DNA of 64,000 nt, taken from the NCBI GenBank assembly GCA_965218295.1, contig CBDCKN010000013.1:544001-608000 (forward strand), written 5' to 3'. Of the stretch, positions 1 to 64,000 are shown piece after piece; positions within the stretch are counted from its first letter, which is position 1; every line of letters starts with the position of its first letter. Source of the stretch: Longimicrobiales bacterium (GTDB lineage Bacteria > Gemmatimonadota > Gemmatimonadetes > Longimicrobiales > Gaopeijiaceae). The translations under genes and the position numbers were made by a program. Under the pieces are notes generated by a model, which worked only from the letters and a program-made list of their open reading frames with translations, had not been told where the DNA came from and made no database searches.

Positions 1-672
1 CGTGCCCTCCTTGAATGTGGCGTTGACCGTGTTATCAGCATCTCGTCCCGTGAACTGCAGCTCACCGGGGAATCCCAAAGTCGCTACGGGCTGCCCTATA
101 CGGAGGCCATCCACATGTTCACGAGGAAGGACTGACAGGCCCTCTTCGGCTAGCACGTCATCGAGGAAGAATACTCCGACATCGGGAGTGTCACCGACGG
201 CCTCTGTAGGGTCATAGGCAGGATGGATTAAACCTGGATCAGATATCACGTACGCGTCCCGACCCCCGAGCATGCTACCCGACCTAAGGGCAACGGCCTC
301 TGGGTTTCTGTCGGAAAAAATGGCAAGTGCCTCCTCCAGCCCCTGTACGATATGGGCACTGGTCCAGAGGGCATTGGAGTACTCGGCATTGAATCCGGTG
401 CCGATAAGCACTACGCGGCGATCCGATCCGTTGGGGTTATCGAACGATACTCCTATACCAAACACGCCAGCCTCGAGGTTCCCACTCTCAACAACCTCAC
501 CCCAGTCAAACGGCTCGCCTATCTCTCCTTGGGGCCCCTGTGGCCCCCCTGGCCCCTGTGACCCTGTCGTTCCCGTCGGCCCTTGGGGCCCCTGTGGACC
601 CGTAGGTCCGATCGGACCCTCGCAACTGACCGTGAGTAGTGCTACTAAGACAAAAAGGGCTACGCGGGGCAT
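1..672 (-). CDS. Lipoprotein with collagen-like (Gly-X-Y) linker and trypsin-like serine protease domain; 3' end runs off the window
   Basis: Manual translation (not in ORF track). AGGAG RBS, then MPRVALFVLVALLTVSC (lipobox), GPIGPTGPQGPQGPTGTTGSQGPGGPQGPQGEIG, then LWTSAHIV, DVGV and GQPVATLGFPG trypsin-like motifs. Frame open to base 1. Confidence 0.8.
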   Translation of the reverse strand, partial: MPRVALFVLVALLTVSCEGPIGPTGPQGPQGPTGTTGSQGPGGPQGPQGEIGEPFDWGEVVESGNLEAGVFGIGVSFDNPNGSDRRVVLIGTGFNAEYSNALWTSAHIVQGLEEALAIFSDRNPEAVALRSGSMLGGRDAYVISDPGLIHPAYDPTEAVGDTPDVGVFFLDDVLAEEGLSVLPREHVDGLRIGQPVATLGFPGELQFTGRDADNTVNATFKEGT

Positions 673-1079
673 CGTCAATCTCCTAAACATCGATCACAAA
701 GGCGTCGGGCCATTCGTCAGCGGGATGGCCCTTACCTATTCGCCTTATGGGCGTTAGCGCAAGGCGATAACGGGGAAGACGATCCTGCTCTGCTGTAAGG
801 CGCGCCCCCCATCGGGGGTTCTACGCCCCGTAGCGAAGCTTGGCCACCGCCGGCGCCGGTCGATCACGCGAACGACGTTGTGCCGACAGAGCCCCGTCGC
901 CTCCCCCGCGACGGGTCCGGAGGGGGCGGCCCACCGCGCTGAACGTCGCCCCCTGCCGGGCCGCCCTGGGCCCGCGTCTTCCGGCCGGATTCTTCCCGGA
1001 GCGGCCGCGCCCACCCGAGGTATATGGGTGGAGCTGGGGGCCATGCTGGGATCGTCACCGTCGGCTCGCTCCACGAGCA

Positions 1080-1465
1080 CCGGGAGCCGGCGGTGACCGT
1101 CCGGATCCACCGCGTAGGCCACGAGCGCGCTCACGTTCTCGACCTTCCTGGCCCAGCGCGCATCGAGGAACGTCGCGTCCAGATACAGATGGGGGTGAGG
1201 CCCCTCGATGGGTGCGCTCCGCAGCGCTTCTACAGCCCCATCGAGCCGCTTCGCGACCCGGCTTACCGTCGAGCGTCCCACGCGCTCACCCAGCAGTGCT
1301 TCGGTCACGTCGCCCATCTTGCGCTGCGACACACCGCTCACGTAGGCCTCCACCATCATCTCGTCCACTTCTTCACTCCTGCGCCGGTAGCGGCCCATCA
1401 CGTCGGCGGGCGAGCCGCCTTCCCGGCTGCGCGGCACCATCACGTCGATCTGACCCAAGCTCGTG
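1080..1465 (-). pseudogene. IS256-family transposase internal fragment
   Basis: VPRSREG...AYVSGVSQRK...STVSRV...LYLDATF...ALVAYAVDPDGHR; both ends missing. Confidence 0.8.
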
Positions 1466-1655
1466 AGCAGGTGCTGGTCGAGCAATGGAGGCGCGAGTAC
1501 AATACCGTCCGACCCCACAGCGCCTGCGGCGGCTTTCCCCCGGCCCCTGAGGCGATTAAGCCGTCGCCCTGGTTCCTGAGGATGCCCGTCCTTCACGGCC
1601 CTCCACAGGTGCTGGGACTAACATAGGATGTGGTACCACTCTTGGGGGCAGGTCA
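1466..1655 (+). mobile_element. Right-end remnant of an IS3-family element (OrfB C-terminus plus terminal IR)
   Basis: VEQWRREYNTVRPHSA integrase-core tail, stop at 1626, ends ...GGGGGCAGGTCA (IS3/IS407-type CA-3' end). Confidence 0.75.
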
Positions 1656-2168
1656 ATCGGAGTGGTGGACGAGGCCAGACCGCGGCTGCCGAAGTTCGAG
1701 TGCGGCATCGAGTGCGGCCAGGCAAAGACGCGCGTCCAGGAGATGGCTGATGGCGTAGCCAATGACACGCCGCGACCACACGTCGAGCACGACAGCTAGG
1801 AAAACAAAGCCGGTCGTGAGCCGGATGTACGTCAGATCGGCCACCCAGAGCTCGTCAGGCCCCTCGGGCGTAATCGAGGGCCTCAGGTTCGGGTAGACGC
1901 GCTGCTTGTGATTGCTGTTCGTCGTAGCAAGCCATGCGCGCACGCGGCGGGGCGTAAGCGCGTGTTCACGCATGACCCGAGCGACTCGCTTGTGATTGAC
2001 TACCAGGCCGCGTCTCCGGAGCTCGTGCGTAACCCGTCGATATCCGTAGGCGGGGAACTCGGCGAGGATGTCTTCGATCCGCACGCGCAGGTCTGCGTCC
2101 GTTCTCTCCCGAGCGGTCTCGCAGGCCGCATCCGGTCGCTTGTAGAAGGTACTCCTCGGGATGTTCAT
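1653..2168 (-). pseudogene. IS3-family transposase OrfB, C-terminally truncated
   Basis: YGYRRV, VNHKRVARVM, WVADLTYI and HHSD motifs; catalytic Glu region absent. Confidence 0.85.
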
Positions 2169-2527
2169 GAGGCTGCATCCTCGTCGGACAGGGACACCCC
2201 TGGTCCGGAGATGATCGACGACCGCGCGCTTTTCTGTGACGGCTGTATCAGAGCCCTTTTTTTCATGGCGTCGAGTTCCATCGTCAACTGACCAATCTTG
2301 CGCTCGAGTGCCGCGATCTTGGCCTGGTCCTCGCCAACTTGCTCCTGCAGGTGGATCTCCTCCGTAAGTTCGCCTTCCCCGTATTTCTTGACCCAGATCA
2401 TGAGCAGGGAGTGAGGCACACCGTGTCGAGTAGCGATCGCCCTGGCACTGCCTTCTCCATCCAAGTACGCCTGGACCAGCTGGATCTTGAACTCCGTGCT
2501 GTACCTCGTGTGTCGTCGAACCGTCAT
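2165..2527 (-). CDS. IS3-family transposase OrfA (HTH)
   Basis: YSTEFKIQLV...W motif with coiled-coil tail. Confidence 0.85.
   Translation of the reverse strand: MTVRRHTRYSTEFKIQLVQAYLDGEGSARAIATRHGVPHSLLMIWVKKYGEGELTEEIHLQEQVGEDQAKIAALERKIGQLTMELDAMKKRALIQPSQKSARSSIISGPGVSLSDEDAAS
2256..2263 (-). promoter_or_regulatory. -1 programmed frameshift motif (A7G) joining orfA to orfB
   Basis: AAAAAAAG in orfA; the -1 frame is open into orfB (KGSDTAVTEKRAVVDHLRTRGVPVRRGCSLMNIPRSTFY). Confidence 0.7.
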
Positions 2528-2732
2528 CGAACCTCCCGAGTGATTACGGAAGGTCAATCCATCGCCCCCTCTGTGTCCACTTCGTGGGGTTCACTCCAAG
2601 TGGCGGACGAAAATGTCACACTCGGCGGTCCTGTAGCTTGGGCTGCGAGGCGCCGAGTGTGAGTTCTACAAGCTGAGCGCCCACGCGGCCGATCCTCCAC
2701 CTTCGCGACTCCACTCACACGTCGGAGGCGCG

Positions 2733-3761
2733 ATGTACGGAAGGGAGAAGCATGTGTTGCTCAGGCACTATCTCGAAGAAGGCATGTCGAAGGCGGTCAT
2801 CGGCCGTGAACTGGGCGTTGACCGACGCACCATCTATCGCTGGATCGAGGCCGAGGAACTGGATCGGGACGGGGGCAACGAGCCGGTCCGCTATAGACCT
2901 CGAGCGCCGAAGCCCACCAAGTTGGATCCCTACAAGGGTATCATCCAAGCACGCTTGAAGACCTACCCGCGACTCACTGCGATCCGGCTTCGCGAGGAGA
3001 TCCGAGCGGCAGGGTATCGGGGTGGCTACACGCAGCTCAAGGAGTATGTGCGGGAGGTGCGGCCGCGGCCGCCTGAAGATCCGGTCGTCCGCTTCGAGAC
3101 GCCGCCTGGCCACCAGGGTCAAGTCGATTTCGCGGACTTCCGCCTTCCGTGGGGCAAGCGCCATGCGTTCCTGGTCGTGCTAGGCTTCTCTCGCGTCCTG
3201 TGGCTGCAGTTCTTCTGCCGGCAGACGATGCAGGAGGTCTTCGAGGGCCTGGAGGGGGCGTTCGCCTTCTTCGGCGGCGTGCCCCGAGAGTTGCTGTTCG
3301 ACCAGATGAAGGCCGTCATCATCAGGGATGAGCGAGACGACGGAGGTCGCCTCACTGAGAACACCGAGTTCCTGCGCTTCGCGAACCATCATGGCTTCCG
3401 GATCCGGGCATGCAGGCCCTACCGGGCCCGGACCAAAGGCAAGGTCGAGCGACCGGTGAGTTACGTCCGTTCGAGCTTCTTCTACGGTCGGACCTTCACG
3501 TCGGACGAGGATCTCAACCGTCAGGCCCGCCACTGGCTCGATCACGTGGCCAACGTCCGCGTCCATGGCACGCTGAAGGAGCGACCCGTCGATCGCCTCG
3601 AGCGTGAGCAAGACGTGTTGGGGCCCCTGGCCTCGCGCCCGTACCGGTCCTTCGTCTTGCCGCCCGAGGCGAAGAGGCGGGCCAAGGCTGTCCTTCCCCG
3701 CATCGCCGTAGAGCGTCGGTCGCTGGAGGCCTACGCCCAGGTGACGGGAGGTGGACGATGA
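2733..3761 (+). CDS. istA: IS21 transposase IstA
   Basis: HTH, RFETPPGHQGQVDF, FDQMK, KGKVERPV. Confidence 0.92.
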   Translation: MYGREKHVLLRHYLEEGMSKAVIGRELGVDRRTIYRWIEAEELDRDGGNEPVRYRPRAPKPTKLDPYKGIIQARLKTYPRLTAIRLREEIRAAGYRGGYTQLKEYVREVRPRPPEDPVVRFETPPGHQGQVDFADFRLPWGKRHAFLVVLGFSRVLWLQFFCRQTMQEVFEGLEGAFAFFGGVPRELLFDQMKAVIIRDERDDGGRLTENTEFLRFANHHGFRIRACRPYRARTKGKVERPVSYVRSSFFYGRTFTSDEDLNRQARHWLDHVANVRVHGTLKERPVDRLEREQDVLGPLASRPYRSFVLPPEAKRRAKAVLPRIAVERRSLEAYAQVTGGGR

Positions 3762-4600
3762 AGGCCGGCGCTCGCTCACGCCGCGACCGGATCCGGGCCC
3801 AGCTCGCCGATCTCAAGATGCCCGGTGCGCTGGAGGCACTGGACGAGGTCCTCACCGGAGTCGATGGCGGAGGGGTCACGGCCTCAGAGGCGATCGAGCA
3901 ACTCCTCGGTGCCCAGATCACGCTGCGCAACAACCGGCGCCTCCAAGTCGCCATGCGCTCCAGCCGGCTGCCGGCCATCAAGTTGCTCGAGGACTTCGAC
4001 TTCACCTTCCAGCCCTCGATCAAGCGCGAGCAGATCGACAGTCTCCACGAGCTCGGCTTCCTGGAGCGGAAGGAGAACGTGATCTTCCTCGGCCCTCCGG
4101 GCGTCGGCAAAACGCATCTGGCGATCAGCCTGGCCATCGCCGCAGCCCAGAGTGGCCGCAGGGTCTACTACGGCGCCCTGGCCGACCTCATCACCTCGCT
4201 GGAAGAAGCCAAAGCCGCGGGCCGGCTGGGACACCGCCTCAAGATCCTGACCTACCCTTCGCTCCTGGTCGTCGACGAGATCGGCTACCTACCGGTCAGC
4301 CAGACCGGCGCGATGTTCTTCTTCCAGCTGATCAACCGGCGCTACGAGCACGCATCCACTGTGCTCACGCCCAATAAGGGCTTCGAGGAGTGGGGCCAGA
4401 TCCTGGGCGACGAGGTCATGGCTGCGGCGCTCATCGACCGGCTCCTGCACCACTGCCACATCGTCAACATCCGCGGCAACAGCTACCGCATGCGTCACCA
4501 TACGGAGCTCTCCAAAGCGCTCCACTCGCCTCCTGTGGAGCCGAGCTCCTCGACCCTCCGGAGAAGGACGGCTAAAGCAAAGGAGAAAACGACGAACTAG
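3758..4600 (+). CDS. istB: IS21 helper ATPase IstB
   Basis: GPPGVGKTHLA Walker A, LLVVDEIGY Walker B, LIDRLLHH, GNSYR. Confidence 0.95.
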   Translation: MKAGARSRRDRIRAQLADLKMPGALEALDEVLTGVDGGGVTASEAIEQLLGAQITLRNNRRLQVAMRSSRLPAIKLLEDFDFTFQPSIKREQIDSLHELGFLERKENVIFLGPPGVGKTHLAISLAIAAAQSGRRVYYGALADLITSLEEAKAAGRLGHRLKILTYPSLLVVDEIGYLPVSQTGAMFFFQLINRRYEHASTVLTPNKGFEEWGQILGDEVMAAALIDRLLHHCHIVNIRGNSYRMRHHTELSKALHSPPVEPSSSTLRRRTAKAKEKTTN

Positions 4601-4962
4601 AGGCTCGTCACCTCCCCCCGAAGTGTGACATTTTCAACCTCCAACAACTGTGACATTTTCAACCGGCGTTGACAACAAGGAGGAGCCGAGATGAAGGAGT
4701 GTCTTGTCAGACGAGGGTACCATTGGATGGTCATGTTTCTCGTGGTCGCAGTCGTGGGGTGCGGCGGGGATTCTCCCACGGATGATGGTGGTGGTGCCCC
4801 CCCCCCGTTTCGACGACTTCGGTGACGGTCGGGGACTTTTTCTTCAATGCGGAAAGTATCGTCGTCGACCCCGGCGCGACGGTAACGTGGACGTGGGTGG
4901 GGGCCATCTCACATAACGTGACGTTTGCCTCCAGCGCGATTACCAGTTCCGACACGCAGATT

Positions 4963-6419
4963 GATGGTGTCCCGCTGACAGTTGAAGGTGGTGGCTCCGG
5001 AGAGTCTCCTTGTTAGCCTGCCTTTCTCATTTCGGCAACCGGTTCATGGTCGTCGAGGTGGGCCCTGAGCATCCAGAGCTGGTCGTAGCCGATGATCCTC
5101 CGGTAGCTCTTCTCGGTCTCCACGAACGAGGCCGCAGCCCAGCGCAAGGCCATCGCTCCGTTCTTCCAGTTGGTCACCCTGCGGGTCTTCTGTCTTACGC
5201 CCGAGTGGGTGCTGTCGATCAGGTTGGTCGAGCCCAGGCACTTCCTCAGCCGCGGCGGGAGGCCGAGCCGGTTGATCGTGAACATCTCGCTGAGGCCTTC
5301 GCGTAGGCTGGCCGAGGCCGAGGGGTGGTCGCGCTCGAGCCATCGGGCGAGCTGCTCGAGCTTCTGCTCGCCCTGCTTCGCGTCCAGCTTCATCGCCGCC
5401 CGGAACGCCGCCTTCACCTGAGGATGCTGATCCTTCGGCAGATGACCCAGCACGTTGCGGAGCTTGTGGTTGCGGCAGCGCTGGATGGGGTGACGTTGGC
5501 CGAACACCTTCTCGATCGCCTTCCTGAGCGCTTTCGAGCCATCGATCACGAACAGCCGCCGCCTGCCCGGGTCCAGGCCGCGCTCGACCAGATCCTCTAG
5601 GAGCGCCCCGGTCACCTCGGCGTTCTCACTCGCTCCTTCCCTCACGCCCAGCACGTGCTTCTTTCCGTCTGAGTCCACGCCTACCGCAGCAAGCACGTGG
5701 TGCGAGCCCATCTGGATCCCGTCCAGGTAGATCACCAGGAGGTCCCACGCATCCAGCCGGCGCTCCATCAGCTCCTTCAGCACGCGCTCCGAGGCCTCGA
5801 CCGTCTCACGGCTCACCGCCGACTTGCTCACCCCGACCGTGTCGGCCATCTCACCGATCACACGGCCGTACTTCCGCGTGCTCACCCCCGCCATCAGGAC
5901 CTCGAGCATCCGATCCGCCACGGCGCCCGGTCTCCGCATCGCTGCGTACGCCGGCACCTCGACCTCGCCACCCTCCCCGGCGCCCCGGCGCCTGAGCCGT
6001 GGCCGCTCCACACGCACCTTCCGGTCCGACAGGTAAACCACACCACCCTGCCGGCCATACCACACCGTGTCGTCTTCCGCTCGTGACCGACCTGCCTGCT
6101 TCACGCCTGCCACACCCTCGGCGCTCATCTCCAGCACCGCTTCGATCGTCGCTCGTCCCATCACCTGGATGACTTCGTCGATCGCGACCTCCGTCTGCTC
6201 CACGAGCTCAAGCATCGGAAGCAGAAACTGCCCCTCCCGCTTCAGGAACTCCCTGATCGCGCGCTTGTCCGCCCGATCCCTTACCTCGTACGTTCTCTTC
6301 ATCGTGGTGGCTCCGTGTTGGGGTTTTTGCCTACCCGAGCCTATCGGCCCGGGACCCCCGGAGCCACCACTTTTCTTTCTCCCCTATCAGGAACCTTCAA
6401 CTACGGTTGGGACAGCTTC
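4963..6419 (-). mobile_element. Complete IS256-family element with 8-bp TSD CGCAGATT
   Basis: IRs GATGGTGTCCCGCTGACAGTTGAAGGT / GAAGCTGTCCCAACCGTAGTTGAAGGT; TSD at 4955-4962 and 6420-6427. Confidence 0.92.
5013..6302 (-). CDS. IS256-family transposase
   Basis: GVSTRKY, IYLDG, VIDG, QRCRNHK, STNLIDS. Confidence 0.93.
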   Translation of the reverse strand: MKRTYEVRDRADKRAIREFLKREGQFLLPMLELVEQTEVAIDEVIQVMGRATIEAVLEMSAEGVAGVKQAGRSRAEDDTVWYGRQGGVVYLSDRKVRVERPRLRRRGAGEGGEVEVPAYAAMRRPGAVADRMLEVLMAGVSTRKYGRVIGEMADTVGVSKSAVSRETVEASERVLKELMERRLDAWDLLVIYLDGIQMGSHHVLAAVGVDSDGKKHVLGVREGASENAEVTGALLEDLVERGLDPGRRRLFVIDGSKALRKAIEKVFGQRHPIQRCRNHKLRNVLGHLPKDQHPQVKAAFRAAMKLDAKQGEQKLEQLARWLERDHPSASASLREGLSEMFTINRLGLPPRLRKCLGSTNLIDSTHSGVRQKTRRVTNWKNGAMALRWAAASFVETEKSYRRIIGYDQLWMLRAHLDDHEPVAEMRKAG

Positions 6420-6546
6420 CGCAGATTAACGGTACGCATCAGGCCGCGATGCCAACTGCGACTGGGGCGTACGGTTACCAGTGCACCATCCATCCGTCTT
6501 TGATGAACGGCTCGGTAACGGTCCAGCAGCAGAGAGCCTGATGTTG

Positions 6547-6583
6547 GTGATGGCCGCCTCCGAACGACGGAGGTGGCCGTTAC
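6547..6583 (+). terminator. Hairpin after the cupredoxin gene
   Basis: GTGATGGCCGCCTCCG-AACGA-CGGAGGTGGCCGTTAC; no clear U tract. Confidence 0.45.
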
Positions 6584-6952
6584 TGCGGGGTCCCTATTCT
6601 TTAGCGCCCATCCGCCAGATCTGAAATCGTTTCGTAGCTGGCCTACAACGATGGGACTGCTGCGAGTGGGCAGTGAGGGGGACGGCCGCTACGCGTTACT
6701 CCGCCAACTCGCAGAGGTTACGGGGGCTTCTCGAGCAGTGTGGATGCCGTAGTGAGGTGAGAGTCGGAAGGAGACGCATGTAGGCTCCATGTAGCTGTCG
6801 GGATACTCGCACCGGATCGTGAGCCGAGGAGTGCGAGTCTGAGGCTAACTGAGCCCTTCTCGCGGCTGGCGGCCATGGGGCTGCCCGATTAGAGGTCGGA
6901 AGCCGCCGGTTGGACTAGCCGCAGGGGTGGGCTTCGGCCTGCCCCCGCGTTT

Positions 6953-7378
6953 TCAATCCTCGTCGAGCACAAGCCAGACCATGTAGTCCCCGCCTCCACC
7001 CGTGAGGCGGAAGCGGCCTTCGCCCAGATCCGCCGTGGACTCTCCGGCGGTCACGCTGAACTTCCCCTTCCCGTCCCGCACGATCTCGACTCGGCCGAGG
7101 AGGTCGTCCTTGCTGAACTTGTCCTGATCCCAGAATTCGAGCTCGACCTTCCGCAGCTTGGGACCGAGGCGGGCGAGATCCCGATCCAACTTGTGATCGG
7201 ACCCGGCCTTGACCGCCTCCATCCCGCGCATCGGGATTTCTTCCCGGATCGTCGGGTCATACCCCGAAGCGCCGGAGGCGACGATTCGCCACCCGAACTC
7301 GTCCGTCGACCCCTCGAAGAAGGTGTCGGTCACCCGGGTGCAGGCCACCCGCTGCAGAGTGATCGCCATAGTGCTCAT
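6953..7378 (-). CDS. Hypothetical beta-rich protein with a C2-domain-like acidic loop
   Basis: GC3-rich ORF; VELEFWDQDKFSKDDLLGRVEI; hairpin at 6920-6948 downstream. Confidence 0.65.
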   Translation of the reverse strand: MSTMAITLQRVACTRVTDTFFEGSTDEFGWRIVASGASGYDPTIREEIPMRGMEAVKAGSDHKLDRDLARLGPKLRKVELEFWDQDKFSKDDLLGRVEIVRDGKGKFSVTAGESTADLGEGRFRLTGGGGDYMVWLVLDED

Positions 7379-7575
7379 AGAGAATCCACCCTGATCTCTC
7401 CCGGCTTTCAACGAGTCCGAGACGTTCCAGGGCCAACAGAGCGTCTCTCATCTCGCTTTCGGTCATCTCCTCTGGATTCACCTGTCGCCTCTCAAGCTTT
7501 GCGCCGCCGGCCTTGGCATCCCGCTCACGACGTTCGAGACTATGAGAGGTCTTCTGAGACGCGAAAGGAGGAGGC

Positions 7576-8190
7576 GTGGCGGACCCACTGACCGTGGGCA
7601 TCTTCATCTTCGACGGGGTGGAGGTGCTCGACTTCGCCGGCCCGTTCGAGGTGTTCTCCCGCACGCGTCTCGAGCCAGGCACCGAGTCGCGCCGCACGGA
7701 CGAGTCCGCGCCGTTCGACGTGTTCACGGTCGCCCAGACGGAAGGAGAGGTCGTCTCCACGGGAAGCCTGAGGATTGTGCCGACCCATACGTTCGACTCG
7801 GCGCCCGAGATCGACATCCTCGTGGTGCCCGGGGGGTTCGGCACCAGACCGCTCCTCGACGACGAAGACGTCCTCGGCTGGGTGAAGAGGACGGCGGAGT
7901 CAGCGCGTCAGGTCACCTCGGTGTGTACCGGGGCGCTGGTGTTGGCGCGGGCCGGGCTGTTGAGTGGGAAGCGAGCCACCACGCATTGGGCCGCTCTGGA
8001 TCTGCTCGCCGAACTGGATCCGTCCATCACCGTCGAGAGGGAGCGTCGCGTGGTGATGGACGGCATCGTGTCGTCGGCGGGGGTAGCCGCCGGCATAGAC
8101 TTGGCCTTCGCCATCGTCGAGCAGCTCTTCGGTACGGAGGTAGCCGACGAGACCGCCCACTACATCGAATACCCCAGAGCGTCCCGCTAG
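7576..8190 (+). CDS. DJ-1/PfpI family protein
   Basis: EVLDFAGPFEVF, VVPGG, SVCTG nucleophile, ATTHW, GVAAGID; AGGAGG RBS. Confidence 0.93.
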   Translation: MADPLTVGIFIFDGVEVLDFAGPFEVFSRTRLEPGTESRRTDESAPFDVFTVAQTEGEVVSTGSLRIVPTHTFDSAPEIDILVVPGGFGTRPLLDDEDVLGWVKRTAESARQVTSVCTGALVLARAGLLSGKRATTHWAALDLLAELDPSITVERERRVVMDGIVSSAGVAAGIDLAFAIVEQLFGTEVADETAHYIEYPRASR

Positions 8191-8677
8191 TGGACCATGA
8201 GGCCCGGTCCGCACGGGCCCTCCGCGATCAAGCGGGAGGCGTCCTCCGGTTCCTGCGCAGCCTGAACGTCCCCGCTCACAGTCTTGAACGAAAGGTGCCG
8301 GCCACCATCTCCGATCGTGGCCCGAATGGATCACCTGCTGCCCCTCCAGGCCGAGGCCCGCGAGGATCTGTTCAAGCCAAAGGCGTCCCGCCAGGATGTA
8401 GCCACAGCCATCGCCATTGCCACCGCGTGCCTGGCGGAATGCAGGAACGATCTCTACGACGACTTGATCTGGCGACGGACAAAGCTTAGCCAAGGCTGCA
8501 TTGATCAGGTTGTGCCGACCCGGAGGCTTCCCACCACCAAGAGCCGTGCACAGCCCGCTCCAATCAGCGTCAACGAGGCTCTGGTCGCTTGCGACTTCAT
8601 CGGAGTACGTAGGTGTGAGGGCTGGCACCATCAAGGGAGACCCTCACACCCAGTCAGTAGGGAAAGGAGTGCCTACA

Positions 8678-9088
8678 ATGCCATACTTGCAACTGGATGT
8701 TTCCAAGCACTACGCGACCGATGTGAAGCGGGCCCTTGCCCGACGCATGGGTGAACTCTACGCGGGCATCATGCAGACCACGCCTGGCATGGTCAGCGTT
8801 GCCATTCGCGAGCTGCCGGAGGGCAGTCTGTGGAGCTGCAGCGATGGAGAGCCTGAACCAGGCGCCGTTCTGATTTGCGACGTCCGGCGCGGCCGCACGC
8901 CCGAACAAAGGGCCAAGCTGGCGCAGGCGCTCGTCGACGCCTGCGTCGAGACGCTGAAGCTGCGCAGCGACCGCCTGCCTGTTGAGTTCACTCAGCACGC
9001 TGGCGACGAGATGTTTCGCGCTGGGCGTGGGTGGGCCACTGATTGGACGCAAACGGAGGCGCAGACGCAGGGCCGAAAAAGGGAGTAA
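8678..9088 (+). CDS. Tautomerase superfamily protein (probable gene cassette)
   Basis: AAGGAG RBS; N-terminal catalytic Pro (MPYLQLD); second beta-alpha-beta unit RRGRTPEQRAKLAQ. Confidence 0.85.
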   Translation: MPYLQLDVSKHYATDVKRALARRMGELYAGIMQTTPGMVSVAIRELPEGSLWSCSDGEPEPGAVLICDVRRGRTPEQRAKLAQALVDACVETLKLRSDRLPVEFTQHAGDEMFRAGRGWATDWTQTEAQTQGRKRE

Positions 9089-9168
9089 GGCAAATTGCTG
9101 ACAGGGATGCCTAACTCCAGCTCGAACGGACGGGCCGGAAGTGTGGTGCCACATTTCCTGTCCGTTAT

Positions 9169-10546
9169 GAGCTAGGATCAAAGGGTGTGTAAAAAGAGAG
9201 GCGACGTACCTTTCCGCTGAGTAATAACCAGCGAACTCCGGGTGACAGCCCGGGGGAAAGGAACGACGCCTCGTGAGGAAGAATACGGTGGGACCCGAGG
9301 GTGAGTCCAGGACGCCCGTGTGGGAAGTTCTGGAAGAAGTGGTTCGGGAGAAGGCGCAGGAGTTCATTCAACAGATCTTGGAGGAGGAAGTCACGGAGTT
9401 GCTAGGGCGAGAGAAGTCAGAGCGCAGGAGGGTGGTGGACGCGACCGAGGGCTACCGCAACGGATACGGCAAGCCGAGGCGGCTGGCGATGAGCTCGGGC
9501 ACGATCACACTCCGACGCCCTCGAGTTCGAGGCCTTGAGGAGCGGTTCGAGAGCCGCGTGCTGCCGTTGTTCGCGAGGCGGACGAAGGAGCTGGGCGCTC
9601 TGCTTCCGGAGCTGTATCTGCACGGACTGGCGGAGGGAGACTTCGAGTTGGCGATGCGGGGCCTGCTGGGCGAGGGGGCACCGCTGTCGAAGTCTTCGAT
9701 TCGGCGGCTGCGGGCGGGATGGACGGCGGAGTTCGAGGAATGGAGCCAGCGTCGCCTGGAGGGTCGTGAGGTCGTCTACGTGTGGGCGGACGGGATCTAT
9801 GTGAAGGCAGGGCTGGAGCGGGACAAAGCGGCGCTGCTGGTGGTGCTGGGTGCCATGCGAGACGGGACGAAAGAGGTGTTGGCCCTGAGAGCGGGCTACC
9901 GAGAGTCGGTCGAGTCCTGGTCCGAGGTGTTGCGGGACCTGAAGGCACGCGGCATCGAGGCGCCCCGGCTTCTGATGGCGGACGGTAACGCTGCGATCTG
10001 GGGCGCAGTACGGCAGGTATGGCCTGAGGCGGGTGAGCAACGGTGCTGGAACCACAAGATGAGGAACGTGCTGGACCGACTACCTCAGCGGGAGCAGGGC
10101 GAGGCGAAGGATCTTCTCCGGGCCGTGGTCTACGCACCGAGCCGGGCCGAGGCCCTGAAGGCCCGCGAGGTGTTCGCCCGACGCTATAGGCCGTGGTATC
10201 CGAAAGCAGTGGACGTACTCGAGGACGACTGGGAGCGGATGGTAGCGTTCTACGACTTCCCCGAGGACCACTGGAAGCATCTACGCACGACGAACGTGGT
10301 CGAGAGCCCGTTCGCCGCGGTACGGCTCAGGACGACAGCAGCGAAGCGGTTCAAGCGGGTCGAGAGCGCTACGGCGCTAATCTGGAAGTTGCTCTTGGTG
10401 GCTGAGAAGCGGTTCCGAAGGCTCGACGCTCCTCACCTCCTCAAGGACGTATTTGAAGGAAGAAAGTTCGAAGACGGAAAGCCCGTCTCACACCAACAGC
10501 GGAAGAACGCCGCCTAATACGTTTACACACCTATTGACCCAACCTC
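9169..10546 (+). mobile_element. Complete IS256-family element with 8-bp TSD TCCGTTAT
   Basis: 25-bp IRs GAGCTAGGATCAAAGGGTGTGTAAA / GAGGTTGGGTCAATAGGTGTGTAAA; TSD at 9161-9168 and 10547-10554. Confidence 0.92.
9273..10517 (+). CDS. IS256-family transposase
   Basis: GYRNGY, YVWADG, MADG, QRCWNHK, LRTTNVVES. Confidence 0.95.
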   Translation: MRKNTVGPEGESRTPVWEVLEEVVREKAQEFIQQILEEEVTELLGREKSERRRVVDATEGYRNGYGKPRRLAMSSGTITLRRPRVRGLEERFESRVLPLFARRTKELGALLPELYLHGLAEGDFELAMRGLLGEGAPLSKSSIRRLRAGWTAEFEEWSQRRLEGREVVYVWADGIYVKAGLERDKAALLVVLGAMRDGTKEVLALRAGYRESVESWSEVLRDLKARGIEAPRLLMADGNAAIWGAVRQVWPEAGEQRCWNHKMRNVLDRLPQREQGEAKDLLRAVVYAPSRAEALKAREVFARRYRPWYPKAVDVLEDDWERMVAFYDFPEDHWKHLRTTNVVESPFAAVRLRTTAAKRFKRVESATALIWKLLLVAEKRFRRLDAPHLLKDVFEGRKFEDGKPVSHQQRKNAA

Positions 10547-10599
10547 TCCGTTATAGCCCGTCGCTCACCAAGACCTTAGGCGTAGAGAGGAATTGTTCG

Positions 10600-10667
10600 G
10601 TGGCTTCGCGGGGCATGGTGACCCGAGTCGCGAGCCACACGTGCCAGCAGCAGGCGTTCGTTTAGAA
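10600..10667 (-). other. attC left half overlapping the stop codon of the 10662-11297 gene
   Basis: Minus strand TTCTAAACGAACGCCTGCTGCTGGC followed by a hairpin; right half absent. Confidence 0.5.
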
Positions 10668-11297
10668 ATCGCCACGAGTCGCCCTTAGGCGTTCCTCTAC
10701 TTCCTGCACTCGGGCGGACGCCTCGGCCTCAGTGAAGCCTCCCTCGAGGAGTTTCTGACGGAGGGTAACAAGCAGCTCGCGGTTCCGCTGAGGAACCGCC
10801 TTCCTCTCGGACTCCTCAAGCTGAAGAAATGCCTTCCTCTCGGACTCCTCGAGCTCTCTGAAACCAGACTCCGGATTGGCGTGCTCGTTACACCAAGCAA
10901 CCCAGAAGTCGTAGTCGCAGAACTTCTGGTCAGTCCCAAGCAACTTGTATTTCCGACCAGGGTGTTGGGCCTCATGCCTGACGTGACGAAGAAACTCCTC
11001 AGGAAGACGAACCGCGTGCTCGAGCACGTAGTGTGCCAGACCTTCAGGCCAAAGCCACAGACCATCAGAGAAGTCCGAGTCCCCCATCTGGGCGTCGTCA
11101 ACTCCGCAACGAAACCGGCACCAGGAGTAGCCCAGGCAGCTGTCGGCCCGCTTCGCGGAGCGGAGGTGGTGGGCGACGAGACGGCGCTCTGCGAGGTCCC
11201 ATTCGGAGTCCACGAACGCAATGGGATGGCGAAAGCGGTGATCAGGAATGTCCGGTTCTTGCCAAAACCCTATAGCCCACGGAATCCTCTCCTGCAT
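10662..11297 (-). CDS. Hypothetical protein (probable gene cassette), Cys/His/Trp motifs
   Basis: GGAG RBS; CLGYSWCRFRCG and WLWPEGLAHYVLEHAVRLPEEF; lower GC3 than the core genes. Confidence 0.75.
   Translation of the reverse strand: MQERIPWAIGFWQEPDIPDHRFRHPIAFVDSEWDLAERRLVAHHLRSAKRADSCLGYSWCRFRCGVDDAQMGDSDFSDGLWLWPEGLAHYVLEHAVRLPEEFLRHVRHEAQHPGRKYKLLGTDQKFCDYDFWVAWCNEHANPESGFRELEESERKAFLQLEESERKAVPQRNRELLVTLRQKLLEGGFTEAEASARVQEVEERLRATRGDF
10798..10855. repeat. In-frame 33-bp-period duplication (LEESERKA twice)
   Basis: GCCTTCCTCTCGGACTCCTC at 10798 and 10831. Confidence 0.9.
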
Positions 11298-11360
11298 TTG
11301 CCGCTCCCGTTCTGGTGTGCTGGTTCCGGTCAGAAAGTCTCACAGTCCTGCAAGCGCGAT

Positions 11361-11389
11361 TCCTAACGTCTCTGCGGTTCTGGTGCACG
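11361..11389 (-). other. attC right half (core GTTAGGA) upstream of the cassette gene
   Basis: Minus strand CGTGCACCAGAACCGCAGAGACGTTAGGA. Confidence 0.55.
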
Positions 11390-11466
11390 ATCAACATGCG
11401 AACCGTGAGTGAAGCGATCGAGCTCGACATGCACGTCGTGGGTCGGGGCTACGCCCTACCCGTTCC

Positions 11467-11548
11467 TCACCGAATCACATCCATCAGGATGTCGTGGATG
11501 ATGCCCGTGGCCACCTCCACGAGCAGAACGTCCAGCCCCACCCCTCTC
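11467..11548 (-). pseudogene. C-terminal remnant of an RcnB/CigR-like small protein, cut by the IS3 element
   Basis: RGVGLDVLLVEVATGIIHDILMDVIR*. Confidence 0.45.
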
Positions 11549-11635
11549 TGCCAACTTACGTGAGACACGGAGCAGCTAAGGAATTAGAGTAGGGCGAAGG
11601 CAGAGAAACCGAGGATGCTGAGACACCGAGAGAGA

Positions 11636-12064
11636 ATGAAAGAGAATGGAATAGCCCCACCAACCTGGGACGGTAAGCGAAGCGCGGCAGCTCCTGCGGA
11701 CTCGGAGGTGGTAGATAGGCCGCTGCGCCGGCGGTTCGCTCCGTCGTACAAGCTGCGGATCGTCGAAGAAGCGGACCGGTGCACGGAGCCCGGAGAGGTT
11801 GGCCGACTCCTACGGCGGGAGGGCTTGTACTCGTCGCACCTGACGACATGGCGCAAGGCGGCGCATAGCGGGTCCCTGAAAGCGCTGTCGAAGAAACGAG
11901 GCCGTAAGCGCGAGCGCAATCCGCTGGAGGAGAAGGTGCGCAAGCTGGAGCGCGAGAACACTCGCCTCGAGAAGGAGCTCCAGAAGGCGCACTTGATCAT
12001 CGACGTCCAGGGAAAAGTTGCAGGGCTGCTGGGATTGAGCCTCGAGGACGGGACGAACTCATGA
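11636..12064 (+). CDS. IS3-family transposase OrfA
   Basis: RRRFAPSYKLRIV, LLRREGLYSSHLTTWR. Confidence 0.88.
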   Translation: MKENGIAPPTWDGKRSAAAPADSEVVDRPLRRRFAPSYKLRIVEEADRCTEPGEVGRLLRREGLYSSHLTTWRKAAHSGSLKALSKKRGRKRERNPLEEKVRKLERENTRLEKELQKAHLIIDVQGKVAGLLGLSLEDGTNS

Positions 12065-13068
12065 AGGCGACCCAGGAGCTAGCCAAGCACGTAGGGGTGA
12101 AGCCCGCGTGCGATGCGCTCAGGGTGCCGCGAGCCACGTTCTACCGTCGTCGGAGTGCATCGACCGGGCATCAGCAGCCCCGCCCGACCCCCGCCCGGGC
12201 CTTAAGCGAGAAGGAACGAGACAAGGTCTTCGACACGCTGTGTTCGGAGCGGTTCGTGGACCGGTCCCCAGCCGAGGTGGTGGCGACGCTGCTCGACGAG
12301 GACGTCTACCTGTGCAGCGAGCGTACGATGTATCGCGTTCTGGCTTCCCAGGTGCCGGTTCAGGAGCGTCGAGCGCAGCGGAGTCATCCCAAATACCAGA
12401 AGCCCGAGTTGATGGCGAGGGGCCCGAACCAGGTCTGGTCCTGGGATATCACCCGGCTGCTGGGGCCGAAGAAGTGGAGTTACTTCTACCTCTACGTGAT
12501 CCTGGACATCTTCAGCCGCTACGTCGTGGGATGGATGGTGGCGGATCGGGAGAACTCTGCCCTGGCCAGCCGGCTGATCCAGCAGAGTTGCTTGAAGCAT
12601 GGCGTCCAGCCCCACCTCCTGACCCTGCATTCCGATCGAGGGGCTCCGATGACGAGCCAATGCACGGCTCAACTACTCGCCGATCTCGGCGTGACCCGCT
12701 CGTTGGGCCGACCCCAGGTCTCGGATGACAATCCGTTCTCCGAGGCTCAGTTCAAGACCTTGAAGTACCATCCCTCGTTTCCCGGCCGGTTCGGGGATCA
12801 GGGGCAAGCCAAGACCTTCTGTCGCTCGTTCTTCCGTTGGTATAATGCCGAGCACCGCCATGGCGGCATCTCGATGCTGACCCCCGAACAGGTCCACTTC
12901 GGTCACGCCGATCGGATCATCGCCTGCAGGAAGGCCGTGCTCCGTGAGGCATGGGCCGCTCATCCCGAGCGCTTCGTCTCCGGTGAGCCGAAGCCTAAAC
13001 CACTCCCGGAGGCCGTCTGGATCAATCCTCCCACCCCATCCCTCACTACACAGGAGATTGCTCTCTAA
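12061..13068 (+). CDS. IS3-family transposase OrfB
   Basis: WSWDIT, LHSDRG, DNPFSEAQFKTLK (DDE triad). Confidence 0.93.
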   Translation: MKATQELAKHVGVKPACDALRVPRATFYRRRSASTGHQQPRPTPARALSEKERDKVFDTLCSERFVDRSPAEVVATLLDEDVYLCSERTMYRVLASQVPVQERRAQRSHPKYQKPELMARGPNQVWSWDITRLLGPKKWSYFYLYVILDIFSRYVVGWMVADRENSALASRLIQQSCLKHGVQPHLLTLHSDRGAPMTSQCTAQLLADLGVTRSLGRPQVSDDNPFSEAQFKTLKYHPSFPGRFGDQGQAKTFCRSFFRWYNAEHRHGGISMLTPEQVHFGHADRIIACRKAVLREAWAAHPERFVSGEPKPKPLPEAVWINPPTPSLTTQEIAL

Positions 13069-13245
13069 TTGATTTCCAAGAGTGTCTCACTGGCGTTGAC
13101 AGGTTCCGCTTCGTCTCCGGTGAGCCGAAGCCTAAACCACTCCCGGAGGCCGTCTGGATCAATCCTCCCACCCCATCCCTCACTACACAGGAGATTGCTC
13201 TCTAATTGATTTCCAAGAGTGTCTCACTGGCGTTGACAGGTTCCG
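12970..13245 (+). repeat. Perfect tandem duplication with a 137-bp unit, covering the transposase 3' end and right IR
   Basis: 12970-13106 repeated at 13107-13243. Confidence 0.95.
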
Positions 13246-13345
13246 TCCAGTCGTAGAGGAAGAAGTCCCTTTTCCAAGTCGCGCACACAAATAGATAGAG
13301 GCCGACGATGAGCCCCAGCAGGCCGAACCACTGCTCTTCGTTCAC
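13246..13345 (-). pseudogene. N-terminal remnant of a small membrane protein cut by the IS end
   Basis: AAGGAG RBS plus GTG, MNEEQWFGLLGLIVGLYLFVCATWKRDFFLYDW, then IS sequence. Confidence 0.55.
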
Positions 13346-13380
13346 TCGGCGTCTCCTTCGGGAACGTCAGTAGAAGGCTA

Positions 13381-14070
13381 TCAACCCGTTTTGGCTCGAG
13401 ACTTCTTGGACTTCTTCTCCCGGAATCCGATCCGGTGGTAGGGATTCACTACGCTGGTCGCCACGTTCTTGAGGTGCGCGCTGACGCGCTTCAGATAGCG
13501 CAGGTAGAGTGCCACCGTGACCGCATGCCCCGCCCGTCCCGACAACGCCTCACCCGAGCACAGGGCACGCACTTGTTTGTCTACCTTGGATGCGATTGTG
13601 GTGTGGGATTTTATGATGCCCCTGGCCCGAACCACGTCGGATTCCTCGAGGGCGGGCACGATGTCGTCGAACATCCGAGCCATGGTCTTCTCGATCCCAA
13701 CCACCTTGTCGTGTAGCTCGAGCCCATCGAAGGGCCCCGGCACCGCGGACGCCAACTCCACGATGTTCTTGGTGTAGTCGCCGATCCGCTCGATGTCGAT
13801 GACGATCGCGGTGAGCACCAGTCCCAGGTTGATGTCAGGCTTGGAAGACACGGACATGTGCGTGACGATCTTTCGACGAACGCGCCGTTCGTACTTGTTG
13901 ATCTGCTGATCGCGCTTGTAGATGTCGGTCTTTGGCGTGCCCTCCGCGTGGAGCGCCGTGACTGCGTGGTCGAACATGTCGTGGGAGGCCCGAAGCATCA
14001 GGATCGCCTCGTCATATGCCTCCTGCAGTGGGCCTCCGGACCTGAAGAGCGCGAGGATTTGTTTCCACAT
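13381..14070 (-). CDS. PhoU domain protein
   Basis: DIERIGDYTKNI and YLKRVSAHLKNVA helical repeats; adjacent to a Na/Pi transporter. Confidence 0.88.
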   Translation of the reverse strand: MWKQILALFRSGGPLQEAYDEAILMLRASHDMFDHAVTALHAEGTPKTDIYKRDQQINKYERRVRRKIVTHMSVSSKPDINLGLVLTAIVIDIERIGDYTKNIVELASAVPGPFDGLELHDKVVGIEKTMARMFDDIVPALEESDVVRARGIIKSHTTIASKVDKQVRALCSGEALSGRAGHAVTVALYLRYLKRVSAHLKNVATSVVNPYHRIGFREKKSKKSRAKTG

Positions 14071-15003
14071 GGCTTGTTACCTTCGCCGGGCTTGCGGTCG
14101 AAAATGAGGCGAGAATCGCGGTGATGGTGGTTCCGATATTCGCCCCAATCGTGTACGGGAAGATCTGACGGAGGGTGAGGACCCCGGTGCCCGCCAAGGG
14201 CACGATCAAAGACGTCGTCGCCGAGCTGCTCTGCACGGACGCCGTCGCAACGACGCCCAGAGTGAAGCTCGCGGCGTCGTTACGGAAGAGGACCCTGTCG
14301 AAGAGCCCTTCCAGGCGCTGTAGGACGACGCCCCGCATGAACGTCAGCATCCCCCGCAGGGCCATGAAGAGCAGAGCGAGAGCCAGAATGACGAGTGGGA
14401 TCGTGTAGGGGATCAGCTCCGAGAGGAATTCGGCGGGTGGACCCACGACCAACTTGAGAGGGCTGGCCAGACTCATGCCACCCGCACCGGCGAACACGCG
14501 CTGCAGAAAGACCGCCGATTTCTCGACCGGGTGAAAAAGGATCTCCACCGGCAGGAGCGCGTGAACGCCGCGAACACGTTGAAGAAGTCGTGCACCGTGG
14601 AAGCCGCGAAGGCCCGCTCGAACTCCGCCGGACGGGTCACGTGCCCCATCGACACGATTGTGTTCGTCGTTGTCGTTCCGATGTTCGCACCCATGATGAT
14701 GGGCACGGCGAGCTGAATGGTGAGCGCGCCGGACGCCACGAGTCCCACCACGATGGTGGTGGTGGTCGAGGAGCTCTGGATCATACTCGTGGCCAGGAAT
14801 CCGATGAGCAGCCCGGCGACTGGGTCCGACGCCGTGTTCAGGAGCTGATCTGCGAGCCCTGCGCCGCTCATCTTGAACGCGGTGCTCATCAGCTCGATGC
14901 TGGAGAAGAACAGGTAGAGCAGGGCGAGGAAGTAGACGACGCGGCCGATCACCACGATCGGGCTGGCCTCGCGTTGGATTTGCGACGGGATGGGGTTGGG
15001 CAC
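14071..15003 (-). pseudogene. Na/Pi cotransporter (NptA/SLC34-like), frameshift near 14560, C-terminus apparently deleted
   Basis: Two QSSS and two GANIGTT repeats split over two frames; runs into the PhoU-domain gene right after the second GANIGTT. Confidence 0.8.
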
Positions 15004-15271
15004 CGGGCGCAGGTCCTGTTGTGATGGCAGCGATGAGCCGCACAGAAACTACAGACTCGCCGCCCCTGGGGAAAACCCGCTCACCGAGTCAGACCGTTCG
15101 CCTACCGCTTGCGCCTCCCGGCCACGGTGCGGCCGATCGTTCCTCTCCTTGGTAAGATCAGGCGACTGCGGCTGGCGCGGTAGGCATCGTAGTCGCACAC
15201 TGCGTGTGTTAACGCAGGTCAATCACAAATCCATTACGTGCCCGCCACACGGCTGGGGAGGAGAAAAAAAG

Positions 15272-15487
15272 ATGGCTGAGAGTGTGTACAAAGTGATCGA
15301 GCTGGTAGGAACCTCTACTGAGTCGTGGGAGAAGGCTGCGGCAGCAGCCGTCCAACGTGCATCCCAGTCGCTGCGGGACCTGCGTGTGGCTGAGGTCTCA
15401 GAGCTGGACCTGCAGCTCAGGGACGGTGCCGTTCAGAGCTACCGCGCGAAAGTCAAGGTCTCCTTCAGGTACGAAGCCGGCGACTAG
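15272..15487 (+). CDS. Dodecin family flavin-binding protein
   Basis: VYKVIELVGTSTESWEKA...YRAKVKVSF; GGAGGAG RBS. Confidence 0.93.
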   Translation: MAESVYKVIELVGTSTESWEKAAAAAVQRASQSLRDLRVAEVSELDLQLRDGAVQSYRAKVKVSFRYEAGD

Positions 15488-15609
15488 GAACACCGCGCCA
15501 CCAACACGACCTTATGCAGGACCGCAGCCTTCGTACGTATACTCACCATGTAAAGATACGTATACGACGAACTTCTTCGATGAGGTGAAGCAGCGGGCGG
15601 ATGGTCGCC

Positions 15610-15836
15610 CCCGGTACGGCGGAGCGTTCATGTGGGTGAACGGCGACGGTATCTGGCCGGTGCCGGAGAGCGCCTACGCGATGCGAGGGGCGGGGGGGCA
15701 GAGTGCCACCATGATCCCGACGCATCAACTCGTGGTGGTGAGGCAGGGCAAGTACACGGGCGCGGGAGCCGGTGGCCGGGCGCTGAACCGAGCGTTCGAG
15801 TTATTAATGGAGGCCGTGCCGCCAGTCGGCCAGTAG
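15610..15836 (+). pseudogene. C-terminal fragment of a serine hydrolase (beta-lactamase fold)
   Basis: YGGAFMWVN...YAMRGAGGQ...IPTHQLVVVR; no N-terminal part. Confidence 0.7.
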
Positions 15837-15920
15837 CCGGACCTTACCTGGCTTCCCGGGCTGCCGTTGGTGTTGCTGTAGGGGTCGCACGTCCGCATGT
15901 TGTTTGCACCTGTTCGCTTC

Positions 15921-16552
15921 TGCACCGAGACGAGGGCAGTCTCCATGGCCTCGAAGGCGGGATTTTCGACCTTGCTCTCGACGTTGTAGGTGCAGACCAC
16001 CAGCACAGAGGAGTCGTCGAGATGACGGGTGGCGAAATGGAGCAGGTCGAGGCCGGAAGGGTCACTCCAGTGAACGTCGTCCAGGACGACGAGGACGGGC
16101 TTCCTTTCGCCCAGCCGGCGAAGGAACTCGGTGAAGTTCCAGTGGATCCGCGTCTGGAGCTCTCCTGGCTCCCCCTCACCCGCCCCCGAGGCCTGATCGG
16201 CTCCGCTCCCGAGGGCGGGCACGACCCGGGCCAGCTCCCCTTCACCACCCCGGGTGAGCACCGAGAGGGCGGAGGCGTCCATCTCCCGGAGGACGGGCAG
16301 AAAGGCGTTGGACCAGAGCCCGTAGGGGATGCCCGTCTCGACTTTGTACGCCTGCCCCCGCACGGCGAGAAAACCGAGCCGATTCGCCTCTTCGGCCGCT
16401 GCGACCGCGAGGCGAGACTTGCCAATGCCCGTGGTGCCCCTCAGGAAGACGGCTCCACCGGTGCCGGAACCAGCATTGGCGAGGGCGTTCCCGAGAAAAC
16501 CGAGCTCCTCGGTCCGTCCGACGAGGGGAAGGTCGGGCAGGATGTTTGCCAT
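15921..16552 (-). pseudogene. N-terminal AAA ATPase domain of a large LuxR/STAND-type regulator, truncated
   Basis: LVGRTEEL, GTTGIGKSRL, LVVLDDVHWSD; similarity stops near 15920. Confidence 0.75.
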
Positions 16553-16890
16553 GACGGATCCCACTTGAATGAATTGACCCATACTCCCCCATCCAGCGCG
16601 CGCGCACAAGTATCCCGGATCCGGCGCTCTGGTCGGGCAACCCGACGGCCCCCGGACGCGACTAATCAAGAGCCGCGAAGTCGCCCTCTAGAAGTGTGGA
16701 GACAGGCTCCGGGCGGTTTCTACGAAACGGCGCTGGACAAGCCCTCGGGCGCCTCTTAGACTCTTCGCGGCTCGGCAAGACAACAGGGCTGGAAGGCCGC
16801 GTGGCCTTGCTCTGTAGCCGACTCGGCCCTCTGTTGGCCACGTGTGGCCGAGACACTTCTGGGACACCACACATAGGAGGCATGGTAGGG

Positions 16891-17952
16891 ATGATCGCCG
16901 TTGAAGGGGTGACGAAGCGATTTGGTGATCTCGTCGCGGTTCGGGATCTCGACTTCGAGATCGACCGGGGTGAAGTCGTGGGCTTTCTGGGGCCAAACGG
17001 AGCCGGGAAGACCACGACTATGAGGATGCTCACGGGCACGCTGGAGCCCGATGAGGGCCGGGTGCTGTTCGACGGGGTGCCCATCGGCCAGGACCTGACC
17101 GGCGCGAAGAAGCGTGTGGGCTACCTGCCCGAGGCCAATCCGCTCTATGAGGAGATGTTGGTGGCGGAATATCTGGAGTACGCAGCCCGCCTGAGGATGC
17201 TGGAGGGGGCCTCGGCCCGCTCAGCCATAGCCGACGCCGTCGACGAGACGGGCAGCGGCGACGTGTTCTTCCGGCCCGTCTCGGAGCTCTCCAAGGGATA
17301 CCGCCAGCGCGTCGGCCTCGCCGCCGCCATCCTGCACCATCCCGAGATCCTCGTCTTCGACGAGCCCACCGAGGGCCTCGACCCCAACCAGCGTGTGGAA
17401 ATACGAAACCTCGTCAGCACCCTGGGCCGCGAGCGTACGGTCCTCCTGAGCACACACGTTATGCAGGAGGTCGAGGCGACCTGCACGAGGCTCATCATCA
17501 TCAGCCGCGGCAAGCTGGTGGCGGACGGAGCGGTCACCGACCTGCTGGCCGCGGCCGGCGGCCTCTCCCAGTACATCGTGGAGGCCGCCGGCCAGGGGGT
17601 CGCCGAGGCCCTGAGCCGCCTTCCCGGAGTCGACTCGTACACCTCGGAGGATCTGGAAGACCGCACGCGCGTGCGCCTGTCGGTGGCCGGCGACGCGGAG
17701 CTTCGGCCCGAGATCTTCCGCATGGCCACGGAGAAGCAGTGGGTGCTGTGGGAGCTGCACCGCGAGCCGGCCACGCTGGAGCAGATCTTCCGCGACCTGA
17801 CCGCCGACACCGGGGACGGCGACGGGGCGACGACGGAGGAGCCGACCGCCAGCGCCCTCGACGATCCGGCCCCGGGAGATCCTCCGACCCTGGAGGCGGC
17901 TCCCGAGCTCGGCACGCCGCCCACCGACGATGACGGGGAGGTGCGGTCATGA
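16891..17952 (+). CDS. ABC transporter ATP-binding protein (GldA-like)
   Basis: GPNGAGKTT, LSKGYRQR, FDEPT. Confidence 0.92.
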   Translation: MIAVEGVTKRFGDLVAVRDLDFEIDRGEVVGFLGPNGAGKTTTMRMLTGTLEPDEGRVLFDGVPIGQDLTGAKKRVGYLPEANPLYEEMLVAEYLEYAARLRMLEGASARSAIADAVDETGSGDVFFRPVSELSKGYRQRVGLAAAILHHPEILVFDEPTEGLDPNQRVEIRNLVSTLGRERTVLLSTHVMQEVEATCTRLIIISRGKLVADGAVTDLLAAAGGLSQYIVEAAGQGVAEALSRLPGVDSYTSEDLEDRTRVRLSVAGDAELRPEIFRMATEKQWVLWELHREPATLEQIFRDLTADTGDGDGATTEEPTASALDDPAPGDPPTLEAAPELGTPPTDDDGEVRS

Positions 17953-20210
17953 AGCGGGCTTGGAATGTGGCTCGACGAGAGATCGGGACCTTTTTCGACC
18001 ATCCCACCGCCTACATCCTGGTGGTGGCGTTCCTGAGCCTGGGGCTCTTCCTGACCTTCCGCACGCTGTACGCGGCGGGGATCGCCACCATGCGCCCCTT
18101 CTTCGACATGCTGCCCTGGCTCTTCGCCATCTTCATCCCGGCCATGACCATGCGCTCGCTGGCCGAGGAGCGGCGGAGCGGCACCCTGGAGTGGCTCCTG
18201 GCCCACCCCCTCGGTGAGGCCGAAGTCATCGCGGGCAAGTTCATCGGAAACTGGATCTTCGCGCTCATCGCGCTGGCGGGCAGCGTGCCCACGGCGGCCG
18301 GACTGCTCATGGTATCCGAGGCCGACGCCGGCATGATGGCGGCCCAGTACATCGGCGCCGGTCTGCTGGCGGCGCTGGGCGTAGCGGTGGGCCTTTGGGC
18401 CTCCAGTCTCACCCGGAACCAGATCACCGCGTTCATGGTGGCGGCGTCGGTGTCGTTCTTCCTGGTGCTGATCGGCACTCCGGTCGTTCTCATCGGCCTG
18501 CCACCCGCGTTGGGAGCCGCCGTCTCCCGCCTGTCCGTCATCGGGCACTTCACCAACGTGGCCCGGGGCGTGGTCGACCTGCGGGACATCATCTACTTCC
18601 TGTCCACCACGGCCCTGTTCCTGGTCTTGGCCACCGGTCTCTTGAGCCGAGAGCGTCTGGCGCTCGGCCGTGGGGCATACCGTCGCCTCCGGATCGGGAC
18701 CGCGGCCCTGGCGGCCGTGGTCGTCGTGGTGAACCTCTTGGGCGGCAACATCCGGGGACGCCTGGATCTGACGAGTGGTGGCCTCTACACCCTCTCCGAC
18801 GGAACCCGGGAGATCCTGGGCGAGCTGGACGACATCGTCACGCTCAAGCTGGTCGTCTCCGACGAGCTGCCCACCGAGCTGGTTCCCTCGCTACGGGACG
18901 TGCGAGACCTGGTGTCCGATCTGCGTCGGGCCGCGAGGGGACAGCTCATAGTAGAGAACCTGAACCCGGACGACGATGAAGACGTGGCCGCCGAGGCCCG
19001 AGCCCTCGGCGTCACACAAAACGAGTTCAACATCCTCCGGGACGACGAGTTCGAGGTCCGGCGCGGCTGGTTCGGCCTCGCCCTCCTGTACGCCGACGAG
19101 CGCGAGGTCATCCCCTACATCGCTCGGACCGACGACCTCGAGTTCCGCATCCTCTCGAGCATCTCTTCCATGACCACGGAGGTGAAGCCCAGGGTGACCT
19201 TCCTCACGGGCTTTGGGGCCGAGAGCGCGACCACGTATCCGTCACTCCGGCAAGGCCTGGTGGACCGGTACGAGATCGGGCGGGCCGACCTATCCGGCGA
19301 CACGATCCCGGAGCTGGATCCTGACACGCTGGATATCATCGTCCTGGCCGGGCCGGACCAGACCATGTCCGACGAGTCGATCCAGCGCGTGCGCTCGTAC
19401 GTCGAGGGGGGCGGAGCCGCCCTCCTCCTCCTGGACAACAACCAGGTCTCGCCCCAGTCACCCATCACGAGCCCGGTCAGCACAGGGCTGGAGGGCTTCC
19501 TGGAGGAGAACGGGATCCGGATGGATGCCGGGATGGCCATGGACTACAGCTCCAACTCGACCATCTCCATGGGCAGGCAAGGCATCTTCAACCTGGTGCG
19601 CCCCTACCCTCTCTGGCCCATCGCTTTCAAGGGAGATGACCACCCGACGACCCGGGATCTGAGCAACTTGACCGTGGGTTGGGCCACGGCCATCACGGTC
19701 ACCGACAGCGCGACCGTCCGAAGGCTCTGGGTCACCTCGGAGGCGGGGTACGTCCAGCCGTCGGGTGGAATGATCATGCCCGAGGCCCTGCCGGAGCCCG
19801 ATCCCGACGACCTGCGGACCGTGACGCTCGCCGTGGCCCTGGACGCGCGTGTGGCGGAAGACGGTGGAGCGGAAGACGGTGAAGCGGAAGACGGTGAAGC
19901 GGCCAAGATCGGCCGCATGATCGTGGTGGGGGACGTGGACTTCCTGCAGGAGCAGTTCATCCGCTCCAACCCGCAGAACCTGATCTTCGCCGCCAACGCC
20001 ATCGACTGGCTCGCCCAGGACGAGGCGCTCATCGGCATCCGCTCCAAGACGCGGACGCCGCCAGCCATGTCGTTCACGTCCGACTTCCAGAAGACGGCCC
20101 TGAAGTGGGGGAATCTGGTGGGCGTGCCGATGCTTTTCGTCCTGGCAGGCACGGTCCGTGTCACCGGTCGGCGACGCAGAGCCGAGGCACGCTGGGAGGA
20201 GATGACCTGA
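17949..20210 (+). CDS. ABC-2 permease fused to a Gldg-family domain (GldF-GldG-like)
   Basis: AEERRSGTLEWLL, RLDLT..LYTLS..T, NAIDWL; ATGA coupling. Confidence 0.88.
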   Translation: MKRAWNVARREIGTFFDHPTAYILVVAFLSLGLFLTFRTLYAAGIATMRPFFDMLPWLFAIFIPAMTMRSLAEERRSGTLEWLLAHPLGEAEVIAGKFIGNWIFALIALAGSVPTAAGLLMVSEADAGMMAAQYIGAGLLAALGVAVGLWASSLTRNQITAFMVAASVSFFLVLIGTPVVLIGLPPALGAAVSRLSVIGHFTNVARGVVDLRDIIYFLSTTALFLVLATGLLSRERLALGRGAYRRLRIGTAALAAVVVVVNLLGGNIRGRLDLTSGGLYTLSDGTREILGELDDIVTLKLVVSDELPTELVPSLRDVRDLVSDLRRAARGQLIVENLNPDDDEDVAAEARALGVTQNEFNILRDDEFEVRRGWFGLALLYADEREVIPYIARTDDLEFRILSSISSMTTEVKPRVTFLTGFGAESATTYPSLRQGLVDRYEIGRADLSGDTIPELDPDTLDIIVLAGPDQTMSDESIQRVRSYVEGGGAALLLLDNNQVSPQSPITSPVSTGLEGFLEENGIRMDAGMAMDYSSNSTISMGRQGIFNLVRPYPLWPIAFKGDDHPTTRDLSNLTVGWATAITVTDSATVRRLWVTSEAGYVQPSGGMIMPEALPEPDPDDLRTVTLAVALDARVAEDGGAEDGEAEDGEAAKIGRMIVVGDVDFLQEQFIRSNPQNLIFAANAIDWLAQDEALIGIRSKTRTPPAMSFTSDFQKTALKWGNLVGVPMLFVLAGTVRVTGRRRRAEARWEEMT
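19854..19898 (+). repeat. 15-bp tandem repeat x3 (AEDGG/AEDGE linker)
   Basis: GCGGAAGACGGTGRA three times. Confidence 0.9.
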
Positions 20211-21133
20211 TGAGTGAGCAAACCCTGAAGAGGATCCTGGTCACCCTCGGAGTGCTGGTGGTGCTCTGGGGCATCTCGTCCCTGTTGTCCGGCCGGGGTG
20301 GCGGGGGCACCTCTCGGGCAGACGACGGGGTGGCGGCGGCGCTGGAGGGCCTGGACGGCACCAACGTGGAGTCCGTGCACATCGACGGCCCCCTTGCCAC
20401 GCTGATCCTGGAGCGGAGCGCCGGCGCGTGGACCGTCAACGGCTACCCGGCGGACTCTTCCGCCGTCGACCGGCTCTGGGACGCCCTCGAGGGCTCGGAG
20501 GTGGGAGGCGTGGTGGCGACGAACCCGGCCAACCACGAGCGCATGGGGGTGTCGCCGGACAACGCCTGGACGGTGGAGCTGACGCGAGCCGGCGGTGGGA
20601 CTTCGTCCGTACTCATCGGAAAGAACGGGCCCACGTACCCCAGCACGTATGCGCGCCTTCCAGACCAGGACGTCGTCGTGGTGGTCTCCGGTGACCTCAG
20701 GTCGGCGGTGGCCCGAGGGCTCGTGGCCTGGCGAGACAAGACGGTCTTGCGCACGGACACGGCTGCCGTGGCCCGCGTTGTCATCGAGGCGGAAGGAGGC
20801 TCCCACACCCTGGAGCGCCCCGACAGCGTGTGGATGGTGAACGGTGAGGTCGCCGCCGCCATCGCCGTGGGCAACCTCATGCGAGAGCTCAACCTCCTTG
20901 TGGCTACCGGCTTCCTTGAGGACGGTGCGGCCACGGAGGAGAGTCCCATGCGGGTGACCGCCCTGAACGCGGCCGGCGATACCTTGAGCACGGTCCTCCT
21001 CACCGGTGAAGAAAGCACACGCTACGCCCGGGTACCGGGCAACGAGGTCGTGTTCGAGATTCCGAGCTGGCGAGTCGAGCGAATCGTCCCCGATCTGGAG
21101 CAGCTCCTACCGGAGGAGGGCGGGGGCCGCTGA
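20210..21133 (+). CDS. DUF4340-like membrane-anchored protein
   Basis: N-terminal TM, W.V...YPAD, WRDKTVL; usual third partner of GldA/FG modules. Confidence 0.75.
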   Translation: MSEQTLKRILVTLGVLVVLWGISSLLSGRGGGGTSRADDGVAAALEGLDGTNVESVHIDGPLATLILERSAGAWTVNGYPADSSAVDRLWDALEGSEVGGVVATNPANHERMGVSPDNAWTVELTRAGGGTSSVLIGKNGPTYPSTYARLPDQDVVVVVSGDLRSAVARGLVAWRDKTVLRTDTAAVARVVIEAEGGSHTLERPDSVWMVNGEVAAAIAVGNLMRELNLLVATGFLEDGAATEESPMRVTALNAAGDTLSTVLLTGEESTRYARVPGNEVVFEIPSWRVERIVPDLEQLLPEEGGGR

Positions 21134-21197
21134 TCCGCGGGATCTGCTCCGGCGGGTCCGTGTATTCCGAGATACATCCCCGGGCAGGCCGCCAACG

Positions 21198-23117
21198 ATG
21201 CTCGGGAACCCGTTACTCAGGAGAACGTCGGTGCTACGCTTCGCCACCCCACCCGGGGCACTGGTCCTATCCGCCGTACTGGTGGGACTCGTTCCCGCGA
21301 CCCCGTCCGGCTTGTCCGGCCAAGATGCGAATCCGGATTCCCTCAAGCTCCTGGCCAAGGCCAAGGAGGCCCAGGCCCGCTTCGAGCGATTCCGGGAGCA
21401 GCGGATCCCCCCCGAGCTGGCCGGATACGGAGGTGGCTGCGACGATCTCATCGGCCGTTTCTGCCTCCGCTTCGGGGACGGTGAGGACGAGGACGAGTGG
21501 CAGGTTCCGGAAGAGCCGGTGGAGTTCGGAATGGCCCGGATACGGGTCCTGGATGAGCTCGCCGAAGTCGGACAGGAGATCCCGGGTGATTCGTGGGTCC
21601 TGGGCCAGCGTGTCTACTACATGGGTGAGGTGGGCAGCTGGCGGCAGGCCGAAGCGCTGATCCGGCGCTGCAGCGGCGAGCAGTGGTGGTGCACCGCGCT
21701 CTTCGGGTACGTGACGCACGCCCAGGGCGACTGGGTCTTCGCCGCGGAGATCTTCGAGCGCGCCCTCGAGCAGATGCCCCCAGAGGAAGCGGTGCGCTTC
21801 CGCACGCCCACCTACCTCCTGGACCCCGGGGCCATGGAGGTCTACGAGGCGTCCGACGACAGGGACGCCATCGAGGATCGGCTCTGGCTCCTCTCCGACC
21901 CCCTCTACATGGTCGAAGGCAACGATCGCAGGACCGAGCAGTACGCTCGGCAGGTCCTCATCCGCATGCGAGGAGAGGCGGAGAACGCCTACGGGGTGGC
22001 GTGGGGGGACGACATCGAGCAGCTCACCCTCCGCTACGGGGCCGAGAAGGCGTGGGAGCGCGTACGAGCCCTCGTGGGACAAGGCCTTCAGGACACGCGC
22101 AGGATCGTGGGCCGGCATCATCCCAAGAGCCAGGAGTTCCTTCCCCCAAAGGAAGGCCTGGAGGATCCGGCAGAAGTGGCGCCGGGGGATTGGACGGTCG
22201 GAAAGATCCGCCCGTGGACCGGGTACGCTCCTCCGTACGCGCCGGACCTCGATCCACTCGAGACCCAGGTGGCGCGCTTCCGCCGGGGGGACTCGCTCCT
22301 GGTGGTAGGGGCCTTCGCGCCCGAGGTCGAGAACAAGCCCGAGGTCGACAGCCGCTGGAGAGCCCGGAATCCGCGGGGCGTCAACATGCGGGACCGACGT
22401 GCCGAGACGCGGGGCGATCGGCAGGCCAGGCTGAATCCCTTCGGACGGCGGGTGGAGGAGCCGCAGCCGTTCATGCCCGAGGAGCCCGAGGTGGAAGGAC
22501 CCGTCCAGTCGGGCCTCTTCCTCATCGACACCGACACCGGCGAGCGCCACGAGGTCCTGGGTGAAGGCCCCGAGGGCGCGTTCCAGCTCCAGGTGGACAA
22601 CGGTCGCTACATCGTCGGCGTGGAGGCGTTCAGTGCGGACGCCAAACAGGCGTGGCGGGACCGCCACGGGCTCTGGCAGGACGACATCGTACCGGGCCTG
22701 GCGGCCGTCTCGGACCTGTTGATCCTGAAGGGCGGCGGTGAGCTCCCTGAGTCGCTGGACGAGGCCCTCCCCACGGCCATGCCGGCCATCCGCATCCGCG
22801 CCGGTGAGGCGTTCAAGGTAGCGTGGGAGCTGTACGGGCTCCGCATCGGCGAGTCCGCCACCGTGCGCATCGGGGTGGACCAGGGCGGAGAAGGATTCCT
22901 ACGGGCCCTGGGGCAGTTCCTGCGCGTCCTGGAGCCCGACGCTCCGGTTGTCATGGCGTTCGAGGACGCGGGCCCCGACGTGCTCGGCACGGTCTTCCGC
23001 GCGGTCCAGCTGAACTTGCCAGACCTGGAGCCCGGAGAGTATGCCCTCACGGTAGAGATCGAGCTCTCCGGACGCGAGCCCATGGTCGTGGCACGGCCGA
23101 TCATCATCGTCCCATGA
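21198..23117 (+). CDS. Secreted hypothetical protein with a TPR-like N-terminal half
   Basis: Long GC3-rich ORF with a signal-like segment; start uncertain. Confidence 0.7.
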   Translation: MLGNPLLRRTSVLRFATPPGALVLSAVLVGLVPATPSGLSGQDANPDSLKLLAKAKEAQARFERFREQRIPPELAGYGGGCDDLIGRFCLRFGDGEDEDEWQVPEEPVEFGMARIRVLDELAEVGQEIPGDSWVLGQRVYYMGEVGSWRQAEALIRRCSGEQWWCTALFGYVTHAQGDWVFAAEIFERALEQMPPEEAVRFRTPTYLLDPGAMEVYEASDDRDAIEDRLWLLSDPLYMVEGNDRRTEQYARQVLIRMRGEAENAYGVAWGDDIEQLTLRYGAEKAWERVRALVGQGLQDTRRIVGRHHPKSQEFLPPKEGLEDPAEVAPGDWTVGKIRPWTGYAPPYAPDLDPLETQVARFRRGDSLLVVGAFAPEVENKPEVDSRWRARNPRGVNMRDRRAETRGDRQARLNPFGRRVEEPQPFMPEEPEVEGPVQSGLFLIDTDTGERHEVLGEGPEGAFQLQVDNGRYIVGVEAFSADAKQAWRDRHGLWQDDIVPGLAAVSDLLILKGGGELPESLDEALPTAMPAIRIRAGEAFKVAWELYGLRIGESATVRIGVDQGGEGFLRALGQFLRVLEPDAPVVMAFEDAGPDVLGTVFRAVQLNLPDLEPGEYALTVEIELSGREPMVVARPIIIVP

Positions 23118-23423
23118 CTTCATCACGCCCATGACGTAGGCCGTACCCTCACCGCACCCCGCCTTCCAAGCCGGCCGAGACCGCTCGATCACGAACCCCT
23201 CAGCCTCGTAGACGGCCTGGGCCCGCTCGTTGAAGTCGTAGACGTCGAGCCATAGGTGACTGGCCCCCAGATCTCCGAACGCCGCCTCCTTCACGAGGCG
23301 CATGGCGTCCTTGCCGTAGCCGCGCCCCTTGTCGGAGATGGCGATGCCCCGATGCCCGGAAAGGCCGACGCGAAGAGAAGGAGTGAGACGGCGAGGGGAA
23401 CAATGACCTTGAACTGCCCTCAT
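23115..23423 (-). pseudogene. Chimeric remnant: DMT/EamA N-terminus fused to GNAT C-terminus
   Basis: Removing one G gives MRQFKVIVPLAVSLLLFASAFPGI; then KGRGYG...LWLDVYDFNERAQAVYEAEGF. Confidence 0.6.
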
Positions 23424-23465
23424 GGCCGCTCCCCACCACCCTCCACGTCCCCGATCCGCCCGCCC

Positions 23466-23575
23466 CGATTGTATCGGTACATTATCCGGCTCCGATTGTC
23501 TCGATTGTCACAGTTCGATGACGATAAATGTTGACAAACGGTCTGTCAATACATACGATTGTCCCTATGACAATC
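23466..23575 (+). promoter_or_regulatory. Sigma70 promoter and probable MocR operator array
   Basis: TTGACA(23531)-17-TACGAT(23554); CGATTGT at 23466, 23493, 23502 and 23556; palindrome GATTGTC-N5-GACAATC at 23557-23575. Confidence 0.75.
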
Positions 23576-24964
23576 TGGAGACCACGGATCGAAGACGACG
23601 ACGGGCCGCGCTACCTGGCTATCGCCAACGCCATCGCTACTGACCTGGAATCCGGGGTCCTCACACCGGGCTCCCGCCTTCCCACCCACCGCAACCTGGC
23701 CGACTTCCTGGGGGTGACGGTAGGGACGGTGACGCGAGGCTATTCGGAAGCCGAGCGGAGGGGCCTGACAGTGGGTGAGGTGGGGCGAGGCACCTTCGTC
23801 CGCAGCCGCGAGGTCGAGGAGTACGGCTGGGCGGCGGCCCAGCCGGGCGAGGCCGGCCGGGTCATCGACCTGAGCCTCGCCTGCCCGTGGACCGCTCCGG
23901 GCGAAGGAGAGCTCCTGGCCGAGACACTACGGCAGATCACCCGTGAGGCCGACATGGTCGAGCTCCTCCAGTACCACCCCGACAGCGCCACGTTGCGGCA
24001 TCGAGCGGCAGCCGCGTCGTGGATCGAGCGTACTGGGATGGAGGCTCCGCCCGAGCGGATCATCGTCACCGCCGGCGCTCAGCACGCCATGACCGTACTC
24101 TTCTCCGCCCTGCTGCGCCCAGGCGATATCATCCTCACCGGCCAGCTCACCTACCCCGGGATGAAGGCCCTCGCCCAGATGCTCGGGCTCCGCATCCGTG
24201 GCGTGGCGCTGGACGAGGAGGGCATTCGCCCCGACGCCCTGGAAGAGGCCTGCCACGACGGCTCACCCGCCGCCCTCTACTGTGTCCCCACCCTCCAGAA
24301 CCCGACGTGCGGGGTCATGTCCGAGGAGCGGCGGCGGCAGCTCGCGAAAGTAGCCAAGCGGCATGACCTGGTGGTGGTGGAGGACCACGTCCACGCTCAT
24401 ATGGTGGACGACGAACCCCCTCCCCTCAGCGTCTTCGCCCCTGAGCGGACGATCCACCTGAGTACGATCTCCAAGTCGGTGACTTTCGGACTCCGCACAG
24501 GCTTCGTTCTCGCTCCCGACCATCTGGTCGAGCGGATCCGCGCCGGAGTGCGCTCCACCATCTGGATGCCGCCCCCCCTCATGGCCGAGGTGACCACGCG
24601 CTGGCTGTCCGACGGCACCGCAGACCGCATCGCGGCCATGAAGCGAGAGGAGCTCCAGGCTCGCACCGCCATCGTCCGTGAGGTCCTCGGCGACCGCTAC
24701 GACCTGAGAGGCACGGACTCATCCATCCACTTCTGGCTCCAGCTTCCCGAGCCGTGGCGGAGTGACGAGTGCGTGGCGCAAGCACGCCAGCGGGGCGTCC
24801 TGGTGGCCGGCGCAGAGGCGTTCGCGGTGGGACGGCGGGACGTGCCCCACGCGGTGCGGGTATGCATCGCAAGTGTCCCCCGCCGAGAGGATCTGAGGCG
24901 CGGGCTCGAGATCCTAGGCGAGGTGCTTGAGGGCTGCTCCGACCCCTGCGTCGACATCCTGTGA
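23567..24964 (+). CDS. MocR/GabR-family regulator (GntR HTH plus PLP aminotransferase domain)
   Basis: LPTHRNLA..VTVGTVTRGY..GRGTFV; PTLQNPT; STISKS; GLRTG. Confidence 0.93.
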   Translation: MTIWRPRIEDDDGPRYLAIANAIATDLESGVLTPGSRLPTHRNLADFLGVTVGTVTRGYSEAERRGLTVGEVGRGTFVRSREVEEYGWAAAQPGEAGRVIDLSLACPWTAPGEGELLAETLRQITREADMVELLQYHPDSATLRHRAAAASWIERTGMEAPPERIIVTAGAQHAMTVLFSALLRPGDIILTGQLTYPGMKALAQMLGLRIRGVALDEEGIRPDALEEACHDGSPAALYCVPTLQNPTCGVMSEERRRQLAKVAKRHDLVVVEDHVHAHMVDDEPPPLSVFAPERTIHLSTISKSVTFGLRTGFVLAPDHLVERIRAGVRSTIWMPPPLMAEVTTRWLSDGTADRIAAMKREELQARTAIVREVLGDRYDLRGTDSSIHFWLQLPEPWRSDECVAQARQRGVLVAGAEAFAVGRRDVPHAVRVCIASVPRREDLRRGLEILGEVLEGCSDPCVDIL

Positions 24965-25019
24965 TGCCGCGTCCTGCGATGTCGCATCCTGCCCTGGCCC
25001 GCGCCCCCAGGAAGTAGTG

Positions 25020-25526
25020 ATGGAGATTCAAGACATCGACGAGTTCCTGGGATACCTGGAAAGGGTACGCCAGCGCACAGAGAGCGTGGTGCTCTGTATC
25101 ACCGAGGCGAGCCTCGAGTGGAGCCCCGGAATGGGGTCCTTCACCCCGGGCGATTTCGTGCGGCACATTGCGGGGACCGAGCGCTGGATCTGGGCCGAGA
25201 ACGTCATGGGGCGAGCGAGCCGGTACCCGGGCCACGGCCCGGAGCTGGCCACGGGGCTCGACGCTGTCATCCAGTACTTGAACAGCCTGCACGCCGAGGC
25301 GGTCGAGATCTTCCGCACGCTCACGCCGGGGCAGCTTCAGGCCAAGTGCCCAACCGTAGGGGGCATCGAGCTCAGGACCTGGAAGTGGCTCCGAGCCATG
25401 GTGGAGCACGAGATCCACCATCGCGGGCAGCTCTATACCACCCTCAGGCTCGCCGAAGTGGAGACACCCTCGCTCTATGGCCTGACCGAGCCGCAGGTGC
25501 TGGAGCGCAGCCGGCCGGCCGAGTGA
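25020..25526 (+). CDS. DinB family protein
   Basis: VRHIA and EHEIHHRGQL His triad. Confidence 0.9.
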   Translation: MEIQDIDEFLGYLERVRQRTESVVLCITEASLEWSPGMGSFTPGDFVRHIAGTERWIWAENVMGRASRYPGHGPELATGLDAVIQYLNSLHAEAVEIFRTLTPGQLQAKCPTVGGIELRTWKWLRAMVEHEIHHRGQLYTTLRLAEVETPSLYGLTEPQVLERSRPAE

Positions 25527-25569
25527 CATTGGATGACAACGAACGAGTGATCAGTGGAGGTGGATGATG

Positions 25570-25700
25570 CGGTGGTTCACCCCAGGCTCAAGCAGCCCAT
25601 GAGCATGGCCGACCTGTTCTTCTTCATCGCTGAGCACGACGACCATCACCTGGCTCGCATCCGAGAAGTCGGCAGCCTCCAGCGGGAGGTGGGCGCATGA
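25570..25700 (+). pseudogene. C-terminal remnant of a second DinB-family gene
   Basis: HPRLKQPMSMADLFFFIAEHDDHHLARI...*; stop coupled to the next ATG. Confidence 0.7.
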
Positions 25701-26386
25701 GCATCGGAGCGCACAGGGAAAGCTGGATCCGACCCGTCATCGTGGAAGGGGAGCTCGTGCGCCTGGTCCCGCTCCGAGCCGAGCACGCGGCGGAGCTCTG
25801 GAAGGTGGGCCAGGACCCGGACATCTGGCGCTGGATGCCCTGGACCATGGAGGCGGAGTCGGACTTCGAGAGGCAGGTCGCCGGCTTACTCGAGTGGGCG
25901 GAGACCAACTTCGGACAGAGCTACGTCATCGAGGTTCTTGACGGCAGTGGCATCGTGGGAAGCACCTCGTACCTCAACGCCGACCGGGCCAACCGCAGGG
26001 TAGAGATCGGAGCGACCTGGATCACTCCGGCGTGGCAGCGCACCCGCGTCAACACCGCGTGCAAGCTGCTCCTCTTGCGGCATGCCTTCGAGGAGTTACA
26101 GGCGAATCGGGTCGAGTTCAAGACCGACTCCATGAACGTGCGCTCGCGTGCGGCCATCGCCAGGATCGGGGCCCGCGAGGAGGGTACTCTGCGGAATCAC
26201 ATGGTGCGGCCCGACGGATCCGTGCGACACAGCACCTACTTCGGTGTCACCGTCGAGGAGTGGCCCAGAATTCAGGAGCACCTGCGCCGACTGCTGACGG
26301 CGTACGACAGTCCCCTCCCGGCCTGCGGTACTACCAGGCCTGGACGATGGCACGAATCCAGTCGGAGAGCACCACCAGATCCCTGA
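25697..26386 (+). CDS. GNAT acetyltransferase (RimJ/RimL-like)
   Basis: VEIGATW, NTACKLLLL, RVEFKTD..N.RSRAAI..IGA..EG. Confidence 0.9.
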   Translation: MSIGAHRESWIRPVIVEGELVRLVPLRAEHAAELWKVGQDPDIWRWMPWTMEAESDFERQVAGLLEWAETNFGQSYVIEVLDGSGIVGSTSYLNADRANRRVEIGATWITPAWQRTRVNTACKLLLLRHAFEELQANRVEFKTDSMNVRSRAAIARIGAREEGTLRNHMVRPDGSVRHSTYFGVTVEEWPRIQEHLRRLLTAYDSPLPACGTTRPGRWHESSRRAPPDP

Positions 26387-27464
26387 GGTCGATGACCTCC
26401 ACAGGAGAGTGCGAGTAGCGGAGCGGCCAGCCTAACGGAATGTCCACGACGCCCCAAGGGGCCCACGCCGAGCCGTCGTTCCCCCCGTTGGTGGTGCCGA
26501 CCTGGAGCGGCAGGCCGCGGGCCCGGCCCACCGCCAGGAGCGAATCGAGGACCCCCGGCGGAGTAACTGACGAATTATCTACGGCCCGGGCCACCGGCCC
26601 CTTGCCGATGGGCGCCACGGCGAAGTTCTGGGGATCGATGGGCGTGTCCGCTGAGACGAAGGTGTCCACGGGATAGACACGATGGGCTTCGAAGCCGAGA
26701 GTGCGGGCGGCGTAGGCGCTTCCCACGAGGCCGATCTCCTCCTCCACCACCCACAGGAACACGAACTCGTGTTGGGCGGTGGCTGGATCCAACTCTTGGA
26801 GCGCCAGGATCTGGGCCGTCGAGCCCACCCGATCGTCGAAGGAGCGGCCCGTCACCCGGGTTCCGGCGAGGCGCACGAACTCCTTGGGGTTGGTGACCGT
26901 CTGGCCGACCTCGATGCCCAGGGCTTCCGCTTCGGCCCGGGATCGGGCGCCTACGTCCACCCTGGTCGGACCGGGGGGGATGGTGCGCCGGGGCTCGCTG
27001 GTGAATTCCCGAGGGACGAATACGCCGTTGATGGGGTCGTCTTCCCTGTGGACGATGGCTGGAGTGCCCTCCCAGAGCCACGGAAGGAATCCGCCCCTTT
27101 CCCTCACCGTGAGCAAGCCGTCTTCACCGATCTCCGTGACCTGGAATCCGGTCTCGTCCATGTGGGCCACGAACACCGACACTGGCTCGCCGTGACCCAC
27201 CCGAACCCAGACATTACCAGCAGAATCCACCTCGGGATCGGCCCAGTCGGGTAGGTTGTCGAGGACGGCCTTTCGGACCTCACCTTCGTCGCCCGAGACG
27301 CCGTACGTCTCGACGAGCTCTTCCAGGAGTCGAGCCGCCTTCTCGATGCGCTCCGGGGTCACCTGACCATGGAGCGGCCCGGCCAAAAGGGCGAGAATGA
27401 GTGGGGGGGCCCCCACCGCCCATCGTCCCATGGACCCGCCCGTCATCCGCCACCTCGGATCCAT
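26331..27464 (-). CDS. M42 family metallopeptidase with signal peptide
   Basis: AHMDE, SFDDR, VEEEIG, PVD and YSHSP metal ligands. Confidence 0.9.
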   Translation of the reverse strand: MDPRWRMTGGSMGRWAVGAPPLILALLAGPLHGQVTPERIEKAARLLEELVETYGVSGDEGEVRKAVLDNLPDWADPEVDSAGNVWVRVGHGEPVSVFVAHMDETGFQVTEIGEDGLLTVRERGGFLPWLWEGTPAIVHREDDPINGVFVPREFTSEPRRTIPPGPTRVDVGARSRAEAEALGIEVGQTVTNPKEFVRLAGTRVTGRSFDDRVGSTAQILALQELDPATAQHEFVFLWVVEEEIGLVGSAYAARTLGFEAHRVYPVDTFVSADTPIDPQNFAVAPIGKGPVARAVDNSSVTPPGVLDSLLAVGRARGLPLQVGTTNGGNDGSAWAPWGVVDIPLGWPLRYSHSPVEVIDLRDLVVLSDWIRAIVQAW

Positions 27465-28381
27465 CTTTCGAGGCTCCGGGTCAACGCCCTCACCTCACGC
27501 AGGTCGATGGTCTCGGTGGGCCATCCTTCGTATCGGGTCTCCAGGCCGCGCTCCTCCACGGATCCGAATATCTCGGAAAGGCTCTCTGGCGCCGGGTAGT
27601 CGAGCAGAAGGGTCTGGTCAAAGGGGCCGTGGGCGTTCGCCACCGTCATCAGGCCCCGGTGACGGATGTGACTCTCCACCACGAAGGCCGCCACCACCGT
27701 GCCACGCGCATTAGGGCGGTTCATGACCGCCCGGGCGAGAGCCGCGCACGACCCGCGTTGGCCAGATTCGGGGCCTGCCAACAAGCTGTCTCCGTACTCG
27801 ACGGTGGTCTTGAGCATAGCGACCGGATTCACCATGTCGATCCCCAATCCCCGGACCTCGTCCCGTGACGCCGCTCCCACGTCGACGTACGCATCGTCCA
27901 CCGTAAACGCGTCTGTGGCGAAGGAGCGTCCACGCGCCAGGTGTGTGGACCATACCGCCATGACCCCGGCGATGGGTCCCCGGTCACCCCACACCGTGAC
28001 GCGGTGCCCCTCGTGGGACTGATCGAACGTCCAGGGGGCGCCGTCTCCAACCCTCCTGAGGGTGAGCCATCCGTCCTCTCGGATCCCGCCCACAACGTAC
28101 CCCCACTCGTCCATGGGGCAGGCGACAAGGCGGCGCGGACTCCCAGATCCGAGCACGGACACCACACTGCCGGCCCGATCGCGCTGCGCCCCGGGCACCA
28201 GGTCCTCGAGGACAAGGGCGAAGGTGGCCTCGTACCCGCTCACGGCGGTGAGGCCCGCGAACCACCCGGCGAGATCCGGTCCTTCACGGGCCGTTTGGGC
28301 CCCCACCGGGTTGGCCCAGAGCAGAACGGCAGCCACACAGGCCGCCGCTCCCAGCGGCGAGGATGTACGGCGCCCCTTCAT
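27443..28381 (-). CDS. M42-like protein lacking metal ligands, with signal peptide
   Basis: Same layout (VSGYE, YVDVGA), but ACPMDE, ESGQR and VESH replace the ligand motifs. Confidence 0.8.
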   Translation of the reverse strand: MKGRRTSSPLGAAACVAAVLLWANPVGAQTAREGPDLAGWFAGLTAVSGYEATFALVLEDLVPGAQRDRAGSVVSVLGSGSPRRLVACPMDEWGYVVGGIREDGWLTLRRVGDGAPWTFDQSHEGHRVTVWGDRGPIAGVMAVWSTHLARGRSFATDAFTVDDAYVDVGAASRDEVRGLGIDMVNPVAMLKTTVEYGDSLLAGPESGQRGSCAALARAVMNRPNARGTVVAAFVVESHIRHRGLMTVANAHGPFDQTLLLDYPAPESLSEIFGSVEERGLETRYEGWPTETIDLREVRALTRSLERWIRGGG

Positions 28382-28480
28382 TCTCTCTCTAGTGTCCCGT
28401 TGCCAAAGTGTCTCGGCCAGTCGAGGGCACGGGTGCGTCCCGGCCCTCTTGGGTGGCTCGCGAATTTCGGCAACGGAACA

Positions 28481-29624
28481 CTAGACCCAGCCCCTGGACC
28501 GGAACGAACGCAGCGTGTCGGCCCAGCGCTCCATGTCCTCGGGCAGGCCGAAGGAGATCCGGTTGTAGCCCAGCATGGGCGGAAAAGTCCGACCGACATC
28601 GATGCCCTCCATGTGGAACCGCTCGATGTAGGTCTCCAGATCACCGCCGATCTCATGCATGAGGAAGTTCGTGTGGCTAGGCAGGGACCCCAGCCCCAGC
28701 TCGCCCAACGCTCCCTGGGTGATCTGGCGAGACCGCTTGTTCATCGCCAGCGTCCGCTCGACGTGACCGTCATCCGCGAGGCTCGCGAGACCCGCCTGGA
28801 TGCCCATCATGTTCCGGGCTGTTCTGGGCGACGAACGCCTGGATGCGCCGTACGGTGTCGGCGTGGGCGAGGCCGTAGCCGAGGCGGAGGCCCGCCATCC
28901 CGTAGATCTTCGAGAAGGTCCGCGAGACCAGAACGTTCGGCCGCTCGTCGATCCACTTGACGGCAGACTAGTACCCGGGCTCGTCCATGAGCTCGTAGTA
29001 GGCCTCGTCGACGATGAAGAAGACGGACTCGGGCGCGTCCTGGATCCACGCATCGACCTCGGAGCTGGGGGTCAGCGTGGCAGTCGGGTTGTTCGGGTTA
29101 CAGATGTAGACGACCGAAGGCCGCCGGGCCCGCTCCGTCTCGTCCCGCATGCGTCCCAGATCGTGGGCGTAACGGAAGTCGAGGGGCACCTGGATCAGCC
29201 GGTACGGATGGTTCCCCGCATAGTCGACGGGGTCCTCCCACGTCGGCGTGGCTATGATCAGCGGCATGTTGGGAGACGCCAGCGCCTGGATTGTCGCCTG
29301 GATGATCTCGCTCGAGCCGGACCCGGTGAACACGTTCTCGGCCCGCACGCCCACCTTGGCCGCGATGGCCGGGATGAGATCCTGCTCCCAATTGTCCGGG
29401 TAGCGATTGGCCAACGAGATGGCCTCGATGACCGCCTCGCGAGCCGCCTTGGACAGGCCCATGGGGTTCTCGTTGTAATTCAGGCGAAGCGAGCCGTCCG
29501 GAGCCAGGTGGGGCCGGGATGAAAGGAACGCAGCCAGGCGGTTGGTCTGGGCGGCGGCGGGGGCTCCCGCAGCGGTGGCAACCGAAGCCAGCGTGCTGGC
29601 CCTCAGGAACCCTCTGCGATCCAT
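28481..29624 (-). pseudogene. Tat-exported histidinol-phosphate-aminotransferase-like enzyme; in-frame TAG (28968-28970) and frameshift near 28815
   Basis: MDRRGFLR, NENP, CNPNNPT, DEAY; RTFSKIYGMAGLRLGY continues in frame after the TAG. Confidence 0.85.
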
Positions 29625-29904
29625 GGTACATCTCCTCTGCAGGCGGCAACTGGCGGTGTGTCGAGAATGGATAATTAGGCGATGGAGGGCGGGTTTGCCA
29701 GTCCATTGCGCCCAAGCCGCGACCAGCGGGTCAACGCGTGCATCATGGAGGGGGCCCCAGTCTGCCACGGTCGCCCGTCTCCTCGTAGAGCCTCGCCAGC
29801 CGGTCCAGCACCAGAGGCATCAAGGGGACGACGAGATGGCGTCGGGCTGTGTGCCTAGAAGCGGCCGGTAAGATCGGCCCAGCGAACCGTCTTCTAGCCT
29901 GGCT

Positions 29905-30333
29905 CTACCGCGCCGGTCGCTCGAGCTCCCTCGCGTGTAGCTCGTCGTAGAAGTCGAACATCTCGCGGTTGTACTTTGGATCGCGGGCCTGCTCGAAGGG
30001 CTCGATGATCTGGAAGAGGATCCTGAGTCGCTGCGGCATGGTCAGGTGCTCGCGGAGGTCCTCGGCCTCCAGGAACCCCTGGGCACGGAGCTGCTGGGTC
30101 TTTCGGAAATACGACTTGATGAGCCGGCGGGCGGCGTTGGTCTCCCGGACGACCCGCTGCTCCTCTGCAGCGCGATCTTCCATCGCGTCCAGGGTGGCGA
30201 ACAGCTCGGCGGCCCAGTCCTCCCCCCGCTCCTTCACCCACCGACGCACGTGCCCGACGGCCCAGTAGTAGTCGTCCGACCAGAACTGGTCGTGGAGGTG
30301 GGAGATCAGCAGGCCGCGTTTCTCACCTTTCAT
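29905..30333 (-). CDS. Hypothetical helical protein, last gene of the GMC/TPP operon
   Basis: GC3-rich ORF starting 7 bp after the TPP gene. Confidence 0.7.
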   Translation of the reverse strand: MKGEKRGLLISHLHDQFWSDDYYWAVGHVRRWVKERGEDWAAELFATLDAMEDRAAEEQRVVRETNAARRLIKSYFRKTQQLRAQGFLEAEDLREHLTMPQRLRILFQIIEPFEQARDPKYNREMFDFYDELHARELERPAR

Positions 30334-30339
30334 GGCTTC

Positions 30340-32089
30340 TCAGCGCCGGATAAATCTCCGACCGACGGCACGAGTGAGGAAGCGCACCCGATCGCGCAGC
30401 GGAAGCCGGTGAAGGTTCGTCTTCACGATGCCACGGGTGAAATGGGTCCTTTCCGTGTAGTCTATAGCCACGTCGACGATGACGGTCCGGCCGGCCGCCG
30501 CCTTCTCACGGGCGTCGCCCACGGCGCCCTTCACACCCTGGTCGTCGGAGAGGGCGATGAAGTCCACGCCCATCCCGTGAGCCAGCCCTTCCAGGTCGTA
30601 GTCGGGCAGCTCGCTCGCGACCTTGCGGTTCATGGCGGTGGACTGGAACTGGGCGATCTGGGCCAGCTCACGGTCGCGGAGCACGAAAGCCATCACGCCC
30701 AGCTCCAGCTGGGCAGCGCTCATGAGCTCAAGACCGGTCATGAGAAAGGCCCCGTCCCCGCCAGAGCCACGACGGGGCAGTCGGGCCGTGCCAGCTTCGC
30801 CCCCACGGCGGCCGGCACCGAGTAGCCCATACAGGAATAGTCCACCGGGGCCAGGAATTTCCCCGGGCCTTTGAGGCGGAGGGCTTCCATGGCGAGAAAC
30901 GTCCCCGTTGCCGCTGTCCGTGGTGAAGATCGTTTCCGGACCCAGCACGCTTTGCAGCGTGGTGAGGAGGTTCTGGGGGGTGACCCGCTCACCGCCGATT
31001 CGCGCCTGCCATCGCCGCCGGATCTCCCCGTGGCCCCTCGGCGATGCGAGCTCGGAGCTCGGGTTCCTGAGGGCGCCGGACACCCTTGAGTCCGGCCAGA
31101 ATCGCCTCCAGATAGACAAGGGCGTCGGACACGATCGCCAGTTCCGCCGGGAAGTTCCGCCCCGGCACCTGGGGGTCTATGTCCACATGGATCAGCGGGC
31201 CGGGGATGCGCAGGCCGTAGCTCCCCGTGCCGACTTCGCTGAACCGGCACCCCACCGCGATCATCAGGTCGCACGCCGCCGCAACTTCCTGAACGAACGC
31301 CGGAGCAGTGTCCCCGAAGCCCGGCCACAGGAATAGCGGATGGTCTTCGGGGAACACTCCCTTCCCCTGGATCGTGGTGGCCACAGGGGCTTCGAGGGCC
31401 TCCGTCAACCTCAGCACATCGTCGACGGCACCGGCCGCTCCGGCACCCACATAGATCAGAGGGCACTTCGAGCCGCGGATCAGCTCGAGCGATCGCGTAA
31501 CCGCCTCCGCTGTGGGATGGGGCGGAGACTCCAAAGACGGCGCCGTCCAGCGCTCGGGAGCTCCGGCATCGCTCACGTCCTGCTTGAGCAGGTACAGGTT
31601 GGCCGGCACCTCCACGAAGACGGGGCCCGGCACCCCCGACCGGGCGAGGCGACACGCCTCCCGGATCGTAGGATAGATCTCGTCGCCCGACATGGGGCGG
31701 AACACACCCTTGGTCACCGCGGAGACCATCGCCGCCTGGTCCACGTCGTGGAGCTGGTACGCCTTCCCCAGATCCCGGCGGATGCCGCAGCCCAGCACGA
31801 GCAAAGGAACGTTGTCCAGATACGCCTCGGCGATCCCCGACATGGCATGGGTCAGCCCGGCACCGGGCACGACGTTGACACAGGCCATCCGGCCCGATGC
31901 CCGCCACGCCCCATCCGCCATGAACGAGGCACTCTGCTCGTCGGTGACCAGGATGGGCCGGACGATGTCCGAGGACCCCAGGACGTCGTACAGCTCGATG
32001 TTGTGGGTCCCGGGGATGCCAAAGGCGAGCTCGATCTGCTCGTCCTCGAGGGCTCGCACCACCAAGAATGCGCCGGTTCGCTTGCTCAT
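30340..32089 (-). pseudogene. Thiamine-diphosphate-dependent enzyme (acetolactate synthase large-subunit-like), about 3 frameshifts (near 31030, 30905, 30765)
   Basis: FGIPGTHN, DEQSASFMADG, GPVFVEVP, MGYSVPAAVGAKLA and GDGAFLM in successive frames. Confidence 0.85.
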
Positions 32090-33587
32090 GCGATTCTCCG
32101 GTCTCGCAGAATCCCCTCGGCCACACGGTCGGCCAGAGCCATCACCGTCAGGTGCGGATTGATCTCCACCGAGTCCGGAAAGAGACTGGAATCCGCTACG
32201 CGGAGCCAGGGCAGGCCGTGCACGCGTCCCCACGCGTCGGTCACCGAGTCCGACGCATCCCGCCCCATCCCGCACCCTCCCATCAGGTGCGCAGCCGCTA
32301 CCGACATCTTTCCGGGGAGAAAGTAGCGAGAGTGGATGCGGTCATCGAGTCGGTCGGCGTCGGGCGCTCCCAAAAGGGGCGGATCGGCCGGAGGCGCGTG
32401 CACACGGACGGCTCCCGCACCGAAGAAGATCCTCGCCGCCGCCCGAGTGGCGCGCGTCATCGCCTCGACCACCGAATCGGTGAAGGTGTAGTGGACGACC
32501 GCCTTACCACCGGCGTCCGCCGTGATTCGGTTCTGTTCCGTGGCCTTGTCGGCCGCCAGGACCAGGATCATCTGGAGCCTCGGAAACGCACGCATCAGAG
32601 CCGAGTGGTCGGCTCCGAAACCGGTGAGGTTCTTGGCGGTGACGAACGGAAAGTACATGCACGTCTCCAGGACCCACCCTTCCTCCCGAGCTCGGTCCAC
32701 GTAGTAGCTCTTGGGGGTGACCCACGTCGTTCGTGATGTCCCGCGAGTGCTCACCGACGAGAATGAAGGCCGGATGGCACGTGAACCCGTGACCCAGTCG
32801 GGGGAGCTCCGACCCGAAGCCCGACCTGAGCAAGAGTGCGCTCGAGCCGATGGACCCTCCGGCGACGACAATAAGGTCCGCCTCCAGGCGATACTCCCCA
32901 GGCGCCCACTCGGAGGCCGTTCCCTTGGCTCCGGATGGCTTCTCCGAGACCCGGACCACCACCGCGCGCTCCTCGATCCTGAGCGCCTCGGCACGGGTGA
33001 CGACCTCCACCCCTCCTCGCTCGGCCGCGGGAAGCTGGACCCGGTCCGTCCCTTGCTTGGCGGCGTTCGGGCAGCCCAGGTTGCAGAGGCTCGATCCCAG
33101 GCAGCCCTTCACGTTCACCGGGAACTGGAGCGCCTCGTATCCTGCCGCTTCACAGCCTTCCACGAACAGGCGGTTGTTCTCGTTGATCTCCTCCGCGGGC
33201 AACAGATGAACGTTGTTCTCCTCCATGTACCTCTGCGAGCGTCTCACCAGGTCGCCATGATCCAAACCCGGCACCGACCATTCCCGGAGGACGCGCTCTG
33301 GCGCGGTCAGCGACGTTCCCGTGTAGACCACCGTCGAGCCCCCCATAGAGGCGGCCGAAGGCGAGGCTCATGGTTCCGTCCGCGGTCAGGAAGCCCCCAC
33401 CGTCCTCGTAGAGAGCCGGCGACATGTCGAGCTCGTTACCCGTAAACTCATGGTCCTCGAGGCGGGGTCCCTGCTCCAGCACGATGACACGACGATCCTG
33501 CTCCACGAGAGGAACGAGGGCCTGAGCCACCGTTCCACCGCCGGCCCCGGAGCCGATCACGACTACGTCGTAGCGGTGCTCGCTCAC
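32086..33587 (-). pseudogene. GMC family oxidoreductase, frameshifts in homopolymer runs near 33345 and 32715
   Basis: VIGSGAGG, GGSTVV, CLGSSLCNLGC, AHLMGGC, VADSSLFP...NP. Confidence 0.88.
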
Positions 33588-34023
33588 GGTGGCGGGTCCC
33601 CATCGGCCTCTCCCTCACGCCCCGAGCGCCCGCCCAACCCGCCGCCGAAGCCCTGTAACCCAGCTCCTTCCGCACACGATCCTGGCCGTAATAGCCCATG
33701 AACACGAGGGTTCGGAGCCCCCAGAAGCCCCGCCTGATCAAGAGCAAGGGGGCATTCTCGAGCCTGGTGAGGTGAGCCCTGCGTGCGGCAGGCCCCAAGC
33801 GAGTGAAGGGCCGTCCGTACGGGAGCAGGGCCAGCCAGTTGGCGAGACGAATGAAAAGAAGCAGCTGGCGGACCATGGCCTCGGGTCGCATGGCGAGCGC
33901 TCCCGAGACGATGCCTTCGGCTTCTTGCCAGCCGGCTTCGTCGAGTGTGGCCGCCTCCGGAACGATGGATGCGGCCAGCGCCCGGAACGGGCCTCGAACA
34001 GGTGCGAGGAGTGAAGGCGTCAC
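33584..34023 (-). CDS. Small GMC-partner protein (gluconate 2-dehydrogenase subunit 3-like); probable frameshift near 33635
   Basis: PFTRL...R...L..LE...LRTLVFMGYY; GTGA overlap with the GMC start. Confidence 0.6.
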
Positions 34024-34129
34024 GATCGGCCCCCAGTTGGGGAGTGCTCGAAGCATGCGTGGGCGATAACGTGTCTGCCGGGTCACGACCCCGGCAAGTG
34101 CCTCCGCCGAGGTCGATGACACCCGTGCC

Positions 34130-35134
34130 ATGAAACCTGGAGGGGAGTGCGTGTATAGGCGAGTCTGCTCGGCCCTGGTCCTGGCAGCCGTTACCGCGTG
34201 CGGCAGTGAGCCACCCGCCCTGATTGTCGGCGATGTCGCCTTCGCCGAAAGCGAGCTTCTCGGCCTCGACGAGGCACGTCGGCTCGAGCTCGCCACGCTC
34301 ACCGCTTTCGGCCTGTCCACGGCCCGCGGAGAGACGCTGGTCGTACTCGCGCCCCTCCTCGAACGCTCCAGAAAAGAGGCGCTGCTCACGCATGTCGCAG
34401 CCGAGCTCATGCTGAAGAACGGAGAGGTTGACGACGAACAGCTCAGTGCACACTACCTGACCAATCCCGCCATGGAGCTCACCGTTCGGCACGTTCTCTT
34501 CTTCTCGGAGCGCTGGCGGCCCCAATCACACCGCGCTGAAGCCCGACGCAAGGCTGAGGCCGCCCTCCAGCGCCTCCGAGAGGGGGACCCCTTCCCCGAG
34601 GTCGCCGCAGAGCTCTCCGAGGAGCCCGGAGCGGAAGGACGCCAGGGCCTGCTCCAGCCCGGTCGCGAGGGATCGTGGGTGTCAGAGTTCTGGAACGCGG
34701 CTCTGGCTCGGGAGGTTGGAGAGATCAGCCCCGTGGTCGAGACCCAGTACGGATTCCACGTCCTCCGTCTCGAGCAGAGGGAGATCGTACCCTTCGAGGA
34801 AGCCCGACCGACCGTGGTCCTGGAGGTGGCGAGCCTCTTGGGATCACTGGACCAGGCCCGGGAGCGGGCGTCCCTAGAGCAGGCCCAGGAGCTCGACGTC
34901 TCGATCCCAGAAGCGGAGCTGGTTGCGATCAACCGCGAGTGGGGCGATCGAGCTCTCCGCTGGAGCACCGCCTTCGGCTTTGCGCCGGATCTCACTCCCT
35001 CCCAGGTGAAGGAGGCCGCCCGGGCGGCTCTGGGCTCGACGGCCCAGAGCGTCGCCATCGCTCGCAACGAGCTAGCCGAACTGAGGTCGCTGTTCGAGTC
35101 CGCCTACCCCATCGAACTGGCACCCGGCTCGTAG
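34130..35134 (+). CDS. Parvulin-type peptidyl-prolyl isomerase lipoprotein
   Basis: Lipobox VTAC; VRHVLF, FPEVAAELSEE, ISPVVETQYGFHVL. Confidence 0.88.
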   Translation: MKPGGECVYRRVCSALVLAAVTACGSEPPALIVGDVAFAESELLGLDEARRLELATLTAFGLSTARGETLVVLAPLLERSRKEALLTHVAAELMLKNGEVDDEQLSAHYLTNPAMELTVRHVLFFSERWRPQSHRAEARRKAEAALQRLREGDPFPEVAAELSEEPGAEGRQGLLQPGREGSWVSEFWNAALAREVGEISPVVETQYGFHVLRLEQREIVPFEEARPTVVLEVASLLGSLDQARERASLEQAQELDVSIPEAELVAINREWGDRALRWSTAFGFAPDLTPSQVKEAARAALGSTAQSVAIARNELAELRSLFESAYPIELAPGS

Positions 35135-35176
35135 GCGAGCGAAACACTGGAGGGGTCGGGACCGTAGAAGGAACAC

Positions 35177-35911
35177 ATGAAGGCTCAGACCAAGCGCAAG
35201 CTCGTGTTCCTCGGTGGCTTTGCTGCGTACTTCAGTGCGCTCTGGTTCCTGTGGGACACCTCCGCCGTATATCCGTTGAAGGTCTTCGTAGTCCTGCTCC
35301 ACGAGATCAGCCACGCCATCGTGGCCGTGGCGACGGGTGGGACCATCGAGCGGATCGTCCTCGACCCCAATCAGGGCGGTGCTTGTTACTGCCCAGGCGG
35401 GAATGCATTTGCGACCCTCACAGCCGGGTATCTCGGCAGCCTGGCCTGGGGTGGCCTCCTCGTCACCGCGGGACAGGCCAAGCGCCTCAACAGCCGCTGG
35501 GTGACGGGAGCTGCCGGCATCCTGGTTATCGCCCTTACCCTCGCCTACGTCCGAAGCATGTTCGGGTTCGGGTTCGGGTTGGCCTTCGGCCTGGCCCTCG
35601 TCATCGGGGCAGCCAAGCTGTCGGCGGCCGTCAATCAAGGGATCCTTCTCACGCTCGGGCTGACGAGCTGCCTCTACGCCATCCTCGACATCAAGAGCGA
35701 CATCCTGGACCGGCCCGAGCTCCAGTCCGACGCCGCCATGCTCGGCGACCTGACGGGCATACATACGGTGGTCTGGGGGAGCCTTTGGATCACCGTCGCC
35801 GTACTGGCCAGCGCCCTGGCTATTCCACCGTTCGTACCGCAATGCCTGACGGATACCGTATGTAGGATACCGTATGTAGTGGTGTCACGGCGTACTACAC
35901 GCCGTGTTTGA
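35177..35911 (+). CDS. M50 (M50B-like) membrane metallopeptidase; true stop probably 35849 if one extra C near 35815 is removed
   Basis: LLHEISHA, AGYLG, SDA motifs; alternative tail ASAWLFHRSYRNA*. Confidence 0.85.
   Translation: MKAQTKRKLVFLGGFAAYFSALWFLWDTSAVYPLKVFVVLLHEISHAIVAVATGGTIERIVLDPNQGGACYCPGGNAFATLTAGYLGSLAWGGLLVTAGQAKRLNSRWVTGAAGILVIALTLAYVRSMFGFGFGLAFGLALVIGAAKLSAAVNQGILLTLGLTSCLYAILDIKSDILDRPELQSDAAMLGDLTGIHTVVWGSLWITVAVLASALAIPPFVPQCLTDTVCRIPYVVVSRRTTRRV
35851..35878. repeat. 14-bp tandem repeat GGATACCGTATGTA x2, followed by an 8-bp inverted repeat (35886-35906)
   Basis: Direct reading. Confidence 0.9.
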
Positions 35912-35918
35912 TTTCCTC

Positions 35919-35947
35919 TTGATCTCATCGGGTCGGCCCCGTAGGTT
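35919..35947 (+). promoter_or_regulatory. Putative sigma70 promoter
   Basis: TTGATC-17 bp-TAGGTT. Confidence 0.5.
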
Positions 35948-36072
35948 GGCGTTGACCTATGGACGGTCTGGGCCGCCCCGGCCCCCCAGTGAGGGGGAAA
36001 GGACGCGGACCGCGGGTCCCCGAGCCCGCCGGCGATACGCCCACAGTCGAACCGAAATAAGGAGGTGATCAA

Positions 36073-36135
36073 TTGTCTAGTCCAAGTAGCCTGTCTGGCC
36101 TGGCAAGGGCAAGCGATCGCCGCTTCGGTCTGTAG
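36073..36135 (+). CDS. Candidate 20-aa small protein MSSPSSLSGLARASDRRFGL
   Basis: TAAGGAGGTGATC at 36058-36070, TTG start, TAG stop. Confidence 0.45.
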   Translation: MSSPSSLSGLARASDRRFGL

Positions 36136-36198
36136 GAGCCGAATCGGCTTCAGCTGTTCGCGCCATAAGCGGCCATCGCGCCGGGTTGCGACAGAAGA

Positions 36199-36241
36199 AA
36201 CGCGCCGTCGGGCCGGCTGCCCCGACGGCGCGTTGTTTTTT
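36199..36241 (+). terminator. Intrinsic terminator (possibly bidirectional)
   Basis: 14-bp stem AACGCGCCGTCGGG/CCCGACGGCGCGTT then GTTTTTT. Confidence 0.85.
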
Positions 36242-36279
36242 GCGGGTGGGCCTCCCGCGGGATGGCCCAGGCGTATGTT

Positions 36280-36858
36280 TCAGCCGAAGTAGTCCGGCGC
36301 GTTTCCCGGCTTCCATTTTATGTTGCAGCCGACGCTGGACCGATGCTCGCCCGCGATGGGCCTTCCTTCCAGCAGAGCATCGGTGGCCTCCCTCAAGTCA
36401 TCCCCGGTCACGGGCACGCCGTTGCCCGGCCGGCTGTCGTCGAACTGCCCTCGATAGACCAGGCGGCGCTCTCCATCGAAGAGAAAGAAGTCAGGCGTGC
36501 AGGCGGCCGCATAGGCCTTCGCCACCGACTGATCCTCGTCGAACAGGTACGGGAAGGTGTACCCCACCTCCTCCACCTCACGAGCCATCATCTCGGGACT
36601 GTCCTCCGGATAGGTCTCGACGTCGTTGGAGTTGATGCCCACCACGGCGAGCCCCTTCTCCTGGTACACCCGAGCGAAGTCTGCGAGCTCGGCACGCAGG
36701 TGCTTCACGAACGGGCAATGGTTGCAGAGGAAGACCACGAGCAGACCGGGTGCGTCTGTGAAGTCGTCGAGTGAGACGGTTCCACCGTCGGTGTCAGGAA
36801 GCGCGAACCCTGGAGCCTCCGTACCGATGGGGGCCATCGTCGATGCGGTCTTGACCAC
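36280..36858 (-). CDS. Thioredoxin-family (AhpC/TSA-like) protein
   Basis: FLCNHCPFV, AACTPDFF, YRGQFDDSRP, SVGCNIKW; GGAGGAGG RBS. Confidence 0.92.
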   Translation of the reverse strand: MVKTASTMAPIGTEAPGFALPDTDGGTVSLDDFTDAPGLLVVFLCNHCPFVKHLRAELADFARVYQEKGLAVVGINSNDVETYPEDSPEMMAREVEEVGYTFPYLFDEDQSVAKAYAAACTPDFFLFDGERRLVYRGQFDDSRPGNGVPVTGDDLREATDALLEGRPIAGEHRSSVGCNIKWKPGNAPDYFG

Positions 36859-36889
36859 GGATCCTCCTCCGTATCGGTGGTGGAACGGC

Positions 36890-37067
36890 GAGGTGCCGGT
36901 CCCAGACCCGGTACCCAGGAGCCCCTGGCGTGGATCCATGGTCGTGCCTCCTCGCCCCTTCGGTGCTCGAGCTCGCCGAGCCATTCGCTCCGCCAGTCCC
37001 GCCGGACGGACGGGGGGACGAAAAGACCCGCGCGTCCGCAAATAACCTGCTCGTCAGCTTCCGTCAC
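36890..37067 (-). pseudogene. N-terminal remnant resembling ADOP/MacB-type ABC permease starts
   Basis: AGLFVPPSVRRDWRSEWLGELEH; boundaries approximate. Confidence 0.45.
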
Positions 37068-37542
37068 CACCCTTGAGCTGCTCGGGCAACGTGACAAGGT
37101 CGAGCACCTTGAAGCGCCGCTCGCCCATCGGTAGCTCGATGGTCACCTCCTCGGCCCGACGTGCTCCCATGAGCCCACGACCGATGGGTGAGGCCATGGA
37201 GACCTGTCCCCCGTCCAGATCCATGAAGTCACCGGCCACGATGGTCAGCTCCGTCACCTCGTCCAGGGCCAGGTCGTGGAGCTCGACCTTCGACCCGAAG
37301 CCCACTCGATCGGCGGGCATGGCATCGACGTCGATCTTCGAGAGCTCGGACATGCGGCTGGCGAGGTGGCCGATGCGAGCCTGGACGAACTGCTGTCGCT
37401 CGAGGGAGGACTTGTACTCGGCGTTCTCGCGCAGGTCACCCAGCTCAACGGCCTTTTGAATGCGTTCGGGGAGAAGGACGTTGAGCTCGTGTGTCAGCAG
37501 CTCGATCTCCGCTTCGATTTTCTCGCGAATCTCATCCAACAT
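37054..37542 (-). CDS. greA: Transcription elongation factor GreA/GreB family
   Basis: GDLRENAEY, VGFGSKV, SMASPIGRGL. Confidence 0.9.
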   Translation of the reverse strand: MLDEIREKIEAEIELLTHELNVLLPERIQKAVELGDLRENAEYKSSLERQQFVQARIGHLASRMSELSKIDVDAMPADRVGFGSKVELHDLALDEVTELTIVAGDFMDLDGGQVSMASPIGRGLMGARRAEEVTIELPMGERRFKVLDLVTLPEQLKGGDGS

Positions 37543-37734
37543 GAGGCAACGGTCCTGAAGGCAATGCTGAAACAGATGGGCCTGGGTGGCCCCCGGCGAA
37601 GAAAGCAGCCCACTCCGGTCCGGTCCCGAGGAGCGGCCCGAGCGCTCAAGTTAGCGCCTCGCCCAGTTGGAACGAAAGAGCATCCGCGGCCGACACGGCC
37701 TAACTGCTCCCGGCGGACCGTAGGGTCGCAGGTG

Positions 37735-38235
37735 CTACCCTTCCCGGGGATCCCCCTCGTCCAGCACCTTCTGGGTGCGCTCGGCACGGTAGCGCCGAAC
37801 GGCCTCCCGTATCTCCGGGAACTTGTTGCCCAGCATCTCGCCGGCCAGAAGCGCGGCGTTGGTCGCCCCCGGCTTGCCGATGGCCAGCGTCCCCACCGGG
37901 ATGCCTGCCGGCATCTGAACGATGGACAGGAGGGAGTCCAGTCCGTCCAGGGCCCATCCCTTGATGGGGACGCCCAGGACCGGGACGACGGTCTTGGCCG
38001 CCATCATCCCTGCCAGGTGGGCCGCCCCGCCGGCGCCGGTGATGATGACCTCGAGTCCTCGCTCTTCCGCAGTCGATGCGTATTCGATGCAGAGGTCCGG
38101 AGTGCGGTGACCGGAGATAACCCGGACCTCGTGAGGGATCCCGAGGCTCTCCAGTGCTTCTACGGCCCGACTCATGGTCTCCCAGTCGGACCGGGAGCCC
38201 ATGACCACGCCCACGAGTGGCTTGGAGTTATTCAT
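37735..38235 (-). CDS. purE: N5-carboxyaminoimidazole ribonucleotide mutase
   Basis: VMGSRSD, SGHRTP, GAGGAAHL, DSLLSIVQMPAGIPV. Confidence 0.97.
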   Translation of the reverse strand: MNNSKPLVGVVMGSRSDWETMSRAVEALESLGIPHEVRVISGHRTPDLCIEYASTAEERGLEVIITGAGGAAHLAGMMAAKTVVPVLGVPIKGWALDGLDSLLSIVQMPAGIPVGTLAIGKPGATNAALLAGEMLGNKFPEIREAVRRYRAERTQKVLDEGDPREG

Positions 38236-38327
38236 GGGAGGGAGCTTGGGTTGGGCGTGGACGCGGGTCAATAGGGCACGGCAGCGTCTCGACAATGACG
38301 GCCTCGTCGTCTACACTCGCGGGCACC

Positions 38328-40667
38328 ATGACCGACATGACTCGGCCTCCCGAAGGCCCCCCCGTCTGGCCGTCCCACCGGCTGGATCTGCTGGCATTCC
38401 TGCCCATGATCCAGGTGGCCTGGAGCGACGGCGTTCTGACCCCCGACGAGCTGCTGGCCCTGTGCGAGGGGCTGGAGGATCAGGAATGGCTAGATCCTGA
38501 GGGCCTGGCGATCCTGAGGAGCTGGCTCCGTCCAGACTACCCACCGACCCCAACGGCCGTCGTAGAGCTGCGCGAGATCGTCCGGAGCTGGTGGCCCGAA
38601 GACCGGCGCGTGCCCGATTCGCTCGCGGGCCTGGGGCTCGAGCTGATCCGCGGGGCGGGGTTGACGGCGGGCCCCTGGACTGAGGATCGCGCGCCGGAGG
38701 CCCTCGCCCGGGCCGAGGAGCGCCTTGGGATACCTGGGCCGGAAGCCGTTCGAGAGCTGCTGGGCATCTCCGGCCCCCCCCGCAGCGAGCGCCACCGGCA
38801 CGCTCCCTTTTGGATTGAGTCTCTCGGCTCGTACCTGGACGACACGCACGTCGACATACGGACCCGCGTCCTCGAGCTCATGAAATCCCCCGAGCTGGCC
38901 CTGCCGTTGGGGCTGCCTCGAGGCGAGTACCGGGAGCGGGTGCTCGAGGCGCTCCAGATACTGGCGCGGGAGGGCCTAGGCAGCCTCGAGTACCCGGAGG
39001 CCTACGGCGGCCGAGACGACCCGAGCGCGGCCATCGCGGTCTTCGAGACTCTGGCCTACGGAGACCTGAGTGTGCTGGTCAAGTTCGGGGTACAGTTTGG
39101 GCTCTGGGGTGGAAGCATCCTCCAGCTCGGCACCGCGTACCATCACGAGGCCTACCTCGCCAGGATAGCCTCCCTGGAGCTTCCGGGCTGTTACGGGATG
39201 ACAGAAACGGGGCACGGCTCCAACGTTCGGGATCTCGAGACGGTCGCCCGCTACGACGCGGAACCCGGAGAGTTCGTCGTTCATACCCCCTCGCCGGACG
39301 CAAGAAAGGACTGGATCGGAAACGCGGCCCTCCACGGCCGCATGGCCACGGTCTTCGCCCAGTTGGAAGTGGGCGGCACGCGCCACGGAGTCCACGCGTT
39401 CGTGGTCCCCATCCGGGACGATGACGGCCAACCTCTTCCCGGAGTGACCATCACCGATCGGGGCGACAAGGTGGGCCTGAACGGGGTCGACAACGGGACC
39501 CTGTCCTTCCACGACGTTCGGATCCCCAGGGGGAACCTCCTCAACCGCTTCGGCGAGGTGACCCCCGAAGGCGTCTACTCGAGCCCGATCCCGAGCTCCG
39601 GTCGCCGCTTCTTCACCATGCTGGGCACGCTCGTGGCCGGCCGGGTGAGCGTGGCGGCCGCGTCCGTGAGCGCCGCCAAGACCGCCCTAACTGTGGCGAT
39701 ACGTTACGGCGATGGACGCCGGCAGTTCGGGCCGTTCGGCTCGGAGGAGGCCCCAGTCCTCGACTACCGGGTCCACCAACGCCTCCTGTTGCCCCGGCTC
39801 GCCACCACGTACGGACTACACTTCGCGGTCCGGGACCTCATCAGGCGTTACACGGGAGCGCCCGACGGGGCGGTGGAGGTCGACGCCGCCGGTCTCAAGG
39901 CCTACGCATCCACCTCCGCGGTGGCGACGATCCAGGCCTGCAGGGAGGCCTGTGGCGGCCAAGGGTATCTGGCGGCCAATCGCCTGGGTATCCTGCGGAA
40001 CGATGTCGACGCCTTCACCACGTTCGAGGGCGCCAACCCCGTGCTGCTTCAACTTGTCGCGAAGGGGCTGTTGTCGGGTTATGGGGACGAGTTGGGAGAC
40101 CTGAGACTCTGGGGGATGCTTCGACACGTAGCCGAGCGGGCAGGAGTGCGTTTGACCGAGATGAACCCCGTCGTCACTCGGAGAACCGACGAGGATCACC
40201 TCCGGGACCCCGAATTCCACGTGGCGGCCTTCCGATACAGGGAGGATCGCCTATTGGCCTCCGCGGCCAGGCGTCTCAGGGATCTCCTGGAAGACGGTGT
40301 GAACTCCTTCGACGCCATGAACCGCACGCAGGATCACCTCGTTACCCTGGCCCGCTCCCACGTCGAGCGCCTCGTCCTGGAACGCTTCCGGCACGCTGTC
40401 GTGCGTGCTCCGACTCCCGGGCTCTCGGAGGCCTTGGATGGTCTGGCCACGCTCTATGCCCTGGCCACCATGGAGACGAACCGGGCCTGGTACCTCGAGA
40501 GCGGCTATATGGAGCCGGCCAAGACACGTGCCATCCGATGGCTCGTGAACGAGCTCTGCTCCGAGATCAGGGAGCAAGCCGTGTTCCTCGTGGACGGATT
40601 CGGGATTCCGGACGAGGTGCTACGAGCGCCCATCGCGCCCGAAAGCGGGGACTCCACACGAGTCTGA
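38328..40667 (+). CDS. Acyl-CoA oxidase/dehydrogenase with an N-terminal TerB-like domain
   Basis: GMTETGHGSNV, KDWIGN, GLNGVDNG, CREACGGQGY, TFEGAN; N-terminal AWSDGVLTPDE. Confidence 0.88.
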   Translation: MTDMTRPPEGPPVWPSHRLDLLAFLPMIQVAWSDGVLTPDELLALCEGLEDQEWLDPEGLAILRSWLRPDYPPTPTAVVELREIVRSWWPEDRRVPDSLAGLGLELIRGAGLTAGPWTEDRAPEALARAEERLGIPGPEAVRELLGISGPPRSERHRHAPFWIESLGSYLDDTHVDIRTRVLELMKSPELALPLGLPRGEYRERVLEALQILAREGLGSLEYPEAYGGRDDPSAAIAVFETLAYGDLSVLVKFGVQFGLWGGSILQLGTAYHHEAYLARIASLELPGCYGMTETGHGSNVRDLETVARYDAEPGEFVVHTPSPDARKDWIGNAALHGRMATVFAQLEVGGTRHGVHAFVVPIRDDDGQPLPGVTITDRGDKVGLNGVDNGTLSFHDVRIPRGNLLNRFGEVTPEGVYSSPIPSSGRRFFTMLGTLVAGRVSVAAASVSAAKTALTVAIRYGDGRRQFGPFGSEEAPVLDYRVHQRLLLPRLATTYGLHFAVRDLIRRYTGAPDGAVEVDAAGLKAYASTSAVATIQACREACGGQGYLAANRLGILRNDVDAFTTFEGANPVLLQLVAKGLLSGYGDELGDLRLWGMLRHVAERAGVRLTEMNPVVTRRTDEDHLRDPEFHVAAFRYREDRLLASAARRLRDLLEDGVNSFDAMNRTQDHLVTLARSHVERLVLERFRHAVVRAPTPGLSEALDGLATLYALATMETNRAWYLESGYMEPAKTRAIRWLVNELCSEIREQAVFLVDGFGIPDEVLRAPIAPESGDSTRV

Positions 40668-40807
40668 GGGCCCCAGAAGCACTGATTGCACAGCGTTTTC
40701 GACCCCGGTACCTCGACGCCCCAGGGAAGGAAACACTTGTTTCCTGAAAACCGGCCCCGCATCTTACAAGGGTTCAAGACATCTAGACTCCCCCGAGGAA
40801 GGGACAT

Positions 40808-41826
40808 ATGGCTCGCAAGATCGTGTCCGCCTGCGCGGTAGTGGCTAGCCTGTTGGCGGTGACTCCCGCTCTGGCCCAGACGCCGGTGTGGTCGGCAGAC
40901 CGCCCGGACGCGCACGCCCCGGTTGGGGTCATGGCCGACTACACCCTGGAGAAGGGCGACGTCTATATCGGCTATCGGTATTACCGAGAGGACTTCGAGG
41001 GGACGCTCGTCGGCACGACGCCGTTCTTCTCGGACGATGTCCTGGACTTCTTCTCCGTGGCTCCCCTGTCCCTCGACAGCGAGAGGCATGAGTTGGAGCT
41101 GCGCTGGGGACTCTCCGACAACTTCACGGTCTCCGTGTCGATGCCGTTCGTAATCAACAACATGTTGAGCCTCACGGAAGACGACGAGTTCTTCCAGACC
41201 ACGGCGAACAACATCGGTGACCTGAGCGTCCGCTTTCTCATCGACCTGTTCGAGATCGACCAGTACAGGATGCACGTCCTGTTGGGGGCCACCGCTCCCA
41301 CCGGTGAGAATCTGTCCGGGACCAGACGCCCTCCTCGGGGACCGGCGAGGACGTGCTGCCCTTCCCCATGCAGACCGGCACCGGCCACCCGGACATCCTG
41401 GGAGGCCTGACGTTCATTACCCAGAACGAGGTGGCCAGCGTCGGTGCACAGGCCAACATCGCCATCCGCGCCGTCGACAATGACCGCGACTACCGCCTCG
41501 GCGACCGGTTCGAGTTCACGGCTTGGGGTGCATACAACTTCAATGATTGGCTGAGCCTATCGGCCCGGGTCCTCTACGAGACCGTTGGAGAGACCGAGGG
41601 CGTCGAGCCGCTCACCGACGGGGTCGAGGATCCGAGTGCGAACCCGTTCGCCCAGGGAGGCGAGCGCGTGTACATCCCGTTCGGCGTCAACCTCTACTTC
41701 CGCGATGGCTTGGTGAAGGGCCACCGGATCGCCTTCGAGTGGTATTACCCGGTCCATGAGGATCTGAACGGACCTCAGCTGTCGGCCGATCAGACATTAG
41801 TCACTTCCTGGCAGATCGTGTTCTAG
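40808..41826 (+). pseudogene. Outer-membrane beta-barrel transporter-like protein, frameshift near 41310
   Basis: Signal peptide, RPDAHAPVGVM, PMQTGTG, C-terminal Phe; split across two frames. Confidence 0.7.
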
Positions 41827-43097
41827 ACCACGCGTACCATGTGGTAGGCCTTCTTCCCTTTCCTCAGAACCAGAAAGCGGCCCTCCACCGCGTCTTCGAG
41901 CCGGACTTTGGCTTCCACGTCCTGAACCCGGACGTTGTTCACATAGATACCGCCTCCCTCGATGGAGCGACGAGCATCACCCCGTGAGCTCGCCACCCCG
42001 GCCGACGCCAGCAGGTCGAGGATCCCTTTCCCCTCCCCTTCCAACTCCGCCCGCGGTATCTCGCTGGAGGGTACCTCGGCGAATATGTCGGCAATCTCGT
42101 CTGCCCCCAGGCCCGAGAGCTCGCCCCCGAAGAGGACGGCCGTCGCCGCTCGGGCGCCGGCCAGGCCCGTCTCGCCGTGGACACTCCTCGTGACCTCCTC
42201 CGCCAGCCTCCGATGGGCCGCCCTCTCGTGCGGGCGCTCGGCCAACTCCGCCTCTTCGACCGCTATCTCGTTGGCGTCCCGCAGCGTGAAGTACTTGAGG
42301 TATCGGACGACGTCGCCGTCAGCGACGTTCATCCAGAACTGGTAGAACCGATAGGGAGAGGTGAGCGTGGGGTCGAGCCAGACGGACCCCGCCTCGGTCT
42401 TGCCGAACTTGCGGCCCCCGGCCCCGGTCACCAGCGGGTAGGTGAGGCCGTGGGCCTTCTCGCCCCTCATCCTCCTGACCAGGTCGATTCCCGCCGTGAT
42501 GTTCCCCCACTGGTCCCTGCCGCCCATCTGGAAGGTGCACCCATAGTGTTCGTTGAGTGCCACGAAGTCGTAGGCTTGCAAGAGCGCGTAGCTGAACTCC
42601 GTGTAGGAGATCCCCACGTCCTCGTCCTCCAGCCGACGCCGTACCGACTCCTTCTTCAAGAGAGCGTTCACCGAGAAGTGCTTTCCCACGTCCCGAAGGA
42701 AGTCGACCATTGCGATGTCGCCAAGCCACTCCAGGTTGTCCACCGTGCGGGCCGGGTTGATGGCGCACTCGAAGTCGAGAAAGTGCTCGAGCTGAACCTG
42801 CATGGACGCCAAGTTCTCGGCGGCCTCTTCCTTGGTGAGAAGCTGCCGCTCTTCGATCTTCCCGGACGGATCCCCGATGAGCCCGGTGCCCCCACCCACG
42901 AGCACGATGGGGTGGTGCCCCATACGCTGGAGGTGTACGAGACCCATGATGGGCATGAGGGAGCCCACGTGGAGACTCGGCGCCGTGGGATCGAAGCCGA
43001 TGTATCCGGTCACGGACCCCTCTTGAAGGGCCGCGCCGGCCCCTTCGGTGGCGTCCTGCAACATCCCGCGCCAGCGGTATTCTTCCAGTAGGTTCAT
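41823..43097 (-). CDS. tyrS: Tyrosine--tRNA ligase
   Basis: GFDPTAPSLHVG, QAYDF, DQWGNI, KFGKT, C-terminal S4 domain. Confidence 0.97.
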   Translation of the reverse strand: MNLLEEYRWRGMLQDATEGAGAALQEGSVTGYIGFDPTAPSLHVGSLMPIMGLVHLQRMGHHPIVLVGGGTGLIGDPSGKIEERQLLTKEEAAENLASMQVQLEHFLDFECAINPARTVDNLEWLGDIAMVDFLRDVGKHFSVNALLKKESVRRRLEDEDVGISYTEFSYALLQAYDFVALNEHYGCTFQMGGRDQWGNITAGIDLVRRMRGEKAHGLTYPLVTGAGGRKFGKTEAGSVWLDPTLTSPYRFYQFWMNVADGDVVRYLKYFTLRDANEIAVEEAELAERPHERAAHRRLAEEVTRSVHGETGLAGARAATAVLFGGELSGLGADEIADIFAEVPSSEIPRAELEGEGKGILDLLASAGVASSRGDARRSIEGGGIYVNNVRVQDVEAKVRLEDAVEGRFLVLRKGKKAYHMVRVV

Positions 43098-43197
43098 TTC
43101 GCTCGGCTCAGTTTCGTCGTCCTGATTCGGAAGCCGAAAGATAGTCGCGGTCCGATCGGACGCGAGGCAAATTTCAGCCACCGGTGAGCCAGGCGAC

Positions 43198-44604
43198 TTA
43201 GAGAGGGCCGATTCCGACCAGACGGGCCCGTACCTCCGCCCGGTCAATCTTGCCGTTGGCGTTCCTGGGAAGCTCTTCGGCGACGGCGAGCCGTCTGGGC
43301 ACCTCGGCACCTGAGACCCGCTCCCGCACGGCGGACTCCAGCGCTTCTATGTCCAGCACCCCGGATTCAGGGACGACTAGGGCCCCCACCACCTCACCCC
43401 AGGTGTCGTCGGAAATACCGACCACGGCGACGGCGGCTACACCCGGAAAGTCCAGAATCACCTCCTCGACCGACTTGGGATCGATGTTGACCCCGCCGGA
43501 TATGATGCGTTCGTCCATGCGTCCGGTGATCCACAGGTGTCCTTCCTCATCGAGGGTGCCGAAGTCTCCGGTGGCCAGCCATCCGTCTTCGTCGACGACG
43601 GACGGAGCCACTGTCGGCCCACGTATCCAGATCTCTCCGCTCTCCAGCAACCGGAGCTCGACCCCGTCGATGGGAGAGCCGACCGTGCCCGGCTTTTCCG
43701 CCACGAGCTCGGGAGGCGCGGTGGCGACCTGCGAGCAGGCCTCGGTCAGACCGTATGAAAGGGCCAGGGGGTATCCCCGGCCGAGAGCCTCCTCCACCAA
43801 CCGCTCTCCGGCTGCCGCTCCACCGATGAGCAGGCAGCGAAGGCTGGATGGAACGGGCGCGCCGCCACGAGCATCGAGGAGCTGGTGGAGCATGGTCGGA
43901 ACGAGTGACGCGTGCGTGACCTCTCCGAAGTCGATGAGCTCCGCCAGGGTCCTCGGGGAGTACGGCCCCCGAACGAGGAGGCACGATCCCGAGTGAGCCA
44001 CCCTGTGGACCAGGGCCAGCCCGCCGATATGGGCCAGAGAGAGCGACGCATACCAGCGATCATCCGGTCCCAGGTCCAGACGGGCCGACACTGCCCGCGC
44101 GCTGGCGTCCAGGGCATCCATGGTCACCGGCACGACTTCGGGCTCGCCGGACGTTCCGGATGTCCAGAGGAGGGCGAAGGGCCGGGGTGCCCCCGCCTCT
44201 TCCCCCACACCGCCGTGGCCCGGGGGCGGCTTGGGCAGGTCGTCCACGGTCGTGAACCAGTCCGGGTCCAGTCCCAGCCCGCGCACGTCAGCATCAGTGC
44301 TCAACAAGAGGTCGGGCCCGACCGCATCCAGGACCCGCTCCATCGCCTCCGATCCCAGTCGGGGGTTCACAACGGCCAGCGTGGCTCCGGTGCGAGGAAC
44401 CGCGAAAAGGGCCTGGACCGAGAGGGCGCTCTGGTGAGAGACCAGGGCCACGGTGGCTCCGGAGCCCGAGCCGAAGGGCGCCAGGCGGCGGGCCATCCGC
44501 GCCACGGCGGCATCGAGCTGGGCGTAAGTCCAGACCTGAGCCCCGTCATCCAGGGCCGGAGCGTCGGGCCGGCTCCCGGCGGCAGCGTGGACAGGATCGC
44601 TCAT
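43198..44604 (-). CDS. menE: o-succinylbenzoate--CoA ligase
   Basis: WTSGTSG, SYGLTEACSQ, TGD, IISGG; men operon context. Confidence 0.88.
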   Translation of the reverse strand: MSDPVHAAAGSRPDAPALDDGAQVWTYAQLDAAVARMARRLAPFGSGSGATVALVSHQSALSVQALFAVPRTGATLAVVNPRLGSEAMERVLDAVGPDLLLSTDADVRGLGLDPDWFTTVDDLPKPPPGHGGVGEEAGAPRPFALLWTSGTSGEPEVVPVTMDALDASARAVSARLDLGPDDRWYASLSLAHIGGLALVHRVAHSGSCLLVRGPYSPRTLAELIDFGEVTHASLVPTMLHQLLDARGGAPVPSSLRCLLIGGAAAGERLVEEALGRGYPLALSYGLTEACSQVATAPPELVAEKPGTVGSPIDGVELRLLESGEIWIRGPTVAPSVVDEDGWLATGDFGTLDEEGHLWITGRMDERIISGGVNIDPKSVEEVILDFPGVAAVAVVGISDDTWGEVVGALVVPESGVLDIEALESAVRERVSGAEVPRRLAVAEELPRNANGKIDRAEVRARLVGIGPL

Positions 44605-45503
44605 CCGAAGGCCAAGCCCACGCTGAGCAGCACGCCGTAGAGCGCCACCACCCGCGCAGTTCCCGGTAATGCAGGGACCAACTCCCGGGCGTCGTCCTTC
44701 GTCATGACTAGGGTCACCGGAGTGATCGATGCAATGCCGGCGCCGAGGGCGACGAGGGCAGTCCCGGGCCACCCGTAAAGCGCCACGCCCAGAACCGGCA
44801 CCGCGAATCCCACGCCCATCAGCAGGACGTATTCGATCCTGCTACCGAGCCGGCCGAGGCGGACCGCGAGGGTGCGCTTCCCGGCCGCCGCGTCGGTGTC
44901 GAGGTCCCTCACGTTGTTGGCCACCAATATGGCCGTGTTCAGGGCGCCTATCCCAACGCCGGCCACGAGTGCGTCTCCCGGAAGCGCCAGAGCCTGGACC
45001 CAGTACGTCCCACCCACCGCCACCAGGCCGAAGAAGACGAACACGAAGGGATCGCCGAGCCCATGGTAGGCCAGTGGGTAGGGACCTCCCGTGTAGGTCA
45101 CGGCACAGAAAAGCGAAGCCAACCCGATCCACACGATGGGCCATCCGCCCACCGAGACGAGATAGACTCCTACGAGAAGCGCCACGAAAAGCGTGATGAC
45201 CATTCTCCACCACACCTGCTTGGGTGGGATCAGGCCGGCCTGGGTCACCCTGAGGGGACCCACGCGGTCGTCCGTGTCACCCCCCCGGAGGAAGTCGTAG
45301 TAGTCATTGGCGAGATTCGTCCCGATCTGGATGAGGAGCGCGCCCACGAGGGCCGCCGCCGCCGGCGCGGCGCGGTAAGTGCTGTGGGCGCCCGCGAGGC
45401 CCGCCCCTACGAGCACCGGAGCCGCCGCGGCCGACAAAGTCTTCGGGCGTGCGGCCAGAATCCAGGCGCGGGTGCGGGAGATGGGTTCTACCACGGCAGC
45501 CAC
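44601..45503 (-). CDS. menA: 1,4-dihydroxy-2-naphthoate polyprenyltransferase
   Basis: [23 protein letters not shown]...GKRTLAV; start approximate. Confidence 0.93.
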
Positions 45504-46327
45504 GGAAACTGCCGGAAGTTCGCCTTGCGTTTCTCGAGGAACGCGCTCTTCGCCTCCTTCGCCTCTTCCGTCATGTAGTAGAGGAGGGTGGCGTTCCCGG
45601 CGAGCTCCTGGATTCCCGCCTGGCCATCGACATCCGCGTTGAATGAGGACTTGAGAAGCCTGATGGCCAGGGGGCTCTTGTCGAGAATCTCCTGGGCCCA
45701 GCGCCAGCCCTCCATCTCCAACTCCTGGACGGGCACAACCTTGTTCACCATGCCCATCTCGAGCGCCTCCTGTGCGCTGTACTGGCGGCACAGATACCAG
45801 ATCTCCCGAGCCTTCTTCTGACCCACCATCCGGGCAAGGAACGACGCCCCGAAGCCGCCGTCGAAGCTTCCGACCTTGGGGCCGGTCTGACCGAATACGG
45901 CGTTGTCGGCCGCGAGCGTGAGATCACATACGATGTGGAGCACGTGGCCGCCGCCGAGGGCGTATCCTGCCACGAGGCAGATCACAGGCTTCGGCATGCT
46001 GCGGATATAGCGCTGCAGCTCGAGAACGTTGAGCCGGGGCACCCCGTCTTCTCCCACGTAGCCCGCGTCCCCTCGGACCTTCTGATCTCCCCCCGAGCAG
46101 AAGGCGTAGACCCCGTCCTCCGCCGGGCCTTCTCCGGTTAAGAGCACCACACCGATGCGTGTGTCCTCGCCCGCGTTCTTGAAGGCTTCCTGCAGCTCCA
46201 AAATGGTCCCGGGCCGGAAGGCGTTACGGATGTGGGGTCGGTTGATGGCGATGCGGGCCACCCCGTCGGCCTTCTTGTAGGTGATGTCTTCGTACTCCTT
46301 GACCACCTCCCACTGCGGCTCACTCAT
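45488..46327 (-). CDS. menB: 1,4-dihydroxy-2-naphthoyl-CoA synthase
   Basis: [26 protein letters not shown]. Confidence 0.97.
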
Positions 46328-46384
46328 CTACGGGCATCCTAGGTCTCGAGTCATTGCCGTCGTCATGTGTCGATCGAGCGCAGG

Positions 46385-48196
46385 TCACGCCACCTCGATC
46401 TCGCGTCGGACCGCCTCGACCACCGCCTCGATCACCTCCCGATGCCGACACTGATTCTCGTCGCGGTCCGTTCGAATCTCCAGAATCTGGGGTCCCGGCT
46501 CAAGCAGGGCCTCACGAAGAGCCTCCGAGGTGCGGGTCGGGTCGTCCAGGCGACGGTACGAAATCCCGTACAGATCCGCGGCGTGGCGAAAGTCGAGCCC
46601 ATGCGGCGTCGCAAAATAGCGAGTGAACTCGGGCTCGTGCTCCCGGATGGGGAGCATGTGGAAGATGCCTCCCCCGTCGTTGTTGATCACCACGAAGAGC
46701 ACGTTCAGCCGATTCTCTCTGACCGCGAACAGTCCATTCATGTCGTGGTAGAAGGCCAGATCTCCGAGCACAGCCACCATGGGCGGCTCATTCCGGTCTG
46801 ACGAATCTCCGACTCGTGAAGAAGTGGCTGCCGCGACTCCCGCCACCGTGGAGACGATTCCGTCGATCCCGCTGGCACCTCGATTCCCGAAAATGCGAAG
46901 ACGCTTCGGCCCTGCCCCTCCGAACGCGTCCAGATCCCTCACCGGCATGGAGTTGGAGACGAAGAGGGTACCCCCCTCCGGGAGGGTCTCCACCACGGCC
47001 GAGAGGACGTCTCCCTCGAAGAAGTCGCCACCAACCCTCTGCACCGCCTCGCGAGCGGCTCGGTCGAGGCGCTTCCACACCCCGCTCCATCCGGCCGGCG
47101 CGACGGTTTGGGACACGCCGGTCGCCACCTCGGCGAGTAGCGCCACCACGTCGGCCTGTACGTAGCGGGACCCGGGAGACAAGGAGTCCTTTTGCGGGTG
47201 CCCTGCCCCGATCACGATCGAGGGCACGCTTCCACACTCCTCCAGGAAGGTGAGGACCCCGGCCGACGTGGGAGGCCGCCCGACTCGGAGGATGAGGTCG
47301 GGCCGAAGCCGGCCCCGCGCCGCGGGGTCCCGGAGGAAGAGGTCCGATGTCACGATCGCAGGTGACCCACAGTCGTGTCCGAAGCGTGCCCCGGAGAGAG
47401 GGTCCGCGAGAAGGGGGAAGCCGGTGGCTGCGGAAAGACGGATCAGGGCAGGCCCAACGCGGTCGGGATCGGCAACGGGGCCGGCCACGATGAGCCCCCT
47501 CTCGCCGCCTCGAAGAAAGCTGACGAGCGCCTCCACCTCCCCGGCCCGGAGAGTGCCGTCGGAGCTCGGGAGGGCCTCCATGGGAGCCCCGTCGGGTCGG
47601 CCGTCTAAGCCCCATGGATCCGCCTCCCGTAGGCTTCCCACTCTCGCCGGATCCATCTCGACGGGCTCCAACGGCTTGTCGAACGGGAGGTTCACGTGGA
47701 CCGGCCCAGGATCGGGCCCCAGGGTCCGGGCCACGGCCTTGCAGGCCAGAGCCCTCGTTTCCCGCAGGTTATCGAGGGCCGGGTCACCGGCGTCGAGGCT
47801 CTCCCTCGGATACGACCCGTAGATGCCCTCCTGATCGATGGTCTGGTTGGCGTCGGAGCCACGAAGGCGGAGGGGTCGATCCGCCGTAAGGACCAACAGA
47901 GGCACGCCACTCCGGGACGCCTCGATGACGGCTGGAAAGAGGTTGGCCGTGGCGGTACCCGACGTGGTGATCACGGCTGCGGGGTTGCGCGTGGCCTTCC
48001 CGATGCCGAGCGCGAAGAAGCCCGCCGATCGCTCGTCCAGGTGGACCCAGGTGGTGAAGCGGGCGTCCATGGCGCACGCCATCACCAGTGGCGTGGGGCG
48101 GGAGCCCGGAGCCACGCACACGTGCTCGAGGCCGACCCGAGCCAGCTCATCCATGAAAGCTCTTGCCCAGGCGGTCGTGACCGCCGGATCGCTCAT
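46385..48196 (-). CDS. menD: SEPHCHC synthase
   Basis: DERSAGFFALG, TTSGTA, GNRGASGIDG, GDLAFYHD, NNDGGGIF. Confidence 0.95.
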   Translation of the reverse strand: MSDPAVTTAWARAFMDELARVGLEHVCVAPGSRPTPLVMACAMDARFTTWVHLDERSAGFFALGIGKATRNPAAVITTSGTATANLFPAVIEASRSGVPLLVLTADRPLRLRGSDANQTIDQEGIYGSYPRESLDAGDPALDNLRETRALACKAVARTLGPDPGPVHVNLPFDKPLEPVEMDPARVGSLREADPWGLDGRPDGAPMEALPSSDGTLRAGEVEALVSFLRGGERGLIVAGPVADPDRVGPALIRLSAATGFPLLADPLSGARFGHDCGSPAIVTSDLFLRDPAARGRLRPDLILRVGRPPTSAGVLTFLEECGSVPSIVIGAGHPQKDSLSPGSRYVQADVVALLAEVATGVSQTVAPAGWSGVWKRLDRAAREAVQRVGGDFFEGDVLSAVVETLPEGGTLFVSNSMPVRDLDAFGGAGPKRLRIFGNRGASGIDGIVSTVAGVAAATSSRVGDSSDRNEPPMVAVLGDLAFYHDMNGLFAVRENRLNVLFVVINNDGGGIFHMLPIREHEPEFTRYFATPHGLDFRHAADLYGISYRRLDDPTRTSEALREALLEPGPQILEIRTDRDENQCRHREVIEAVVEAVRREIEVA

Positions 48197-49569
48197 TGCG
48201 CCCCGCTTGCCGCCAGGGCTCGGAGAACCGACTCGAACTTGATGCTGGTCTCCTCCCATTCGAGGCCGGAGTCCGAGCCGGCTACGATGCCAGCTCCGGC
48301 GAACAGCCGCCACTGATGGTCGTGGGCCACTGCGCAGCGGAGCGCCGGAGCGAAGACCCCGTTGCCTTCCAGGTCGAACCAGCCCACAGGCCCCGCATAC
48401 CAGCCACGCTCGAACGGTTCCTCGCGACTCAGAAACGCGAGGGCATCGTCCCGGGGAAGCCCACAGACGGCTGGCGTGGGATGAAGAGCCTCGAGCACCG
48501 TCAACACCGACGTGCCTTCCGGCACGCTCGCCCGGATTTCAGTCTCGAGATGTTGTATCCGCGCCAGCGTGAGGACGTGGGGCTCGGGCTGCGCGTGCAC
48601 CTCGTGGGCCAGCGGCCCCAAGCGGGCCACCATGTCGTCGAGGGCGATACGATGCTCGACTCCGTTCTTCTCACTCGCCAGCAGGCGCACCGCCAGGGCT
48701 TCTTGCTCCTCGAGCGTTTCGCCGCGGGCAACCGTTCCGGCAACGGCCGTGGCGTGGAATGCACCCCGGGACATGGTCGCCACAGTCTCCGGCGCCGCTC
48801 CCACGAGCGGACACCCGTCGGCCGGCTCGAAGAGGAAGACATGGCTTCCGTGGTTCTCCTCCCAGAGGTGCTGCACTACTTCGACGGGATCCACGCGTTC
48901 TTGGGTGACGACGTCCAGGGTGCGCGCCAGCACCACCTTGGACACCTCCCCTCCGGCGATGGCCGCCAATGCGTCGGTGACGGCGGAGTCCCACGCGCTG
49001 CGCTCCGATTCGGTTCGAGTCGTCGGGATGGTGGGAGGTGGCCCGTTCTCACTGCGCGAAACCCCTCGGAGCCTCTCGCAAATCCGTCCGGCCCGCTTCG
49101 ACAGCAGGCTCAGCGCGGTATCCACCTCGCCCTCGTCGGGACCGACCACGGTCCGGACCGTCAGCCGCGGTGGTCGGCAGCCCCTACCCTCCAACTCGAA
49201 CGCAGGTAGGTGGAAGAGCGCGGGGGTGAACCCGGCCCAGAGATCGACGGTGGAGTGGTCGGAGCGGAAGGAGAAGCCGCCGTAGAACCGGCTCAAAGTT
49301 GTCCGTTCACTGCCCGTGACAGGAGCAAAGTCGAACAGAGCGCGTGCCTCGGCCTCGATGGCGGAAAAGCGGTCCGTCGAGGCATGGCCGTCTACCGAAA
49401 GCGTGGCAACGGCGCCGGAGTGGGCCACCCAGCGATCGGCCCTGGCCCAGAACCCGCGAGGCCCACCCTTCGCCTGCCGAAGGAAGAGCATGGGATCGGC
49501 ACCCATGGCTTGTGCAGTCACGGTGACGAGGCGTGCCGGTGCGGCCACGACGGTATCTGCCGGGTTCAT
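48193..49569 (-). CDS. menF: Isochorismate synthase
   Basis: KVVLAR, AVAGT, LHPTPAVCG, RGWYAGPVG, AGAGIV; start uncertain. Confidence 0.92.
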   Translation of the reverse strand: MNPADTVVAAPARLVTVTAQAMGADPMLFLRQAKGGPRGFWARADRWVAHSGAVATLSVDGHASTDRFSAIEAEARALFDFAPVTGSERTTLSRFYGGFSFRSDHSTVDLWAGFTPALFHLPAFELEGRGCRPPRLTVRTVVGPDEGEVDTALSLLSKRAGRICERLRGVSRSENGPPPTIPTTRTESERSAWDSAVTDALAAIAGGEVSKVVLARTLDVVTQERVDPVEVVQHLWEENHGSHVFLFEPADGCPLVGAAPETVATMSRGAFHATAVAGTVARGETLEEQEALAVRLLASEKNGVEHRIALDDMVARLGPLAHEVHAQPEPHVLTLARIQHLETEIRASVPEGTSVLTVLEALHPTPAVCGLPRDDALAFLSREEPFERGWYAGPVGWFDLEGNGVFAPALRCAVAHDHQWRLFAGAGIVAGSDSGLEWEETSIKFESVLRALAASGAQ

Positions 49570-49745
49570 GGCTCCGTGGTTCGAGCGTACGTGTACCTCA
49601 CGGTCCAGCAGCGGACCGTGGGGCTCAATAGTCCGGGCAGATGGCAATATACGAGAAAGGTCCGTCATACCAAGACGAACGACCTTTCTGCGGCCCACGT
49701 GCCACCGCCTCGCGTCGGCGCGGTTGGACAGGCATGTTGTGTTCC

Positions 49746-50540
49746 ATGGTCCATCCCACGCCACAATCCGATAACCCCCGGCCCAGGGTCGCGCTCTTTG
49801 TCACGTGCATGGTGGACGCCATGTATCCGCGCGTCGGCATGGCGTCCGTCGAGCTTCTGGGGCGGCACGGCGCCGAGGTCGTCTTTCCCGAAAACCAGAC
49901 GTGCTGCGGCCAGCCGGCCTTCACCGCGGGATATTGGAAGGAGGCACGTAAGCTTGCCCTGAACTTTCTCGACGTGTTCGGTCCCCTGGTCGAAGGCGGC
50001 GAGGTCGATGCCATCGTTGCTCCGTCCGGAAGCTGCGTGGCCAACGTGAAGCACTCCTTCCGGATTCTCCTGGAAGGGGGGGCGCCCGAGGAGACTCGTG
50101 AGCGGGCCCGGCTGGTAGGCGACCGCACCCACGAGCTCACCGAGTATCTCGTGGACGTTCTGGGAGTGGAAACCACGGGAACGAAATCGACCCGGTCCAT
50201 CACGTATCACCCGTGCTGCCACCTGCTGAGGGAGCTCAGGGTCGACCGCCAACCGCGCACGCTTCTCGAGAGCCTCGAGGGTGGGGAGCTCGTCGATCTA
50301 GAGGAGTCCGAGGAGTGCTGTGGCTTCGGCGGCGCCTTTGCGGTCTGGAACTCGGAGATCAGCACCGAGATGGGTCGCCGCAAGGCCCGGCACCTGGACG
50401 CCTCGGGGGCTCAGGTCGTGGCAGTGGGCGACGTGGGTTGCATGACCCACATGAACGGAATCCTCGTGCGAGGCGGCCATCGATGCCGCGCCGTTCACAT
50501 CGCGGAGCTCCTGGCAGGCGACGACGGGGGCCGCGCGTGA
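49746..50540 (+). CDS. lutA: Lactate utilization protein A (CCG domains)
   Basis: LFVTC..D, QTCCGQP, YHPCCH, ECCGFGG. Confidence 0.88.
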   Translation: MVHPTPQSDNPRPRVALFVTCMVDAMYPRVGMASVELLGRHGAEVVFPENQTCCGQPAFTAGYWKEARKLALNFLDVFGPLVEGGEVDAIVAPSGSCVANVKHSFRILLEGGAPEETRERARLVGDRTHELTEYLVDVLGVETTGTKSTRSITYHPCCHLLRELRVDRQPRTLLESLEGGELVDLEESEECCGFGGAFAVWNSEISTEMGRRKARHLDASGAQVVAVGDVGCMTHMNGILVRGGHRCRAVHIAELLAGDDGGRA

Positions 50541-52024
50541 AGATCGACATCGACGCGCCCTACCGGACCCGGGTCAGGCAAGCCCTGGCGGACACCGACC
50601 TCAAGACCGCCCTGGACCGGGCCACCGGGCAACTCGCGCAGAGACGCCTGACCGCGCTGGCCGCGGTGAACGCCGAAGTGATGCGGGCCGAGAGCCGAAC
50701 CGTCCGTGAAAGGGCCATCCGGCGTCTCCCAGAGCTTCTGGAGGAGCTGGAGGGCAACCTCGCTCGAAACGGATGTACGGTGCATTGGGCTCGAGATGCC
50801 GCCGAGGCGAACCGCGCAGTAGTGGAGATCGCCCGGCGCGGGGGAGTGGAGAGTGCGGTCAAATCCAAGTCCATGGTCACCGAGGAGATCGGGCTCAACC
50901 ACGCTCTGGAGGAGGCCGGGATCGACATCGTCGAGACGGACCTCGGGGAGTACATCATCCAGCTCGACGACGAGCCGCCCAGCCACATCGTCGCTCCCGT
51001 CATTCACAAGCGCGCCGAGGACGTGGCAAGAGTCTTCGAACGGGAGCTGGGGATGGAGCCGACCCTGGACGCGGCGGTCATGTGTGCCACGGCACGAGGG
51101 GAGCTGCGACGGCGATTCCTCGGGGCGCAGATGGGGATCAGCGGCTGCAACTTCGCCGTGACCGAGAGCGGCACCATCTGCTTGATCACGAACGAGGGGA
51201 ACGGCCGCATGGTGACCAGCCTCCCCCGGATATATGTCGTCGTGGTCGGGATCGAGAAGGTCGTGGAGACGCTGGAGGACGCGGTGCTTCTCTGGCAGGC
51301 CACGACGAGAAACGCGACGGGCCAGGACGTCTCGGTCTACTTCTCATTGACTAGCAGCCCACGTCCTGCGGGTCACGCCGACGGGGCCCAGGAAATGCAC
51401 GTCGTCCTCGTCGACAACGGGCGCTCGGGCGTGCTCATGCGCGGATACGCCGACGCACTCCTCTGCATCCGCTGTGGAGCGTGTCTGGACGTATGTCCCG
51501 TCTACCGGGAGATCGGTGGGCACGCCTACGGTCGGACCCCCTATTCCGGGCCCATTGGGTCGATCCTCACCCCATTGCTGGCCGAGGCCAGGGGGGACGA
51601 CTCGAACGCGGGCAAGGAGCTCCCGTTCGCCAGCTCGCTCTGCGGAGCGTGTAAGGACGCCTGCCCCGTGAAGATCGATCTCCCCCGGCTGCTCCTCGAG
51701 CTCCGAGGTGATCTGACGGCACGGGGTGAATCGAGCCTGGCGGCACGAGCTTCCGTGAAAGCGCTCACGCTGCCCTTGCATGGCCCGCGCCGATACCGCT
51801 TCGCCACACGGGTGGGACGCTTCTTCGGCCGGCTTCTGGGGGGACGCGTAGGACACATATCCGCCTTGCCCCCGCCCTTCGGCGCATGGACCCGAACCCG
51901 GGTGTTCCCCGTTCCACCGAAGAGGACGTTCAGGGAGCTGTGGAAGGCCGGGAGGGCGAGGCGGAGCGGCGGGGTGGATGGGGTGGAGGCCGACGGGCAC
52001 GACCAGGGCACGGAGGCGGGATGA
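50537..52024 (+). CDS. lutB: Lactate utilization protein B (Fe-S)
   Basis: KSKSM, ETDLGEYI, NEGNGR, CIRCGACLDVCP, SSLCGACKDACP. Confidence 0.92.
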   Translation: MKIDIDAPYRTRVRQALADTDLKTALDRATGQLAQRRLTALAAVNAEVMRAESRTVRERAIRRLPELLEELEGNLARNGCTVHWARDAAEANRAVVEIARRGGVESAVKSKSMVTEEIGLNHALEEAGIDIVETDLGEYIIQLDDEPPSHIVAPVIHKRAEDVARVFERELGMEPTLDAAVMCATARGELRRRFLGAQMGISGCNFAVTESGTICLITNEGNGRMVTSLPRIYVVVVGIEKVVETLEDAVLLWQATTRNATGQDVSVYFSLTSSPRPAGHADGAQEMHVVLVDNGRSGVLMRGYADALLCIRCGACLDVCPVYREIGGHAYGRTPYSGPIGSILTPLLAEARGDDSNAGKELPFASSLCGACKDACPVKIDLPRLLLELRGDLTARGESSLAARASVKALTLPLHGPRRYRFATRVGRFFGRLLGGRVGHISALPPPFGAWTRTRVFPVPPKRTFRELWKAGRARRSGGVDGVEADGHDQGTEAG

Positions 52025-52830
52025 GCGACTCTGCGCAGGCGAAAGGCGGGGCGTCGGCCCAGGCACGAGCGTGGATTCTCGGGCGGCTTCGAGAAGGTCT
52101 CGCCGATCCCTCGGCCGCGTTCAAGGTACCCGGGTCCGGGGAGCCCCTCCCCGGACCACCCACGCCTATCACACATGCCGGCGGCGATTCCCGGGCTTTG
52201 GCCGAACGGTTCGGAGCCAGCCTGGACGCCGTGCTGGGGAGCCACGAGATCGTCGAAGGTGCGGACGCCGTCGTGGATCGGGTCCTGGCGCGCATCGCCG
52301 CGCTACGCGAAGCCGGCTCGGCGGACGGCCTTTCCTTCGCAAGGGCTCTGGCCTGGGCTGCGGACGCCCTGGGAGTCCACGATCTCACGGAGCGCTTGGG
52401 CCGGGCGGGCATCTCGGTGATCGTGCCCGACGACCTCCATGATCCGAGGCAGCGAAGGGACGCCGCGAGCGCAGCAGTCGGTGTCACTGCGGTCGATGCC
52501 GCTCTGGCGAGCACCGGCACTGTGGTGGTGGGTGCGGGCCCCGGCCGGAGTCGAGTGGCCAGCCTGTTGCCGTTACATCACATCGTCTTGGTCCCCACGA
52601 GCCGAATCCACGGTAGCGCGGAAGCGTGGATCGCGTCTCTCAGGGAAGACGGACGGTTGGACGACACCCTGCGCGACGGTTCTCAGCTCACCTTGATCAC
52701 GGGACCCAGCAAGTCGGCGGACATCGAGCTGACGCTGACCCTGGGCGTTCACGGCCCCCGAACGGTTCACGCCATCATCTTCCACGATCAGGGCCTGACG
52801 GAGACCCTCCGCTCCACGAACACCGTGTAG
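52021..52830 (+). CDS. lutC: Lactate utilization protein C (LUD domain)
   Basis: ITGPSKSADIELTLTLGVHGP. Confidence 0.88.
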   Translation: MSDSAQAKGGASAQARAWILGRLREGLADPSAAFKVPGSGEPLPGPPTPITHAGGDSRALAERFGASLDAVLGSHEIVEGADAVVDRVLARIAALREAGSADGLSFARALAWAADALGVHDLTERLGRAGISVIVPDDLHDPRQRRDAASAAVGVTAVDAALASTGTVVVGAGPGRSRVASLLPLHHIVLVPTSRIHGSAEAWIASLREDGRLDDTLRDGSQLTLITGPSKSADIELTLTLGVHGPRTVHAIIFHDQGLTETLRSTNTV

Positions 52831-52846
52831 CCACCGGGGGGTGCCG

Positions 52847-53329
52847 CTATTGCTGCTCCCGACGCCACTCGTATACGAAGCCGTCGCAGCACGGATCGGA
52901 GAGAACCAGGTCCCCGGCCTCGGTGATCTGCACCCACTGTTCGTCGAAGCCGGTGAGGGGTTGGGCGTAGAGCAGCTGCGCGGAGCGTACCGCCGAGCCG
53001 GCGGCCATCAGGGGGACGAACTCGAAGGTGGTCGTCACTTCCGGAACCCCGTCCCGGGCCATCTCCACCTGGTTCGGGGGGGCGAAGGTGAGGGTCTGCG
53101 TGTATCCCTCGCTCTCGGGTGTTCGGGTGGTGCCGGCGATCCCACCTGTGGCCCGGATCCACGACCAGGTCCCGAAGAGAGCTTGGAGCAGCTCATCCTC
53201 CCCCGGGGCGGTGGGATCGGAGCTGCATGCGGCAGGCACGAGCAAGACCAGAAGGGTGAGGGGCACGACGAGTGCCCGGGCTCGGCCACCCTTCCCTTTC
53301 TCTGCAACACGGTTCCTCTGGCGACCCAT
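52847..53329 (-). CDS. Hypothetical lipoprotein
   Basis: Lipobox PAAC; GTWSW...GGIAG; DPCCDGF. Confidence 0.75.
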   Translation of the reverse strand: MGRQRNRVAEKGKGGRARALVVPLTLLVLLVPAACSSDPTAPGEDELLQALFGTWSWIRATGGIAGTTRTPESEGYTQTLTFAPPNQVEMARDGVPEVTTTFEFVPLMAAGSAVRSAQLLYAQPLTGFDEQWVQITEAGDLVLSDPCCDGFVYEWRREQQ

Positions 53330-53429
53330 CACACCTCAACTCCCGCCGGCCTCGGCCGGCTCATCTATGTGATTCACGACTTCACTCGGTTCACCACGTC
53401 ACGGTCCCTCTGACGACACACAAATACAC

Positions 53430-53495
53430 GGCCCGAGGATGGAGGTTCGGGACTCGGAAGAGGGGCTCCCGGCCCTTCCGAGCGATTCCCGACGT
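53430..53495. other. Long intergenic hairpin
   Basis: TCGGGA-CTCGGAAG...CTTCCGAG-TCCCGA. Confidence 0.4.
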
Positions 53496-53681
53496 ACCTT
53501 CTAAACGAATGACCGCACCCCTTTGTGACGGCTCGGGCTCCTGTTCATGGTGGCGCGACCTACGTCCATATGGTGACTCGGCTAGATCGCATGCACGCCA
53601 CATACTCGTGCGGGGCTTGCGCCACGGACCGCCAGGCCCTTAATGGAGAACTCTCCACCAGATCTCCCACAACCGGATCCC

Positions 53682-54662
53682 ATGATGGAAAGGTCTCCAA
53701 GAGTGTCACCCCAGAGGGCGACCCCTTGGCCAACGCCCGCCTCGAAGGTCAGCGCCGTCGGCACCGTGTCGGTCTTCGTGACGCTGACCCTTTTGGCCGG
53801 ACCCGTCATGGCCCAGGAGGCCCCACCCCAGCCGGACATCTACGTGGCAGACCTCTCGGTTTTCGACGAGCTCTACTATCTCGGAGACTTTCAAAACGTC
53901 ACCAACCGGCCCGAGGCCTACGACAACCAGCCCCTGTTCACGCCGGATAGCCGGTCGATCCTCTACACGGCGGCGTACGACGACGGAGACGACGGGCAGA
54001 CCGAGATCCATCGCTACTATCTGTCCTCGGGGCGTACCACGCGCATTACGAGAACCGCCGAGAGCGAGTATTCGCCCACGCCCATTCCCGGCGATCGGGC
54101 CTTTTCGGCGATCCAGGTCGAGGCCGATTCGACGCAGCGACTCTGGCGCTTCACGATGGAGGGCATGGACGCCGAAGTCGTCCTGCGTGACGTGGCCCCC
54201 GTGGGGTATCACGCCTGGGGTAACGAACAGAGCCTCCTGCTCTTCGTCCTTGGAGGACCGCCGACGCTGCAGGTGGCCGACGCCACCACCGGCCTTTCCG
54301 AGGTCGTGACCGACAGCGTGGGCCGATCGTTGCACAAGATCCCCAATCGGAACGCCTGGAGCTTCGTCGAACGGGTCTCGGACGAGGAGTCATGGATCAG
54401 CGAGCTGAACATCGGGACCCATGAAATAGTGCGTCTGATCCGGACCCGGGATGGTGGCGACTTCCACGCCTGGACGCCGGAGGGAGTCCTCCTCATGGCC
54501 TCCGGAGGCCAGATCCTCCGGTGGGATCCGGAAGTGGACGCCGACTGGCGCGTCATGGCGAACCTCAGGCACATGAACCTGATCTTCAGCCGCATCGCCG
54601 TGAGCCCCGACGGCACGAAGATCGCCATCGTCGGTATGCGGAACCCGGTGGACGAGCCGTAG
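53682..54662 (+). CDS. Secreted TolB-like beta-propeller protein
   Basis: YDNQPLFTPD, ESEYSPTP, PVGYHAW, AVSPDG; start uncertain. Confidence 0.78.
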   Translation: MMERSPRVSPQRATPWPTPASKVSAVGTVSVFVTLTLLAGPVMAQEAPPQPDIYVADLSVFDELYYLGDFQNVTNRPEAYDNQPLFTPDSRSILYTAAYDDGDDGQTEIHRYYLSSGRTTRITRTAESEYSPTPIPGDRAFSAIQVEADSTQRLWRFTMEGMDAEVVLRDVAPVGYHAWGNEQSLLLFVLGGPPTLQVADATTGLSEVVTDSVGRSLHKIPNRNAWSFVERVSDEESWISELNIGTHEIVRLIRTRDGGDFHAWTPEGVLLMASGGQILRWDPEVDADWRVMANLRHMNLIFSRIAVSPDGTKIAIVGMRNPVDEP

Positions 54663-54760
54663 GAGCCGGCTCCCCGGCCTCGGAGGAATTTCTTTGTCGG
54701 TGGCGAGCCGCGTCGGTAGATTGGAGCTACCGACGTGGGCCATTCGATCCGGGAGCAGCG

Positions 54761-55571
54761 ATGCGGCTGCGAGTCCAATACGTCTTTTCTATGGTGACCT
54801 TGGTTGCCCTGTCGGGGTGCGGCGAGACGGCAACGGAGCCGATCGAGCCCACGGGAGCTCTAGACGAGCTTGCCGCGCAGGCGGCAGCAACCGCCGTAGT
54901 CGAGGCGACGGACGCCAGGCTTCCCCACCTCCCCTCCCTGGTCCACGAGGCCCTCGAGGTTGTCAGGTCCGACGACGCCCAGGTCGAAGCCGCCACCGCC
55001 TTCCGACGTGCGCGCCGAGCCCGGATGGCGGCCCGGGAAGCCTACGAAGCTGGTGACGAAAGGCGAAGCCCTTCGCCTCCTGCGTCGGGCCCGCCGGTTC
55101 ACCCTCGAGGGGGTCATCGCGGCGTTGGGTCCGGGCGTCGTCACGGAAGCCATTGCCGGTGTCGAGGCCGCCATCGCCCACTGGGACGAGCGAGTGTCCG
55201 ATCGCGACGTGCCCGAGCGCTTCCTGCGAGCCCTCGAGCACGCCCGGAGGCAGGCGGCGGCGGCCCGGAACGCCGATTCCCCCGTGGCCGCCCTCTCCCA
55301 CGCGCTCATCGCCGCGGAGATCATCCGGGCCCTATCGCCCGCTCACCTCGCCATCCGGGCATTGCGCCACGCGGCTCATGCATTCCGTGGGGCCACAGAG
55401 GCGGTGGGTGATGCCCCCACGGACGACGAGAGGGCAATTCTGGCCGAGGCTCGCCGGGTTCTCTCGAGGGCCGAAGAGGCCTTCTAAAACCACGAGTGGC
55501 GAGCCGCCCTGCGTGCCGCCCTGGCTTCGGCGGAGCTCTCACTCAAGGTCCTCGACGGCCGATCCCCGTAG
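54761..55571 (+). pseudogene. Helical lipoprotein, frameshift near 55060 and in-frame TAA at 55485
   Basis: Lipobox LSGC; Ala-rich helices continue across both lesions. Confidence 0.6.
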
Positions 55572-55619
55572 CGGGCGTATCCCATCGCGCCGCATCGCGG
55601 GCACCAGGCGGTCCTCGGC

Positions 55620-55776
55620 ACCCGTTGACGAGCCAGCTGTACCAGGCGGAGCCCACCGACCCCATGATCCTGGGGAGCGTGGTTCTGGTGCTCTGGCCGT
55701 GGGCCTCGTCGCCAGCTACCTGCCCGGAAGAAGGGCGAGCCGCCTCGATCCTGTGGAAGCGTTGCGGGCGGAGTAG
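55620..55776 (+). pseudogene. C-terminal remnant of an ADOP/MacB-type ABC permease
   Basis: QLYQAEPTDPM ... ASYLPGRRASRLDPVEALRAE*, frameshifted. Confidence 0.75.
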
Positions 55777-55779
55777 TCC

Positions 55780-56205
55780 TCAGAGGCACTTGCGCAGGAC
55801 CGGGGTTTGACCGCGCCGGAGCTGGTAGGGACCCGCCGTCAGATCTCTCGGGATGATGTCCACTTCCAGGCTCATAGACGCTCCGCCGATCCGCCCGCGG
55901 AAGAGGGCCTCGAGCTCGTCCGGGGGATCTTCGTTGCTGACCGGTCCACCCTCGGGCACCCAGATCCCCGAGACCTCGAACGATCCATCCTACTCGTCGA
56001 AGGAGAGCCCTCCGGGAACCGAGGCGTGGGCACAGTCGAACTCGAAGCTGGCGGAGCCGGTCTCGATCACAGCCGCCACGCCCTCCCCGCCCCATTCGCC
56101 CAGCGAGTCGGAGACCTGGAAGGGGTCCGAGCAGGCAAGCAGAGAAAGGATTCCCGCAAACCACAGCGCCAGAGCGGATCTACGGTTATTCGTGCTGGAT
56201 AGCAT
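55780..56205 (-). pseudogene. Hypothetical lipoprotein with an in-frame TAG at 55990-55992
   Basis: LLAC lipobox, GEWGG..EFDCAH; frame continues DGSFEVSG..GGPV..LRKCL*. Confidence 0.7.
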
Positions 56206-56344
56206 GTTGTGTTCCGTTACCTCCATAGATAAACGATCGACTGGCGCTCTTGTGACAGTCGGGTCCATTCGGCCTCCCGAGGGTATCGTTTCTTCGCCGG
56301 ACCCCACTCCCCGGACGCAACATGATCGAATGGGCCAGAGTGTG

Positions 56345-57139
56345 ATGACGAACAGACCTCCGCGCCAGGAGAACCTGGACCGCTTCGAGGCCAAGTACGC
56401 CCGTGCTCGGTCGAACGTCGCTCGCCAGATCGGGAAAGAAGCGTGTGGGCACGACTACAGCCTGAGCGGATATACCACGGTCGCTGAGGCCCGAGAACTG
56501 GTACGACACCTAGGCCTGCACCAAGACTCCAGTGTTCTCGATCTCGGAAGTGGCCGGGGGTGGCCCGCCATCCACTTCACGAAGGAGGCTCGCTGCAGGG
56601 TGGTCGCTACGGACGTTCCCCTTCAGGGACTTCAGGAAGCCGGGGAGCACCTACGGTTTCGGGCGGGGGCCGACGCGAGGGCGCTCCCGTTCCGGTCGAG
56701 CTCCTTCGATGCCGTCACTCACTCCGATGTGTTCTGCTGAATTCCGAACAAGCTCTCCGTGCTGAGAGAATGTCGGCGGGTGCTGCGGCCCGGCGGACAC
56801 GTGGGAGGGTGGGTGATCCACACGGCCGAGGGCCTGACCGAGTCCGAAGAGCTTCGTGCCGCCGAGCTGGGCCCACCGGCGGTGCTATCCTCAGTGCCGT
56901 ATTCGGATCTCATTCGTGAAGCCGGTCTCGACCCTAGCCAGCTCACCGACGTAACGGCGGGGTTTCTGAAGACGGTCCAGACCATCCTGAGCTCGCGAGA
57001 GAAATACCGGCGAGCTCTCCTGGAGACGTGTGGCCCCGACGCGCATGAGGAAGAGCAGGAGATGCTCGAGAAGCTGCAGGAAGGGATCCAGACCGGCGTG
57101 CTACGGCGCTCACTGTTCGTGGCGGCCCAGCCTCACTGA
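56345..57139 (+). CDS. Class I SAM-dependent methyltransferase with an in-frame TGA (candidate selenocysteine) at 56738-56740
   Basis: VLDLGSGRG, DARALPF...FDAVTHSDVFC-TGA-IPNKLSVLRECRRVLRPGG in one frame. Confidence 0.8.
56741..56776 (+). promoter_or_regulatory. Bacterial SECIS-like hairpin
   Basis: CCGAACA/TGTCGG lower stem, CTCTC/GAGAG upper stem, loop CGTGCT 17 nt after the UGA. Confidence 0.55.
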
Positions 57140-58311
57140 TCCGTCCCACCTCCGGCGACGCTCTTCTTCAACGCCCGGGCGGCCTCCGCGTATCCTCCCC
57201 CTGCCGCATCGACGAAGTGGAAGTGAGCACTCTGGCGGTGCTCGATCAAACAGGTCATGAGTGCCGAGTGGGCGATGTGGACCCCGAACGAGACCTCGCC
57301 CCGCCGCCGTAGCCCGCTCAGGTATTCCTCGAGCTCCTCCCGCTGCTCGGCGCCCCCTGCAAGGACCAACCGCAAGGACCCGTCGAACTTGCGGAAGTCG
57401 GTATTGGAGACCAGGTCACCCATGTACATGCCCCAGTCGACATCCCGGGTCCGTACCCCGAACCGGAGCAGGAACCAGCCGAGAATCACCTGGGCGCGCA
57501 GGAGCAGCCCGTGAGCCATGCGCACCAGCAGGCCGTCCCGCCACCCCTTCAGTCGAGACTCGTTGCCCAGAATCGCCCCCGACAGGGTGACGCGAAGGCC
57601 GCCCTCGGTGACGGGCCGGCACCGATCGGCGTTCCCGTAGATCGCCCGGATCCGATCCATGATCGGTCCGTACGCTTCCAGCGTCCGGCCCGCTTCGGTC
57701 GTGGCGTCGATGATCACGGCCACCGTTTCGCCAAACGGGCTGGGGATCTCCCCCCACCTGCACTCGAGGCCGCTGTAGTCGGCTTCGGCCGACGGGTCCG
57801 GTTTGATCAGGAATTGGGCGGGGAGCTCCCCTCGCTTCAGGCTCCTCTCGGCGAACTCCGCCCCTCCACCATGAAGGGCACATTGAAAGTAGTGTGGAGA
57901 AACCCGATGGCGTGCCACGCGAACCTCATGCCCAAGCCTTCTGAGGTAAGCCACCGGAACGACGGCCGCCCTCAGCTCCAGGCCGAAGCTCTCCTTCGCA
58001 ATGGCGGTGGTGGCGGACATGGCCCGGGCGACGGCCGGGGCGGCACGACAGGGAATGCACATCCGCGCCCCGTCCCCGCCGAAGATGTAGGGGATCTCTA
58101 CAGGCCTGAGCACGTTTACGGTGGCGGCGATGACGGAAACACCGACGGTGTTCACCGCTTTGTAGTTCCCTGCCTCTATGGCGCCAGTGGAATCCGCGAT
58201 ATCCGCCACCACTACGGACCAGTCCTCTGGGAGTAGCACGTAGCTCTCGGAGCGGACGAGGGCCTCGAAGTCGTCGACCGGTTCGATACCGCTATAGAAC
58301 GAATCTGACAT
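57133..58311 (-). CDS. DUF3095-like (nucleotide-cyclase-like fold) protein
   Basis: LPEDW..VVADI..ST.AI..G.YKAVN, FGGDGA, GLECRW, DFRKFDG, HFVDAAGGGYA. Confidence 0.8.
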   Translation of the reverse strand: MSDSFYSGIEPVDDFEALVRSESYVLLPEDWSVVVADIADSTGAIEAGNYKAVNTVGVSVIAATVNVLRPVEIPYIFGGDGARMCIPCRAAPAVARAMSATTAIAKESFGLELRAAVVPVAYLRRLGHEVRVARHRVSPHYFQCALHGGGAEFAERSLKRGELPAQFLIKPDPSAEADYSGLECRWGEIPSPFGETVAVIIDATTEAGRTLEAYGPIMDRIRAIYGNADRCRPVTEGGLRVTLSGAILGNESRLKGWRDGLLVRMAHGLLLRAQVILGWFLLRFGVRTRDVDWGMYMGDLVSNTDFRKFDGSLRLVLAGGAEQREELEEYLSGLRRRGEVSFGVHIAHSALMTCLIEHRQSAHFHFVDAAGGGYAEAARALKKSVAGGGTDQ

Positions 58312-58386
58312 GGCCTTGTTGCCCCACACGGTGCCATCCCCTAGGCTGCAAATCCTCCATGATAGTAACGAAATTCCGGAGATTTC

Positions 58387-58539
58387 ATGTTCTCGACTTC
58401 CACAGCGCCAAGGCTCCTACTCGGTGGCATACTCGTGGCCACTCTGGCCGTTCTCACGGGGTGTGACGCCGGATCGGGCGACGCTGCCGACCTCGTGCTG
58501 CGCAACGGGGGTGGGAAGGTCATGTACAGGGGCGGGATG
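58387..58539 (+). pseudogene. Amidohydrolase lipoprotein reduced to its two termini
   Basis: Lipobox LTGC, ADLVLRNG joined directly to GGKVMY..*. Confidence 0.6.
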
Positions 58540-58569
58540 AACTGACCTCGAGCGGTGGGCCGACGATCA

Positions 58570-59026
58570 CCTGGATCCCAAGATCCACCACAACAACCTG
58601 ATCCAGTCGATCCTCGCGAAGATCGAAGCCAATCACGCCGGAGCCGACCATGCCCTGATGCTCGACAGGAGCGGCTTCATCGCCGAGGCCCACGGCACCC
58701 ACGTGTTCTTCGTGAGGCGCGACAAGGTGTTCACCGGCACCACCGAAGCATGGCCGAAGGGGATCACGCGGCAGACGGTGCTGGACCTCTGTGCGGCCAA
58801 CGGGATCGAGCACGAGGTTGGGAGGGTCTCTCTCACTGAAGCCTACGCCGTAGACGAGATGTTCTGTACAGGAACCATGGGAGGGCTGGTGGCGGTTACG
58901 ACGTTGGACGGGCGGACCATTGGCAGCGGGGCGATCGGACCCATGACGAAGCTGCTCTCGGAACTGTATGCCCAGGAGACTGCCTCGAGCGGGTATCAGA
59001 TTCTCACCCCGCAACCCCAGGGCTAG
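58570..59026 (+). pseudogene. C-terminal part of a class IV aminotransferase (IlvE/ADCL-like)
   Basis: LDPKIHHNNL..SILAK, ALMLD..G.IAE, GITR, DEMFCTGT; no N-terminal domain or start. Confidence 0.8.
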
Positions 59027-59033
59027 CGCGACG

Positions 59034-59495
59034 ATGGGAGCGCCTGAAGCCCCCCGCCGAGTCTACCCCCCGGTGTACTTCCTGGCGGCACTCATGGCGA
59101 TCGCCGGCCTGCACTTTCTTCTGCCCGAGCTTCGCTGGCTCGAGCGTCCGGCCACATACGCCGGCGGGCTCTTCGTCCTCGTCGGCCTCATTCTCGCTCT
59201 CGTCTCCTCGGAGCTCTTCCGGCGGAGTGGGACGACCATAAAGCCCTTCGAGCCGTCGACGGCCCTGGTCACCAGCGGTCCGTTTCGCCTGTCGCGAAAC
59301 CCCATGTACCTGGGAATGGTCCTCGTGCTCTTCGGGTGCGCCATACTCCTGGGCACGGTATGGCCCCTCCCCGTCATCCCGCTTTTCATCTGGCTGATCA
59401 CGAGCCGGTTCATCGTCCACGAAGAGCAGATGATGGAGCAGGTGTTCGGCGACGACTACCGAGAGTACCGACAGCGGACGCGTCGCTGGATTTGA
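59034..59495 (+). CDS. Isoprenylcysteine carboxylmethyltransferase/PEMT family protein
   Basis: LVTSGPFRLSRNPMYLG, EE...FG..Y..Y...TRRWI. Confidence 0.9.
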   Translation: MGAPEAPRRVYPPVYFLAALMAIAGLHFLLPELRWLERPATYAGGLFVLVGLILALVSSELFRRSGTTIKPFEPSTALVTSGPFRLSRNPMYLGMVLVLFGCAILLGTVWPLPVIPLFIWLITSRFIVHEEQMMEQVFGDDYREYRQRTRRWI

Positions 59496-59718
59496 GGCAA
59501 ATGATCAACGCCGGTCTCGTAGCCATTGCGTCGCCTTCGTCACGTCCTGGCTGGGCTGCATCGCCGGGGCGTTCGGCCGCCGGATCGATACAGATCGGAT
59601 CGTGCTGTGGCCGCACCACCCTAGGGCTTCCTTGCCATCACCCTGACGCACTCACACCTTGCCTACGAATCCAGCGGGAGGTGCGGAAGCGTCCATCCAG
59701 CTCCAGGAGGTCACCACC

Positions 59719-60279
59719 ATGGTCCCCTTGATGTCGCTCTGGATCCCCATCGTGCTCTCGGCCGTGATCGTGTTCGTCGCCAGCTCGGCCATCCACATGT
59801 TCCTGACGTACCACAAGGGTGACTTCGGTCAGGTCCCGTCGGAGGACGGGGTTCGGGAGGCGCTCCGGGGTGCCAACATCCCTCCCGGGGACTACGTCAT
59901 CCCCTACGCCGGCAGCGCAAAGGCGATGGGCAAGCCCGAGTTCCTCGAGAAAGCGACCGAGGGTACCAATGCCTTCCTGACCGTCATCCCCAACGGCGTC
60001 CCCAAGATGGGGGCGAGCCTGGCGCAGTGGTTCGTCTACTGCATCGTCGTTGGGATCTTCGCCGCCTACGTGGCAGGCCACGCCGTCGAGCCGGGGGCCG
60101 AATATCTGCCCGTGTTCCGGTACGTGGGGACCACCGCATTCGTGGGTTATGCGCTGGCACTGCCCCAGAACTCGATCTGGTACCACCGAAACTGGGGCGC
60201 GACCCTCAAGTCGATGTTCGACGGGCTGGTGTACGCACTCCTGACTGCCGGAACGTTCGGATGGCTATGGCCCTCCTGA
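59719..60279 (+). CDS. Hypothetical membrane protein
   Basis: AGGAGG RBS; 4-5 hydrophobic segments. Confidence 0.8.
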   Translation: MVPLMSLWIPIVLSAVIVFVASSAIHMFLTYHKGDFGQVPSEDGVREALRGANIPPGDYVIPYAGSAKAMGKPEFLEKATEGTNAFLTVIPNGVPKMGASLAQWFVYCIVVGIFAAYVAGHAVEPGAEYLPVFRYVGTTAFVGYALALPQNSIWYHRNWGATLKSMFDGLVYALLTAGTFGWLWPS

Positions 60280-60297
60280 GGGCTCGAAGGCCAGATA

Positions 60298-60365
60298 GAT
60301 TCTCGAGACCGAGGCGCTGCTGACCATGGTGGGGGGCGAGATCTTGTTCGCGAGAGAGCCCTATG
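60298..60365 (+). pseudogene. C-terminal remnant of an amidohydrolase
   Basis: ILETEALLTMVGGEILFAR. Confidence 0.45.
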
Positions 60366-60416
60366 CCTCCACGTCGGAGGGCGAATCCGAGCCGGCCCGC
60401 CGAGCGGGACTCCGGA

Positions 60417-61256
60417 TCACGCCGGGCGCTCTCCCTCGATGGTGACGCGGTATCCGGATCGGGTCTGGGGCCAGTAGTCCCAGATAGCCAGGTGCTGAGT
60501 CCAGCGGTTGTCCCAGAAGGCGATGGAGTGGGGCTCCCACCGAAAGCGGCACTGGAACTCTCCCCGTTGGACGTGCCGGAAGAGGAATTCGAGGATCGCG
60601 TCGCTCTCGGCTTTGGGCAGGTCAACGAGGTGCGTGGTGAAGAGCTCGTTGACGAATAGGGCCTTCCTCCCGGTCACGGGATGGGATCGGACTACAGGGT
60701 GCTCGGCCTTGGAGTACTCGCGCCCTCCTTCGTCACGACCGATGATCGCGTTCACCTCCCGATAGTACGGTCCGCCGTCGTGAATCGCCGTCAACCCCTG
60801 CAAGAGGCTCTTCATGGGTCCGGAGAGGGCGTCGTACGCCGCGTACATGCTGGCGAAGAGCGTGTCGCCCCCCGAGTCCGGCACCGTGAATAGGCGGAGG
60901 ATCGAGCCCAGAGGTGGCTCTTCAGTACAGGACACATCGGAGTGCCAGCGCTCCCCCGTCACTCGTTTGGACGACTCGTCGGAGTGGATGATCATGACCT
61001 CGGGATGTCCGTCGAGCCCGGGGTCGTTGGGATGCACGACCAGCTCTCCGAACCACTTTCCCAGCATCTTCTGGTGCTCCACCGTGATTTCCTGGTCCCG
61101 GAAAAAGATCACCTGATGAGCCGTGAGCGCGTCCTGAATCTCCTGGACGGTGACCTCGTCCAGCGGCTCGTCGAGGTGCACGCCTTCGATCTCGGCCCCG
61201 ATGACCGGTGTGACGGGACGGACCGAGATGCGTTCGTAAGTGGTCCCTTCGCTCAT
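60417..61256 (-). CDS. TauD/TfdA-family 2-oxoglutarate/Fe(II) dioxygenase
   Basis: IGAEI, WHSD, GGDTLFA, HPVVRSHP, WDNR.TQH. Confidence 0.93.
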   Translation of the reverse strand: MSEGTTYERISVRPVTPVIGAEIEGVHLDEPLDEVTVQEIQDALTAHQVIFFRDQEITVEHQKMLGKWFGELVVHPNDPGLDGHPEVMIIHSDESSKRVTGERWHSDVSCTEEPPLGSILRLFTVPDSGGDTLFASMYAAYDALSGPMKSLLQGLTAIHDGGPYYREVNAIIGRDEGGREYSKAEHPVVRSHPVTGRKALFVNELFTTHLVDLPKAESDAILEFLFRHVQRGEFQCRFRWEPHSIAFWDNRWTQHLAIWDYWPQTRSGYRVTIEGERPA

Positions 61257-61483
61257 GGCTCCGAGCCCTCGGCAACCCTGCCTGTGTGGCGATCATAGAC
61301 CGGCCTGCCGTCGGCGTCGGCGAGGCTCCAGCTCGTCCGGTGAACCAGTCGCACGATAGTCTCCGTCTTGCCGTACTCGATCCGATCGGGTGTGAGGACC
61401 GTGCCGTTAACTAAGAGATCGATGCGTCCGTCGTGATCGAAAAAAAGCGCATGCGTCGTAACGGGCGTCGATGTCGAGCCCAA
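61253..61483 (-). pseudogene. Chimeric remnant (FG-GAP-like piece plus M28-peptidase-like C-terminus)
   Basis: FDHDGRIDLLVNG followed by TPDRIEYGKTETIVRLV...LADADGRP. Confidence 0.4.
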
Positions 61484-61501
61484 GCCGGGCCAAGCGTCAC
61501 G

Positions 61502-62350
61502 CTAGTTGCCCTTCGCGCTCACGACCCGGTTCCTGAGCACGCCCACTCCCTCGATCTCCACTTCCACGACGTCCCCGTCCTCCAGGGCACGAGTCGTCTG
61601 GGGCGTGCCCGTGAAAATGAGGTCGCCGGGCTCCAAGGTGATGTAGCGGCTGATGTAGCTCACGATGGCCGAGGCGTCGAAAATGAGGTCGCTGGATCGC
61701 TCCGACTGGCGTACCTCGCCATTGACACGGGTCTGGACCAGCAGGTCGTCCGGATTGAGCCCGACGGTGACCGCCGGCCCAACCGGCCCGAACGTGTCGG
61801 ACGCTTTGGCGCGGAACCACTGGAGGTCGGCGCCCTGCCAGTCCCTCTCACTGACGTCGTTTCCTCCGGTGACGCCGAAGACGTAGTCGAGGGCCTCGCT
61901 CTCGGACACGTTCTTCGCGCGCTTGCCGATCACCAGGACCAGCTCACCCTCGTAGTGGAGGTTGCTGGCTCCCTCGGGCCGGACGATGTCGGCTTCGTGC
62001 CCCACGAGAGAGGTGGGATACTTGGCGAAGAGTCCCGGATACGCGGCCGGCTGGCGATCCCCGATATGGCTGCGGTAGTTCAGCCCCACGGCGATGACCT
62101 TCTGAGGCTCGGAGGGGGGCAACAGCTTCACGGCCGACAGATCCACCATGGTCTCCGTGAGGGTGTGCTCGCCGTAGAGATTGCCCTCGAGCCTCTGAAT
62201 GCGGTCACCGTCCAGCACCCCGTAGGAAATGCGGCCCTGATACTCGTAGCGGACGAAGGAGACGGGGCCGTCGTGGTCCTGGGCGTCAGTTCCTGGCCGG
62301 CCGGATACTGCGGCGAGGGTGACGGCGATAAGCGGGGTGACCGTGCGCAT
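61502..62350 (-). CDS. Fumarylacetoacetate hydrolase family protein with a signal-like N-terminus
   Basis: VGLNY..H, HYEGEL, NDVSERDWQ, KASDTF, PGDLIFTGTP; AAGGAGG RBS. Confidence 0.92.
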   Translation of the reverse strand: MRTVTPLIAVTLAAVSGRPGTDAQDHDGPVSFVRYEYQGRISYGVLDGDRIQRLEGNLYGEHTLTETMVDLSAVKLLPPSEPQKVIAVGLNYRSHIGDRQPAAYPGLFAKYPTSLVGHEADIVRPEGASNLHYEGELVLVIGKRAKNVSESEALDYVFGVTGGNDVSERDWQGADLQWFRAKASDTFGPVGPAVTVGLNPDDLLVQTRVNGEVRQSERSSDLIFDASAIVSYISRYITLEPGDLIFTGTPQTTRALEDGDVVEVEIEGVGVLRNRVVSAKGN

Positions 62351-62459
62351 GGGATCCCTCCTTATTGAGGCACTCAGTGATGCTGGGACCGAAGAGGGAG
62401 CGGGGCAAGGCCACTGCGAGTCCCCCCGGCCCGTGGAACTCGCCGGGGTATGCACACGT

Positions 62460-63389
62460 ATGCGCTCCCCTCATGCCGACCCGGCCCTGTGGAAGCTGAC
62501 GCTGGCCTTCGCCTCGGTCTACTTCATATGGGGCTCCACCTATCTCGCCATCCGCTTTGCCATCGAGACCCTCCCGCCGTTTTCCATGGCGGCGGTTCGG
62601 TTTCTCGTGGCCGGCGCGATCCTCTACGCTTTCGCTCGGCGACGGGCCGAGCGTCCCGATGGGCGCCACTGGCTCTCGGCGGCCGTCGTGGGCGCGCTCC
62701 TGCTTGGGGGCGGAAACGGGGGAGTAGTGTGGGCCGAGCAATGGGTGCCTTCCGGACTGGCTGCCCTGATCATTGCCACCGTGCCCCTTTGGATGGTGCT
62801 CATCGATTGGCTTTCTGGAGGGGGCCCCCGCCCCTCCAGCGCGTTGATGGCGGGGCTCCTGTGGGGTCTCCTGGGTGTGGGCCTCCTGGTCACCTCGGAC
62901 CACGTGGGGGCCCAGAGTCGGGAAGGGCTCGTGGGCGGCATAGCGCTGCTCGGGGCCGCCCTGGCATGGGCTTCGGGCTCCATCTATGCGCGCCGGGCTC
63001 GGCTCCCGGCCTCCCCCTGGCTGACCACGGCCATGCAGATGCTCACCGGAGGGGCCGTCCTCGCCGTCATGGCGGTCATGGCCGGCGAGGGTGGACAGCT
63101 CGATCCCTCCAGCTTCTCCATGAAGTCCGTCCTCGCCCTTGCATACCTGATCCTCTTCGGTGCCCTGATCGGCTTCTCGGCATACATCTGGTTGCTGGGG
63201 GTGACCACACCCGCCCGGGCCACCACCTATGCGTACGTGAACCCAGCGGTGGCCGTGCTCCTGGGATGGCTGCTGGCCGGCGAGCAGCTCGATCTGAGGG
63301 CCGGGGTGGCCATGGCCATGATCCTCTCCGCCGTCGTCGTGGTCTCATTGAAGGGCGGCCGAACGAGAGCCTCTTCCCGAGTACGGTAG
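62460..63389 (+). CDS. EamA/DMT transporter (YedA-like)
   Basis: WGSTYLAIR, VPSGLAA, YAYVNP. Confidence 0.92.
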   Translation: MRSPHADPALWKLTLAFASVYFIWGSTYLAIRFAIETLPPFSMAAVRFLVAGAILYAFARRRAERPDGRHWLSAAVVGALLLGGGNGGVVWAEQWVPSGLAALIIATVPLWMVLIDWLSGGGPRPSSALMAGLLWGLLGVGLLVTSDHVGAQSREGLVGGIALLGAALAWASGSIYARRARLPASPWLTTAMQMLTGGAVLAVMAVMAGEGGQLDPSSFSMKSVLALAYLILFGALIGFSAYIWLLGVTTPARATTYAYVNPAVAVLLGWLLAGEQLDLRAGVAMAMILSAVVVVSLKGGRTRASSRVR

Positions 63390-63491
63390 CGTCCGGAGGA
63401 GCCAACCCACCTCGCTTGCGGCCACCCGCGCTGTCGCACAGGATACCTGCGCGTCGCTGGCTTACGTCCAGCGAGCCGGAGGGACAGCGCC

Positions 63492-64000
63492 GTGAGGGAC
63501 CCAGAGGCCTTCGACTTCGAAGGTGACTACGGTGAGGGCTACAGCTTCATCGCCGAGACCGTCATTCCAGGCTACGACCAGGTCTTCGAAGCGGTGCGCG
63601 CCCTTCTCCACACCCACCTCGACTCCGAGGGGCACGTCCTCGTGGTCGGCTGCGGCACAGGCAAGGAGATCGAGCATCTGACCCCGCCTCGGTCTGGGTG
63701 GCGCTTCACCGCCGTCGACCCCAGCACCAAGATGATCGAGGCCACCCGGAGCGTGGTTGCGCAGTTGGGCGTCGAGGAGCGCGTCCGTCTCCACCACGGC
63801 CACGTTTACGATCTCCCCATGAGGCCCGAGTTCGACGCCGCGACGGTCATCAACGTCATGCACTTCCTCCCGGACGACGGTGCCAAACAAGAGCTGCTTA
63901 CGAGCGTGGCCGAGCGCGTGCGGCCGGAAGGTCCGGTGGTGCTCTTCGATCTTCACGGTGACCCTGACTCGGCGGCCTTCGCGACGCTGTGGTCGGCGTG
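63492..64000 (+). CDS. Class I SAM-dependent methyltransferase, 3' end off the window
   Basis: Manual translation (not in ORF track): VIPGYD, VLVVGCGTGKE, AVDPS..M, FDAAT...VMHFLPDDGAK. Confidence 0.85.
   Translation, partial: MRDPEAFDFEGDYGEGYSFIAETVIPGYDQVFEAVRALLHTHLDSEGHVLVVGCGTGKEIEHLTPPRSGWRFTAVDPSTKMIEATRSVVAQLGVEERVRLHHGHVYDLPMRPEFDAATVINVMHFLPDDGAKQELLTSVAERVRPEGPVVLFDLHGDPDSAAFATLWSA

What the first reader, a model, noticed from the sequence alone, without database searches (positions are those of the whole stretch)
56345..57139. Candidate selenoprotein methyltransferase (Cys-Sec motif with SECIS-like hairpin)
Seen: two track ORFs are one frame joined by a single TGA in HSDVFC-TGA-IPNK, just after SAM motif II where active-site residues usually sit. 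A two-tier hairpin follows, with a GU in its loop 17-19 nt downstream. Known: the bacterial SECIS lies immediately 3' of the UGA with a G early in the apical loop, and Sec usually aligns to Cys. Inferred: a CU-motif methyltransferase, perhaps acting on metalloids or thiols. Caveat: neighbouring genes carry ordinary nonsense mutations.
Basis: partly seen in the sequence, partly recalled or inferred. Interest (0 to 1): 0.72.

Follow-up and report, generated by a model that had tools for sequence, protein, structure and literature searches.

The report
Uncatalogued selenocysteine methyltransferase, Cys/Sec pair
The stop codon in the middle of this methyl-transfer enzyme gene very likely encodes the rare amino acid selenocysteine at the predicted active site. 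Relatives carry all four sulfur/selenium pairings there, including two stop codons in a row, and the selenoprotein catalogues I could read do not list the family.

Summary
Confirmed. Window 56345-57139 is one 264-codon class I SAM methyltransferase frame with a single internal TGA (codon 132, after Cys131). The genome has selA, selB, selD and tRNA-Sec. All 34 matching genomes of 401 searched in the order have an internal TGA. Among 80 metagenome homologues the site is Cys-TGA 46 times, Cys-Cys 22, TGA-Cys 6 and TGA-TGA 6. A 16-nt hairpin core after the TGA is kept (one mismatch or none) in 60 of 61 TGA clusters and 0 of 22 Cys-Cys clusters. The pair aligns with the active-site His(-His) of RebM and phosphoethanolamine methyltransferases, not with ArsM's cysteines. 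No NCBIfam model reaches cut-off, and a 2026 list of 119 families lacks it. The substrate is unknown; arsenite-methyltransferase-like and sulfur-handling neighbours in some soil/sediment-type loci suggest a soft metalloid or chalcogen (about 50%). This copy has no such neighbours, and related strains have deleted it. This scan had already noted what appears to be the same family, and a UU member, on other DNA.

The parts
56345..57139 (+). Class I SAM-dependent methyltransferase gene, 264 aa when the internal TGA is read as Sec. An alternative ATG 5 codons upstream (56330) is used by database protein P0205.
56396..56398 (+). Tyr18, conserved in the family; inferred equivalent of the lid Tyr of phosphoethanolamine methyltransferases
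   Evidence: Tyr in 85 of 126 rows of A2, 29 rows gapped; mapping inferred from near-colinear structural alignment
56537..56560 (+). SAM-binding motif I (LDLGSGRG, residues 65-72)
56720..56728 (+). His126-x-Asp128, near-invariant family signature after strand beta4
   Evidence: H 117 and D 117 of 118 ungapped rows
56735..56740 (+). Cys131-Sec132 pair (TGC TGA); aligns to RebM H140-H141 and to the His of AtPMT 'RDTILH'
56744..56776 (+). Predicted bacterial SECIS; the lower stem varies between homologues
56753..56768 (+). Conserved SECIS core CTCTC-CGTGCT-GAGAG (5-bp stem, 6-nt loop with G-U at positions 2-3), overlapping the codons for LSVLR
57137..57139 (+). True terminal stop (TGA), abutting the convergent DUF3095 gene
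   Evidence: homologues end here
56261..57014 (.). 754-bp segment (promoter region plus codons 1-223, including the TGA and SECIS) that is missing in same-genus genome G001 and in some contigs of three public runs

Best explanation
This is one intact gene whose internal UGA is very likely read as selenocysteine, giving a predicted SAM-dependent methyltransferase whose Cys131-Sec132 pair likely binds a soft metalloid or sulfur/selenium substrate and holds it for methylation. Shown in sequence: the frame, the conserved TGA, Cys in the homologues, the conserved hairpin, the Sec genes and the fold. Inferred (about 0.97): SelB-Sec-tRNA binds the hairpin loop 17 nt after the UGA and inserts Sec. Inferred from profile alignment: the pair sits where RebM and phosphoethanolamine methyltransferases have their active-site His next to the SAM methyl. 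Inferred (about 0.5): the two adjacent S/Se atoms act together. They would either chelate As(III)/Sb(III)-type species or carry a persulfide/selenide adduct, which then attacks the SAM methyl by SN2; the pair may be left as an S-Se ring that needs re-reduction. All four S/Se permutations occur, which fits a two-atom soft-ligand site better than a single general base. In this genome the gene stands alone.
For: Machinery: selA E 3.6e-166, selB, selD with its own in-frame TGA, tRNA-Sec. selA was found in 38 of 39 TGA-bearing genomes; the miss is 78% complete. tRNA-Sec was found in 23 of 25. TGA conservation: 34 of 34 matching genomes in the order, with C-TGA in 30 of 30 loci inspected. Metagenomes: 46 CU, 22 CC, 6 UC, 6 UU of 80. 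SECIS core within 1 mismatch in 60 of 61 Sec clusters and 0 of 22 CC clusters; synonymous codons there are frozen (CTC 100%, TCC 97%, GTG 100%, AGA 92%) against 36-87% at the other tabulated columns outside the TGA and the K-L-S-V-L-R stretch. Alifold gives the stem only for the Sec set. The half after the TGA is under purifying selection: dN/dS 0.12-0.29 in 9 divergent pairs. Model pLDDT 95; PMT-type fold, Z 27.4. Pair alignment. An ArsM-like gene lies 75-1303 bp away in 11 of 95 loci (8 independent clusters); it has its own G-TGA-IAG Sec site in all 6 loci where that site was seen, and Cys in one further locus. Other neighbours include ArsR-rhodanese, MBL/rhodanese, SQR-like and peroxiredoxin genes. 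A CC/CU link to heavy-metal binding is argued in bioRxiv 10.1101/2022.07.06.499078.
Against: There is no biochemical evidence for Sec insertion, activity or substrate. The hairpin alone is not significant, and a lenient generic SECIS test also passes 13 of 22 CC genes. The core stem is nearly invariant, so it shows no compensatory changes. selA is in 321 of 401 phylum genomes anyway, so co-occurrence is a weak test. In the 10 genomes of the order with longer flanks there was no shared operon and no ArsM neighbour, and the window has none. ArsM-like neighbours occur in only 8 of 83 clusters, two of them CC. The closest solved folds methylate O/N/C of organic molecules. The pair is at neither ArsM cysteine position. 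Related strains have deleted the gene, and 7 of 11 codon changes seen among near-identical strains alter the amino acid.
Confidence: 0.5

Rival explanations
1. Sec is real, but it works as a covalent methyl relay. SAM methylates Sec132 (or Cys131), and the Se-methyl group is then passed to an acceptor, or the enzyme runs as a demethylase or trans-methylase.
For: The pair aligns to residues next to the SAM methyl in PMT/RebM. A selenolate is a strong nucleophile (established chemistry, recalled). UC and CU forms both exist, so either position can carry Se.
Against: A relay needs only one nucleophile, yet both positions are Cys or Sec in all 80 metagenome loci. Se-methyl-Sec is a poor methyl donor unless further activated (recalled).
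Confidence: 0.2
2. Sec is real, but the enzyme is an ordinary small-molecule O/N/C-methyltransferase. Sec/Cys replaces His as a proton-handling or substrate-binding residue, and the vicinal pair is a redox on/off switch.
For: Fold and cap match PMT, SDMT, RebM, MitM and TleD. Tyr18 and Asp128, inferred counterparts of the PMT catalytic residues, are kept. Most loci have no metal- or sulfur-related neighbour.
Against: Sec is a poor general base at neutral pH (recalled). Repeated gain of Se at both positions (tree) is hard to explain for a mere switch. ArsM-like selenoprotein genes recur next door.
Confidence: 0.2
3. The family is a true selenoprotein family, but this particular copy is decaying or dispensable in its lineage.
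For: A 754-bp deletion of the gene is seen in same-genus G001 and in contigs of runs X2, X4 and X8. 7 of 11 strain codon changes are non-synonymous, including T44A in the conserved GYTT. The protein has an 8-residue deletion relative to most homologues. Broken neighbours and a 5'-truncated ArsM-like gene occur elsewhere in the genome. L023 has a long branch, 0.71.
Against: The frame, all signature residues and the SECIS are intact. The short form is shared with proteins at 85% and 63% identity that also end at the Cys before the TGA (P0209, P0003). The model is confident across the deletion. G001 keeps another CU copy (L026).
Confidence: 0.15
4. The TGA is a real stop: a nonsense mutation, a split gene with reinitiation at GTG 56759, or TGA read as Trp.
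For: Neighbouring genes are damaged. Gene callers do split it. Three database proteins show W here (P0011, P0032, P0154).
Against: The TGA is at the same column in more than 90 genes across distant lineages and alternates only with Cys codons in DNA. The hairpin follows the TGA state. The break would cut the Rossmann domain. TGA is the commonest stop of long frames in this genome (857 of 1592) and a tRNA-Trp(CCA) is present. The W proteins keep KLSVLR and are probably TGA read under another code (not verified).
Confidence: 0.02

Closest known systems
Sec-containing arsenite methyltransferase ArsM (NF008823, motif UxxG) and its fusions NF041536, NF041537, NF047649
   Same: Class I SAM methyltransferase with a Sec/Cys active-site residue and an in-frame SECIS; often the neighbouring gene in this family's loci.
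   Different: Scores are far below cut-off (27.6 against 263 bits; 38.6 against 510). The ArsM SNC/SNG position aligns to Asp128 and its W-x-x-C/U site to about residue 173, so the 131-132 pair is at neither. Sec here follows a Cys, not UxxG.
MduS, methyltransferase-domain double selenoprotein (NF045649, motif CxxU per Table 1 of PMC13188914)
   Same: Bacterial methyltransferase selenoprotein; some members have two Sec.
   Different: 21.7 against 380 bits. The motif is CxxU, not vicinal CU/UC/UU. I could not read the paper that describes it.
Phosphoethanolamine N-methyltransferases (PfPMT, AtPMT), RebM/AtmM, MitM, SDMT, TleD
   Same: Same fold with the C-terminal cap (Z 23-27, rmsd 2.4-3.0 over 220-250 residues). 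The Asp of 'RDTILH' aligns with Asp128.
   Different: The active-site His (His-His in RebM) is replaced by Cys-Sec; 14-24% identity; no selenium.
CU-motif selenoproteins SaoL, SaoB, SaoC, HgcA, KCU-star (Haft & Gwadz, bioRxiv 10.1101/2022.07.06.499078)
   Same: Vicinal CU/CC motif alternating across homologues, proposed to bind heavy-metal atoms.
   Different: Unrelated folds; 'methyltransferase' does not occur in that text; no UC or UU permutation in the passages I read.
Algal PDI_e (GUGUU) (PMC7539508)
   Same: Predicted consecutive Sec-Sec, described there as the first such case.
   Different: Eukaryotic, thioredoxin fold, 3'-UTR SECIS that acts at a distance. In bacteria the SECIS lies in the coding region at a constrained spacing, so UU from one hairpin is a different mechanistic question.
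Algal/diatom 'methyltransferase' selenoprotein (PMC2375036, PMC7539508)
   Same: A SAM methyltransferase with Sec, called a homologue of a bacterial selenoprotein.
   Different: Its motif is not given in the passages I read and the supplements were unreadable, so its relationship to this family is untested.

Membership tests
Bacterial selenoprotein gene (SelABCD/bSECIS) | In-frame UGA with homology continuing on both sides | tested here: met
   dN/dS on both halves
Bacterial selenoprotein gene (SelABCD/bSECIS) | UGA aligns to Cys in homologues | tested here: met
   95 of 150 CC; 22 of 80 TGY at the column in DNA
Bacterial selenoprotein gene (SelABCD/bSECIS) | Hairpin with 3-9 nt loop, G in the first two loop positions, 16-37 nt spacing, MFE at or below -7.5 (model as given in PMC13188914 section 5) | tested here: met
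   6-nt loop, G at position 2, spacing 17 nt, -12.8 kcal/mol; conserved only in TGA genes
Bacterial selenoprotein gene (SelABCD/bSECIS) | selA, selB, selC, selD in the genome | tested here: met
Bacterial selenoprotein gene (SelABCD/bSECIS) | Selenium incorporated in the protein | not testable with these tools
   needs 75Se or MS
Class I SAM methyltransferase, PMT/RebM-like | Rossmann-like fold with GxGxG motif and C-terminal cap | tested here: met
Class I SAM methyltransferase, PMT/RebM-like | Active-site His after strand beta4 | tested here: not met
   Cys-Sec at the aligned columns
Class I SAM methyltransferase, PMT/RebM-like | Methyl transfer from SAM | not testable with these tools
   needs an assay
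ArsM / Sec-ArsM (NF008823, NF041536, NF041537, NF047649) | Score above the curated cut-off | tested here: not met
   best E among 126 family members only 1e-13 to 1e-18
ArsM / Sec-ArsM (NF008823, NF041536, NF041537, NF047649) | Cys/Sec at the SNC and W-x-x-C/U(xxG) positions | tested here: not met
   hhalign against a Cys ArsM-like neighbour
MduS (NF045649) | Score above cut-off; CxxU motif | tested here: not met
   21.7 against 380 bits; motif is vicinal CU
DVU_1556 family methyltransferase (NF045667), best NCBIfam hit | Score above cut-off | tested here: not met
   61.4 against 155 bits
Algal 'methyltransferase' selenoprotein | Same Sec position and motif | not tested
   sequence not available in readable text

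The most novel reading that the evidence does not exclude
A widespread bacterial methyltransferase family uses new chemistry: a vicinal S/Se pair in place of the catalytic His-His captures and methylates metalloids or sulfane sulfur/selenium. Evolution has tried CC, CU, UC and UU at that site, and in the UU forms one coding-region SECIS directs SelB to insert two consecutive selenocysteines, giving a vicinal diselenide enzyme. (UU translation alone I put at about 0.85; the whole statement is lower because the chemistry is untested.)
Probability: 0.4. Interest if true: 0.85.

Novelty: new variant of a known kind. Interest (0 to 1): 0.68.

Why it matters
It adds a family to the bacterial selenoproteome that gene callers routinely cut in two: 68 of 118 database hits end at the Cys before the TGA. 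It puts Sec at the catalytic-His position of a small-molecule methyltransferase fold, where none of the catalogued Sec methyltransferases I could test has it. The natural CC/CU/UC/UU series with one fixed hairpin makes two questions directly testable: what selenium adds at each position of a vicinal pair, and whether one bacterial SECIS can serve UGAs at two spacings (17 and 20 nt) and two in a row. The second bears on SelB mechanism and on making multi-Sec proteins. If the substrate is a metalloid or chalcogen, it is a missed route of environmental methylation.

Tried and rejected
A genome-contig scan with the single protein found only one weak, unrelated-looking hit. A plasmid search found only 27-31% outgroup proteins in Ralstonia, with H at the column. 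A viral-contig scan for TGA plus SECIS found 0. No sigma-70 promoter-like site was found. The RNA run X20 holds one 207-nt contig matching the 5' part of the gene, which does not show transcription. A generic SECIS-model test was not discriminating (13 of 22 CC genes pass). A search for other genes in the genome with the same hairpin found no convincing second case (2 near-matches of the core genome-wide). G691's second TGA, a possible UU in a genome, proved to be the terminal stop; no UU or UC was found in a genome whose Sec genes I could check. ESM Atlas on a natural CC homologue gave only generic methyltransferase names. The careful tree search did not finish, so the quick tree (SH-aLRT only) is used. 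Papers not readable: Haft & Tolstoy 2025, the RebM and PfPMT structure papers. BSepDB supplement: 0 hits for 'methyltransferase' in the one file held, which is inconclusive because ArsM should be listed somewhere. No complex prediction was run, as no binding claim is made.

Full report
Observation. Window 56345-57139 (+) is one reading frame of 264 codons with one internal TGA at 56738-56740, in HSDVFC-TGA-IPNKLSVLR. Read through, it matches Pfam Methyltransf_11 across the TGA (65-153, E 1.2e-17); the upstream half alone covers only model positions 1-71 of 95. The predicted hairpin runs 56744-56776. Its apical stem CUCUC/GAGAG closes the loop CGUGCU, which starts 17 nt after the UGA (MFE -12.8). 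This fits the bSECIS model as stated in PMC13188914 (section 5 read). Taken alone the fold is unremarkable (z -1.64; 14 of 200 shuffles as good).

Sec machinery. The genome has selA, selB, selD, itself with an in-frame TGA in AG-U-ASK, and tRNA-Sec with anticodon TCA. TGA is otherwise the commonest stop of long frames (857 of 1592), and tRNA-Trp(CCA) is present. selA was found in 38 of 39 genomes with the TGA gene; the exception is 78% complete. tRNA-Sec was found in 23 of 25. Because selA is in 321 of 401 phylum genomes (this tally includes G192, flagged unpublished) and kin are not independent, this is consistent rather than decisive.

Homologues. Five relatives at 41-47% identity all have C-TGA at the column. 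In a phylum sample, 30 of 401 genomes matched. The 10 best (including this genome) and one fragment carry the TGA; the other 19 are a separate outgroup without the pair. In an order sample all 34 matches of 401 have an internal TGA, and the 30 loci fetched are all C-TGA. Of 150 representative proteins, 95 have CC, 26 end exactly at Cys131 and 2 have CW. Of 118 further hits, 68 end at that Cys, 45 have CC, 1 has CW and 4 lacked the motif. The best 80 of 493 metagenome loci (selected by similarity to this protein, so not a random sample) give 46 Cys-TGA, 22 Cys-Cys, 6 TGA-Cys and 6 TGA-TGA. After clustering at 90% identity with 14 genome loci there are 51 CU, 22 CC, 6 UC and 4 UU clusters.

SECIS evidence. 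The 16-nt core CTCTCCGTGNTGAGAG is exact in 52, has one mismatch in 8 and three mismatches in 1 of 61 Sec clusters. In 22 CC clusters the best has two mismatches and the rest four or more. Codons under the core are frozen, including AGA for Arg in 92%. The 5-bp stem is complete in 59 of 61 Sec and 1 of 22 CC clusters, and alifold finds it only in the Sec set. There are one-sided A-U to G-U changes but no compensatory pairs, and the lower stem is not conserved. When public-run contigs were laid on the gene, other organisms' contigs matched almost only the TGA-plus-hairpin stretch, and no change within the TGA was listed. The half after the TGA has dN/dS 0.12-0.29 in 9 divergent pairs; a tenth, near-identical pair was uninformative.

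UC and UU forms. These keep the same hairpin at the same place, so the loop lies 20 nt from a UGA at position 131 and 17 nt from one at 132, both inside the 16-37 nt model range. The UU genes have no other internal stop, and the pair L107/L127 (75% identical) has dN/dS 0.15 and 0.12 for the two halves. On the quick tree the UU label needs 3 changes, as forced by starred branches. One UU row lies among CU/CC rows and others among UC rows; CC also recurs inside the Sec clade (dyad columns masked, SH-aLRT only, L058 left out). All UC/UU come from metagenome contigs, so their Sec machinery is unchecked.

Structure and site. The AlphaFold model has pLDDT 95 and pTM 0.91. Foldseek and VIA rank phosphoethanolamine methyltransferases (Z 27.4), AtmM/RebM, SDMT, TleD and MitM highest. 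Profile alignments place Cys131-Sec132 on RebM H140-H141 (ESLHH) and Asp128/Sec132 on the D and H of AtPMT RDTILH. PMC7862628 (passages read) describes a His-Tyr dyad near the SAM methyl and Asp128 as base in Plasmodium PMT; PDB titles name H132A, Y19F and D128A mutants. That RebM His140 is catalytic is recalled, as the paper was not held. Tyr18, His126, Asp128 and Cys131 are conserved in the family. I could not read model coordinates, so closeness to SAM is inferred from alignment. Against an ArsM-like protein the pair falls on neither arsenic-site position.

Neighbourhood. In the window the gene is solitary, between a small divergent ORF and a convergent DUF3095 gene. Nearby are a truncated aminotransferase, a permease remnant and a frameshifted gene. 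Ten relatives with about 13-kb flanks share no operon (14 of 68 neighbours scanned). In the 95 loci compared, an ArsM-like gene lies within 75-1303 bp in 11 (8 clusters; only 54 of 83 clusters have 3 kb or more of DNA). It has DLW(T/S)G-TGA-IAG with its own predicted hairpin in the 6 loci where that site was seen, and Cys in one further locus. Peroxiredoxin (5 loci), MFS (6), glyoxalase-like (5), ArsR-rhodanese/MBL-rhodanese (5), HD-GYP/LuxR (4) and one SQR-like plus rhodanese pair also recur (124 of 186 neighbour representatives scanned). These point, weakly, to metalloid or sulfane-sulfur handling.

Mechanism. Sec insertion about 0.97. For chemistry I favour a two-atom soft-ligand site that binds a metalloid or S/Se species for SN2 methylation by SAM (0.5), over a Se-methyl relay (0.2) or an ordinary methyltransferase with a redox switch (0.2). 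The argument is that both positions are always Cys or Sec, in any combination, and that Sec-ArsM genes recur next door; Haft & Gwadz (bioRxiv 10.1101/2022.07.06.499078; passages and section 29 read) argue the same for CC/CU motifs in other folds. Against full current function of this copy: G001 and contigs in three runs lack 56261-57014, and 7 of 11 strain codon changes are non-synonymous.

Prior art. No NCBIfam 20.0 model reaches cut-off for this protein, and across 126 alignment rows the best E-values are 1e-13 to 1e-22. Table 1 of PMC13188914 (section 7 read whole; 119 families) lists ArsM (UxxG), MduS (CxxU), three ArsM-type fusions and the DNA-repair methyltransferase, but no CU methyltransferase and no adjacent-UU motif. 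deep-Sep (PMC12013277) has no 'methyltransferase' in its text, nor has BSepDB (PMC13326102). SelCysML (PMC13745706) mentions it only as a false-positive enrichment. Searches found no description of this family. Consecutive Sec-Sec is reported for algal PDI_e (PMC7539508, passages). An algal/diatom Sec methyltransferase exists (PMC2375036, passages), but its motif was not visible to me; supplements that I could not read may bear on novelty. Haft & Tolstoy 2025 could not be read. This scan's earlier notes describe what appears to be the same CU family on four other genomes and a UU member on a fifth; I saw only their summaries, after my own analysis.

Verdict. A real, very probably Sec-containing methyltransferase of an uncatalogued, widespread family, with a natural CC/CU/UC/UU series under one hairpin; function unproven. 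New variant of a known kind, interest 0.68.

Noticed in passing
window 56261-57014; L030 (G001:C1:1200026-1203151): Same-genus genome G001 is 93-97% identical around this locus but lacks exactly 754 bp, leaving the last 40 codons; the same joint is in contigs of runs X2, X4 and X8. G001 keeps a different CU copy (L026).
   Followed up: yes
L072:5379-6146, L075, L081:709-1524, L107:472-1260, L131:1906-2673, L137:1-456: ArsM-like genes with DLW(T/S)G-TGA-IAG and their own hairpin; SNG rather than SNC in those read in full. A known selenoprotein type, mis-called as ending at the TGA.
   Followed up: partly
G000:C3:31585-31253 (-), C15:218645-219306, C9:124391-123705 (-): The own genome holds a 5'-truncated Sec-ArsM-like remnant, a frameshifted ArsM and an apparently intact Cys ArsM-type gene.
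   Followed up: partly
G000:C15:340010-340930 (-): selD is itself a selenoprotein (HGAG-U-ASK), with a hairpin whose loop sequence differs from the methyltransferase's.
   Followed up: partly
L102:1937-2548, L099:2606-3154, L107:3462-4088: A third methyltransferase type (about 205 aa) lies next to family genes. By recall it resembles thiol methyltransferases of the TMT1/MddH kind; NCBIfam gave no assignment.
   Followed up: partly
genera g51 and g48: The CU gene is kept in 5 of 5 and 7 of 7 genomes of two small-genome genera (1.7-2.7 Mb), suggesting it is retained under genome reduction.
   Followed up: no
window about 58540-59026 (+), about 55650-55776 (+), about 54760-55487 (+): 5'-truncated branched-chain aminotransferase, frameshifted ABC-permease 3' remnant and a frameshifted lipoprotein-like gene: local gene decay.
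   Followed up: partly
P0011, P0032, P0154: Database proteins with Cys-Trp at the pair but the SECIS-encoded KLSVLR; probably TGA read as Trp by a gene caller.
   Followed up: no
G000:C9:278187-280522; C13:71136-71210: A cluster of 17 tRNA genes in 2.3 kb, and a tRNA call with a 4-base anticodon (agca).
   Followed up: no
L134:725-3481: A 919-aa MBL-rhodanese-sulfite-dehydrogenase-like fusion upstream of a peroxiredoxin and a UU gene.
   Followed up: no
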